Of a DNA stretch of 64,000 bases, positions 1-64,000 are shown in pieces. Position numbers and translations under genes: made by a program. The notes beneath the pieces were generated by a model, which was not told where the DNA came from, did no database searches, and saw only the letters and a list, made by a program, of their open reading frames with translations. Source of the stretch: Microbotryum violaceum (taxonomy: Eukaryota); contig CDLV01000006.1 in assembly GCA_001244265.2 (NCBI GenBank), positions 2,604,001 through 2,668,000 of the forward strand. Direction: 5' to 3'. Each line of letters opens with the position of its first letter. Position 1 is the first letter of the stretch.

Positions 1-1891
1 CTTACCCCATTCCGGCTTCGACCAGCAGCGCAGCGCCTTTGCGACGGCCCTCATGCTTGGCAAGAAGCTCAATCGGACTGTCCTTGTTCCCCCCGTTTGG
101 CTCGGGAAGCCAAATCCTTACAAACCTTATGATCAGCTTCAAGGGTCGTGGAACGATGCGCTGCATCAGTATCCGTCGTCGTTCCGGATCTCCGGTGACA
201 AAGGAAGGTTTCCGTCCTCTACTAAGTCTCCACTCCTCAAGCCGGGCAATTACTCCTCGACGCTAAACGGAGCACTGGATATTGGGAAGGTGAGAGCTTG
301 TCAACTTCGCCGCCCCTATATCAGCTTTCACTAACCTGATACTAGACACCACTGATACAACAGCTCCAGCTGACTTTGGGACCAGACACGATGGAAAACG
401 CGGCAGACTGCAAACCCTCCGATGCTGAGTGTCAAAAACCAAGCACTACGTTCGTTTCTTGGGATCGACTCGTCGACTTGGACGCGGTTACGAGAAATAA
501 CGGAGTCAAGCTGGTGAATCGTTGGGACATGCGAGAGAAAGCTCTGGAGCAATTGCTGGAAAAGCGGCCCGAGGACTTTGTGAGTACTCCTTCGGTCCAT
601 TCCTCCGTTTATGCCAGCGTCGGTCACCAATGTGACGCCCATCTGAACGCCTACAGTTCATTCTCCATGACCAATCACACGACGATCTCAGCTTCTTGGA
701 TGATATCTCCGGGAAAGTGGGCGTGGGGGCCTTTACCAACCAGTCCACACCACCCCTCTTGCACTCCGCATCAGGCTCAAGTTCCGATCGTTCTGGCTCG
801 CGCGAAGTTTCCCTCAGTGCGCTCAACATGCTTTCCCAAAAGGTTTTGTTGGTTGGAAGTCTAGCGGGGACTATGCGCCTGCAATCTCTGGATCCTGCCC
901 TGTCAAGTCTCCATCAGTCGCTGGCTTTCCGTTCTTCTCGATTGATCGCCCCTGCTCGAGCGATGCGGCATCGTCTTGGTGGAGCGTACGGTTATGCCGG
1001 TGTGTACGCTAGGATCAGGAACAAAACAAACAAGGACCCCACCGAGCTCTATTTGGGTGAAGCATGGCATGACCTTGTCGCTCGGTTGAAGATTGAGCCG
1101 TCCGTTGCCCAGGCCATGTGGGAGCTCGTCCGTCCGGTCAACGAGAAGTGCAGCGTTTCAAAGTCGACTCCAACTCGTTCATCCTCGCGGAAGAAGTCAA
1201 GGTTGAAGAAGATCCGTCTCAGCGCTGATGTCCTGTCCGGTGCTCCCAAGAGACCCTTGGGCCTCAAAACGGGAAGCACCATCTTCGAAGATGATACTAC
1301 CGTGTTCTCTTTGCCGGCGACCACGAGCCACCATAGGCTTCATCGACGTCACATTCGAGGCGAACAGTCCCCTTCCCCAGATCTGGTTTTCAACCAATGT
1401 CGTAGTAATGTTCATACGGACAGCGAACACCTCCCATTCAATACCCCTATCTACCTCGCGACCAACTCCCCTGATCCTGAAGGCGATCCCAAGCTAGCGA
1501 TTTTCTTCAAGGCCTTTCCATGCACGTTCATTCGGTCGGACTTCGAGGTCCCGAGTAAGATGAACGGTGGAGAAGTGGTGGAGAGTCTCTTGAAATTGAG
1601 GAGGTTGGTCAATGTCAACGATGGAGCGGCTCTTGGCCAGATGTTTGAACCTCTATTGGACCAGACTGTGGTGGCGATGGCGATGATCTCCATGCAGGCA
1701 AAAGGAACGCTGTCGAGCAGTAAGTAGTTCGCGCTCATCCCGACCTATTCTTTTTTTAAACGACTGAACCATCTTTCCCGATCGCAGCTTTTGTGGAACG
1801 AGACCTCCATACTGCCTACCGCCAAGACCGCTACGACGAACAACAGGTGCCGGCGGAGAGCAACCACGGCACCGTCTTTGGGCATTGGTGA
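1..1891 (+). CDS. CigA-like / O-fucosyltransferase-like protein, 5' partial, multi-exon
   Basis: Opens with LPHSGFDQQRSAFATALMLGKKLNRTVLVPPVWLG, resembling the fungal LPHSGFxNQR..LNRTL motif. C-terminal IYLAT and GTLSSTF elements. Last intron 1720-1787; TGA at 1889-1891. Confidence 0.65.
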
Positions 1892-2473
1892 AGCTCACTC
1901 AAAGATTTGCAGGTGCTCGCGTACATGTTTGATTCATAACATTTTCGGATCGAAATTTTCGCCTGAGTTACATTTAGACCATCGGATAGGTATCTATTGA
2001 CCGGCTTGAACAGTTCTCTGGTTAGGATTTTCCACCCATGCTCATTGCCGCATTTGTATATCCACTATGTATCCCATTAGTATCCGTAGCAAGTGTGTTG
2101 CAACATCCCACTTTTTTATTCCTTCCTTTGTTCGACCTTCCGACCATCAAGTGGGAGGTTCGGGGGCTCGGGGGCTCGGGGGTCCGGGGGAGGCTGTCCG
2201 TCGTTTTCACCCTCGTCCGCAGCGATCTGTGCGTGAATCGGTCCACTAGCACTAGCCAAAAGACGGGTCACGGGTCCCTGGGTTCCCTTGGGTAGCAAAA
2301 CACGACAGTGTCTGCTAAAGATACTCAGTCTCTCTTTCTCAACCTTATGGATATCTTTCACTCAACCTGACAGGTCTTCACCTCTCTCAGACTTCCGTCA
2401 TTTGGCTGGTTCCACATTCGCTCCTAAGTGTCTATCTTCCTGCGGGACAAAGAGCGGCGCACGGACCAGCGCA

Positions 2474-3736
2474 ATGATGTTCGTTCCCCGGATCGCGTAC
2501 CCAGCCTTAAGGCAACGACAAAACTTCCTCGACTTGATCAAGCAGGGGTACTGGTCTCCCCACACCGCTTCTGTGGATCAGTGAGTGGGAAGACGTGAGA
2601 CTCAACGAGCTGGCAAAGCTCTTTGAGCGAGTTGGTTGAAACAATACCTTTTATGATGGTCACATTGAAGTTGCGAGCTAAATTATTCCAAGTCGGAATG
2701 GATCGCCGAGTACTACAACACCATAACAAGTTTGGTGTTAGGTGAGTGTTCGCATTAGACGTGAAGGGTATCAACGAGCCAGCACAGCCCCTGACGCATT
2801 TTCCTTTGATGAATCAAGTCATCCTGGGCATGCAAGCTTTCGCAAGTTCGATTCGACAAAAACTTCCAAAAAGATTCCGGATCGCAACTTTTGGATTCGT
2901 GATGCTCGGGATCACCTCCTCGCTCCACCACGCCACTTTAGGCTTCGAGTTCCAGCTCTTGGACGAATTAGTCGTCGTCTGGCTCACTTCGTTGGTGGCG
3001 TGGATCGTATGGGATACGACACCGGTTGCGCAAGATACAAACTGGAATATGAGGATTATACTTCTCTTCGTCAATGCGGTGTTTACGATTTTGCATGCCT
3101 TGCGTCGCGAGTACGTTTGGTTTTCGAAACAGCCCGTGGTAGAGAAATTCGGAATTACGACGTGCAGCTGATAGGGTCATCCGTCTTCTCGATTCAATGT
3201 ATAGCCCAGTATTGATGGAGCTCTGCCACGGTTGGACGTCGGTTCTGCTAATCGCTCGTTTGGGGCAGCTCTTGATGTCGAACGCCCTTCCGGATTCCAA
3301 AGGGGTGCAAGAGGGTCGTCGGATGATTCGTTCGGCTGCTTCGCTAGGAGGTCAGTGATTCCGGTAGTACCAACCCCTGACTGATATCAAAACCCTGATG
3401 CTATCATGTGAATTCGATATCACAGGCTTCGCCCTCATCGCCCACAAAGCGGACCGTTCATTCTGCATCCCTTCAACTGCACTCAAGATTCTCGCATTTC
3501 CGCGCCTCGCATTCCTGCTCGAGGGTCACGCGTGGTCCCACGTTCTGTCGGGGCTTAGTCTACAGCGTTTGATCTTGGGTATTTTTTTGATCACAATGTC
3601 TATTCGGGACGATCCGGCTCATTGGGTGGGAATGACGTGCGGGTGGATCGAGGTTGTCGAAAGGACTGAACAGGGGTGGAAGGCGCTGGAGATGGATATT
3701 TCTTCATCAAGGAAGGGCATCACGCAAACGACGTAA
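2474..3736 (+). CDS. Divergent alkaline ceramidase paralog (CREST superfamily), 5 exons
   Basis: Exons 2474-2580, 2671-2741, 2819-3110, 3205-3350 and 3426-3736 splice in frame. They give GYWSPHTASVDHCELNY..IAEYYNT, SSLHH, QLLDEL and LLEGHAWSH, colinear with the neighbouring ceramidase. Confidence 0.8.
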
Positions 3737-4242
3737 CTGAAGTTGCCATGATATACGGGGCAATTTGGTCCGAACTGGAATTACACGCGTGGTGTGGAAC
3801 GTAGTGACCCTGGTGGGGATGGGAACGAGTCGAGTATAATTTGCAACCCCAGTCGCCGGATAGTACTAGCCTCGGGGCCTCGGGGGACTCAGCTAGGAGG
3901 TCATGTATCACGTGAGCAAGGTAGTAATCCCACAACTGCAGTTGGATGTTCTCGATTTTTTTCTCACCACCGGTGGGCTGATATTCATCGACGACAAACC
4001 GATCGGACCTTGTCCTGGTCGACAGGATCAATGCACTGCAGAGTGCTCACTGGCAGGCTCGGGCTCGTGGCTGTAAGCTCGGGCTGATCGTGCGGTGCAG
4101 GCAGAGAGAGCGCCCCGAGAACGAGGGCGCGCGGGCCAAATCGGCTGGGAGAGTGAGACCCATCTACGTTTCTCTTTCCCTCTTTCGTCATCCTAGCTCC
4201 ACCACTCGACTCCTACAATCATCGACATCCATATTCGCTAAC

Positions 4243-6086
4243 ATGGGTCACGAACACCTCCATCGAACAATATGGAACGTAAGTACCTTCGCTGCGTCCT
4301 CCTACATCCGGACCGTCCCCCGGAGACTCGGACGCTTGAGACATGACATGCACGAATTCGAACACGTCGATTGGAACTGACGACGACCCGGTGGCTTGCC
4401 TGCTTAATTCGGCTTCGGCTTTGTCACCTGCAGCACGAAGACATTGGCAGGACCGGCTATTGGGGGTGAGTGGCGCAGTAGGACTTGCGATGGGTACAAG
4501 GGGCTGATCCTATGTTGACCACCGCAGAGCTGCTACGTCCTCGATTGACTGGTACGTCTTCTCGGCGTCTTCTCGGCGTAACGACAGCCAGGCCACACCC
4601 CGCTCCCCGCTCAGGTTCAGGCTTGGTCGACCATCGAGGACCGGAGCGCGTGCCGAGCGAGCCTAGCCGAGCCGAGGCCAGATGCGCTAGTACCTCGATT
4701 CCTCGAAGGTGCTATAGTGGGCGCCAGAATCTTTCCAAACCGGCGAAGAAGATCATCTCGTGCTTCACGACGTCGGGGTGGGTTCCCCAAAACTCACTTC
4801 ACCCCCCCCCCCCCCCCCCCATCTCTACTACCTTTCCCCACCGTCACTTTCTCACTGCCACAATGACAGGTGCGAAGCCAACTTCATCCACACACGCTAC
4901 ATCGCCGAACTGTACAACACCATCTCCAACACGTTCATGATCTTTGCCGGATTTTATGGGGTCTACAAGGCGCTACAACACCGTCTACCTAAGCGGATCT
5001 TGCTCAGCTACCTCAGTCTGTCCATCATCGGACTTGGAAGTGCCATGTTCCACACCGTAAGTTTGTTCCACTGACACCTCAGCATCTCGAAGAACTCACC
5101 AACAACCAGCCCCCCCACAGACACTCCAATACGCGTGGCAACTCGGCGACGAATTGCCCATGATCTACACCTCGACCTTGATCGCCTGGCTCGTCTTTGA
5201 CATCACCCCTCTCAGCCAGAAAACGCCTTGGTTACCGCCCCTTTGCGTGGTCATCTTCAACGTCACGTTTACGCTCATGTATCTTTTCTACCCCAAGTGA
5301 GTTGGGGGCAGCCTGAAAAATGCACACCTCGAGGGGAGCTGACCCAAAGTGCTCTCGCTAGTCCTGTATTCCACCAAGTTGCTTGTAAGTCAAAGTCTTT
5401 CCCTGCCGGTGGGGGCCAGTCGCAGCCGAGGACTGAATGTCGATCCTTTTCATTCTCAGATGGGATTTTGGTCGTCTCGATGACGCTCCGAGGCGCCTAT
5501 TTGATCCTGTACAAGATGAAGGACAACACCTTGGCCCGCCAAGTGAAGCACCTTCAAGCCTGGGGAACCGCATCATTCGGTGAGTCCACCCTCTCCTTCT
5601 AAACCTGCAGCGCTTCTCGCTAGGCAAAGTGGGCAGAGGACTGATCTACAATGACCTTGAATGAAAAAGTGTTCGCTTTCGCGATCTGGAACATCGACAA
5701 CATCTTTTGCGACTCGACGTGGGCGCCGTTGAAGCAGCGCGTCGGCGCACCTTGGAACGTCTTGCTCGAGGGTCATAGTTGGGTGAGTATATCAGCCCGG
5801 GTCCCGCTCTTTTGAACAAAGGCGAAGCCTCAATTCTGACAGCTTCTTACCTCGATACTCTTAACAGTGGCACATCTTCACCGGTCTCGGCGGTTACTCC
5901 ATCATCGGCGCCTTGACGATGGTCACCCTTTCTTTGCGCGACGATCCCAAGCACTACCGCCTCAACTTCAAGTACGGTTGTTTGGCCTGGGTCTCGAGAA
6001 CGGCCAAAGGGTGGGAGGTGTTGGAGGCAGGTAAGAAAGGGACGGAGAGGAGTCGGTTGCTTAGGAATGGGAGGAGGGACGATTGA
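4243..6086 (+). CDS. Alkaline ceramidase (YPC1/YDC1/ACER3 family), many small exons
   Basis: Spliced product has GYWG..SSIDWCEANF..IAELYNTISN, GLGSAMFHTTL, QLGDELPM, WNIDNIFC and LLEGHSWWHIFTG. TGA at 6084-6086. Confidence 0.92.
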
Positions 6087-6273
6087 GGGGTGGCTCAGAG
6101 GTGGAATGCGGAAACTGTAGGAGCAAAACTACCTTCTTGTTCAAAGACTCGAACTGTACAGCTAATCAAAATGATAACCATACACGCATGGCTGGCTTCT
6201 TGAAGCATAGTTCGTAATCTTTCGTTGCAATTTCTCATCATCAATTCATCAACACACTACTACCAAAACCCAG

Positions 6274-6461
6274 TCAATACGCCCCTCGTTGAGCCTGCCC
6301 CACCCCGCCTTCCCCTTCACCGACCTCCCCCGTGATCGAACGAGACCAATACTGTCCCCCATAAATCCCTTCCGAAGCGGGGTAATACGACATACCCTGG
6401 TGATACTGCACCTGATGCGTCCCCATCGGTGTCGGTGCGTTAGGATTGGGGTAAGCGTACA

Positions 6462-6493
<32 letters not shown>

Positions 6494-8685
6494 AATTGAA
6501 GTTGGTGTTGTTGCGCAGCGAGGTAATAAGGATCATATACCGTCTGAGCTTGATAATAAGCCAGGTTCGAACCATCATCTGCGTAATAAGGACTTGCCCT
6601 ATTCGCGTAGTTATGAATAGGGTACGTTGACGTCATCACGGGTGAACGACTTGATTCTCTTGATGAAGAAGAGGGGTAAATCGTCTGTGCGGCCCAACCT
6701 TGTACGGGGTATTGATAAGGTGGCAATTGTCGCGCGTTCGTACCTTGCCCTATACTTGCGCCGGAACGTGTGACCGAATAATTCGCTGGAGGCGCTTTAA
6801 TGTCCAAGGCTTTGGAATGCCTGGCTGGAGCGAAGAACGGCGAAGGTCGACCCGCCTCTGTTATCATATGTTGATGATGAGGTGGGGGAGGCGTCGCCGT
6901 TCCGTGCGAAAGGATAGGTGAATAGCCTTCGTTTGAAGTTGTGGAACCGTAGTAGGTCGTTGGGGTGGGCTGATGCGGGTAGTAAGGGAGGTAGAGGGAG
7001 GCTTGGGGTTGGGGGTAGAAATGGGAAGGGAGGGGAGCGACGGCGATGGGGGAGAGGGGCGCTGAGGGAGGGGTCGCGAGACGTTGGATGTGAGGTGAAA
7101 TATTGCGCAACACGGGGTGAGTGGGGATGGCCGAGTATTGCGGTGGGGGTGCGACGATCGACACTGGCGGTTCGGGTGCTGCGGGTTGAGTAGGCAGCGA
7201 TACGGGGACCGAGGTTGGTGTCGGCGTAGGTGTCGACAGCGGCTCTTGCGATGTCGATTGTGAGATCGGTACTGCAGAAGTGGACACTTTGGCGGAATCA
7301 GACGTCGGTGTCGGTGTCGGTGTCGTTGGCTTGGGCACCTTGACCACAACAGGAAGACTCGAAGAGCTCGGCAATCGAACGACGCTCTGCGCTCGACCTT
7401 CGCCGAACAAGCGATCCTCCACCGCAGCAGGTCGAGTCGTCGTCGGCATTGGAGTAGGGACCGTAGTTGGAGACTTTTTATTCGTACTCGACGCCAAAGG
7501 GGTCGCGGAGTTCGAAGCCGGTGTAACGTGGACGTTGGGCGCAGCCTTGGGCATACGATAGCGGTAGTGAGGATGGAAAGGCAGGTGCGCAAAACGAGGG
7601 TTGATCGAGCCGGGGACAGGCGCAGGTGAAGGTCCGACTCTTGGACCAGCTCGGATTAAGGATTGCCTTTGTTGTCGCAAGAGCTGATTCCGGACGGGTG
7701 GAGCATTGCGATACGCTGCTGGGCCGGTCGGGATCGAAGGTGCTGTCGTCGAGATCGAGGTCGAAACAGATACTGGTGTTGGTCCCTTGGTCTGGACGGG
7801 GGTGAAAGCGTTCGGTACGGCGTTCTCGACCTGTGTTGAAGTCTCGCCAACCGCAGACTGGTCCGTCACCTCGGGCTCGTCCAGCCCCACAGCGGTGACG
7901 AATGCGGCACTGCCCTTGATCCTCATCTCCTGCTTCTCGCTTGGCTGCTCGCCCTTGGTGACTCCCTCCTTTCTCTTCTTATTCCTCTCCTTTCTCTTTT
8001 GCTTCCTCAACTCCATCATCCTTTCATACCCCTGCGGTTCCCTCATCTTCAACAGCAAGTCCCTCTGCGCCTTCTTGGACAGAATTTTGCCTTCGCCTTG
8101 CGTAAGGTGTGCCTCCCCAGCCACGATCTGCTCCAACGTAGGGGTGGCATCGAGTTGGTCCAAAGAGAGTTGCTCGAATTGTAGCGTCGGTAATGGGAGC
8201 GATGTTTGGGCCGATTCGGAAGCGACGAGTTGGTCGTCCCAGCTCGGGGTGAGTGGAGGTGGGGGGATCACCGAGTCGGCTTTATCAGCCACCAGGGTCG
8301 ACGTGGACGGGTTAGCAGTTGGAACGGTTGGTTTTCGCTCCTTGTTGAATTTTTTGCGAGGCTTCTTGGGGACTGATGGGGTGGGGTGATTCTCCTTGGT
8401 CTCTTGCTCCAATGGTCGCTCGCTCGGAGTCGGCGTTGAAGTCGAAGTTGAGGGGGAGGTCGAAGCCCCGGTTTGATCAGGATTGACTTTGGCAGCAGGC
8501 TTGCGACGTCGAGCCGGTTTGGTAGATTTGACCTTGAGGGTGGTCGAGTCTAACCCAGTGGACGGTGCCGAGGTGGATGAGGCCATCGTGGTAGAAGCAG
8601 CAGGGGCAGCAGGGGCAACGGAGGAAGTGGAGGAAGTGGAGGAAGTGGAGGGAGCGAGGTGGATATTGTTGGACGAGTCGGCCAT
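6274..8685 (-). CDS. Hypothetical low-complexity S/T/P-rich protein with a Lys/Arg-rich patch and a Q/Y-rich C-terminus
   Basis: ~800-codon uninterrupted ORF; first ATG at 8685 (MADSSNN); no domain recognised. Confidence 0.75.
6463..6492. repeat. (CTG)10 microsatellite encoding poly-Gln on the - strand
   Basis: Perfect CTG run inside the 6274-8685 ORF. Confidence 0.9.
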
Positions 8686-9284
8686 TGTGGAGTGGGGAGT
8701 AGCGAACGTCAATGATCAGGTTTGGAAAGAAAAGTAGATTCTGAGTGGTTGAGAAAGAACACGGGGTCAGCACCAGTGCGACCTGTGTGTATGCTTTCTC
8801 GCACGGTCTCGAGGAGGGCGGAACGGGTGGCGCGTGACTTGGGGGGGAAATCGAGACCGCTTGCGAAGCTCGCTTTTGAATATCCCAAGTCAGGTGAACG
8901 TGCACAGCTGGCTTGCGACCGGGAGCTGTGAGGAAGCGTAGCAACTCACACGATCGTACAGCGAAAGTAGACGTCGATTCGAAGAAAGGATCGTCAGAAA
9001 GAGCGGGTACAAGAGGTGCGGATGGGAGCGGAAGCGCGAGGAAGGTCAGAACGGTAATAGGTCGGTTGGAATCTGAACCATGTCCGGTGGTGACGCGGTG
9101 ACGCAGGACGAGCTTTCAGAGGTGCTGCCCGCGCTGGCAAGCGCTGCTGGCACAGGCACCAAAGCGCACCAGCGTCACGAGCGGGCCCCGCAGGAGACGC
9201 GTCGAGGCATGCGCGCCCGGACGGAATCGCGCATTAGCAACGCTGCAAAGTAATCCGTCCCTAACGCCGAATTGAGTATGGCCT

Positions 9285-9356
9285 ACTTTTTCTTCTTTCC
9301 CTCCTCTCTCTCTCTCTCTTTCTCTCTCTTTCTTTCTCTCTCTTTCTCTCTCTTTC
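9285..9356 (+). promoter_or_regulatory. ~70-nt pure pyrimidine (CT-rich) tract, probable fungal CT-box promoter element
   Basis: Only C/T on the + strand. Lies upstream of the structured region and divergent from the 8685 gene. Promoter role is inferred. Confidence 0.45.
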
Positions 9357-9541
9357 AGTTCTCACTTCCGATCGCGTCCCTTCTACCCGCGCATCGTTAC
9401 AACAATGCAATGTCGTCGCTCGATTTCTGATCAGCTTCTTCACATTCCTTACGCATCGCTGGCCTATACCACGCCTTGTGAGCTCCCGCTCAGTAGCTCA
9501 GCAACCCTTCGCAACCAGTCCACACGTCGGCCGTCCCGTTC

Positions 9542-10343
9542 CTCCTGTGAACGAACGTCCCTACTCTCTCTACACACACACACATACACCATGACAGTCA
9601 GGTCAACTCGCTATCCCTTTTTTGTCTAGAAAAAGGGAATCAACCTAGGCGATGGTACCGTTACGTTCGTGGGAGATACAACATCTCGAACCTCTCGGTC
9701 AACGTTGGAAGGGGGTTTGCGAACAGTTGAAGATCAGAGTCGACCTCTTTCGGGCTCTGCGCGTGCGGGTCTTTTGATGTCGTGTCTTTGTCTCGATCGG
9801 CCTTGGGGCTCTGTCATGGTCTTTGTTGGTGGGTTTTTGGGGCATCCCTTGGCTATGACCTGGTCGGGTTCTTCTTTTGAGCCCTGAGAAGAGGGTGGAA
9901 AGCCCCTTGTGGGCGACTACACTCCCGCTTCAGTTCTCGGAAGAGTAAAGGCCCGGTCAGGTTCAAGGATCATCTCGGAATCTGACTCGGCGGGATTAGA
10001 TGGAGTCTGGCTTGATCTTTGACGGCTCAACATTGGGAGGCTCACTCGAAGGGAGCACCGGCGGATTCGATTCGACTTTTCCTCTTTCGCCTTTTTCTGA
10101 CAATTTGACCGCTAAAAAGGTTTGGATCGGTTCCTCGTTTCGATTCACGTCGAGGTGAGGATCTCGTTGTCTAACAGAGTGGTCATTCGAATACATCTTG
10201 GGATCTTTCTGATCTCGGGAAGGCAGGGCGGGGGGGAAGGCAATATGATCAGTCTCTCGGGATTGTTCGTCTTCTTTTTCCTCTTTTTCACGTCAACTGT
10301 TTGAACCTTTTCGGATTCAGTGACCTAGTTTTTCGGACAAACA
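9542..10343 (+). ncRNA. Candidate large structured non-coding RNA, identity unknown
   Basis: No credible ORF. Many helices with G-U pairs on the + strand: 9542-9557/9659-9675, 9614-9622/9630-9638, 9720-9730/10293-10303, 9858-9870/9950-9962, 10132-10143/10150-10161 and 10196-10205/10211-10220. Confidence 0.55.
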
Positions 10344-10837
10344 CTTTCTTGTAATAATACTCTGTCTAGTTGCAAGGTGTGATCAATCCATTCTTTCGCA
10401 CCTGTTTCATAGGAGCGAGCTCACGCTCAGGAGATTAAGGAGTAGTAGCCCGGATTAGTAGCGTATAAGGCGCCTCCTGACCTGTAAATTTTTCAGCAAG
10501 GCCCAAACACAATTCGATTCAACTGACATCGATTCTCTACTCTGCTTTGTTATCCTTTGCTATCTCGGCTTGTTGGGAATTTTCTTATGAATTCCGACTT
10601 TTCCATCGACGCGTAACGTTCGTTTCAGCGAGGACGATCAACTCGCTTCAGAGCTCAGAGCGCTCAGAGCGTGCTCGGCTTAGCTCGGCACCTCCTCCGA
10701 CTCTGCGCCGGGTCCACGAGGGTCCACGAGCCCGAGCCGAAAAAGGGGGGGGGGGGGGGACGGGAGATCTCCTCTCGGACTCTTTTTCACCTCCGCACCG
10801 TCTGCCATTTCACCCCCTACTCCGCTGCTTCCCAGCA

Positions 10838-13800
10838 ATGCCCCGATCAGGCGCCTCCACACCTCGTTCAACACCTTCGACCACTCGAGCAAACACCTTC
10901 ACCCAACCCAACAACGGAGGAACGGGACATTCCACACCGACCGAAACGACGTCATTACTCGATTCGGAAGAAGGTACCGTAAGAGCTTCGCGAAGAACTT
11001 ATGGCGGTGAAGGGATCGGTGGTGGTGGTGGTGGTGGTGGTGGTGGTGGACCGGTTACGTTCGAAGGGTTGGACGATGAAGAGGATGGGAGTGATTACCC
11101 TACTTTGCATGCTGGATTGTCGGGGAGAGAGGGAGGAGGGGGGTACGGGACTAGCGGAGGCGGCAGTCATGGACAGGGCAGAACAGCAGGTAAGTTTTGC
11201 ATGGGAGGGATCGATGGGAGGGGGAACTGAGATTGTATTCGTCGGGGTGAAATAGCCTTCGCTACCTTACCGACCAAACTAGCTCGCTCCGCTTCGGTCG
11301 CGAGGAAAGTCGAACGACGAGAACGGCGCAAGACCCAATGGAAAGTGTGGAGCAACAGGGCGAGGTATTACGTTCCCGTACGTGCACAACCACTTCAACT
11401 CCATCTTTGTTTTGGTGTGTGTCAAGGCTGAGGAGTAGAAAATACAGGTCTTGGCGTGGTTGCCTGATTATTCGTTCAAGGCCTTTACGGGTGACGTTAC
11501 GGCGGCTTTTACGGTGAGCCACAGAACTGCAGCTTATTCTCAGCTTTTTCGAGAAACAAGACACCTGATCAATTTTTAAACGGAGGGTACAGATGACATC
11601 GTTGATAGTTCCTCAATCCATGTCGTATTCGAGTAATCTGGTCAACAGTGATCCGGTCAGGTGAGGTCGAACTTCCGGTCGCGCCTGAGGAGAGCGCGGC
11701 TGTGCTGACTTTCATGTGGGGGTGCATCGGAATTGTCCTTCTAACAGTGGGTTATTGGGGGCTTCCATACCGCCCATGATATGTAAGTTGGTAGCATGAT
11801 CAGATTCGTTGTCATCTCTTCGACTGACACTCGCCATCCGCTGGCAGATTCGGTCCTCGGCACCTGTCGACAATTATCGGTCGGACCCGAAGCGGCGCTG
11901 TCCTTGATCATGGGCGAATCGATTTCCAAGATCATTGACGCCGAGACGCACGCCCATGGTGGTATGAGCAATAGTGCAAAGATGCAGTTGACATTCACGA
12001 TTACTTCGGTCATCGTCTTTCAGGCGGGCTTGATCACGTTTGCGTGAGTACTTGCGATGTGGAACAAAGTGGAAGGTGGTGTGCTGATGTTGGGCTTGTC
12101 TGTTGGTATGAATAGGCTGGGGATGCTGCGGTTAGGGTTCATCGATGCGGTTCTATCACGGGTGAGTATAGGGTTAATGTGAGTTTGACATTCAGCTAAC
12201 TCGCATCGATTGCGTCCTACTCAGGCCCTTCTCCGAGGCTTCATCACCGCCGTCGGGATCGTCATCTTCGTCGCGCAACTCATACCCATTCTCGGCCTCG
12301 AGCGTTATACCAAACAAGGAGCCGATACGACGCCGTCCAAATTGATGCTTGTGATAGAGCACGTGGACAAGGCGCACAAGTTGACGTTGATCGTCTCGTG
12401 CGTCGCGTTGCTCGTGCTGGTTTGGGCGAAGAGCTTCAAGGCAAGATTAGCGAAGCGGAGAGGGTATGGATTCTTGGCTTATGTGCCGGAGGTGTTGGTG
12501 GTGGTGATACTTTCGACGGGTCAGTTACTCGTATGGACCATATTTCGTCGCTAGACCTGTACTGACGCGCAGTCCGCATCCCAAAGTCTTCTCTGCTACT
12601 TTTGACTGGCAAGCCAAAGGCCTCTCCGTACTCGGCAAAGTCTCGATTGGGGATGTTCGGATCCTCCTTCCTTCTAGCAGCATCTTGGCGCGCAAGTACT
12701 CGTCGCAATGCATCGGAACGGCCAGCGTGCTCGCCATACTCGGTTTCTTGGATTCGATCGTTGGTGCCAAGGACAGCGCGGCCAAGTTTGATTACCCTAT
12801 TTCGTCAGTGCTAACCTCGGACAAAATTGTTTCTGGAAGTCGTCAAGCTTGTTAGCTGAAATTCTCGGCGAGTCTAAATGTCGTCAGACCCAATCGGGAA
12901 CTCGTCGCCATAGGAGCCGCCAACCTCGTCGCTTCGTTCGTCTCCGGCGCTCTACCAGGATACGGAAGCATTACACGCAGCCGACTGGCCGGAGCGACGG
13001 GGGCGACGACGCAGATGACCTCTTTGTTGACGGGTGTCTTTGTGCTGCTCGTTTCGTTCTTCTTACTCGGGTTCTTGTACGCTTTGCCAAAGTGTATCTT
13101 GGCCGTCATCATTTGCGTCGTCGTCTTTTCGATCCTTGCGGAGGCTCCTCATGATGTCATGGTCAGTGTTTCCTACTCGGCGTCGTACCACTATTCTCTT
13201 GACAGGATGCTCACCCCAGCCTTGAACTTTGTTAACGCAGTTCTTCTGGCGTATGCGAGCCTGGGTCGACCTGAGCCTGATGGCTATGACGTTCTTCCTC
13301 TCCCTCTTCATCAGCGTCGAAATAGGCATCATAGTATCCGTCGCGTTCTCCATGCTCCTTTGCATCAAACACTCCTCCGCCATGCGTATCAAAATCCTCG
13401 GTCGAGTACCCGGCACATCCTTTTACGAACCTTTGGAAGACGATGACGATGATGGACTTTTCCCGAGCGAAGAGATTCCCGGGATTTTGATCGTGAGGTT
13501 CAGGGACGCGTCGTTGACGTTTGCGAATGCGGGGGCGTTAAAGGAGCGGTTGAGGAGATTGGAAAGGTACGGTCAGGGGAGGCATCATCCTTCCGAGACG
13601 CCGAGTAGGGCTGAGGCTTCGTGAGTCCTCCCTTCCGTGGCTTTACATTAGGAAGGATTATGCATTGCTCATCTCGGTTAACCCTGATGTACAGCGTCAT
13701 CATATTTCACCTCGTCGACGTCGAAGATATCGACGCCTCCGCCCTTCAACTCATCTACGAACTCGTCGAAGCTTACGTATCCCGATCCGTTCTCGTCTAC

Positions 13801-13947
13801 TGGACCCAAATACAACCCATACCTTTGGCAAGGTTGAGGAAGGCAGGCGTATTGGAAATGTCGGGTGGGGAAGCGCATGTACAACCGAATGTACAGATGG
13901 CGTTGCAGGTTTTGGAACAGAGCGTGATTAGTGCGCAGTCGTTTTAG
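10838..13947 (+). CDS. SLC26/SulP sulfate/anion transporter with C-terminal STAS domain (YPR003C-like)
   Basis: Motifs RARYYVP, IVPQSMSYS, LGTCRQLSVGPEAALSL, RELVAIGAAN, PGYGSITRSR and FANAGALKERLRRLE, plus STAS DVEDIDASA. More than 10 introns. Confidence 0.9.
11018..11049. repeat. (GGT)n microsatellite encoding poly-Gly
   Basis: GGT run in the first exon of the transporter. Confidence 0.85.
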
Positions 13948-14133
13948 GTGGGTTAGCCGGGCCGAAGGGGGGGGGGGGATAATTTGGGTTTGGCAAGGGA
14001 ATTCGTTCGCGCTCGTTCGTTCGGTTTGGTGGTTACTACTATAAGAGCTTTTGCAATAGAGATTGGTTCGTTCAGGCTTTTCGGCGTTGTTCCCCCCCCC
14101 CGCCCCCTTATGCTGCATTTGCAACTGATGGTC

Positions 14134-14193
14134 TATAATGTCGGTACATATAATGTCGGTACATATAATGTCGGTACATATAATGTCGGTACA
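14134..14193. repeat. Perfect 15-bp tandem repeat x4 (TATAATGTCGGTACA)
   Basis: Four identical units between two convergent 3' ends. Confidence 0.95.
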
Positions 14194-14260
14194 AAGAAGA
14201 AAACAAAACGAATTCAACGTGGAAGGAAGTGAGAATCTACTGTACACTATCCCGAGCATC

Positions 14261-15443
14261 CTACCAAAACACTTTCCCCTTCTGCATCTCAGGCCATTCG
14301 ACCACTTCATGCAACTCGTTGAACATGGCCACACCGAGCGCGATGACCGTAGCGGTTTGGAAAGCCACTGCCGCCCAAAGGAGGTCGAATCCATGGCGTA
14401 ATTCGGGTTTCCAAGCGGTGATCGAACCTCCCAGAAGACCGGCTTCGAAGGCGGCGACCATGTTCATACTAAAATCGATGGCGTTGCCTTGGCAGAGTAG
14501 GTGAAAACCTATGACGCTAGTGAGGCTGAGGACGAAAGCGGGTAGAACGAGGATGAAGACGAGAAGGAGGAGATGCTTGGCATGGTATCGGTAAAACTTT
14601 TCGAGAACTGCGGGGACCGTTTTGGTGTTTGGGAAGTAGGCGAGGATCCAAAAGGGGATGTAAACCAGCAAAGCGGCGGCGAGGAGGCCGAGCGCTGAGA
14701 GGAGGATCGCCGGCGTTTGTTGAGAGACGAAGATGAGTTTGAGGGCCGTGAAGGCTGGCATCGCGGGAGAAACGAGGAGGAGCGAGGGGATATAGTCCGC
14801 TAGAATGTTTCTTTTTGTGCACACTCGTTCGGTCGTCCCCGGAGCAACGGCGCAAGAGGCTGTGAACGAACGTTTAAACCGATCAGCTCGGTAGCTCCCA
14901 GCGCAGGGAGATCATATATTTCACCTCACCGAGCAAGCTATAATCCAGTCGGCCCGTCGTCCCTTCTCCAACTTGGACGATACTCAAATACGGAATCGTG
15001 CATTCGACCAGCGAGACGAGCAACAGGAACATTCCCAGGATGTGGAACAGAAGCGGTGAAGCGGCCCACCACATGGCCTCGATCCTCGGCCAGGGCCAAT
15101 TCCGAGGATTCCAAGCCGAAGTCGATCTTGATCGTGCATCTTGCGAGGAAGCTAGTGTTGAAAGAGAAATGATCTTGAGTGGAAGAGGTTCAAATGAGGT
15201 AGTGTATGAAGCCTTTTTATCAGGGATCGCTGCTCTTGTTCGAGGATCCGATTGCGCTGTGCTTGTCTGGTCGAAGCTCGGCACGGCGCCAATAGGAGCG
15301 GAGCCCATGCTGGCCGGGTCTGTATGGACGAAGGCTGGGAACGAGCCGAGTTCGATTGATCGGTCCATGACGTTTGCAATCTGGTTTTGCATTTGCATTT
15401 GGTTCCTCGGCAAACTTGAAGAGCGTGGTAGAGGGAACGACAT
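14261..15443 (-). CDS. Four-TM membrane protein, SUR7/PalI-like
   Basis: Two exons (intron 14860-14929). One N-terminal TM, a Cys-containing loop (DYSLLASC...VC), then three further hydrophobic helices. Confidence 0.6.
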
Positions 15444-16492
15444 GGCCACAGTATGAACTGCGAAGGCGTGCAAGCGGGGCTGGGTGATGGTTGCCGAGAC
15501 ACAAAGGATCGGGCTGGTACAGGCGTTTTCGGACGAGCTTGACGAAATTTGCTGCGAGGCCGTATGAGCGCTCTGTCACGCAGATACGCCTGATGAAAGC
15601 TCGCGAATGAGTAAAATGGAGTAAAGAGTCCAAAGAGCAACTATGAGCAAGTCGTGTCTGGGAGGCACACAAAGACCCCTCAGGCCGGGAAGAGCTGCCG
15701 AGCCGTTCGCGCCTTTGTCTTCCAGCAAGCGCGCCTTGTCGCCTTTGTTCTGCGGCACCGATCGTCTCTCTCCACAAAGTTAAACTCGTCCGCTTTTCCA
15801 TCGGAAATTGACTGTGGCATCTCGCTCTAACAACTGCTCAATGAATGAAAAGGAGATTATCTCCCTGCGATCTGTAAGAGCATGGGTAGGGCAGCTGTGT
15901 TTCTTGGGATTTGAATAAAGTTGCCCAACGCCGGCTCCCGCTTTGGGCCTGGCTTGCGCGCGCTAGTCCTCATTCTGAGTCAGACGTCGGTCGATGATAT
16001 CGATACGTGATCCGATCGCCGACACGATGATCAGAAGCAGGCCCGTTATATCCGACACCTTGTGGAAAATGAAAGAAAAACATGATAAGAAACACATGTT
16101 ATTCATGAAATCAGTATCTAGTTTCTAGGACGTCGCATGAGAAACTCGCAAGCTCACTTGGGCGATACGATATATAGGAGGTTTTTTTTTTTCTCCTTAG
16201 GAATGAATAAAGTCGACATGACCGAGCTTGACACGCAATGAGCCTCGGGTAATTGATTGATTATGTAATGCCTTACCAGGCCAAAGAGTGAATGAAGAGC
16301 TATTCAAGAATTACTCTGTATCACTACTGAACTCTAGAACTAATCATGTCATATAACATAACCAATGTCATTGGCTGCGAGGACGATTCAAACTGGACGC
16401 ATATATCCAGCTTCACCAACGTCATCGGCCGGCTGACCGCGCTCGGCGGTCGGGCTCAGCTTCTGTCCATCCAGCACCCTGCTCATCCCGAT

Positions 16493-17653
16493 ATGGCGAC
16501 CCGTCCACATTCCATCATTATCTTGAATGACTATCAAAATGCATCCTCGACCGCCGACTGGTCCCAGATTCCCAAGGACGCGGAAATGAAAGTGATGAAC
16601 ACGGCGATCGCCCGATGAACACGGCGATCGCCCCAGACGACCTCGTCGAGACGTTGAGGCCCTACACCATCATTCACGCAATGCGTAAGAGAATCAAATT
16701 TCCTAGATCGGTTTTGGAACACCTTCCGAATCTCAAGTTCATCTCCACAACTGGGATGCGAAAGTGAGCATCGGGATGCTCATCCAGTAAGGGCTGGCAG
16801 GACCCCCACATGGGACTTACACTGCACGAGCTGTGACCCCTCTTGGCAGCCGAGGCATCGACTTACAAGCCTGTGAGGATTTAGGCATAACTGTCAGTGG
16901 TACGACCGCGAACGGGAACACCGCTTCGGGAACGGTCGAACAAACATGGGCCTTGATCCTGGCGCTCTCGCGGCGGATCGTGGTTGAACACGTCAACTTG
17001 AAGACCCAAGTTCCGAGCTGGCAGACCGGTGTCGCCACTGCTTTATCGGGCAAGACGCTGGGACTTATAGGTCTGGGGAGAATTGGAAAAGCTGTGGCGA
17101 ACGTCGCCAAGGCGTTCGGGATGGAGGTTGTAGGGTGGAGCCCGAATCTGAATGAAGAGAGGGCCAAGGAAGCTGGCGTTGAGCTCGCCTCGTCGTTGGG
17201 AGGTTTATTGACGCGCAGTGACGTCGTATCAATCCACATCATCTCGTCCGATTTGACAAAGGATCTCATTTCTCACCACCAATTGGAGATGATGAAGAAG
17301 ACGGCGATCTTGGTCAACACCTCGAGGGGTCCGATCGTGAATGAGCAAGCTTTGCTTCGGGGATTGCAAGAGGGGACGATTGCTGGGGCTGGATTGGACG
17401 TTTTCAACGAGGAACCCTTGCCGATATCGCATCCGTTCAGGAAACTCGAAAATGTTGTCCTTTCCCCACATATGGGCTACGTTGACGACACGACGATGAA
17501 CGTGTTCTGGTGAGCCTGGTCGGTCGTTAGATACTTAGAAACGGGCTGACGTGTTTTCAAGTACGAAATAGGGAGCAAACACCGGAAAATATCGCGGCAT
17601 TTCTCAACAACAAGCCCGTGCGAGTCATGCAGACCGGCTCAGATGCTTTTTAA
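16493..17653 (+). pseudogene. D-isomer-specific 2-hydroxyacid dehydrogenase, frameshifted in exon 1 as assembled
   Basis: ILNDYQ N-terminus, STTGMRNRGID, GLIGLGRIG, VNTSRG, LDVFNEEP and SPHMGY. A 20-bp tandem duplication at 16594-16633 causes a stop at 16616-16618. Confidence 0.75.
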
Positions 17654-17988
17654 AACGCGAATTGGATTCTATCTTCTCGTGCCCGATCAGCCGAATAGTG
17701 GGGTGACCTCGGCACTCTGCCAGGCTGTGCGACGTTCAAGTTATTGGGCTATCGGGTAGTAGGGGCAGACCGTGCAAAATTAGACAGAGTATTTTGAGCA
17801 AAGCAAAAAGTTTGAGCCTCTCCTTGCTGTCCCTTCTTCACAGCTCGGTCAACAAGGCACATCCGGAAAAAGTTTGTCTCGGTCGAGCTGGCGGCGGCAC
17901 CACCCCGAAGTGGGGGTCGGCGTCGCCTCTTCGCGAGCTACTCCTGCTTCCTCTTCCGCCTCCGCGCACCAACGCACGCTCCAAGGCT

Positions 17989-20898
17989 ATGGCGTCCGTC
18001 AGGGCTCCAGTAGGGCGGAGTTGCTCTTGCATAAAGACAAAACGGTTCTTCTCTACCTCCTCCCTCCAACGCTGGCGACTGCCGTCTACCTCGTCGATAG
18101 CCTCGCTGCCAATCGACGTTCACCCTGCCGTACAGCAAGCTCAAGCGGAGAGGGCACCTGTCGTAGCTCTCGAATCGACTTTGATTACGCATGGTAAGCT
18201 AGCAGATTGCGCAGAAAGCTTTCAAGGGAGACTTTGGCGGCGGCTTATCCTTTCTTCACTTGCTCGACGTGCTCTGGTGTCGCACAGGCATGTCACCACC
18301 GCATTGCTACGAGCTACCTTTGGAATGCGAGGCCATTCTCAGAGACCAGGGAGTCGTGCCAGCAACCATCGCCATCCTCGATGGGAGGATCAAAGTCGGC
18401 CTCGAGCCGCAACAGCTTGCACAACTGGCCGATAAGGCACATTTGAAGGACAAGGGCGATTCGGAACTGTGGAAGGTGGGGAGAAGGGAGCTGGGGGCAT
18501 GTTTGGTCAAGGTACGAACGTGATTTGCGTTCAATCGACCAGGAAGGATAGTTCACCTCTTATTCATTGCGTGGGAAAATTCGACTCGGGCAGGGTTTCT
18601 CAGGAGGTACTACGGTCTCGGCAACGATGGCGATAGCACATATGGTCGGCATCAAGATTTTCTCCACCGGCGGGATAGGTGGTGTACATCGAGGTGCAGA
18701 GACAAGTGAGTATTATTGATCGGACGTGTAGAATGCACCTGAGGTGCTGACTCGGACGGCTCGAGGTTACATTCACAAGGTTTCGACATCTCGTCCGACT
18801 TGATCGCTCTCGCCGACACCCCTGTTGCTGTCGTCTGCGCTGGATCAAAGTCAATCCTGGATATAGGACTCACCCTTGAGTACCTTGTACATTGACGACT
18901 CTACGTGGCAAATCCATGCGAATTGACGGATGGGCTGATCTGGATGCTTGCACGATACCATTGACAGGAAGCGCATGCCGTGCCCGTCGCATCCCTTGCT
19001 ACTGATGAGTGGCCAGCATTCTATTCGCCCACGTCGGGATTCAAGTCACCGATGCGAATCAACACCGAGGCAGAAGCAGCCGAAATCATTGGTTCGTCTT
19101 CGGCTGCCTGCGCATTCTTGGTCTGGCCTAACAGCGCTTCTACCATCGCCTGCACCAGCTATGACAGATCGGCTAGGTCTCCAAAGCTCGCTCCTGCTTG
19201 GTGTTCCGATACCAAAGGAACACCACCCAGAAGGTGCCGCAATTCAAAAGGCGGTCGAGCGAGCCGTTCGGGAAAGCGTGGAGAATGGCTTGGCCAAGAG
19301 TGGCAAAGCCGTCACGCCTTGGTTGCTCGCTAGGGTCGGGCAGTTGACCACGGGGAGAGCTGTCATCTCCAGTGAGTCCCCGACGAGGACAAGATTACTC
19401 ATTCTTTATTGGACACTGAATGGTGCTGGACTTCATCACAGATCGGGCACTCATCAAGAATAATGTCAGAGTGGGAGGCAGGGTGGCGCAAGAATATGCT
19501 CGGCTCATGAAAGAGGTGTGATGATTTGCCCCGTTACGTAACGTTGTCGTGTAGCTGAACGTTCTTCGACACCTGGAATAGCAGAGACATCCGACAAAAA
19601 CGCATGCTCCAGCGTTACGTGGTTTCTCACGACCCGCAACCTCACTTTCTGCCCCGCCAGCCCTAGCCACTCCGGGCCCGCCACCACCTTCCGCCTCCGC
19701 AGCTCTCGTCGTCATCGGGTCTCTCGCGGTCGACATCTCAATGATCCCAACCTCTTCACCACTGCAGACTACCTCCCCAGGCTCCGTCCATACCTCTCTC
19801 GGCGGTGTTGCAGGCAATGTTGCCGCCGCTGCCCAATCTATTGGCATATCCGACGTCCTGCTCGTCGCAGCGATAGGGGACGATCCTCTAGGATCTCTCG
19901 CGCGGACGCGACTCGAGGATCGTGGTATGCGGAGCGATGGCTTAATTTCATCGCTTAAGGACGGTCGAACAGCTACGTGTGGTTTTTTGTTGGATGAAAA
20001 AGGTGGACTTGTAGGCGGTGTGGCGGACATGTCGATTGCGACTTCGTTACCCGTTCAGGAGGTGCTTGAGAGATTGAAGCGGGCCGAACCGAATACTGTG
20101 GTGATGGATGGAAACCTCTCGATATCGTTGTTGACGGCAGTATTAGGGTACTGTCGGGAGAAGGAGATTTGGACCATCTTCGAGCCAACCTCGAACGCCC
20201 AATCACTCAAAATTCTCCGAGCCCTTTCTGACCCCCTCCCTTCCTCGGCTGGTCGACATCCCACTGAAGAAACCCCCCCTGTCAGTCTAATCACGCCCAA
20301 CATTCACGAACTACAAGTGCTCTACGAACAGGTCACAGGCGCATCTCCAGCGAAACCGCATTGGGAAGCCGGCAACTGGTTCGACTTCATTACTTTACCT
20401 CATCACCTCTTGGCTAGGGATCTCCCCGAATGGATCACGGGGCAAGGCGTAGTCCAAATGGCTGTGAGGCTCCTACCCCTCGTCGGATGTGTACTCGTCA
20501 AAGCGGGGGAAAGGGGCGTCGTCGTTATCCAACGAATCAGTGGAGGGGATCGAGTGACTCAATGGCAGAAGGAACAAGGGAAAAACGTCGTCGTTGCACC
20601 TTGTACAAAGACGGGGAGGGAGGCCGTCGTCGTTGCTTATTATCCTGGCATTGAGATGGGAGAAGGGAAGATCGTTTCCGTTACTGGGGCCGGGGATTCG
20701 TTAGCGGGCGCTTTGGGGGCTTTAATGAGTAGAGGAAAGAGGCTGGATGACTTTGGCGAGTTGAAGGGGGTCGTGGATGTTGCTCAACAGGCGGCGGTAA
20801 GGACTTTGATGAGTTCGGAAGCGGTGGGGGATTTGACTTGGTTGCGGGATGCTTTGCCGGTTCTTACAGAGGGGCGGGAGACTATGGCCTTAAAATAA
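17989..20898 (+). CDS. Bifunctional pseudouridine-5'-phosphate glycosidase (PsuG/IndA) + PfkB-family kinase
   Basis: [62 protein letters not shown] and KAVTPWLL, then PfkB motifs GGVAGNVA and VTGAGDS. Confidence 0.9.
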
Positions 20899-21017
20899 TT
20901 GAGACGAATCCACACAGTTGATACAGACAATACAAGAACAACAAGGTGAACATGGTATGCGTACATTCTATCGTCCCCTAGGGGGATATCTTTTCTCGCC
21001 TAAGCCCTCCATGGCCA

Positions 21018-22672
21018 TCAACCCCTCCTAGCCGTCGAGCTCCTCCCCCTTGTGACTTCCTCCTCCCCTCCACTCTCCAGCTCTTCACCCACCGGCCCCA
21101 ACCAACGATCCCCTCCCTCACCATTCTCTATACTTATCCCTGGTGGAAGTGTCTCCTTGAGTTCGGTTTCATCCGTTTTACTCGTGCTCATGCCGACCGA
21201 AGGAGGTGCGGTACTTGTTGTGGCTGGAGCCCACCAACTAGTAAAAACGATAGCTGACAGGATCAATATCGAGACGCTTAAAGGAGAAAGAAATCTCGCG
21301 CTACTCACTACACGGGGTATCGTCTCCCTCGACCGAGATTGTTGATGATCATGCCCCAGAGACCCATCAGCGCGACGGTCGAGGTGATGAGCAAGACAAA
21401 GGCCCATCGCTGGGGTTGTGTAACGGCGATGACTAACGAATCAAAATGGAGATCATGTCCGATGAGAAGGACTTAATAATGAAGCGTGTACCGGTGAAAC
21501 TTACGAGCTGTCGCACCTCCTGCCAACGCGAGCGATCGAGAAGCATGTTTTCCACTCCATTAGCATGAGCATTGATTCGCTGTGTTGACGGCCATCACCT
21601 TTCCGACTCACCTGGTGGATGCACCGTTTTGGTTAATTGCATTACTGAGATACTCGTTGCGACAGTGAGTGCCAATGCGACGGGAACGAGACCTGAGAAC
21701 TCGTTCCGTGAGGCTAAGTTGGCATTCGACCATTTGGGAGAGAGGGAGAAGAGGAGACCAATCTATGAGTCGATTTCGGGGCCAGGTCTAAGCTCTCTAA
21801 CCCAGGAAACTTATGATGAAGGCAGGGACGTACTATGCTTCCCGTCAGAGCGGAAAAGAGATGCCCTCCCACGAGTGCGCGCGGTTGGGATAGGGGTCCT
21901 TCGGGAACGCCATACACCAGCACGGCTGTGGCGCCGAGCGAGCCAATCGCCAGCGGTAACACTTGGGTCCACTCGAAGGCAAAGACAGACGACAAGGCGC
22001 AAGCGATGAGGATCGAGACAAATGAACCCAGCCATGTGATCAAGATGTTCTCGCCTTGCTTCGGGAGGAATGCGAAGGGTGTCAACAAGCGAGAGGAGAG
22101 GGGCCTAATATTAAATTAAGGGGCGAGCGGGGATCGCGGTGTCAGAACGTGTCCAATCTGGCATCCAAGGAAGATCCCGAACGAGCTCGCCTTGTAGGAG
22201 GTCTGTGACCAAGGAAATGTGCGAGCTCGGGCGGTAGTCTTTCGACCCATGTCGGCCTGTGGACGTTAGATACGATAATAGTCGACGTCGCGTCCGAGCC
22301 TCTGTGATGACTGGGCCGCGCGGTGCCCGTCGGGTTGAAACTCCGAGGTGGCGAATCATCGGCAGCCCCACGTCCCGGCGATGCTGCGCCTCCGTAAGTG
22401 TTCGCAGTTCCTCCTCGACTAGTCGACCTGAGCACCCTCCAAAGCGGTGCTCGACTTCCCGAATCCGAACCACGGTCCAAGCTGATCGATTCGGACCTAA
22501 TGTTACTGCCAATTGTCGAAGGTCGACCGCGAGAATGTGAGAACCGTCTCGCTCCCGCGCCGAGAGTCGCTGAGGCCCGGAGAGGGGACAGAGAAGCCTC
22601 CCTCTCGAAGCCGGTGCGATGGTGGATGGGTTGAGGAACCGGGATCGGGTTCGACGCGGCGACCGATGTCAT
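21018..22672 (-). CDS. HPP family integral membrane protein
   Basis: IGSLGATAVLVYGVPEGPLSQPRALVGGH and the KTVHPPG signature; multi-exon. Confidence 0.88.
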
Positions 22673-22789
22673 GGAGGCGAGGGTCGAAGGGTTTGTATCA
22701 ATGCTATGAACGCATGCAGCGGGGAAAGAGAGGGGCAATGCGCGAGATGACCGCCCGAGGGTGAAAAAGGGAGACACCATCTGTCGCGG

Positions 22790-22812
22790 GCTAAGCCGCT
22801 AAGCCGCTAAGG
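22790..22812. repeat. 8-bp repeat x3 (GCTAAGCC) upstream of the HPP gene
   Basis: gctaagcc gctaagcc gctaagg in the divergent HPP/AGC1 intergenic region. Confidence 0.6.
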
Positions 22813-23628
22813 CGCGCAGGCCCCCACTGACCCCCATCTCCGGCGCGGACAACGACTCCACGTGGCGACGTGGAAAGGTGGCTATGTACCCGAACAGGAG
22901 TATGATCCTGCGTTTGGCTCTCCCATCCCATCCTCTTAACCAGTCGTTCTCGTATGTACACTACCTACCGTGTCTCTGCCGACCGAGACGTGAATCACGT
23001 AATCACTGCATCTCCGAGTCGCCTCGGCAGTTCGGTTGAGCTGCCGAGGACCGAGATCGCTGATCGTCAATTTTGCAAGTTGCAATGTGGACTCCAAGTC
23101 GAGAGCGAGACTCTGAAGCGCACGCACCACATGACATCCCGAGAGAATTGTAAAGTTCGTGAAATCACTACTGCAGCAGATACTTTATCCTGATGTCGGA
23201 GCTCGGCAGCAGTTATTCACGTAGTTATTGTTCGCGGACTCACTGCCAGTCGTGGTCACTAGTAATGCATGCAGTCCGGGTCCGTCGAGCGCTCAGCGCC
23301 GCCTTGCCCTTGTCCGAGCCACATTCGTCTTTTGTTTTCTCTTGTGAAGTTATTGTGAAGGAACGTCGAACTAGCCCCGATTCAAAATAGGTCCCTCCCG
23401 TCCAGGCATATTTCCTCCCTATCGCCGAGACGACTCCGAGGTCGAATCGTCGTGACCGTCGGCGTCACTGCTGTCCGGCGACAGGCGGCCTGAGCGGCGG
23501 CCGACGAGACGAGGGAAAACGCGGGGTTCGATCCGGCCTTGCCCGGCTCGCGCCTGTTTTTCGGCTTGCATCCTCGACTCCAGTTTCCCGTGAGCCCAAG
23601 AGCGGCGGCAGACACGTCCGGTAACACC

Positions 23629-26600
23629 ATGTTGGGCCGCTTCAACCGTAAGTGCTCCACTTTACTACCGGCTCCTGATTGTTCCAGGTTATGGCTTTGG
23701 CGAAGGAGATGTGAGGAAGGCCGCAGCTCGCACTACTGCTCGTGTTCGCGACCGGCAATGTGACGCAACCGACGATCCCGACAGCAGCGACTGCGACGGC
23801 AATGCATTCGATTCGCATACGATGGGGAAGCGAACTTCAAGCCCTCTTTACCTAAAAGCACCCCCTGCCCTCTTTCGGGCTACGGCGCAACGTTAACGTC
23901 GGGTGCATCGCCCGCAAATGAGCGTAGAGGCTTTTCCCCGGACTCTTTCTCGCGGCAGACGACGAAACGAGCCTTATGACGGCGCACGGGCGGACGTCCA
24001 GCGGGAGACACCGGCTATCTCGGAGCGACCATACTTGACACATGCACGGATGCATACCACTTATCTCTACTAAACATGTGATCTCCTCTGAATGCTTCCA
24101 ACAGGAACTCCGCTGCATTGCGAGGCTGCTCTTCCTGCCTCGGCCTCGTCGTCATCGCTGACCAAAGGCGGCGATCGCTTCTTCTCTGTCGAGGTCTCTG
24201 AGCCGACCGAGGCCGACGTCGCAAAGTGGAAGAAAGCCTTTGCTCAATTCGCCACGTCTGATTCGATCGGGGGAGCGGCGTGAGTTTTGGCGATGGGGCG
24301 CGTAGACGGATTTTTCTCGACGCGGCACGAGGAGAGATCCAATTGAGGCCCTCTTTCTCTGGTCACTGACTCAACTGGTTGTAGATACCTAACTGAGCCG
24401 GATTTTGTCACGGCCATCGCCCCCGCCGGTGACTTTGCCAAGATTACACGACAACAGTACGGTGCGTCGTCGGGCTGTCTCAAGTTGCGAACCGAACCGA
24501 AGCGGCGACGCGCTCGTTGCAGATGATGTGCAAGGTATTGATACTCTTCAAGCGCTCCGTTCATCACAGGCATCTTGTTTCGCATTGCGGACCGTTCAAA
24601 ATCGGGCAGGGTCACATGGGAAGATTTCTACTCGTTCGAGAAACTTTTAACAAAGCCGGATGCCGATTTCGATGTCAGTTGCGGTGATCGAGCGCGAATG
24701 ATTCTGAGCCATGCAAGCTGACACGTCTCGAATCATCACTTTAGATCGCCTTTAAATTCTTCGATACCGACGGGAGTGGGGATGTCTCCTTTGACGAATT
24801 CAAATCAACCTTTTCGGCCAACTTGGGACCGGATGCGATCCCGTTCGACTTTGACAGCAGTTGGGTCAAGCTCTACTTGGGCAAAGTCGGCGGGAAACAT
24901 GTATTGGGTTACAGGTTAGCCACTCTTGTCCTACTCCGAGATTTGCCTTGTGCTGATCCATCGTTGCCCTCTTTACTCCACACAGTGAATTCACACAATT
25001 GATGAAGGGACTCCAAGGCGAGCGATTACGTCAAGGCTTCGCCCACTTTGACCAGAATCAAACGGGCTACATCGAACCCGAGGACTTTCAAAAAATCATC
25101 TACGAGCTCGCTCGGCACAAGTTGTCCGACGCCGTGCTCTCGGACCTCCCTTCCCTCGCGGCCATCTCCCCCGGTGGCAAGATCTCCTACTCTGAATGCA
25201 TCGCCTTCCACAACGTCGTCAGGGAGATGGACATGGTCGAGAAGATCGTCAGGGAAGCCTGTGCGCGATCACCGGACGGCAAGATCACCCCTTCAGATTT
25301 CACAAACCATGCTTCGAGGGCGATGCGATACGGTACCTTCTCCCCGATGGAAGTCGCCATCATCTTCCACTACGCTGGGCATGGCGATCGGAAGGCGAGG
25401 CTGAGGTTGAGGGATTTTGCGGCGCTTTTGGACCCCAAGTGGGGGCCTGCGAGGACAGCGGCCGGGACGACGAAGCCCAAGTCGGGGACGTTCTTGCACG
25501 AGACGGCCAAGGTGGGTCGAAAGGTTGCCGCCCCTTGTTCAAAGCGCTTTGATCGCTGACACCTGTGCACTTCTAATTCACCACAGTCGATGTACTACTT
25601 TGGGTTAGGAGGTATTGCCGGTGCTTTGGGAGCTACGTTCGTATACCCTATCGATGTCGTCAAGACGCGAATGCAGAACCAGCGATCAAAAGTCGTCGGT
25701 GAACTGCTGTACAACAACTCGATAGGTGCGTCTCCCATGCTCGGCTACCGCTTACCTCCAAGTCACTGATCTGGCGACCGACGTGGTACGGGTGGTTTTT
25801 CCTTGCAGATTGCTTCAAAAAGGTGTACAAGAACGAAGGCCTGTTCGGCTTTTACCGCGGCCTGCCACCGCAGTTGATCGGTGTTGCACCAGAGAAGGCG
25901 ATCAAGTTGACCGTCAACGATCTCGTGCGCGGGTACGCGACCAACAAGGAGACAGGGCGTATCACCGTGTCGTGGGAGTTGCTGGCCGGTGGTGCAGCTG
26001 GTGGATGCCAAGTTGTACGTGTGCATCAGAGGACAAGTTGAACATGCATGGAATGCCGCTTATCGATGTGAAGTGTCCCTCCGTAGATCTTCACGAACCC
26101 TCTCGAGATTGTCAAAATTCGCTTGCAGATGCAGGGACAGACCGCAATCCCGGGTGCGGTACGACAGAGTGCGGCGCAGATCATCAAGTCGCTCGGATTG
26201 ATCGGCTTGTACAAAGGGGCAATCGCTTGTCTGTGTCGTGATGTGCCGTTCTCGGCTATTTACTTCCCTGCGTGAGTTCCACATGTACGCAGGGCCAGCA
26301 GTTTATCAGTCGATGCTGACAGAACGGTCCCTGAATGCGCTACACAGATACTGGCATCTGAAACGAGACGTTTTCCACGAAGGGCGAGACGGCAAGGTCC
26401 TAGGGTACGGCGAGGCCTTGATTTCGGCTGCTGCGGCCGGTATGCCAGCTGCATACTTGACCACGCCTGCGGATGTGATCAAAACGAGGTTGCAGACCGA
26501 GGCGAGGAAGGGTGAGACCCATTACAAGGGCGTGCCGGATGCGTTTAAGAAAATCCGTGAGTCTCTGTGATAGGTCTGCTTCGATATGGTGTTTTGATAC

Positions 26601-27106
26601 TGAGGAGCCGGCGATTTTCGGGATTAATTTCAACAGTGGCTGAGGAGGGCCCGCGAGCATTGTACAAGGGTGGTTTGGCACGTGTCTTCCGATCAAGTCC
26701 CCAGTTTGGTGTCGTACGTCCAGAGGTGCTCATCACCTGCGTTAACGAGATGCTGATAAAAGCAAGCTTTTTCGGTCCCACCTGCGCAGACTCTTGTCGC
26801 TTACGAGAATCTCAAGAAGGTGAGTGCTGAGTGCTGGGGTCAGTATTGCACTTACCGAAGCACTGACCATGGCATCACCAACCACAGGTCTTTCCCTTCC
26901 CTGATCCGTCCACGTCCATCACCGACCTCTTACCCGCCCAAGTCGAGGATATTTCCAAGGTCCGCGCTCGCAACGCGCTCAAGGTCTTGCTTGGCGAGTA
27001 GCTATTCGGTGGATCTTTCTGCATAATGTCTTCTCTCGCTGACATACATCGCTCCCTCTTTGCAGATGTCCACGAAGACTTTGGCGGTGTTCGCACCAAG
27101 CAATAA
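23629..27106 (+). CDS. AGC1: Mitochondrial aspartate/glutamate carrier with EF-hands (aralar/citrin-like)
   Basis: EF-hand-like [14 protein letters not shown] and [14 protein letters not shown]. Three carrier motifs: [22 protein letters not shown] and [11 protein letters not shown]. Also [14 protein letters not shown]. Confidence 0.92.
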
Positions 27107-27515
27107 GCAGTGCTTGCTCTTGGTCCTCATACCTTGTTGGCTTATCTATGACCGGTCCCTGCGGTCGTTTGGTTTCGTGGCTTGCGATTCTAGCAGCGCC
27201 AACAATGAGCGCTGGTTACGACTAATCTGTAGACCCATACCGACGTGTGAAACTACTCTGTAGAGCCACACTGACGTGTGAAATTATGGCAATACTTGCA
27301 TTAACTTTCGTCGAGTTTCGGTAATAGCGATTAGCTATCACCGTAGTAATGGAAGATCCAAGATGCGGATAAGCCCCACGAGCCCCCACGGCTCCCCACC
27401 GCGCCTGCCGGCGCTTGCTGCCCGCGTCGAAACTGATTTGCGGAGCTTGTCTTCTGTCCGCACCCTCCCTACCGTCCCTCCACACGTTATCTACTCATAA
27501 ACTCTCGTTCTAGCC

Positions 27516-29331
27516 ATGTCAGCCAAGTACGATCACGAAGCTGTCAAGGACGTCGCGGACCCTTCGTCCACGCAGACGACCATCTCGCCCATCACCGGCC
27601 AACCGATTGTCGTTCGTCGTCTGCCCAGCGTCAACGACGTCGATCGAATCCTGTACAAGTCCCACGTTGCTCATTTGAAATGGCGTCAAGTGCCCTTGAG
27701 CAAAAGGATCGAGTTGGTCAAGGCAGGAATTACGCATCTCTCGTCCCGTGCAACCGAGCTGGCGCAGGAGATTACGGAGCAGATGGGTCGACCTATTAGA
27801 TACACCGAAGGGGAGATCAAGACGTTTGAGGATAGGGCCAATTGGTTGGTGGGCAAGGCAGAGAGCGCGCTCAAGGATGAAAATGTGGATGAGGGACGTC
27901 CGGAGGGGATCAAGCGAACGATAAGGAGAGCCCCTGTCGGAATTAGTGAGTCCGCCGGAGGAATTGGAAGGCTGCTCATACAGCGGTGCATAAGTAGACT
28001 GACGCCATGTGCTTACGTACAGCCTTCCTGATTGGTGCTTGGAACTTCCCTTGTCAGTCTTGTTGGCGGGTGTCCCGTGTGGCGTGACCCCCACATCGTG
28101 CTAAATTGTGATCCCCTTGACACCAAACGCAGACATGATCCAGGTCAATGCCTTGATCCCTTCCCTTCTCGCCGGTAACTCGGTAATCCTCAAACCCTCT
28201 CCTCAGACGCCCTTGACCTCGGAACGCGTCGTCGAAGCCTTTACCGCCGCCGGCCTTCCTTCGGACCTTCTTCAGTGCCTTCATCTCAACCCCATCCAAA
28301 TGGACATGGTTGTCGCACACCCCCTGGTTCCCTTTGTCAGCTTCACGGGGAGTGTCGAGAACGGTCGAAAGGTTGAGATCGCCGCTGCGTCCAAGGTTCG
28401 ACAGGGGTTCAAGATGGTCGGCCTCGAGCTGGGTGGCAAGGATGCTGCCTACGTCAGGGAAGGTAGGTGAAGATCGAGTGCTCAATTTCGAATGTTCGGC
28501 ATTGAACTCATGGTATGTTGCATCTACAGACTCGGATCCCAAGTACGCCGCAGAGAACATCGTCGATGGTGCCATGTTCAATTCCGGCCAATCGTGCTGC
28601 GCCGTCGAGCGCGTGTACGTTCACGAAAAGGTCTATGACGCTTTCGTCGAGGAGTGCGTCAAGGTTGTCAAGGTAGGTACCATAAACCAACGTTTGGGCG
28701 TTCTTGTACTAATATGATGTCCTGCTTTGAACAGGGGTACGTCCTCGGTGACCCCCGAGAACAAGCGACAACTCTCGGACCGGTCGTCTCGCTCCGATCC
28801 GCCGCGGCCATTCGATCGCACATCGCTGAAGCCGTTCAAATGGGTGCAAAGGCCCTTATCCCCGATTCTCACTTCCCCGAGGCCAAGGAGGGTACGACCT
28901 ACGTTGCCCCTCAAGTGCTCGTCGACGTCAACCATTCGATGAAGGTTATGATGGAGGAGACCTTCGGACCCGTGATGGGCATCATGAAGGTGAGTTGTGC
29001 CCTAAGTGTCCAAGCTGCTTTTAAACAATCAAGAACTGAATCCGACGACTTTTTTCTCCCTCAGGTCTCATCGGACGCAGAAGCCCTCAAACTCATCAAC
29101 GAATCGCCCTACGGTCTCACCGGCTCCATTTGGACCAAATCCGAAGCGGCCTTTGAAGCGCTCGTCGACCACGTCGAAACAGGTACTGTGTTCATGAACC
29201 GATGTGATTACTTGGATCCGGCTTTGCCTTGGACCGGTGTGAAGAATTCGGGCCGAGGTATCAGTTTGTCAAGGTATGGTTTTGATGCGGTCACTAGGGC
29301 TAAAAGTGTGCATGTTAGGCCTTTGGCTTAG
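27516..29331 (+). CDS. Aldehyde dehydrogenase (ALDH superfamily)
   Basis: WNFP, LKPSPQTP, FTGS, LELGGKD, FNSGQSCCA, EETFGP and YGLTGS. Confidence 0.93.
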
Positions 29332-29785
29332 GTGGGGTCGATAGAGCTTCTTTATCAATGCATTGTTCACTATAACAACCCTATGACGGTTCTAAATTGG
29401 GCCTCAGGCTCGGAGCGATCGTTCGGAGCGTCAAACAGCACGGATCGCCCAAGGCACGGACGCGGTCGATGCCGCGTGCGTGACGGCCGGCCGCCTCAGG
29501 CCATATGCCAGCACGATGGTTCGACAGACGGGCAGGTAGTTCCTCGTCGCTCGCATGTGGGGGTACGGGCGTATCTTGTTAGGTACGGTGTCCCTTTGGA
29601 ATCTCTACACTTGCTCCCTGCAGCTCTGCCATCTAACATCCTCAGCACAGCTTCCCAGCACAGCTGCGACATCAGTGAGATCTTCCGGCTGCTCAGGAGA
29701 CTGATCTTCAGCTGAAACAGCTCCTATCTAATATCCGTCCATACCGCCCCGTCATGCAGTGAGCGACTCTCGACCAAACACCCCA

Positions 29786-30457
29786 ATGCAATCTTTGCTT
29801 CCCAAGATGAAAGTTCCCAAACTTCCGTCATTCCTCAAGAGGAAGAACACCTCAACTTCTCAAAGAGCACGCGAACCTTCTACCCCTCTCTTGATAACGC
29901 CTCATTCGCCTTTCAACCAGGCCGAATCTCGCCTCAACAACACCACCACCACCCAAACGACGAACAACTGCTTTACTACTGAATCTGCCCAACGTTCAAC
30001 GAGTGATGAGGGTGCCTCTCCCACCAATACAATTTCGACCCGTTCCCTGCGGCGGAGGTCCACTTCAACTTCTTCTACCTCTTACCACGAATTAAGCGAC
30101 TCCTCAACCTCTTTCCATCGTGAGATACCCATCGAGGACAATTCGAACCCTTTCCTTTCGCCTAAACCCAACATTCTAGATACAACTCGACATCCCGTTC
30201 GATCGGAGATTGCGAAGGCGCCTTTTGGGGAACCGGCGATGGACGAACGGGATAGGTTGCGGGGTATGAGACTCATGGTTGGTGAGGCCAAGGTTAGAGA
30301 AGGGGAGGCGAAGAGGATCTTGAAGCAGAGCAAGGAAGCGGTTAAAGGGTTGAAAAAGGATTTGAAGAAGGTTGCTCGGGAGGAGAAAATTGAGAAGAAG
30401 AAACAGAAGAAGGCAGACAAAACGAAAGCAAAGGAGAAGGGGAAGGGGATGCCGTAG
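29786..30457 (+). CDS. Hypothetical protein, S/T-rich with Lys-rich coiled-coil-like C-terminus
   Basis: ~220-codon ORF filling the space between two genes. Start uncertain; no domain recognised. Confidence 0.5.
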   Translation: MQSLLPKMKVPKLPSFLKRKNTSTSQRAREPSTPLLITPHSPFNQAESRLNNTTTTQTTNNCFTTESAQRSTSDEGASPTNTISTRSLRRRSTSTSSTSYHELSDSSTSFHREIPIEDNSNPFLSPKPNILDTTRHPVRSEIAKAPFGEPAMDERDRLRGMRLMVGEAKVREGEAKRILKQSKEAVKGLKKDLKKVAREEKIEKKKQKKADKTKAKEKGKGMP

Positions 30458-30570
30458 AAGCCGGGGAAAAGGGACCCGTAGGGTGCGGAGGATCGCCATC
30501 ATGCACATTTGTTGTTTTTTCCCACTAGTTGCCATATATACATAAATCTGCTACGCCATTCAGCTGCTCT

Positions 30571-33023
30571 TCAAAGCGTGCTCTCCACCTCCATCAGCTC
30601 CAAACTCCTTGGTGGAGTCGGCATGCCCGCCTCTGGCCTACTCGGAGCGGACAACAAGTGCTCCGAGATAAACTGTGCCTCTTCTTCTTCATGCTTGACC
30701 ACGATCGATAATTCTCGTGGTGCCGAGATGTACATGTCCAGATGCCGACCGATCAAGTCGCTCGCGTGAGGTTTATTGAGTAGGGCCGTTTTAAACGTAG
30801 CGCGCTGGGATCCGTAGCGGTACTACACGTAAGCTCCTTTCGAAACGCATCGCGCACAAAGCTACAGAGTTGCTTACCAAAGCGAAATGTACACCCCGAA
30901 GCGTGATGGAAAAGACCCCTGTGAATTGCTCATCCTCTCTCGTAACACCTCGACTAGTTAGATTGGAGAGCAGCAGCTTTCGGATCGTCTGACAGACGAA
31001 AGAAAGAATCACATAAGCGAAGCGAAAAGTGCAATTAGAACGGTTAGTTGATGCCTGCCTACTTACCGCCTTGTTCCTCGCTTCAATGCCTTCTGCAGCA
31101 GAGGGCGCCAAACTTGTGCTCCTATCTCTTTCCCTCCGAGTCCCAGCCGGATTGCCAGGTGCTACTCCAAGCTTGAACACTCCCACAGGTGCACTCTCAA
31201 TTCGCGTCATCCCACTCCTTCTAAGCTTGCCGATGACGCCTTCGCAAATCGACGTGGATCTGGAATTCGTCAACCGCCTTCTCGCGCCGAGTTCGGGTAG
31301 CCGATCGTCCATCTCTTCGTCTTCGTCCTCAAACGCGTTAGACACGCACGAAGGGGAAGGACTCCCTTCTCGATCGTGGATATGGCCACCTGACCTGGAA
31401 GCTGGCACCGACGAGCTCGAACGTCTGCGCATAATAGCCGAGACTTCTGAAGTGGGCGAAGAAGGTGGAGATTCGACCATCACATTTGGAGACAGGGCTT
31501 TTGAACTCGACATTATCGATCTCGACCGTTTGAGAGGTACAGCAAGATTTGATGATGATTTGGATCGAATGGGTTGATTTGTCGCTGATGATGAGGTCGA
31601 GCGGCGGAATGGCTGATGTTTAGAAGGTGGTGGGGCTGCTGTGGACCCGAACAAATCTTTCGATGAGGTGGATCGCAGTAAGGTTCGCCGAGAAGCGGAG
31701 GTGGCTTCAGCCGACAGCAAGCTCGACAGCGATGTAGTCGTGGACAGCTTCCGAGATCGATGATCGAACACGGGTCTTTCTTTGATCGAAGCCAAGCTCG
31801 AGGTCCGTGATAGGGGGTTGGTCGATTTGAGTGCCGCCGGCGCTTGAAAGTCTAGCATCGGCATCGAAGTGGTCCGTCGAAGTTTTTTGGTAAATAGATT
31901 CTCTGTCGCATTGAATGTTCGCTCCTGCTCAGTGACAGCTTCTCAGCCTTCGCTTGGACGTTGAATGCTCACCTCGCGGCATGGGGTCGTCCGGACGCGG
32001 TAGCCGAGGACCAATCTTGACCGCTCGCCCGAGCGACAAGGTGATAGAAGGTCGAGGCGCCGAACCTGACCCATTTGGAGAAGAACCAAGAGTAGGCAGA
32101 TTCGGTGCAAAGACGATGACCTCCTCGCCTGAAGAGTCAAGGGGTGTGTGAGCATCGGATCAAAGTATACGTAGGTCACGTGATGTGACCCGCCAATCGA
32201 CGATCAATCTCTGAACTGACCTCCTGCATCCAGCCTGACAGCACTCCCTTCACAACCCGCTCGACAAAATGTATCCTGAAACCAGGTAGTTGTTTCGGGG
32301 CACCTAGGGTCTATGTAAATGCGCAGGTCGGTTGGGGTGTCGACGATCACGGTCTCGACCTGCTCTTTGGTCTTGCCCTTGTCGGGTTGCCCCGTTCCCG
32401 TACGGAAGAGAACAGGTGAAGGTGCCAACGCTCTCGGTATCGCCTTGAGATTCGACGTGACGAGTTTGATGTCACTGCCTCGCATCATTTCGAGACCGAG
32501 ACACAGGTCGGCGGCGCTGGTGGTGCTCATGCCCGAGGTCGAGGAGGTGGAGGTGGAGGAAGCAGCGAAGGGGTCCTCGGCAAAAGGAGATGAATGCGGG
32601 ATGGATACCGAGGGCGAGATGGAGGGCACGGTGAATAGATGGGCGACGATAGCGATGCCTGTAGGACGTAGAATTCAGCGAGCGGTGTCAGGAGATGAGA
32701 TGGGGTGGGGACAGGGGGCGAGGGTCGAGCCCAATCGAGAATGAGAATGAGAAACGATGATGGAACTGACCGTCTAGGTACTGTTTGGGCCCTAGGGCCA
32801 GCCTTCCTCTCCACAGCAGTCGACATCCCGAGGGCGCCGAGGACGACGCCGATCCATTGGAGAGTTGACTCTTGGCTGAGCCAAACGCGGTCGGAGCCGT
32901 ACCAGCAAAGGAAGGCGACTGCCGCAATGACGGCGACTGTTCGATCACACCCGACGCGACCGCGACCGCAGCGTTGACAGGTGGGAAAGGGATCGCCGAT
33001 GACGACGCCACGAGCGTACTCAT
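30571..33023 (-). CDS. Sld7/MTBP-like replication-initiation factor candidate (Sld7 C-terminal-like domain)
   Basis: N-terminal RLLWRGRLAL and IYIDPRC..WFQDTFC, a disordered S-rich middle, and a C-terminal NKA-TIRKLLLSNLTSRG..FTGVFSITLRGVHFAL..LIGRHLDMY. Multi-exon. Family call is from memory of the motif. Confidence 0.6.
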
Positions 33024-33379
33024 GCTCGTACTAGACGTAGTCCACGCTCGATAGGACACGTCTCTACGGGCTGGAGCAGCTCGCAAAGTGGTCGCACCGG
33101 GTCGTTGGCTCAGCAGAAGCGAAAGGAGCAAGCGAGCACCGGCCCCCACCGATGACGCCGCGGCGCGTCGGCGCGCGTCGGTCGCACCAAATGAGAAGAT
33201 CAAATGGGACCTAATGAGACGAAATGAGCGCCTAATAGTATAATAGTACGAGGGCGGTAAGGACAGGAAGCACCTTTGCGCGCTCGCCTTCGGAAACCGA
33301 CTCGCTTACCCACACTTGAACAGACCACAACAGACACTCTTGTGGGTGTGAGCGGACAGTCGTGATCGAGGTCCGAGCA

Positions 33380-36300
33380 ATGCTTTCGACGCGCTCTCGC
33401 AATGGGTCGCATCGTCAGGACCGAGACATCGACTCGACCACAAGTTCGTCTTCAACGTCGACCCGATTCGGAGGCTCGGCATCCCTGCTCCTCCTCTCGA
33501 TCCTGTTCCACACCATTTATCTCAACTCTATCTTTGATGTCTACTTTGTCTCACCCGTCACAAAAGGCGTAGGACTGAGGTACGGCGTTGGAGCAGAGCA
33601 CGAGAATGGCGGTCCAGGCGCTACAGTCGGCGAGAAGCTGGCCAAACGAGTCGTCTTGATCGTTGGTGAGTGCAAGACAGACTCCCTGCGATAGGATGAA
33701 ACGAGCTTGCTGACCGCGTTGGTGCTGGGACCCTCGCTGCCGTCTCCCCCACACGTGGGGCCAGGCGACGGACTGCGAGCGGACAAATTATTCCAGATCT
33801 ACAATTCGCCTCCGTTCGACCAAGATCTACCCTTACCAGGCCCACTACAAGACGTCCCTCACGCGTACGCAGTGTCACCTTACGCGAACTGGACCACCCC
33901 AGCCCCGTTCGTGCGCAACCTCATTCAGTCCGGTCAAGCGAGGTGGGGTGTCAGTCACACCAGGGTCCCGACCGAGAGTCGACCAGGCCATGTAGCACTC
34001 ATTGGTGGCATGTACGAGGTGAGAGCATCCCATGTGATCTATCGAGAATATTCATCGAACTCACAACACCTTTTTGCTCCTCTCCATCGTTTCAGGATGT
34101 GTCGGCCGTGACCCGGGGCTGGCAAACCAATCCCGTCAAGTTCGATTCGGTCTTCAACCAGTCGTCGCATGCCTTCACCTTCGGATCCCCAGATATTCTC
34201 CCCATGTTCGCCCAGGGCGCATCGGACCCGACCCGAGTGGACGCCTTCTCGTACGGAGAGAAATACGAAGATTTCTCAAAGGATGCTGTCCACCTCGATT
34301 TATGGGTGCTAGACCAGCTCAAGACCCTGCTGAAGAACTCGACAACCAACCCCAAGTTGGACCAACAACTGAAAGCAGATGGTGTCGTTTTTTTCTTGCA
34401 CTTGCTAGGACTGGACACGACGGGCCACTCGTACCGTCCCCACGGTCCCGAGTATCATCGCAATATCCGAGTCGTCGATCATGTCATCTCCGAAACCGCA
34501 CGTTTGCTCCAAGATTTCTACGACGACGACGGAGAGACAGCGTTCGTCTTCACTGCTGACCATGGCATGTCGTCGATTGGCAATCACGGCGACGGAGAGC
34601 CCGACAACACGAGGACTCCGCTCGTTGTGTGGGGCAAAGGTGTTGCCTCGGGGCTCGTCGAAGACGAAGGCAATGACGACTACTCGCGCCACTGGGATTT
34701 GCGAGGGGAGCGATTGGACGTCGATCAGGCCGACGTCGCTGTCCTGATGGTGAGTTGCTGGTCGTACTGCGCAGTCCAGACTTGTAGCTAAGCCCGACGT
34801 TCTTCCCTTCACTTGCACAGTCCGTACTGGGGGGTCTCGCCATCCCGGCGAATTCGGCGGGCAGAATACCTTTGAAGTACTTGAACGCCGATCCGTCTTT
34901 CAAGGCACGAGCAGGCTTCGCAAATGCGAAACAAGTACTCGCCGAGTTCGAGGAACGAAGTCGTGCGTGGCTCTCCAGATCTTGATCAGTGCCTGCTTAA
35001 ACTGATGCGGTGCTGGAGGACTAAGCAGGCTTCAAGCAGGCTCATGCTCTCGCTTTCAAACCTTTCCCCGAGCTGGTCGATGACGCTTCTAGCGGAACAC
35101 TATCCGTGGAATCGCACAAGCGACAGATCGATGCTTTGATTCATGCCGGTGACTATGAGGAAGCGACTGCGCGGAGCATGGACCTCGTCAATCTCGGGTT
35201 TGAAGGGCTACGATACTTTAGAACGTAAGCTCGTCATGTTTGACACCACAATTCAATCCGAACTGAGTGCATCGTATCCCCGCAGATATGATTGGCTTGT
35301 GTTGCGCACGATTGTTGCACTGGGCTACCTCGGCTTTATCGTTTACTCCGCCCACTTCGTCTTGAGGACACACGTCTACTCGTCCGACGCCAAGGTGGCA
35401 ACCACAACAACGTCTCCGATACCACGAGTCCTTGGAGCTACCATTTTCTCCATTCTCTCGGCCAAGTTCTTCATCGAGCGCTCATCTGCGACATACTATG
35501 CTTACGCCGCCTTCCCGTGCTACTTTTGGTCTTCCATTTTGAGCAATCGCGCTCCCCTGATCTGGCTCTTCCGATCGATATCGCCTGCTCGAGCAGCCAC
35601 AGGTCTAGGCGCGACGTTGATCGTGGTACAAATGATAGCGCAGGCCTACCTCGTCCGCGAGTACCTCACCTACATCCTCATCATAATCGCTCTGGCGTGG
35701 CCCTTGCTGGGCATGGATCGGGCTTTCATAAGGAAGGAGCAGAGACTTGTTGCCGCTTGGGCCGCAAGCTGTTCACTCTTGTCCATCTTCCCTCAACTAC
35801 CGGTGGAGAAAGGGGAAAACTTGACGATCATGTGAGTTGTGCACTGCGAATTGCCGCACACGATGCTAAGGGGGAAGTGGCACCCCCCGGGCTGTGGCTT
35901 ACCCCCGGACTGAGGCTCGCAGTTACGCGGGAGCCGTGGCGATGTTCATCCTCGGCCTTGTGGGGCGAGAAGTACTCGAGCGAGAAGAGACGAAGCAAGC
36001 TACCAACCCGTCATCGACAATACGAGCCACACATAAGTGGCTGGCTCTTCAGGTATGTACACTATTCGCATCTACAACAGTTCGCTCCAAGCTGATGATT
36101 CTGCTTTGGTGCTAGATCGGGCTAATTTTGCTGAGTCTGGTGCCAACCGTCAAGTCAGCGCTCGCATTGCAGAGGAAGCAAGGTCTACCGCTTTGGAGTC
36201 AGAGCCTTGGATGGATTGTCCTTGGTCAGTCGGTACGATCATTGGCGAGGGGTTCAGAATTCGGCTGAACGAGTTGTCATGACTCCAGTCGGTTCGGTCC

Positions 36301-37470
36301 TGGTACCGATCATTCGTGGGCGACCTCGTCAGCAACCTTTCCTGGAGCGACTCTTGATCGTGTTGTTCGCTTTTGGACCCTCGTTCACTATCCTCTCTCT
36401 TTCTTACGAGGGCCTATTTTATGCTTGCTTTTGCGCGACGCTGTGCCTCTGGCTCCTGCTGGAGCGGAGAATCGCCTTGACGAGGACAAGGAATGTGAAG
36501 GATCACGGGGAGTCGCCTAAGATCAATGGCGGCCATATCAGGATGGCCGTCTTCTTCTTGACATTCCTACATCTCGCCTTCTTTGGTGTGGGTAACGTCG
36601 CCAGTATTTCGTCGGTAGGTGCAATGTTTCAGGCGGGTTGCAGGGTCAAAACTGACGGTGTAGAGGCGCTACTTGTTCAGTTCTACTTGGAGCCGGTATA
36701 CCGACTCATACCGGTCTTCAATCCTTTTGCCATGGTAAGATACATTGACTAAGCACTGCGAAGTGCACTTGCCGACCCGCTGATTGCTGCACCCGCCCAA
36801 CAGGCTCTCCTCCTGCTGTTCAAGCTGCTATCCCCCTTTGTTGCACTGTCGGCTATCACATCGGTGCTCAACAAACAGCTCGGTCTCCCGCCCTTCTCCC
36901 TCTTCATCATTGCCTCCACACTATCCGATGTCTTGACCATCAACTTTTTCTTCCGAGTGACCGACCAAGGCAGTTGGTTGGAGATCGGCTCGTGAGTTTT
37001 CATGCCAAAAGAGTCTCCCGTCGCAGTCAAGTGGGTGTATGGAGTGATGTCTAATGATTTGAATCTTGTCGCTCTGCAGAACCATCACCAACTTTGCAAT
37101 TTCTTCGCTGCTGTGCATCTTCAACACGTACGTACCTACCTCTCCGCTCCGTCGCACCAACCCCACTACCCCACATTCAACCTCGGCGAAGCGCTCTCTC
37201 GGTCAAACCCTTCGGCTTCTTGGGCTGACCCGCTTTTATACCGAATCATTTGTGCCTTGATGCAGTAGTCTGTACCTTGGCGGAGAATTCTTGTTGGCGA
37301 ATACCGAAGTCAACTCCAAACGGCTGGAAGCTGTAAGACATGACGACGATGTCAATGAGATCGATGTAGTCGGTCAGGGTAGAATTTTGCCCTCGGGCTC
37401 GGGCTCGGGCTCGGGCTCGACGAGTAGACGGATAACGCGAGCAAGTTCGGCGACAGCGAAGGATGAATAG
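33380..37470 (+). CDS. MCD4: GPI ethanolamine phosphate transferase 1 (PIGN)
   Basis: [67 protein letters not shown] and GSWLEIG. Last exon ends in TAG at 37470. Confidence 0.95.
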
Positions 37471-39666
37471 ATTGAGCATCGGACGCTGTCTAATAAATAT
37501 TCTAGACGTACTGGTACCGTTCACCTACCGATGTAATTTATTTAATCAAGTGATCCCCTACTCGGTGGAGCCCCACCGCGCGTCCCGAGGGAAGAGCTGG
37601 AGAGATCGCAACCTCGGCCGCAATGATGGCCGTCGTCAGGCTTCGAAAGCTCCTCGCGCCTAGCTCGAGAAGAATTAATAATGGGCTTTGGCATCAGTCG
37701 ACCAATCGCTGCGAACTTAGGACTAAAGTGTTTCCTGATCGATTGCTTGAAGATGACACGCTTTGCGCAAAATTCCGAAACATCACACCAGGTACCTACT
37801 TCATCGAAAGGGATCGACGTCGGCGTGTACCTGGCTTCGTACCGCCCAATGACCATCGTTACGTACATTTGCTTCCCTGGTCCCGCGTAGCTTTTGTGCC
37901 GACGTCACTATCGCCGGGATCTTGCGCTCGCTGAACCGCCGGCTGGCCGATGGGCTTCAATTTGTTAATGGCCTAGTGAACATCTAGCACTTGTAGTTGC
38001 ATGGCATGAGCAGGGAGCTCCTGACACTAGCTCTTAGCCGACGAGCCGTTGAGCAAGTAGTTTTTTAAAGTGACAAGTTCTCCCTCCTCACAAAGTGTTC
38101 GTCGTCAGAGTTTTCGTAAGCTCCGAAATTTCCACTGAAACCCAACCTCCGCGCTGCGGAGCGCGTCGCAAGTTCGCAACTGTCGAGGAATTTCTTGTTT
38201 CGCCTCGCCACGCGCGGGTGAGCCGACGCTTCGCTCCCGTCCAAACAGCTGGGGCGGCGCTATTTTAGGCCTGACTAATGGAAGATTCGGGGGGCGGGGG
38301 GGGGGGGTGACACAATTTTAGGGGGATGGCGTGGCGTGGCGTCGGACAGTTGGGAATAACGGTTTGACGATTACCACGTTCCTTAGCCGAGGGAGGTACC
38401 GACCTAGCCTAATCTTGGATTTGGTCGGCAACAGGACATTATGAAAGGAAACTAGTCTTGGTTTCGGGCGGGGCCAGGTAGTTGAGGTCGGATTGAGTTG
38501 TCACTGTATGTGTATCTAACTAGGCGGATTGGAGGAAGCTGCGATCACAAAAGAACGAGCCGTTCAGCGCGGCACAAATAAAGGGAGTGAGCGATCCTAC
38601 AGTGAGTGATCGGGCTCACTCCGAGGACCGACGGTCGGGGTCGATGGCGCGCGCGCACCGGCAACTGTGGTCACGACTTGCAACGGATCAGCCCTATTAA
38701 CACAAACCTAACTGTCAGCAAAAAAGCTGTGACAAATAAAAGCAATTCGCCTTATGTGTGAGACTGAAGGTTTGTCAGGGGCTGAAGCGGTGGTTAAGAC
38801 TCTCCTGTGGACTTCGCCAGACTGCAGGCCGGAAAATGGAGTCCTTCTCCGAGTCTACCGACCTTCTTAATTGGTCTTGGAGTTGCTGAGAACCTGCGGC
38901 ATACCTAGCACAATCCGAGCCAGCTTTAGGTGTAAGAATTTGGGGACAGCACCTCTTCGTCTAAAATCGATGCACTTGGGTACAAAACGTAAGCTTGGGC
39001 TCGGCGGCTTAACCCTCGCTTCAAGATCACGACTCGACAACGACGTCCGAGGGCGATCTTCTTGAGTCAAATCGTTTTGTACCACACATCAGATTGAAGA
39101 AAGATCCTGTTTTCGGACAAGGTGCATGTCGAGCAGGCAGATACGTATAGTTCTCCGGTGTAAACTGAAGAGTATGGGTAATTTCACACGCAAGTCACGG
39201 CATGCCAAGAAAGCACATTTCCGGACGTCGTCGACGGCTGGCGCTGCACCGGCTGGGCACCCCACCTGGACCGAGCGTCATGTCCTGTCATGTCAGCGCG
39301 CAAGTCAGGGCCGCTTGAAGTGGCTACGCGTGCGCTCCAACTGCTCTCAGCTCAGTCACCTTTCACACCTCCCCATCCGACCGACGACGACGCTCGAGCC
39401 TCCCATTAGGTGTGAGACCGTGCCACACTCATTACCTTCGACCTCTTAATTGCTCGATCAACCTTGTGTACCCGCTGGTCGTGCCTACGACAAATCTAAC
39501 GCCTGTCGCATCGCTGCAGCACCCGGCACCGCCATCTGGAGGCTGTAGCTCAGCTCGCTTCACGTCAACCCCGAGTTGCTTTCCCCCTCCCTGAAGACAG
39601 CTAGCTGTTAGCTCTACATTATTCCGCCGCCGCCGTCGCCGCCTCCGTTGACCGGTACCTCGACCC

Positions 39667-42308
39667 ATGACCACGTATCTCAACATGCCATCCTCGAGCA
39701 ATCCCGTTTTCATAGGTCGGCGAGAGTCGAATCTGGGCAACTCCGCGTCTGAATAGTGAGTGTCATCCCTCGATTCTCGTGTGGTTCCGTACTGTCGAGT
39801 CTCCGGATGGCGCGCCTTAGAGCGCCCCAGTCATGTCCACGCGAGCGACTTGCCCGCCCGTCGTCCTCGCTTGCCGCCGTGTGTACACCGAGCTACGCAA
39901 CTCCACCTCAACTCGCCAACGATCGCCACCTTTAACCCGCACTCGGCGCTGCGGCAGTGGACGTGTCGTGTACGACGTATACCTCAAGCGTCTATGGCAC
40001 AGTTCACTGATGGCTTTGTGTTGTTTTGCATTCATCCACCCTCGTCCGACCCTCTCCTATCGTGCATCACCCGCGTGTTCCTGGTCGTCCCCTTTCGTTG
40101 TTTTACCTTGGCGCCGCCACGCTCCTCCCCGATCATTTGCTCTCATTTCGCGCGCGCGCCTAATATGGGACTCGCACCTCACAACCAACTGCCGAACCAC
40201 CGCTGACTCGGGACTGACTCGAACTCACTAAATGCGCCGGTCTCATCCCCTACTCCTGTCTCAACCGAAACCCATTCGATCACTCGCCGACTCTCTCACG
40301 GTTCCACCCCCTCCCCCCTTGCCGAATCTTTCTCCCACCCGTCGCCGGTCCGCTCGACGCGCCCGCCGCGATCTCGTCGCCGCCATTGCCGCCGCCGCTA
40401 CCTTCGGCCGTTCCAATCACGTAGTGGAAGATCGCCCATGCTTCATCCGGCTCTGTCGAGCTCTCTGTCGCGCTCATTCGGTCATAATTCCCCCTTCTCC
40501 CTCTCGGCTCTGTCGTCGTCCCTGACGGCCATGTCATCCTCGCCGGGCTTCTCGAGCATGGCCATGTCCCTCGGCCGATCGTTTGAGGAACGGCCAAAGC
40601 TCGAGGCGCAGTTCTTCCGCAACTTCCAGTGCTGCGGGCTCGATCTGCAGGACCTGCACGGCTTGCTCGAACACTTTGAAGAGTGCCACGTCATGTATGA
40701 CGAAGATGGCAATGCTGCCGGGATGGATGCCACGATGGACATGGGCGAGGACGAGCCAGAAGGCACCGTGTCGGGACCCCCGAGCCCGCGGATGGGTTCG
40801 GCCACGGGATCCAACCGAGGGGCTTTTGAGGTCAAGAAGAGCGCACTGTCATCGCAGTTCGAAGCTCCAGATTCGCCTGCTCAGCATCCGACCCATCTCG
40901 ATGCTGGCATGGAGCTCGATATGGATATGGACGATCCTGAAGAAGAGTCGAGTGCCCAGTCCCCCGCCGGCTCCGCTCATTCATCGACAGGCACAGCCTC
41001 GACGTCGGTTGCGACCCCGAATGCGACCTTTGGTGCTGCTCCCATGTCGGCCTTCGATGCACCCTTGCCCCTTGCCCCGACCTCGAGCAAGAACATGTTT
41101 ACGTCAGCCTCGGCGAACAACCCTCTCGTGTCTCCGGGAACGATACGGCTTGGTATGGGCGGCATCATGGGCGGGCTCGACGCGATCACAAATAATCGCA
41201 CGTCGCCCTCGGGGTTCCAGCCACCCGGCTCGACGGTCCCGGACAATCCTGTTACTGATGAGACTTCGAACACCACTTCCACGGCCGAGACCGTGTTCCC
41301 CGTCCCTTCGAGCACATCGACGTACCCCGGGTCGACGGTCGCGCTGTCACCGTCTCTGCTGTTCCCTGCAGCTGCGCCAGTCGAGATCCCTACCCCTCCA
41401 CCCATGTCCCAGTACGAGATCACTCAGGCTCAGATCCGGGAAGCTGCTGCGGCCGCTCAAGCCGCTCAAGCTCAAGCTCAAGCCCAAGCCCAGGCCCAGG
41501 CCCAGGCTCAAGCGCAAGTCAAAACGCTCGTGCGTCAAGGCCCCGAACCCGAAGACGAGCATGACGACGATGAAGAGGGCGAGGAAGAAGAAGAAGAAGA
41601 AGAGGAGGAGGAGGAGAACGAAGAAAACGATGGCTACGACCTCAACGCGCAGATCTTGGCAGATGGCGACCGCCAGACCGCATTGACGAAAGCGCTCGGC
41701 GTGAGTTCGCTCTCGGCCCTGCCGTCGGCATTGAACCCGCTCGGAACGGGAATTCAGATCTCACCGAGCGGCCGACCGTACACGCCGCCGAGCGAGAAGC
41801 CGTTTAAGTGCTCCGTCCCTGGCTGCGATAAGTCGTACAAGCAACAAAATGGGCTCAAGTACCATCGGTTGCATGGTCATTGCAACGCGAACGCGACGGG
41901 GCCGGAGGGGGAAACCAAGGGCGAAGGCAAGCCTTATGTGTGCCATGTTGCATCGTGTGGCAAGAGATACAAGAAGTAAGTTCTGATTTCAGGAACGGCA
42001 CCTCAGCCTCGAAGATGTCAACTGACTGACTTTCAAACGAGCCTTGCAGTATGAATGGCCTGCGGTACCACTACCAGCATTCGGGGGCTCATGGTGCACT
42101 GGGGCTGCAAATGCTGGCACAAGGGTGTCACCCACCGCCGCAATTTCCACTGGGGCACAAGAGAGCCGGCCAATCCATGTCCTCGATGACATCGCCCTTG
42201 ATGCCCACGTCGCCTCTTTCGAGGACCGTTTCGCCTTCTCGAGACTTGAGCTCGAGTAGGTCAGGGTCGCCGAGCGGGATGGGGCTCATCACGCTCGGTT
42301 ACGCCTAA
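39667..42308 (+). CDS. SFP1: Split C2H2 zinc-finger transcription factor
   Basis: FFRNFQCCGLDLQDLHGLLEHFEECH, EKPFKCSVPGCDKSYKQQNGLKYH and CGKRYKNMNGLRYH. Proposed exon 1 (39667-39755) joins 40425 in frame; second intron 41975-42049. Confidence 0.88.
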
Positions 42309-43080
42309 AGCTGCCTGCACGCCGCTTGATCGCCGCTTACGAAACAGACTTGCCGCGATCAACACCCATCATCGCGACACCGACGCACTTTGCCCATCAT
42401 TGCTTTTTTGTACATCATTCTATTACGCACCCGCCCTATCGGATCCTAATCCATTCCCCCCTCGCAAGAACTTTCGTCCTTCGCCGGTCGTTGCACGCAT
42501 CCATCTTTATCGTCGTTTCGGCTATTACGTCGGGATCCTCCATACCGAATCTCCCCACCTCACCTGTCGTATTTCTCCCCTCTACCCTCGTTATTGTATC
42601 TCATTCCAATCCCCTGGAACATTCCGACCGACCACTTTTCTCGGAAAGGACACCCACCAAAAGACCGCGTCACCAGGTCGAACCGTTCTCCTATAGCGCT
42701 TCACCGAACGACGGCTTCATACGTCAAACTGATCCTTTGCGCTTCTCTCAACTGAAGTGTGAGGTGATTACCTCGGCCTTCTGTCCGATAGATGGATTGC
42801 TCCCCCCCTAATGATTGTTGATCTCTTCTTTTTGTCGGTACACGTTCTCTTTCGCATCACCCTCGCCGTAGTTCTTCCTTTTTTTTCCCTTCCTCTGATA
42901 GAGTCTTTTGTGATGCCGTTCGTCATCTTTTGGATGTGTTGCAAACAGTTTTTTTTTTCTTTGAGCTCTATTCTTCTCTTCCATCTCAACCGCATTGAAG
43001 AGACGTGATATGGTATTATAATTTGCAATCTCTAGGTGATTCATTACAACAAGATATACAAGACACAGATCTTGCGCGGC

Positions 43081-44878
43081 TCAATCCAACACGTCCAACA
43101 TCGCCTGCACCGTACACAGCTTCTCCCTACTCTTGCCCAATTTTGCCCCCCTCTCACGTTCGACCTCATCGATCCGTTCCCAATCCTTCCAACTCACAAT
43201 ACGTTTCCCATCCTCGACGGAAGAAAGTCTCATACCTTCTTTCGGTACACCCGACGAACTCGATGTTGAATGCATCAAGTCGTGAACGATTTGATCTGCC
43301 AATCGAAATGAATCGAACATGGTCGTGGCGATCACTCCCGTCGGACCTCTAGCTAACCATCCACCTACGTAAACGTTCGCTCGTGGTTCTTCTTCTTCTT
43401 CCTTTGATGAAGGGGCTAGAGTTACGCGACCTTGGGAATTGGGGATGATGCCTTGGTGAGGATCGAAAGGGATACCGGGGATGGGGATGGAACGGTATCC
43501 GATGGATTTGAAAACGGCGTCCGTGGGTACGACGGATTTTTCAGACGTGGTTTCGACGGCCCACGTCGAAGGGTCTAGAGGGGTTGTGGAAGGAGTGAAG
43601 GAGATTCGGTTATGGGCATATTTGACGGCTCGTACGCGTTGTGGATCGAGGATCGTCGATAGAGTAGGTGTAGAAGATTCCGAGATCGCGTCGGCGGTGG
43701 TGATGGTCGAAGCGAGGAATTCGATTGGACTACGAAGAAATTTGACTTGCCATTCTTTTAAGTTCTCCCCGTTTTGAAGGCTTTGCTCGTACCCCTTCTT
43801 CAATAAAGTTAAAGCCCTCTGACGGATCCTCGGATCCACCATCCCTTTCTCCTTCGCCAAAAGTTCCAACCCCTCGTTAACCAAATCTACATCGATCCGG
43901 AACCCAACACCTTGTTGATTCAAGCCGATCAACTCCCTAACTTCCTTCGTCGTTCCAGCAAATTGAAGTACGCCTCGTCGACCTACGACTTCGACCTTAC
44001 GGACTTTGGACCGTGCGAGTTCAGCCAAGACGTGTTCGGGAATGTCGAAAGGTTTGAGGTCGTCGATGGGTTTGAGGAGGATACGAGTTAGGTCGAGAGC
44101 GACGTTCCCTTGACCGATGATGGTGACGTGTTCGGTATTGGATAGGTCGAGCGAGGTCGAAGGCGTACTATTGAAGGTCGAGAGTGGATGACCGTTGTAC
44201 CAATTCACGAAATTACGGGCCGAGTCGATACCGAGGAGAGTGGTTTCACCGGGGATGTTACCAAGCGATCGATCGAGCGAGGCGCCATAGGTCAGGACGA
44301 GGGTGTCGTATTTAGGGAGAAGGGTCGAGATGGGGAGTTGATAGGCGTGAGGGGAGAGGAAAAGGTTCGGCACGATGGAGGACGCGCGTGAGGAGGTGGA
44401 GGCAGAAGATTCTGACTCGGTCAAAGTGGAACCGGATATTTGTACGTTGCCGTAATAGGTCAGACGAGGGTCCTGGGCCGTCTCGGTGAATTTGTGCACG
44501 CAATTCTGTGGGAGAAGGAAAAGCCGAGCTCGGTTATTTCCTCTCGAGAATCCGTAGAAGCATCGCCGGACTGACCTTGACTGAAGGATGGTCGGGCGCG
44601 ACGCCGAATCTGGCCAGACCAAAAGGGACGGGCACCAGTTCAAACAGATCGACTTTGATGTTCTCCGATCCGGGGAGAGAGAGTAGTCGGGAAGCGGTGT
44701 AGAAACCTGCTGGACCTGCACCGACGATGGCGATGCGGTAGGCGTGGGATTGTAGGGACAGAGAAGGGTTCGAGGAAGGCGTGGAGGAATACGGTCGCGA
44801 GCTGGGAGGGAGGTGGAAACGGAGGGAGGTGGGGAGGGTTCGGGGACGAGCTAGTCGTCGTGGGAGGATGCGTGTCAT
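43081..44878 (-). CDS. ARH1: Mitochondrial NADPH:adrenodoxin (ferredoxin) oxidoreductase
   Basis: Arg-rich presequence, VGAGPAGFY, PVPFGLARFGVAPDHP, IIGQGNVALD, GRRG and GWLARGPTGVIATTM. One intron (~44506-44575). Confidence 0.93.
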
Positions 44879-45778
44879 GGTCTCATAAGGTATGGTGGGG
44901 GAGGCGCGGGCGACGTGTACAGCGCCGGGGGTAAGGTGAGAAAGCGCGAGAGTTCACCGGGTTTGGTCATCTCTGCTTGCGAAAGTAGCTCTGAAAGCGG
45001 AGCGATCGAGACCGCCGCGGCGAGGGCACGGCTTATCACAGGCACAAAGTCTGGGGGATAATGAATGTTACAACAACAAAGCTCTAAATCAACAAGACTG
45101 CAGGCTCTATGAAAGCGGGGGAATAGGAACCTGTTTGTCGGCCAGAACTAAGCGTCAGCACACAGCTCCCTTATCCTTGAATGCCCGCAACTGATGCTCC
45201 GCTTCCAAGTTTCAGGACCGGGGGTATAAAGCCCGGCCGAGTATAAAGTTGTTTTTGTCCCCAGGTGAAGAAGAAACAAAGGCGGGGACTGACATCCTCC
45301 TCTCGTGAGAAAGAAAGACATCAAAGCCCCCGTCATTAATCCTTCGTAAGACTGGTGCCAACATGAAATTCATCATTTTGAGGAGGGAGCGAAAGACGAG
45401 CCCGGGTGGGTAGAAAGGAGAAAGTAGGACCACGTACCAAGGAGATGATCGATAAGACTCTCAGCAGGAGGAAGAGTCACATGGTGGAGTACAGGGCGAG
45501 TCGAATCGACGGTGTTGGGTGGAGGGGGAAGACGAGAGACAGAGAGGAAAAAACGGCGGGCGGTCTTTCTTGCGAGGACACGAGCGAGCACCGACGAGAA
45601 TTGGCGCGCGCATTATTAGCAATCCGCGATCATTATCAATTGCTCGCAACTACCTGATACTGATACCCCCCACGTCACACTCGTCACCGACTTGCACTCC
45701 CTGCCACTCTTCCAGACCTTTCTCCGGCCCTTTTCGACGTCCATCACCCACTCGATCCTCAACAAGCACCCTTCCATC

Positions 45779-46359
45779 ATGTCCACATTACCTACCCCTT
45801 CCCATCCCACCCCTACCGAAGCCCAACAGCTCGAATCCGCTCTGAGGGATCGGCTCATCAACTCGGGCGAAAACGATCGGTTAGTTTCAAGCTCAATTTG
45901 AACAACATCGAGAGCCGACATCTGTCTTTGGAAATGAAGCTGACTTTTTTTTTCTTTTTTCGCGCTCTAGTCTGTTGATTCTCTTGAAACAACGCTTGGA
46001 CAAAACGGGATGGCAGGATCAAGTTCGAGGGATCGCAAGAGGTGAGTGATCGACATCGCATTAGAGGACGACGCCTCAATCCTCGGTCTAGCTGAACCAA
46101 ATCACCACCGGTTGTTTATTTCGTCGTATAATCGGAACCAGAACAAGCTCGGAGTGATAACGTCAAACTGCTCTCCCTCGTCGATCAGGTCGAACCGACC
46201 GCGTTCGGTAAGTTGAGCTTCGGCATTCATGCAGAGAGATGGAACGCTGAGCTTTGTGCGTTTCTCATATGTGGGTCTCATCTAGGCCTGATCCCAGCCG
46301 AAGTTACGCAAGAGATGGAGAAACTGATGGCCGAATTCGTCAAGAAAAACGTCGAGTGA
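45779..46359 (+). CDS. SUS1: SAGA/TREX-2 subunit Sus1/ENY2
   Basis: Four exons give LRDRLINSGENDRLLILLKQRLDKTGWQDQVRGIAREQ..VEPTAFGLIPAEV; TGA at 46357-46359. Confidence 0.85.
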
Positions 46360-46585
46360 CGGTACTCGCGTCCAGGATGCCGGCGGCCCCTTCGAATTTG
46401 TTGCATCTCCCTTGCCGATGGTGTCTCTCTTTTGTTGTGCTAGTATGGAATGTTGTAACATAGGATTCAGATGACTTTTTAACTCGTACACAAGGGTCAA
46501 AACTTGAAATTTGTCAGCCCACCTTCACGCTTCCGCTGCGTTCCTTCACATAACTAACTCCCTCTCGACCGGACAAAGTGCGCAT

Positions 46586-48043
46586 CTAATACGTCTCGTC
46601 ACTATTCCCGTACCCTCGCAACCCCTCGGCAAAGCTCCACTCGGTCGGCGCCTTCATCGATTCCGAAATCTCGACCCCTCTCGACGTGACGGAAGCGATT
46701 TGGAACTGTAAAAAAATAAATAAAAAAATAAAAATAAAAAATAAAAATAAAACCCCCAAAAAAACGTCGCACTTTGCTGTTCAGCAACACGGAAGCAAGG
46801 CAGAGAGAGGCCAAGGTTTGTTCCATACCTTGTTGATACTCCTCGCGTCCCTGTAGAACAAGACCTTCATGCATTGCTCTAATAAAGCCCTCGCGTCAAC
46901 TTCGGAAAGTGACTTCTCCCCCTCGGGTCCGAGGCGTTCGAGCGCTTTGCGGAGCAGAGGTTGCGCGATATGGTGCCCGTAGCCGGAGGCGAGCGAAGGG
47001 GCCGAGTAGGTCGTGCCGAGGAGGTCGACGTAGGAGAGGAAGCTGGTGGGGGGAGGCAGCGGGAGGGGAAGGAGTTTAGGATCCTTCGGTGACTGAGGAA
47101 CGAATACGGACCGGTGCGGCCAACTTACGGAACGTTTCCGTGTTCAAGGCCGGCTACGATAAAGGCGTTCCAGAAGGGGTCTTGCTTGTTGCGTTTCGAG
47201 TACATGACGTTGGACAAGTACTCGTAGATCTGCGACGAAGTGAGGACGTGGCCATCGTCGAGGATTTGTTCCGAGATCCTGAGTGGGGTAAAGAGTAGAG
47301 GCAGAGCTTAGGGCCGGTGAAGCTATGTGAAGGTGTGATCGATCGGAACCTACATTTGGTTCTCCAAGAGCTTGATGACCTGCTGGTAGTCGGCCATGTC
47401 ACCGGATGCGCCGATCAGGGTTGACTCGCCGACGGCATGGAGACGTTTGATGTCCTTGAAGCGTGCCAAACTACCGTAAGAGGCTAGTGATTGGTAGAAA
47501 AAAGGATAAGTCGTGGAGTTCAAAAGTGTTGCAGGTGGAGCTTGGGTGGCCTACCCAGGTTATCAGCGGCCATCATGACCCCACCGTTGAACTTGATGGC
47601 GAGGACACTTGTTCCAGTGACGATCGGTTGTCTGTAATGAGTTTGAGAGCTAGTGTCAATACTAGTTCACGCCATTGACGATGCGGACAAAAGAGAAGTG
47701 CGCGGTGGGACGTAGTGGGCACGGAGGTGGAGCTGACGCGTCCAGTGCAAGGTGCGCTGCGCGAGGGGATAATCATACAGCGGTGCGAATAGACTGACTG
47801 TGTGTGCTGCACACCCTGGGAGAACGCATCAATCTGGCCCGAGTTTTGTCGTCCTTGGTGGATGGGGAAGGTGGCGTACGGGTCGACCGAGTCGTTGCGG
47901 GGTTTACCCCTGAATGGTCGACCGTACGAGGTGGTGCAGCGGGTGGTGCAGCGGACAGAGTGTGATAAAGAGTTAGTGTCTGTAGGCCTAGTCGAAAGGT
48001 ACAAATCGTTGGCTTACCATGATGTGGAAGGAAAGTGGTTCAT
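46586..48043 (-). CDS. PRE4: 20S proteasome subunit beta 7
   Basis: [57 protein letters not shown] and TEWSFAEG. Confidence 0.95.
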
Positions 48044-48052
48044 GATGGGTCG

Positions 48053-48097
48053 GTCAGGTGCAGGGTGGTCAGGTGCAGGGTTGTCAGGTGCAGGGTT
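48053..48097. repeat. 15-bp tandem repeat x3 (GTCAGGTGCAGGGTK) just upstream of the PRE4 ATG
   Basis: Three near-identical units in the probable 5' UTR. Confidence 0.85.
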
Positions 48098-48402
48098 GTG
48101 TAGCAAAGCCGAGCCAAGCCGAAGCAGGAGCAGGAGCAGGAGCGGGAGCGTCTCCCCACTCTGTCAAGTCGTTCGCGAGGGAGTCTCGATGACGAAGCGC
48201 CTCTTGTCAAGGCTCGTCAGGGTCAGAAATAGCGAAGCGCGCGTGTGATCTCGCAGGTCTCCACGTCCACAGGCGCACCCAAGTCGACATCGCCCCGCCT
48301 TCTTATACCTGCCTTCTCCTTCTTTCCTCTCCCACCTCAACTGCCCCCGACCCTGACCTTTTAACCATTCTACGCCGGTCGTCTCTCGCTGCACTGAGAA
48401 CC

Positions 48403-50137
48403 ATGGGTCTCATCTCCTCCCCCTTGCCCGCCTACACGGGCGCCTACCGCGTCGGCACGCTCGACGTCGAAGTACCCGTCCCCGAACCTCGCTCCTTCGG
48501 CACCGCCTTGCTCAGAGCCACGAACGAGCCGGCCTTGCAACTCGACACCATCCTCTGCACCTTGTTCTACCCCGTTGAGCCCCAAAATTCCAAGGGTAAA
48601 GGAAAGATGCCGTGGATGCAGCGACCTATTGCCACAACCGCACAAGGTCAGTTCAGTCCCGAAGTGGCTTACTCGGCGCCCGAAAATTTCTCAGTCCGGA
48701 GTTGAGCTCCGATACGATTGGGACGAGGCTCGGCCGAGGTACAACATCGCTCAAGTCTTGTCCAATGTACAACAGGGTACGCTCATTTCACGCAGCAGAA
48801 ACCTTGGCTCATCCGCCTTGTCTTGGCCGTCTTCGCGCGCAATAAGTACTTGCCCGCCGGGATCGACGCCCCCCTCTTACCCTGCACGCCACCGTCCGCA
48901 GGTACCCACCACACGACTCCTGAGAGCTCTTCCTCGTCCACCTCTTCGAGGACGGTCAACCCAAACCCCTCTTCATCGTCCGCACTGCCCTTGTTGATCT
49001 TTTCCCACGGTCTGGCTGGCACGCGGACGACGTACTCGCAGTACTGTGGCGAGTTGGCCTCGAGGGGTTACGTCGTTGCCGCGATCGAACATCGCGATGG
49101 CAGTGGGGCGAGCACGATCGTCAACCTCGAACAGGGGAAAGAAAAAGTTGTGGAGTACATCCAACCTGATGATTTGATGTGAGTCCTGCCCACAGCATGT
49201 GGGGTTTCTTGAATTGGAAGCCTGAACTGACGAGAATATTCGTCTTGGATTCGTCGCTAGTTTCCCACCGCCGTACCCAATCTTGTCCCAAATCGCTTAC
49301 CGCAGAGAGCAACTCGTCATGCGACTTCGCGAGATTGAAGAACTTATCGATATCCTGTCTCGGATCAATGATGGTGAAGGTGAATCGGTGGCCCGGCAGA
49401 ATCGTCGAGCGCCGTCGAACGACCCTTCTTACGGGAAGCAATTGAGCGAATGGAAGGGCCGTCTCGACTTTGGCAAGATGAGCATGGTCGGTCACTCGTT
49501 CGGTGGAGCCACGACGCTGGAAGTATTAAGGGCGGGAATGAAAAGGTTTAAATGTACCCGAGGTGTCGTGTTGGACCCGTGGGTCGACCCCATCGATCCC
49601 GTCGAGGCGCAGTCGAGGACCGGCCAAGCCAAACCTATGCCGACGACCGACTCGACCTCGCAAGGTTCCTCCGAGGAAGAGCAAATCAAACGTTCGGCCA
49701 ACGAGATCGACGTCCCTTTTCTCGCCATCAACTCGGAGGCGTTCACGCTTTGGCAAGTACACTACAAGCTCGTCCGCGCTATCGTCGAACATGTTCAAGC
49801 ACCTAGTTGGTTCATGACCCTCGTGGGTACCGTCCATCTCAGCTTCTCCGACTTCCCTTTACTTTTCCCCCTGTTTGCGAAAAGGTCCGGGGCTAGGATC
49901 AATGCGAAAGAAGGGATGACCAAATTCGTCGAGGTCTCGGAGGAGTTCTTGGGTGGGTCAGGCAAGTCGGGCAAATGGTTGGGGAGGGAGATCGTTCCCG
50001 GTGATGAAGCGGGGTTGAGAGAAGGGGAGGGGTACAAGCAGAGAGGTGGTAAGCCCATGGAACCGGTAGGGGATTTGAGGATGCATGTTGTGCCTGAGAA
50101 TTATGAGCGGAAGAGGGAGAACAACCCGAAATTATGA
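48403..50137 (+). CDS. Platelet-activating-factor acetylhydrolase family alpha/beta hydrolase, copy 1
   Basis: [23 protein letters not shown], nucleophile GHSFGG, LDPW and GTVHLSFSD; two introns. Confidence 0.92.
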
Positions 50138-50897
50138 AGGATTTGGGGGACGTGTTGTAATTTAAACCGGTGTGGAGCGTGCTGTGCTCAGTTCAACGTC
50201 GTTTATTCCCTTTTGAGGTCAATGCATTGTCAGGAATTAATCTCGCATCATATGCACCGAAATGTTTCCGCTACACTAGAGCGACAGAAAAAGTTTGGCG
50301 TGTAAAACAGTCTCAGCGGTGTCCGGCAGCGTTTCTGTGCATTGCGCATTTGGGGCCTTCTCACAGCAGCTCGCGGGCTAGGAAGGGCGGGAAACCGCGA
50401 ACTGAGTCGTGTCGGCGGCCAACTTAAAGCAACACGACGAGCAATCTCCGACTGAACGACGTGTGTCGCCGATCTTCATATAGTCAATATATACTAAATG
50501 GCTTTGGTTTGGGCTTGGGGGCGAAGTGACCCACGACACGGCCCCGCGAAGAACTTCCGGCGGGTCAGCGCAAGTGGCAAGGGGAGGCAAAGCCGGGGAG
50601 GGGGGCGGGAAAGCAAGATCTCTAGAGTTCCGAGTGAGCAACAGGCGATGTTGCGAATGAAAATAGTTAGTCCTAGCAATAGGGGTGATTCCCACCGCAG
50701 GGACCGCACTCGCGTTTCGACTAGTCGCTGCAGTGCAGTGAGGCGGTGCGCCCGTTAGTCGCATTTGTCAACTTCCGGTCATATCCACCGGCGCACCTGC
50801 GCTCCCGCATTCTCCTTCATTCCTCTCCCACCTCGACTTCCTCCGGCCTCAATTTTGATATTATCTAGGCCGGTTGCTGCTTGCTGCACTCAGAACC

Positions 50898-52664
50898 ATG
50901 GGCCTCATTTCCTCCCCATTGCCCGCCTACACGGGCACTTACCACGTCGGCACGCTCGACGTCGAAGTCCCTGTCCCTGAACCTGGCTCCTTCGGCACCG
51001 CGTTGCTCAAAGCCACAAATGAGCCGGCCTTGCAACTCGACACCATCCTCTGCACCTTGTTCTATCCGGTTGAACCTAACAATACCAATGGCAAAGGAAG
51101 GATGCCGTGGATGCAGAGACCTATTGCTACAACCGCCCAAGGTCAGCTCGGTCCGGAAGTGGCTACTTTGAACTCGGGGGCTTGCTTCGAAATTTCGCAG
51201 TTGCGAGTCGTCCGATGAGAAAACTGGGACGAGCTCGTGAACCATCAGCGTCGGCCGAGGCTCAACAGTGCTGACATCTTGTCCAATATACGACAGGCTA
51301 CGCTCGTTTCCTGCAGCAGAAACCTTGGCTCATCCGCCTTGCCATGGCCGTCTTCGCGCGTAATAAGTACTTGCCCGCCAGGATCGACGCCCCTCTCTTC
51401 CCCTCCACGTTCCCCTCCACGTCGTCGTCCGCGGATGCCCAGAGCTCGACTTCCGAGAGTTCTTCGTCGTCCACGTCCTCCAAGACGGTCAACCCAAACC
51501 CCTCTTCATCGTCCGCATTGCCCTTGTTGATCTTTTCCCACGGTCTGGCTGGCACGCGGACGACGTACTCGCAGTACTGTGGCGAGTTGGCCTCGAGGGG
51601 TTACGTCGTTGCCGCGATCGAACATCGCGATGGCAGTGGGGCGAGCACGATCGTCAACCTCGAACAGGGGAAAGAAAAAGTTGTGGAGTACATCCAACCT
51701 GATGATTTGATGTGAGTCCTGCCCACAGCATGTGGGGTTTCTTGAATTGGAAGCCTGAACTGACGAGAATATTCGTCTTGGATTCGTCGCTAGTTTCCCA
51801 CCGCCGTACCCAATCTTGTCCCAAATCGCTTACCGCAGAGAGCAACTCGTCATGCGACTCCGCGAAATTGAAGAACTCATCAAGATCCTGTCTCGGATCA
51901 ATGATGGTGAAGGTGAATCGGTGGCCCGGCAGAATCGTCGAGCGCCGTCGAACGACCCTTCTTACGGGAAGCAATTGAGCGAATGGAAGGGCCGTCTCGA
52001 CTTTGGCAAGATGAGCGTGGTCGGTCACTCGTTTGGTGCAACGACGACGTTGGAGGTGTTATGGGCGGGAAGTGAAAGGTTTAAATTTGCCCGAGGTGTC
52101 GCGTTGGACCCGTGGCTCGTCCCCGTCGAGGCGCAATCGAAGACCGGCCAAGCCAAACTCTTGACGACGACCGACTCGACCTCGCAGGGTCCCTCCGAGG
52201 AAGAGCAAATCAAACGTTCGGCCAACGAGATTAAGGTCCCTCTCCTCGACATCAACTCGGAGGCGTTCACGATGTGGCAAGACCAATACGAGCTCGTACG
52301 CGCCATCGTCGAAAATGTTCAAGCACCTAGTTGGTTCATGACCCTAGTAGGCACTATCCATCCGAGCATCTCCGACGTCTCTTTGGTCTTCCCCCGGGTC
52401 GTGAGAGTGGTCGGGGCTAGGCTCGATGGTAAGGAGGTGATGGCTAAGACCGTCGAGGTCTCGGAGGAGTTTTTGGGCGGGTTGGGCAAGTCGGGAAAAT
52501 GGTTGAGCAGGGAGGTCATTCCCGGGGATGAAGCGGGGTTGAGAGAAGGGGAGGGGTACTTCCAGAACGGCGGTAAGCCCATGGAACCGTTAGGGGATTT
52601 GAGGATGCATGTCGTGCCTAAGGATGATGAGCGCAAGAAAAAGAACAACAACCCGGAAGTGTGA
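50898..52664 (+). CDS. PAF acetylhydrolase family hydrolase, tandem copy 2
   Basis: Same exon structure as copy 1 at ~2.5 kb offset; GHSFGA, LDPW and GTIHPSISD. Confidence 0.9.
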
Positions 52665-53915
52665 AGGTCATGAGGTACGCGTTCTAGTATATAGCGGTGC
52701 GGAGGTTGTGTTAATGCTGTGCCCCTTTCAACGTCATTTAATCCCTTTTGAAGTCGATGCAATGTAAATATAATATCGCTTCACATACACTGAGAGGATT
52801 CCGATACGTTAGAGCGACAGAAGAGTTGGCGTGTAAAATGTGTCTCAGCGATGTCCGGCTGGCAGCGTGCATGGCGCATTTGGGGCCTTCTCACAGCGGA
52901 TCGCGAGCTGGGAAGGGCGGGGTACCGCGAACTGCGGGGATGAGCCGCATCGGCACGAAGGCGACGAAACGCTTCATCAATGCAGTAGGGGGATGCTTGG
53001 GAAGATTTGGAGCTCATGGCGGTGCAGAGTGGGTTGGAGATCCGCCGATCAAAGGTGGTTAGGAGATAATTCAGTCGCCGCCGTTCGAAGCCCGCATCGC
53101 ACGTGGCTCGCACTCGGCCGAGAAAAGGGGTGAAATGTATGTAGTCGCTTGCGACTAATGCACACTTTGTAAGGGTATGATAATTGCTGCTGAAAGGCCG
53201 CAACTCGACATGTGAGTTAATATGGGAATATGGGAAGCCGCCGCATCAAGATCGGCGCAAGCCGGCGCCCAGTGAAAGAAAGCGACTTACAAGCTCCTGA
53301 CAGACAGGGCAGTGCGCGTTGATGACCGAAGCAAGGCTGACCGTGGCGATGAATACACATACCCTCATGTCTATCGATTGGAACGGCTGTTTTCAGCGGA
53401 CGAATATGGGCGGGAAAAAGACACGAGAGCAGTGGCTACGGGCCGGCCGAGCTCAAAAGTTATTAAATCTCTGGCGGGTTCACGAGGCTAGCGACCGAGT
53501 TTATCTGTATAGGAGGCGCCAATCGGTGCGACGACCACCATATCACAAGCTTTGCGGGCTATGCGGTATATTAGTCCTGAAACTGCTGCGGGGTACCCAG
53601 TCGCGCGCAGCTAATTGCCTGCTTATCAGAGGGGGAATAGCTCCATGGTGTGGCTTTCTCCTGCCCACGAAGCATCATTACGGTCTTAAGAGTTTCAGCA
53701 GGCTGCGTCATCTCGAGCGGTCGTAGAACATCCAGGACAGCAATCATGACGAGGTCAGAGCAGGGTATTTCAAACGCAGGAAGGTAAGGGGTAACGCGCA
53801 GAAGAATTAAAGCAAGACAAAAAGACGTAGTTAAGAGTACAATAACTGAGAGCAGCAGGAAAAATATATAGAAAAATAACACGGAACCAACTGGCAGGAT
53901 CCCAAAACAGCCTTA

Positions 53916-56900
53916 TTAGAACCCATACTGTGTCAACCTTACGCCTTCGTTGCCTTCCTCAATCCTGCCAACCATCTTGCCAACCCGACCTCCCGGCGTC
54001 CCCATCGGTCCTACACCTCTCAACTGCGACGGTGTGCCGCTCATGAACTTGGAATTTCTGCTTACATCCACCGGGACTTCGGCATCAGGTTTGGAAGAGG
54101 GTGGGAGCGATTCGTGCCTCTGTAAAGTGGAAGCAACGAGTCCCGAGGGTTGTTGCTGTTGGTTTTCGAACGTCGAGGTGCCTCCTACGACATCGGAGAG
54201 CAAGACGCGCCTAGGTGATGGTTCCCCTTCAGACGAGTTGACGTCGGATCCGCGGTACATGACTTGGCCTACTTGACCTTCCTCTTCAATCGACTCAATG
54301 CCACCGTACGCATCCGTTCCCGTCGTCATCATCGTCGCGGTTGTCATGACCGAATCACGAACGTTGCTGCGTTGACTGGGATCGAACTCGCCTTCGTCGA
54401 TCGTATGACCATCCGGTGTTTTGGGGGGCAGAGGAGGCGGAATTCCACTCGAGCCGGAGCGTTGCATCAATGTGCGGACGGTTGGTGATTGGACGATTAC
54501 CTCTGGGCCTCCGGGCACACCGCCATTGCCACCCAATCTCGAGGAACCCATCGGTGGGGGTGGTGAATGTTGAGCCAGTGCCGCAGCGGTCAAAGGCATG
54601 ACGCGACCGGCTGGAGCTGACGACTGGTAGGTCGGCGAGTGAGGGGGAAGGGGAGCCGGAGAGGGCTTCTTGTTGCGCGAGGTCATGCGAGAAAGGAACC
54701 CTTTGGCACCCCCACCGGAACCGCTCGTCAACTTCGTCTGCCGGGGAGGCTCCGTGGCGTCGCCTCCTGCAAGTGACGAAACGCTACCACTACGGTCTCG
54801 ATCCCTGCTCCACGCTGGGGCTGAAGCACCATCCCTGGGTGCGGGCGATGCCTGCGAGTGGATGACGCCGAGGCCGTGCAGTCGTGTTCCATCGCTCACG
54901 ACAGCCGGCACCGGAGGCGGCATATCCATCATCGTCGGGGTACGAGGATCTTGTGACGGGTCAAAATCAGTGGGACCGTACGCACCTATACTGCTGCGGG
55001 GAGCGTCGGTGCTGTATCGACCTTCCTCATGCGTCGTCGGCATACCAGAGTAAGCTTGTCCATGACCACGGGTAGGACCGACCGTCGTCGTGAAGGAAGG
55101 AGCGTAAGTCGATCCGGCGATTGTCGCACGCTCAATGTCGCTACGAGAAAGTGAGACCGTCTTGGTCGGCGTCGTCGCACCGGGATTGAAGACGCTCTCG
55201 TCGATCGTCCGCATCGGCGACGACGTTCGGGCGTAGGAGCTGCTGATCGGAGGTGCAACGAGGCTCATCGAGGTGACGGGCATAGGCTGTTGAATGCGCG
55301 GCAGTGCGGTCTTGCTCGTCTTCTTGCGAACCGAGCGCATGAACGAGATGCGTTTGCTCTGCTTCTTTTGCTGCAGTGGGAAAGGCGTGTTCCGTGTCAG
55401 GATATTCGCGGGCAGAGCAGAGTAACGCGCACATCCCGAATAGGAAACACTCACCTTGCCGTCGGTCAACTCGTCTCGGTATTCCTTCGGCACAAACTCC
55501 TCAACCAAAACCCATCGATCCTCGGTCCGATCATCGCCCGAGGCAGACGGTCGTCCTTTGGGCCGCTCGCCATCCCTCGGTCGACTCTTCCAATGTATGA
55601 GCGCAAAGCTACTCTCCTTCAACTCATCCCTCGCCCATCCACCACTGACAAGCACGTCGGCCCATGCTTCGAAGAATAGAGCGTCGACAACCACTCGGGC
55701 TTCTTCCCGAGGCGTCGTATCGTAGGGGAAAGCCGGGAGCATCTTTTCGGCGGCACGCAGCTTGGTGTCGAGCGCTTGCTGCGAGGCGGGCCAGGTATTG
55801 ACGCGATTGTTGATCGATTGGTGGAAGATGAGGTCGTTGGGTTTGAACGACTCTCGTCCACCGAATCCAGAGCTGGCGAACGTTCCCTGTGGCCAGCAAA
55901 GCGTACTCAAGTGAGTGAGTCATCACAGTCACCGATGAACTGTAAACGCTACCATCACCCACCCAATCCATCGTATCCCTCTTTTGTATCGGCGCAGTGC
56001 GCTCCGATTCGGTTAAGTCAAACTCTAGCTTGCCGGCTTCGACGTCCTTGAAACCCAGTTCGCCAAATTTGCTCCAGTCCTTCTCGACCGTTGACTTGTA
56101 CCGCTGCAGCTCGCCGTCGTCGTCCTCGTCGTCAAAAAGGTTGTTACCGCGGATGTTGAGCAGGTGACGGAAGTGAGGGGTGTATTGCGTTGCTGGTGGG
56201 TTCGCCGATGATGGCGCGGCAAGTGTTTTGTTGCGGTAGCCTGGGGGGAAGAGGAGAGCCCAATCCGAAGAGTTTGGAACGGACCATGTTCTGGGAAGAA
56301 GCCGAAAGACCAGCTACGCGTTAGGTGCGTGCACTTTTGGCGAGTAGACATCAACCGATGCTCCGACTGACCCAGCACTCGCGATCAGATTGCGGGAGTG
56401 AAATCGCGTCAATCTGCGAATCCGCACCACCTCTTCCACCCGAGCCCCTGTCGCAAGCCTCGAAACTCCTCTCCGGTTGCTGTAGTTAATATTGACTGTT
56501 TGGGGATATCCAATGATGTGCTTCTCGAGATATGTTGGCAATGCTCCCTCTGCGGCTTGCTGATACCGAATCTGGAAATAAAACAAAGATGACTCAAATT
56601 TAGCTCGGGGGCCATGTCTCGGTAAACCAACCGAAATCACTCACGTAAGACAACAATATGTGCTCCGTTGCATCCGTCAGTCGTTGCCACTGCTCATACG
56701 TCGCATCGAATGTTTCGTCATCGGCAAGACCAAATAGATAGGGCGAAAACAGTGAGGCGAGTTTTCTCGGCGGCATTCCGTTCGCTTTGCTGTGAGCGGA
56801 GATGCTCGAGAAGAGAGAAAGGATCTCGGTCCTGCGAGACAGAAGGTGTGATCGGGCTTAGTTCTTGTTCGATGGGTTTGATGCACGACGTTGCCCAGAC

Positions 56901-58035
56901 TGACAATAGCTTTGCACTGGACGTGGCTAGACGGGCGATCAAGTGGGTCGAGCAATGCCGAGGCGGGTAGCCAGCAGCTATACAGTCGAGGTCGCAAGAA
57001 CCAAAATTCAGTATACGAACGATTGATCCTGATTCGAAATTTCAACTGACCTTTCTCGCTGTGTTTGAAGTCATCGTACAAATCCCAGCTGACGAACCCG
57101 CGCCCGCCTCGGTCGTTGATGAGTCGAGCCAGAGCCCACTTCATATGTGCACCCACGCACAGAGGGGACGCAAGAGTAAGGTCTTTTCGAGAACAAAGAA
57201 ACGAGTAGCGCGTGTGACCCTGCGTCAGGTTGAGGCTGGTACATCTGTGGCCCGACTCGGTCGAGGTCATGTGACTGACCAAAGGTCCAAGCGCTCGGAT
57301 CGGCGAGATAGCTACGAATGAGCGAACACGTGCCTTCCATCGTCAAATCGAGACTCATCGAGCTCAGGATGAGTGGAGTGTCGACACCTGCACGCTCATG
57401 ACCGCGTCAGCTGCTGCTCTCACAAAAGACAATGGGTGCCCTGGTGTCGACGCAAGGAGGTGCGAGGCGCGTGCACACGCCGACTCTCCACTCGCCCGAT
57501 TACGACACGAGAACGACAACGGCGACTGACCTCGTGCCCTGATCTGTTCGCTGCACTTGACGACAACCTCAAGCACCCTCTCGACCGACAACTCAAGCAA
57601 GGTCTCGATGGGGGTATACCCGAACAGGAGCTGCATGTCCGAGTCGCCGCCTCCCGCGTTCGGGTCGTCATCGGCGGCATAGCTGGGGAGGCCGGGGCTG
57701 TTGGGTGCACCGGTCGCACCATGCCCGCATCCGTGGGTCGCGAGACCCAACGAATCCTTGCCAAACGCGGGTCGGTGATCGATCGGTCGACCAAAGTCGT
57801 CGACGTGCTTCTTGGAGTGGTCGCTATAAAGCGTCATGGCCGACTCGGTTGAGCGTTTGCCCCCCGTGGCGCGTGACGTCGACGCGTGGCCGACCGCGAG
57901 GCTGTTGCTGCTGTGGCCGTGGCCAACGGATGGTGGGGGAGCTGCCTGCGAGTGATAGGAAGGATCGGACCCATTGCCCCCCGAGCCAGCTCCGAGCTTG
58001 GTGGCCGATTTCTTGCGACCAAACACCTTCTTCAT
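53916..58035 (-). CDS. Msb1/Mug8 (DUF1708, RhoGAP-like) domain protein with long disordered C-terminus
   Basis: EQIRARGLDTPLIL, MKWALAR..GFVSWDLY and SHSKANGMPPRKLASLFSPYLFG across several exons; FFEAWADVL in the later region. Confidence 0.65.
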
Positions 58036-60629
58036 AGTCGTCGTTCGTCAGCCGTCGGGGTGACACAACAAAGGTCGAGGGGTTCAGAAGGCACACAATG
58101 TCTGCGTCGGATGTAAGGCGGCCAAACCCAAGAGCGACAAGGCGAACAGGGGGAAAGGAGCAAGCTGAGCCAGCGAGCAGTCGGCTTGTCAGTCCGTGCG
58201 ACAAAGTGCGCGACAACTGACAGTGCGCGACAGTAGTGCGCGACTACGCGCGACACACGCGACAAAGGCCTCGCTCGGCCCACCGCGCGACGTCGATCGA
58301 TCTTCAGTTTCAGGCCCCTGAGTCGTTTGTTCCTCCAAAAGCCGCCAGTTAACATCCCGCTTCTAATTCGATTTGACAATGAGTGATTACAGCATATGTA
58401 CTTCCCTCGTATTCCCCGTCAAATCGACCTGCACGCTCTGGCAGGCGGCTTTTCAGCCGGGGCCCAGCCCGAGGCGCCGGTCTCGAGCAACAAGTTCGGC
58501 GTGAAACGCTGACCAAGTTGCAGCTGGAAGACGGACCATGAGTCGATTTGGTTGCCTGCTTTCTTGAGGGTTTAATGGTCTTCATTAGACATCGAGTAAG
58601 CTGAACGACCTTTTATAGAGATCTTAGAGGCGTGCCGCTGCACTAGGGGCTGAAACTGCTCAAGAAAATTCATTGTAGAAAAATCGTCGAGCGTGCGCGG
58701 GCCAGCTTTGACACGCGCACTTCTTCCACACCAACCCACCTACAAGACACCTACATACAACTGGAAATGAGCAAAGATAGATGGTGCTCACTGAACAGGA
58801 ATGGAGCAAGAGACAAGTGTAAGAAACAAAGACGAACCACCGGCGAAGAGGAACTCATCGGAAGGCGAAAGGATGACTGCGGAAAGCGACCGGAACGAAG
58901 GAGTGAAGTCGGCTCTAATCCCACAGAGAAAACTTCTTCGGCGTTCACCCCGACGGCGGAACCAAGGAACGGGTACGGTACCGGAGTCTGCCACCGGAAT
59001 GCGGCTTGTCTGTCGTTGCTGTCATGGGTCGTTGGGAATGGTCAACGAGCTTGGATCTCGGTGGCCGTGTTCGAGGTCCTAGGAGGTTATCTCATGAGTT
59101 CATGTTGAGATGCTAGTCAGAGGGAGGGAGACCGGACAGGACAGGAGAAAGAGTGAAGCTGTCTGACCTGAGGTGCTGAAAGTGTAGCGCAAGGTACGGT
59201 GAAGCCTATGAATGAGACGTTGCCGAACTGTGACCGGCTATAATAGTACGCCGGGGCCGAGGTGTGCCTCTCTTTCACGAAGTTTGTGCCATGGCTTCAA
59301 TGGCGGCCTTGGATGTTACCGACAACCCGCTCAGAGCCGACGTGCAGCTCACGAGTAAGCGCCTTCTCCTCTTGCCCTTTCGCGGGAAAACGAGCGGCCT
59401 AAGACAGCGGATCTCTAGGTGTAGCCCGAAACTGCCGCGCAGGGGTCCTCGCGCAGAGACCTCCTCTGGCGAACATCGCGCGAGCACGGTGACGTAAGAG
59501 CGAGCGGGGAAGGAGCTCGAGCCAAAATGTTCACTTGATTTGTGTTTGCAAGGGCCGCTCCCGCCTCACATCGTCCTCGCACGCACAAACCCGAGTACTG
59601 AACCGGCCGAACCCCCCCTGACCGAATACTGGACATCGATATCAGCCGGTTCCCCCTTTTTTGTGTAGTTCAGCCACCTCAGCCCTCTCTCTGGCTTAAA
59701 AAAAACACGTTCATTCGAACCGACCATGAAATGACGAAACACAGTCTACAATACCTTTCGAGTGAACATCAATTACAAGAACGATCGGCCCCGTACTCGC
59801 GATCCTTCTGTGGGGCAACCGACCGTTACACCCACTGGGAGTCGCCCATCGTTCGGCCTCACCAGGTCTCACGATCTCACTCCCCAACTACCTCAACTTC
59901 ATCCGCACGTGATGGATCAATCCTTCGTGTCACTTCTGCCGCGCTCATCGTGTTTCTGTCGGCGGGCGGTCTTATGAATTGAACCCTATTCCGGTCGTAC
60001 ACGAAGAGCGCTGTCTGACCTTTGCAGTTGCCGCCGAGCGCGGAAAGCTCTAACCCACCTCAAATTATGAAACTTCTTCTCAGAAATGAATTCGAGGCTG
60101 CCCAACAACATTTCATTGATTATCTATAACGAGCATTCGACGTCTGGGAGAGATGCAAGCAAGTGCACCATGAGTACCTAAGTCGCCATGGCCCGTTGAA
60201 TCCCCACTGGAGTCTCGCATCATCGCCTCGGAGCAAGCTTGAAGATGTTGGTTGGGAAGGGAATCAGGATTGAAACGTTGTGGGTGAAACGGCCGGGGGG
60301 TAATCATGGTCGGAAGAAAATGTTCATATTTTGTCGATTCTTTATTCGGTCTACCCTTTCTATTCGGACATGCGCACATAAAATCATTCTTTACGTTTGA
60401 TCAAAAGAGAAGGCCCCCGTAACATTTGGTATAAGCTCAACTACATTGAAGCCATCACATTCTCGGCGGAGACGTCAAACGCGCGGCACAATCTTAGGGT
60501 GGCATGACTGTGTCTACTTTGTAGAAGTGGCCAGTGTGAAAATTGAATCTACTCGAATCCTCTTCCCCTACAACCGAATAGCCGAAAGACCTGTTCATAC
60601 CCTTCTCTTCGAACTCCCCCCCCACCTCT

Positions 60630-62486
60630 CTAATCCCTCCCGGACGCCCACCCCCAATTCAACGTCTTGCTCTTTTGGAAGATATCGTAGCACTGCTTCT
60701 CCAAAGCAAGTTGTTTCTGGTTCGCCTCACTCTGCAACCCTTGGCCAGGGAGACGGCCGGCGCGGGATTCGCCTTGCGTACCGTAAACGGCGTTGTAGAC
60801 GCGCATCGTGGCGTGAACCTCTTCGGGCGTGCTGCGAAAGGGTAAGTGAGGGGGGTCAGTCTAGACAACTGTCGCGAGGCAACTGATGGGGATTTATGAG
60901 ACTTACGAAAATCCAGCAACAGTAGGTGTAGGTCGTCCGACGCTCGCATCCAAATTCGCCGAAGCCAATCCATACCCCAAAGCGACGTCGGCCAATTCGA
61001 CACCCTCCTTCTTCATCGCCGCGACCGCATCCTTGGTCGCTTGTTGAAGCTCAGGTGAAGCGGGGTGCCATTCGGGACTTCCGGCACCGCGGAGGAGACC
61101 CATCGAGAGAGGAGAGGCGGAAACGACCTGCTTTACGCCGGCGGCGTAGAAAAGAGGGAGGAAAGTCGTCAGGGTCGTGTTTTGGAGCTGGGGGAGTGAG
61201 ATCGGGAAAGGTCAGTGCGAATGTTTCATTTTCTGGGCGCTGGAATATGATGCGCGTACAGTGTGGTGACAGTACGATTGCATGATATCGATGGGTTGCA
61301 ACTTGGCAGCCGACAGTCGCGCGAGACGAAGGAGCGTCGGCAAGGGGTAACCTGATAGGGGCCAGACGACGTCGGGTCAGGGGTTGGGCGGCTCTCTTGA
61401 AGAACGGAATAAAAGATCACTCACCACTGAAGCCAATGGCACGAATCTTGCCTTCCTTTTTCAAATCGAACAACGCCTTCAACGCGCCCAAGACCTTCTC
61501 ATCACCGGGGCCTCGGATCTTGCCTTCGTCCCCCTCCGCAAGCCCCCACTTGTCCAAATCCTCCTTCCTAATCTTACCCTCTGAATCCACCGTCCAGCCG
61601 GCCGTTCCAGCTTCCCCGACTTGTTCACTGACGAACTCGACATCATGGCAGTAAACAGCATCGAGGTAATCCGTGCCCATCAACTCGCAAGACTTGGCGA
61701 CGGATTGACGCACGCGTTCGGGCGAGTAGTCGAAATCGGCTTTTGTTCGGCCGTAGCGACCGATTTTAGTGATAAGTTGGTACGACGAACGAGGGAACTC
61801 GGGAGCGAGCTTGGCAAGTGCTTTTCCGATGACGGTCTCGGAGGTCGTGTAGTCTTTAAATTGTGGAGGAGTAGATTGATTGAGATCAGTGATCGATCTC
61901 GGAGCCGAATTCGGTCGCATCCTTTGGCGCGCGAAGGTCTGGGCGGGGAGGACGGCACGGTGCTCCGGTGGGGCGCCAGGCCCTGCTGTCCCCGGGGCCT
62001 CGCACTGATCCTTGTAGGAGACGGAAAGGATACGTACAGGGCGAAGTATCAATTCCGGAAATACCATAACGGAAAGCGAGGCGGAGCGTATCCTCTGGAA
62101 TTGAAGATTCGAGAGTAGAGGACGTGTTGTAGTCGTAGCTAGGTGGAAGGAGCAATCGGGGTTCAGTGAGCACGAGCGCTCGAGATTTCCCGTTTGCGAA
62201 GAGGTGACTTGGCTTGCATGGCTGACTGGGGGCATGCGAAACATAGACAAGAAAAGCTAGTGATATTGGCTCACCCGAATACGCCACCACCGACGAGGAC
62301 ATCGGTCAGCTCCAGCAATCCATCGCCAATCGACTTCTACGTGGGCGCCCTCGCCGGCGGAATAAGAAATCAGCACTCTGCGATCCCCGGAGCTTGAGAC
62401 TGGTCTAGGGAGCTTACAGAGGTATCGATGGGGGCAAAGACTCGGCCACCAACGGGTTGAAGCTTATCTGCGCTAGTGGAAGACAT
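60630..62486 (-). CDS. Aldo/keto reductase (Ara2 / D-arabinose or L-galactose dehydrogenase-like)
   Basis: AFRYGISGIDTSPYY..SE, LITKIGRYG, DYLDAVYCHDVEF, KKEGKIRAIGFSGYP and SPLSMGLL; multi-exon. Confidence 0.88.
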
Positions 62487-62923
62487 TTTAGAGGGGTGGG
62501 AAGGCTTCGAAGATGAAGGGGAGAAAGCGAAGCAGCGGGGTACCATGGCTTCACGCTCACGGCGGAACCACGCGCATCGGTTATAGCCGCCGATCGCCCA
62601 TCATGTATTTCCGTCCGCCGGAAAAAACATGCTCTCATTCGCCAACGATTTAAAGCCTACTAGTCTTCAACAGATTTACTAAGGCTGTCCTCATGTAATA
62701 TAATTCTGAGATCATAAGACGCCGCGGGCCATGTAGCCCTCTAGGACGACAGCAGGGGCCCAGGGGTCATTTTCGTGTTCTGCCGCAGCCGGAGAGCATG
62801 CCGGTGCGCGCCTCACGATGTCACTCGCGAGTCTCAAAGCGCGCACACCTCATCTCTGAAAGCAACTCATCATCTTGCAAGCATGAAGAAATACCTCAAA
62901 AATAATCTTTGCAACCAACCCCA

Positions 62924-64000
62924 TTAAGCAGTCCTCTGCCTTTTCCTCTCCTGCGCCTGCTTCTTGTTCTCCTGCATCTTGAAATGCTCCTGCTTTTTCT
63001 CCTTCTCCTTCTCCGCTCTCCCCGCATCGATCTTGGCCAACTTCTTCTGCCGCTTTTCTTTCGTTTCGGCTTTCTTCTCCTTGCGTTTGGCGAGCTTGTC
63101 TCGGGAAATGGCTTGAATTTGTTGCAGTAGGGAGAGGGCTTGTTTCTCGTCCGGTTCCATGACGACCGCACGTTTTTGCATGTCTATGTGATAACGAGAG
63201 TTTTACATCAGCTATGCATAGCGGAAGGGGTAAAGACTGGTTCAGAATGAGACTCACAGGTCTTGTTCTTTTGCGGCGTTTGTAATTTGGGTTTGCTCGC
63301 GTAGGGAAGGGCCGCTTGAAGCTTGCGAGGTACTTTGAGCGTGTTGAATCGACGAGTTTCGCGAACGATCGGCTGGAGCAATACAAGATGAGAAACTTTC
63401 AGCACGCTTACTGCACGCTCGGATCCTGAAGGACCACGAAGACTGACCTTGTACAACGAGTTGATATCCGACGGCGTTTTGACCCCTTGATCCCTCCTCA
63501 CTTCACCCGTCAACCTCATCCCTTGCCAACTCGCCTTATCCCTCAACCACAACGACGCAACAGGGTTATAAAACTGCCTCGGTTTGATCTGATACCAAGC
63601 CCTCAAGAACACGATATCACTCATCAAAACCTTATCCTCGAAAGCTGCGCGATAACATCCTTCCGGTTTGGAAAGGGCTTTCTTGACTTGACCTCGGATC
63701 CCGGAAACGGTACGAATGTGGGCGCCTTCGAATTTAGCGACTTCGAGAGAGGAGGTGAACATATCTTTGACGAAGGCGGTGTTTTTGAAAACCTTGTACG
63801 GCGTTCCGGTCAGTTTGAGCTTTTTGACGATCGAAGTTGCTCCGTTGATATCGAGGACGACACCGTTCGCTGAAACGCGGAAAGAAGGGGTGTCGTTACC
63901 TAGGCGATTGAAGGCGCAGAAGCCCGTGTTGGGAGCCGAGATGGGTCCGTAGAACGTCGCGAGACAATGCATGTGCTCCGGCGTGTACTTGAGCATACGG
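62924..64000 (-). CDS. BMS1: Ribosome biogenesis GTPase Bms1, C-terminal part (5' partial)
   Basis: [56 protein letters not shown] and LPYASKPK. Confidence 0.95.

Follow-up and report, generated by a model that had tools for sequence, protein, structure and literature searches.

The stretch of Microbotryum violaceum DNA analysed here (64,000 nt, hereafter the window) is eukaryotic and contains many introns. The region of interest, positions 9542-10343, is located in a 2.1-kb gap that separates an SLC26-family permease gene from a divergent open reading frame, and it lies on the same strand as the permease gene, 0.5-1.3 kb 5′ of it (Table 1). The permease gene places the window in an anther-smut fungus of the genus Microbotryum: an exon translation of 90 residues (12889-13158) agrees at every residue (100% identity) with annotated SLC26 proteins of Microbotryum silenes-dioicae and M. 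saponariae, and at 99% with the SLC26 protein of M. intermedium. We place its start codon at 10838 because the translation from that ATG (MPRSGASTPRSTPSTT...) agrees with the N-termini of three annotated Microbotryum proteins, to which this N-terminal sequence is common. A preliminary description of the locus, made from the sequence without database searches, had noted a pure CT tract upstream, and we indeed find one at 9286-9356. This is the sole pure pyrimidine or purine tract of at least 40 nt in the window, and it is likely to be a promoter-proximal pyrimidine tract. Two homopolymer runs were also seen, the G15 run about 80 nt 5′ of the SLC26 ATG and a C19 run farther upstream (4802-4820).

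Table 1. Features of the SLC26 locus and its upstream region (positions in the window).
Feature	Positions	Strand	Basis or remark
Open frame of 813 codons, divergent from SLC26	6274-8715	-	No Pfam match
Pure C/T tract, 71 nt	9286-9356	+	About 90 nt 5′ of the start of the relative's RNA contig (9445)
5′ part of the upstream transcript	9445-9682	+	Contains the stem-loop domain at 9542-9675, with stems of 12 and 10 bp
Rod, 5′ arm	9683-9905	+	Fold; homologous to the 3′ arm in reverse complement
Rod, apical loop CUUGU	9906-9910	+	Fold
Rod, 3′ arm	9911-10127	+	Fold; apex bridged by the X10 contig (9771-10202)
13-bp hairpin just 3′ of the rod	10132-10161	+	MFE fold; also in the centroids of two fold contexts
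10-bp hairpin	10196-10220	+	MFE fold
Stretch between contig ends and ATG (leader or intergenic)	10203-10837	+	G15 run at 10745-10759; aligns poorly to the relative's contig
SLC26 permease gene (Sulfate_transp and STAS domains)	10838-13920	+	Pfam and spliced contig; many GT..AG introns

The preliminary description had proposed that 9542-10343 encodes a multibranched structured RNA rich in G-U pairs, and the sequences and coordinates that it quoted are correct. The minimum free energy (MFE) fold of the entire candidate on the + strand has an energy of -294.2 kcal/mol and contains four of the five pairings that had been named, namely 9542-9557 with 9659-9675, 9858-9870 with 9950-9962, and the hairpins at 10132-10161 and 10196-10220. 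The fifth, a long-range helix joining 9720-9730 to 10293-10303, does not occur in the fold, in which position 9720 pairs with 10089. Nor is the architecture multibranched: the core is one unbranched rod-like hairpin, spanning 445 nt of the + strand (9683-10127), with 170 bp and an energy of -185.1 kcal/mol when the rod is folded alone. Its pairs comprise 126 Watson-Crick and 44 G-U pairs (26% G-U), and they are arranged in 33 helices of 1-14 bp that are parted by small bulges and internal loops, with a mean pair probability of 0.87. An identical rod appears in the MFE and centroid structures of three fold contexts. By comparison, the centroid obtained for 9445-10202 lacks the stem-loop domain at 9542-9675. 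Two partners are possible for the base of the 5′ arm (9696-9730), 10077-10111 within the rod or 10293-10325 downstream, and only the first of these is used in the MFE fold. An alternative conformation, in which 9696-9730 would pair with 10293-10325, is conceivable.

Comparing folding energies with those of shuffled sequences on both strands had been suggested as a check on the proposed structure, and the outcome is only partly favourable. On the + strand the candidate has z = -3.70, with none of 100 dinucleotide shuffles folding as well (-3.85 in a separate run), and on the minus strand z = +1.76, with 58 of 60 shuffles folding as well (+1.38 in a separate run). However, when real sequence serves as the background, the + strand value is no more than a moderate outlier: 24 other window-strands of 802 nt have a mean z of 0.08 (sd 1.37), the lowest being -3.03. 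Sub-windows of 400 nt on the + strand of the candidate give z-scores of -0.26, 0.04, -1.32, -2.47, -0.56 and -0.54, the best of which is inside the range of 128 background window-strands of this length (mean 0.50, sd 1.26, lowest -2.85). The energy z-score by itself is too weak to act as the main statistic. One of the control windows, 16201-17002 (802 nt), has low z-scores on both strands, -2.45 (+) and -3.03 (-), values suggestive of either low-complexity pairing or an inverted repeat in the DNA at that site.

We therefore replaced the MFE z-score with the length of the longest unbranched rod as the main statistic. Among 150 dinucleotide shuffles of 9628-10202, the longest rod has a mean of 30 bp (sd 11), a maximum of 71 bp and a span of at most 197 nt, versus 170 bp in the native sequence. 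We also folded both strands of 159 real windows of 575 nt each (318 folds). The longest rod in these folds has a mean of 29 bp (sd 14), and the rod of the candidate is the extreme of this entire set, the next best having 84 bp. On its minus strand, the 575-nt window that holds the candidate yields a longest rod of just 17 bp. Judged by rod length, the pairing is real and far beyond chance. The runner-up in the scan, at 28801-29375 (+), extends over 218 nt and is half the size of the candidate's rod.

The two arms of the rod can also be compared as sequences. When the 5′ arm is aligned with the reverse complement of the 3′ arm, with all mismatches scored alike, 140 identities and 53 mismatches are found in 193 aligned columns (about 73% identity), in addition to 59 gap columns. 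This alignment scores 33, compared with 8.8 ± 3.5 for 200 shuffles. Because the score exceeds even the highest among the shuffles (19), the arms are truly homologous, and they constitute an old, diverged inverted repeat. A simple Watson-Crick repeat finder had missed this repeat. The mismatches that have accumulated between the arms are strikingly asymmetric, since 34 of the 36 transition mismatches are of the type that yields a G-U pair on the + strand and only two are of the type that yields an A-C mismatch. The ratio differs from 1:1 with a binomial p of 1.9e-8, and from the 2.6:1 obtained with the A-C share of 0.28 that the composition of the arms produces in shuffled alignments with p = 9.6e-4. 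Under the three usable alignment scoring schemes the ratio is 34:2, 34:2 and 21:1; two further schemes were ignored because their degenerate alignments consist nearly or entirely of gaps. The earlier argument that dependence on G-U pairs favours selection on an RNA thus holds quantitatively, and the bias in the arm sequences points to the maintenance of pairing in + strand RNA. A mutation bias between strands throughout the transcript was considered as a source of the G-U excess and rejected. The rod has a G+T fraction of 0.60 and the 248 nt that follow it 0.59, compared with 0.42 for the 5′ flank and 0.51 for 10376-10837, and such local enrichment argues against a transcript-wide bias.

Sixteen sequencing runs contain part of 8600-11600, and four of them were compared over 8000-14200. 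One run (X7) derives from a relative that is about 90% identical to the window. A single contig of 3766 nt from this run is colinear with 9445-10375 (89 substitutions and 30 gap letters) and, after a poorly alignable stretch in which 253 nt following 10375 and 110 nt following 10720 remain unaligned, goes on to follow the SLC26 exons, whose joints have GT..AG ends on the + strand. Because this contig is spliced at GT..AG joints, X7 is RNA, and the + strand is transcribed from at least as far 5′ as 9445. Transcription would begin near this position, just 3′ of the CT tract. The hairpin and SLC26 appear to be joined in a single transcript in the relative, with the reservation that a contig can merge overlapping RNAs. 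A second run (X2), a very small assembly that is identical to the window and that we guess to be RNA, covers 9628-9868 and 9904-10202 at a depth of about 33 and does not cover the SLC26 coding exons. A third (X10), labelled as a metatranscriptome, provides one contig of 430 letters that corresponds to 9771-10202 with 14 differences. Both arms of the rod are therefore on one RNA, since this contig spans the apex. Neither X2 nor X10 carries strand information, and contigs do not reveal starts, ends or levels. The fourth run (X1) is low-depth DNA, as introns are included in its coverage, at a depth of 2-4, and its lack of cover over 9656-10276 was not used as evidence.

Hence, the rod and some 55-75 nt on each side have been assembled from RNA in three studies, one of which (X2) is RNA only by our guess. 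Such contigs support the earlier view that the region holds a large + strand non-coding element of a kind that gene annotation would miss. The element is probably not a free-standing gene, since it is contiguous with the SLC26 mRNA in the relative. The X2 and X10 contigs both end at 10202 without a loose end, within the 5′ arm of the 10196-10220 hairpin, and this coincidence weakly hints at a possible 3′ end or processing site. Reading the sequence around 10202 revealed neither a splice donor nor a clear poly(A) signal to account for these contig ends.

The candidate region is non-coding, in agreement with the preliminary description, which had seen no credible ORF. All eight + strand ATGs in 9445-10837 open short reading frames, the longest being 52, 41 and 36 codons, and in the relative 1-nt deletions at 9734 and 10092 fall inside two of the candidate's three longest + strand ORFs. 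None of the six open frames of the candidate matches Pfam, and a search of predicted proteins 36-116 residues long returned no homologue of the longest ATG-started ORF on the minus strand (66 codons). The region also failed to resemble known RNA families, as had been noted on the basis of diagnostic boxes. A search with Rfam 15 yielded no match at gathering score in the whole window, with U1, U2, U3, SRP, RNase P/MRP, snR30 and riboswitches included, and only four weak matches were recorded in 9000-11000 (E values of 1.8-8.8, with scores far under gathering).

Between-species comparison gives a partial picture of how the structure has evolved. We examined the first 40 of the 181 listed differences from the relative, which cover 9486-9884 and leave its 3′ arm outside the set. 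In the 5′ arm within this interval, 20 of 29 substitutions are at paired sites (76% expected, p = 0.39), and nine of these 20 keep the pair without a change in the partner, where the observed spectrum leads to an expectation of 41% (p = 0.45). The changes in the 5′ arm include G>A at 9698, 9719 and 9829, which in the rod are opposite 10109, 10090 and 9986, respectively. In the 5′ stem-loop domain, for which both sides of the helices are visible, two of four paired-site substitutions break the pair and no compensation is seen; for example, an A>T change at 9555 breaks one pair, and no compensating change is present among the differences listed. Three differences in X10 were examined (9798, 9811 and 9838), and all of them keep pairs and are shared with the relative. 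The 5′ arm has diverged from the relative by about 14%, versus about 5% for the coding exons. As far as the 5′ arm and the 5′ domain are concerned, this partial pattern looks neutral, and it neither supports nor excludes compensation. A block of 44 nt (9634-9677), which includes the 3′ strand of the 9542-9675 stem, shows no listed difference from the relative, while the surrounding leader is about 10% different. Metagenome contigs contained no match to 9654-9673, a 20-nt block conserved in the relative, and a metagenome search with the SLC26 protein confirmed no locus, as all 131 pattern matches were rejected by tblastn.

What lies upstream of SLC26 is a strand-specific hairpin without coding capacity that is present in RNA assemblies and contiguous with spliced SLC26 RNA in a relative. 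The locus is probably a regulatory leader or hairpin RNA rather than a telomerase RNA. As to its role, we tentatively favour control of the permease gene in cis by a hairpin-bearing upstream transcript or 5′-extended leader, a reading that is quite possible though still somewhat doubtful. The non-coding unit would start near 9445, after the CT tract, and run co-oriented toward SLC26. Transcripts from this distal start would carry the -185 kcal/mol hairpin together with the eight upstream ATGs, by which a scanning ribosome might be barred from the permease start codon, and transcription across the proximal promoter may dampen it by promoter interference. Either a 5′-extended 'undecoded' isoform or interference by a tandem lncRNA would be the outcome. 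The piece with the hairpin (approximately 9628-10202) could accumulate owing to the resistance of double-stranded RNA to nucleases, or because many transcripts end near 10202. The unit may also respond to sulfur supply.

Two known types of arrangement resemble the one proposed. In budding yeast, NDC80-LUTI is a 5′-extended undecoded isoform, and LUTIs rely on upstream ORFs. Similarly, a distal start at the SLC26 locus would give an isoform with a long leader and upstream ATGs that is putatively untranslated. Unlike the uORF-based LUTIs, the leader here contains a 170-bp hairpin, and both isoform toggling and repression in cis are only proposed. The other type consists of tandem units in which an upstream lncRNA interferes with an mRNA, as described for prt-pho1, prt2-pho84 and nc-tgp1-tgp1 in S. 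pombe and SRG1-SER3 in S. cerevisiae (PMC7470944). As in those yeast units, a co-oriented non-coding unit is situated just 5′ of a nutrient transporter gene, and there are signs that some RNAs read through into the gene (X7) and that shorter ones end upstream of it (X2 and X10). However, the yeast units are not described as acting via a long hairpin, at least in the part of that account drawn upon here, whereas pairing at the SLC26 locus looks selected. Upstream non-coding transcription is an established means of controlling nutrient-uptake genes in yeast, operating via the act of transcription. If there is indeed selection on pairing, with the pairing kept on one strand while the arms have diverged by about a quarter, then RNA structure would be a part of the control in Microbotryum. 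The locus would in addition furnish an actual example of a natural long-hairpin RNA from a fungus equipped with Dicer and Argonaute. The question lends itself to direct testing, because the locus is small, occurs once in the window and adjoins an easily assayed gene.

A serious alternative explanation, although one that we consider somewhat unlikely, is that the rod is a neutral relic. In that case a foldback-type insertion or an inverted duplication of considerable age would be sitting in a transcribed promoter or leader, where its hairpin would have no function and its G-U excess would have arisen from local strand-biased mutation. The between-species pattern described above, being indistinguishable from neutral, is consistent with this explanation, as is the faster divergence of the 5′ arm relative to the exons. 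A RIP-like change of TCG to TTG has been reported in Microbotryum, and the trinucleotide content of the rod fits its direction: relative to the window average TTG is twice as frequent and CAA half as frequent, and the T is in TtG context for eight of the 44 T residues in G-T pairs versus two of the 48 in A-T pairs (p = 0.044). Nevertheless, with only eight of these 44 in that context and with TCG not depleted in the rod (15 observed versus 12.2 expected), the RIP-like change could have made at most a partial contribution to the G-U excess. The 34:2 ratio is likewise far from what composition would produce, and neither the 5′ flank nor 10376-10837, which belong to that transcript too, shows the G+T enrichment. 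Moreover, in a neutral repeat, divergence of about 27% between the arms, added to the 59 gap columns, should have abolished a 170-bp rod with so high a pair probability. With respect to a MITE or foldback transposon, no second copy of the arms exists in the window, where the longest match to the rod outside the rod itself is 13 nt, and no target-site duplication or flanking direct repeat was found around the rod.

Control in cis does not account for every property of the rod, because 170 bp is far beyond what is needed to block scanning and the retention of the whole rod is left unexplained. The upkeep of so long a duplex leaves room for a substrate of Dicer or another RNase III. The transcribed inverted repeat could therefore be an hpRNA or miRNA-like precursor whose small RNAs act in trans, with its position next to SLC26 being incidental or with cleavage also ending the upstream transcript, although on balance we find this unlikely. 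As in plant and Drosophila hpRNAs, an inverted repeat that is hundreds of nucleotides long produces one fold-back RNA, as judged from the X10 (9771-10202) and X7 (9445-10375) contigs that span the apex. The apparent selection on pairing extends over the full length of the rod, which is more in keeping with a substrate made of double-stranded RNA than with a structure that only blocks scanning. However, known hpRNAs are near-perfect duplexes that yield siRNAs. The rod departs from such a duplex, and with no helix exceeding 14 bp, 44 of 170 pairs being G-U, and a bulge or loop every few pairs it should be a poor substrate for Dicer. Substrates of Rnt1-type RNase III enzymes have an AGNN tetraloop capping the stem, and this tetraloop is absent from the rod, whose apical loop is CUUGU. 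The long precursor also accumulates. Small RNAs from the hairpin that would target SLC26 or other genes of the window were considered and rejected, as the longest match of 13 nt is at chance level. The machinery required is available in the genus, since M. lychnidis-dioicae is described as having one Dicer, two Argonautes and one RdRP, all of which are expressed (PMC4469406). Long hairpin RNAs derived from inverted repeats are the subject of LIRBase (PMC8728187). A re-analysis of fungal hairpin small RNAs, as far as its account is used here, presents the well-supported examples as short, which is unlike the rod, and it states that the natural action of long hairpin RNAs in organisms still needs exploration (PMC9757828).

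A more ambitious version would combine control of SLC26 with double-stranded RNA binding. The rod might represent a natural long hairpin RNA of a basidiomycete, abundant, selected for pairing and shared across Microbotryum, which acts as a double-stranded RNA device. When bound by Dicer, another RNase III or a double-stranded RNA-binding protein, it would decide between termination and read-through and thereby set permease expression, perhaps feeding small RNAs as well. We regard this combination as decidedly unlikely. If it were true, the locus would be a hairpin-based switch for a nutrient gene, for which there is no described counterpart in fungi. No report of such an RNA in Microbotryum was found in the limited literature collection that we searched.

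It is also conceivable, though highly improbable, that the region gives rise to a free-standing structured RNA acting in trans, such as the scaffold of a ribonucleoprotein or the telomerase RNA that the preliminary description had named as a candidate. The size of the RNA, its abundance in RNA assemblies and its lack of an ORF would suit such a role. Against it are the absence of Rfam matches at gathering score, the contiguity with an mRNA in the relative and the plain rod shape, since RNAs of this kind should have a core of several domains. For telomerase RNA in particular, the fold comprises the rod and small flanking hairpins, with neither a template-pseudoknot core nor a CR4/5-like three-way-junction domain in an analysis that covered nested pairing. 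The telomerase RNA of Ustilago maydis is positioned 3′ of its ORF. It is described as being processed from an mRNA (PMC9564094), and the candidate resembles it in that a long non-coding RNA is physically linked to a protein-coding transcript. Unlike the U. maydis RNA, the candidate is 5′ of the ORF, has no TTAGGG template and forms a rod in place of a pseudoknot and template core. The template of a telomerase RNA comprises about 1.5 telomere repeats and is complementary to the repeat of the organism. The scaffold ends of M. lychnidis-dioicae are reported to carry TTAGGG (PMC4469406), and no permutation of CCCTAA of at least 8 nt is present on either strand of 8500-11500. Because the template is missing, the proposal of a telomerase RNA is close to being refuted. 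Telomere-repeat 7-mers, of which the whole window has 25, occur in 8500-11500 only at 8550 and 9259, both outside the transcript. Elsewhere, within the SLC26 gene, the minus strand carries a 10-nt telomere-repeat-like string (AACCCTAACC, 12130-12139), and we estimate that about 0.7 such 10-mers would be expected by chance per window.
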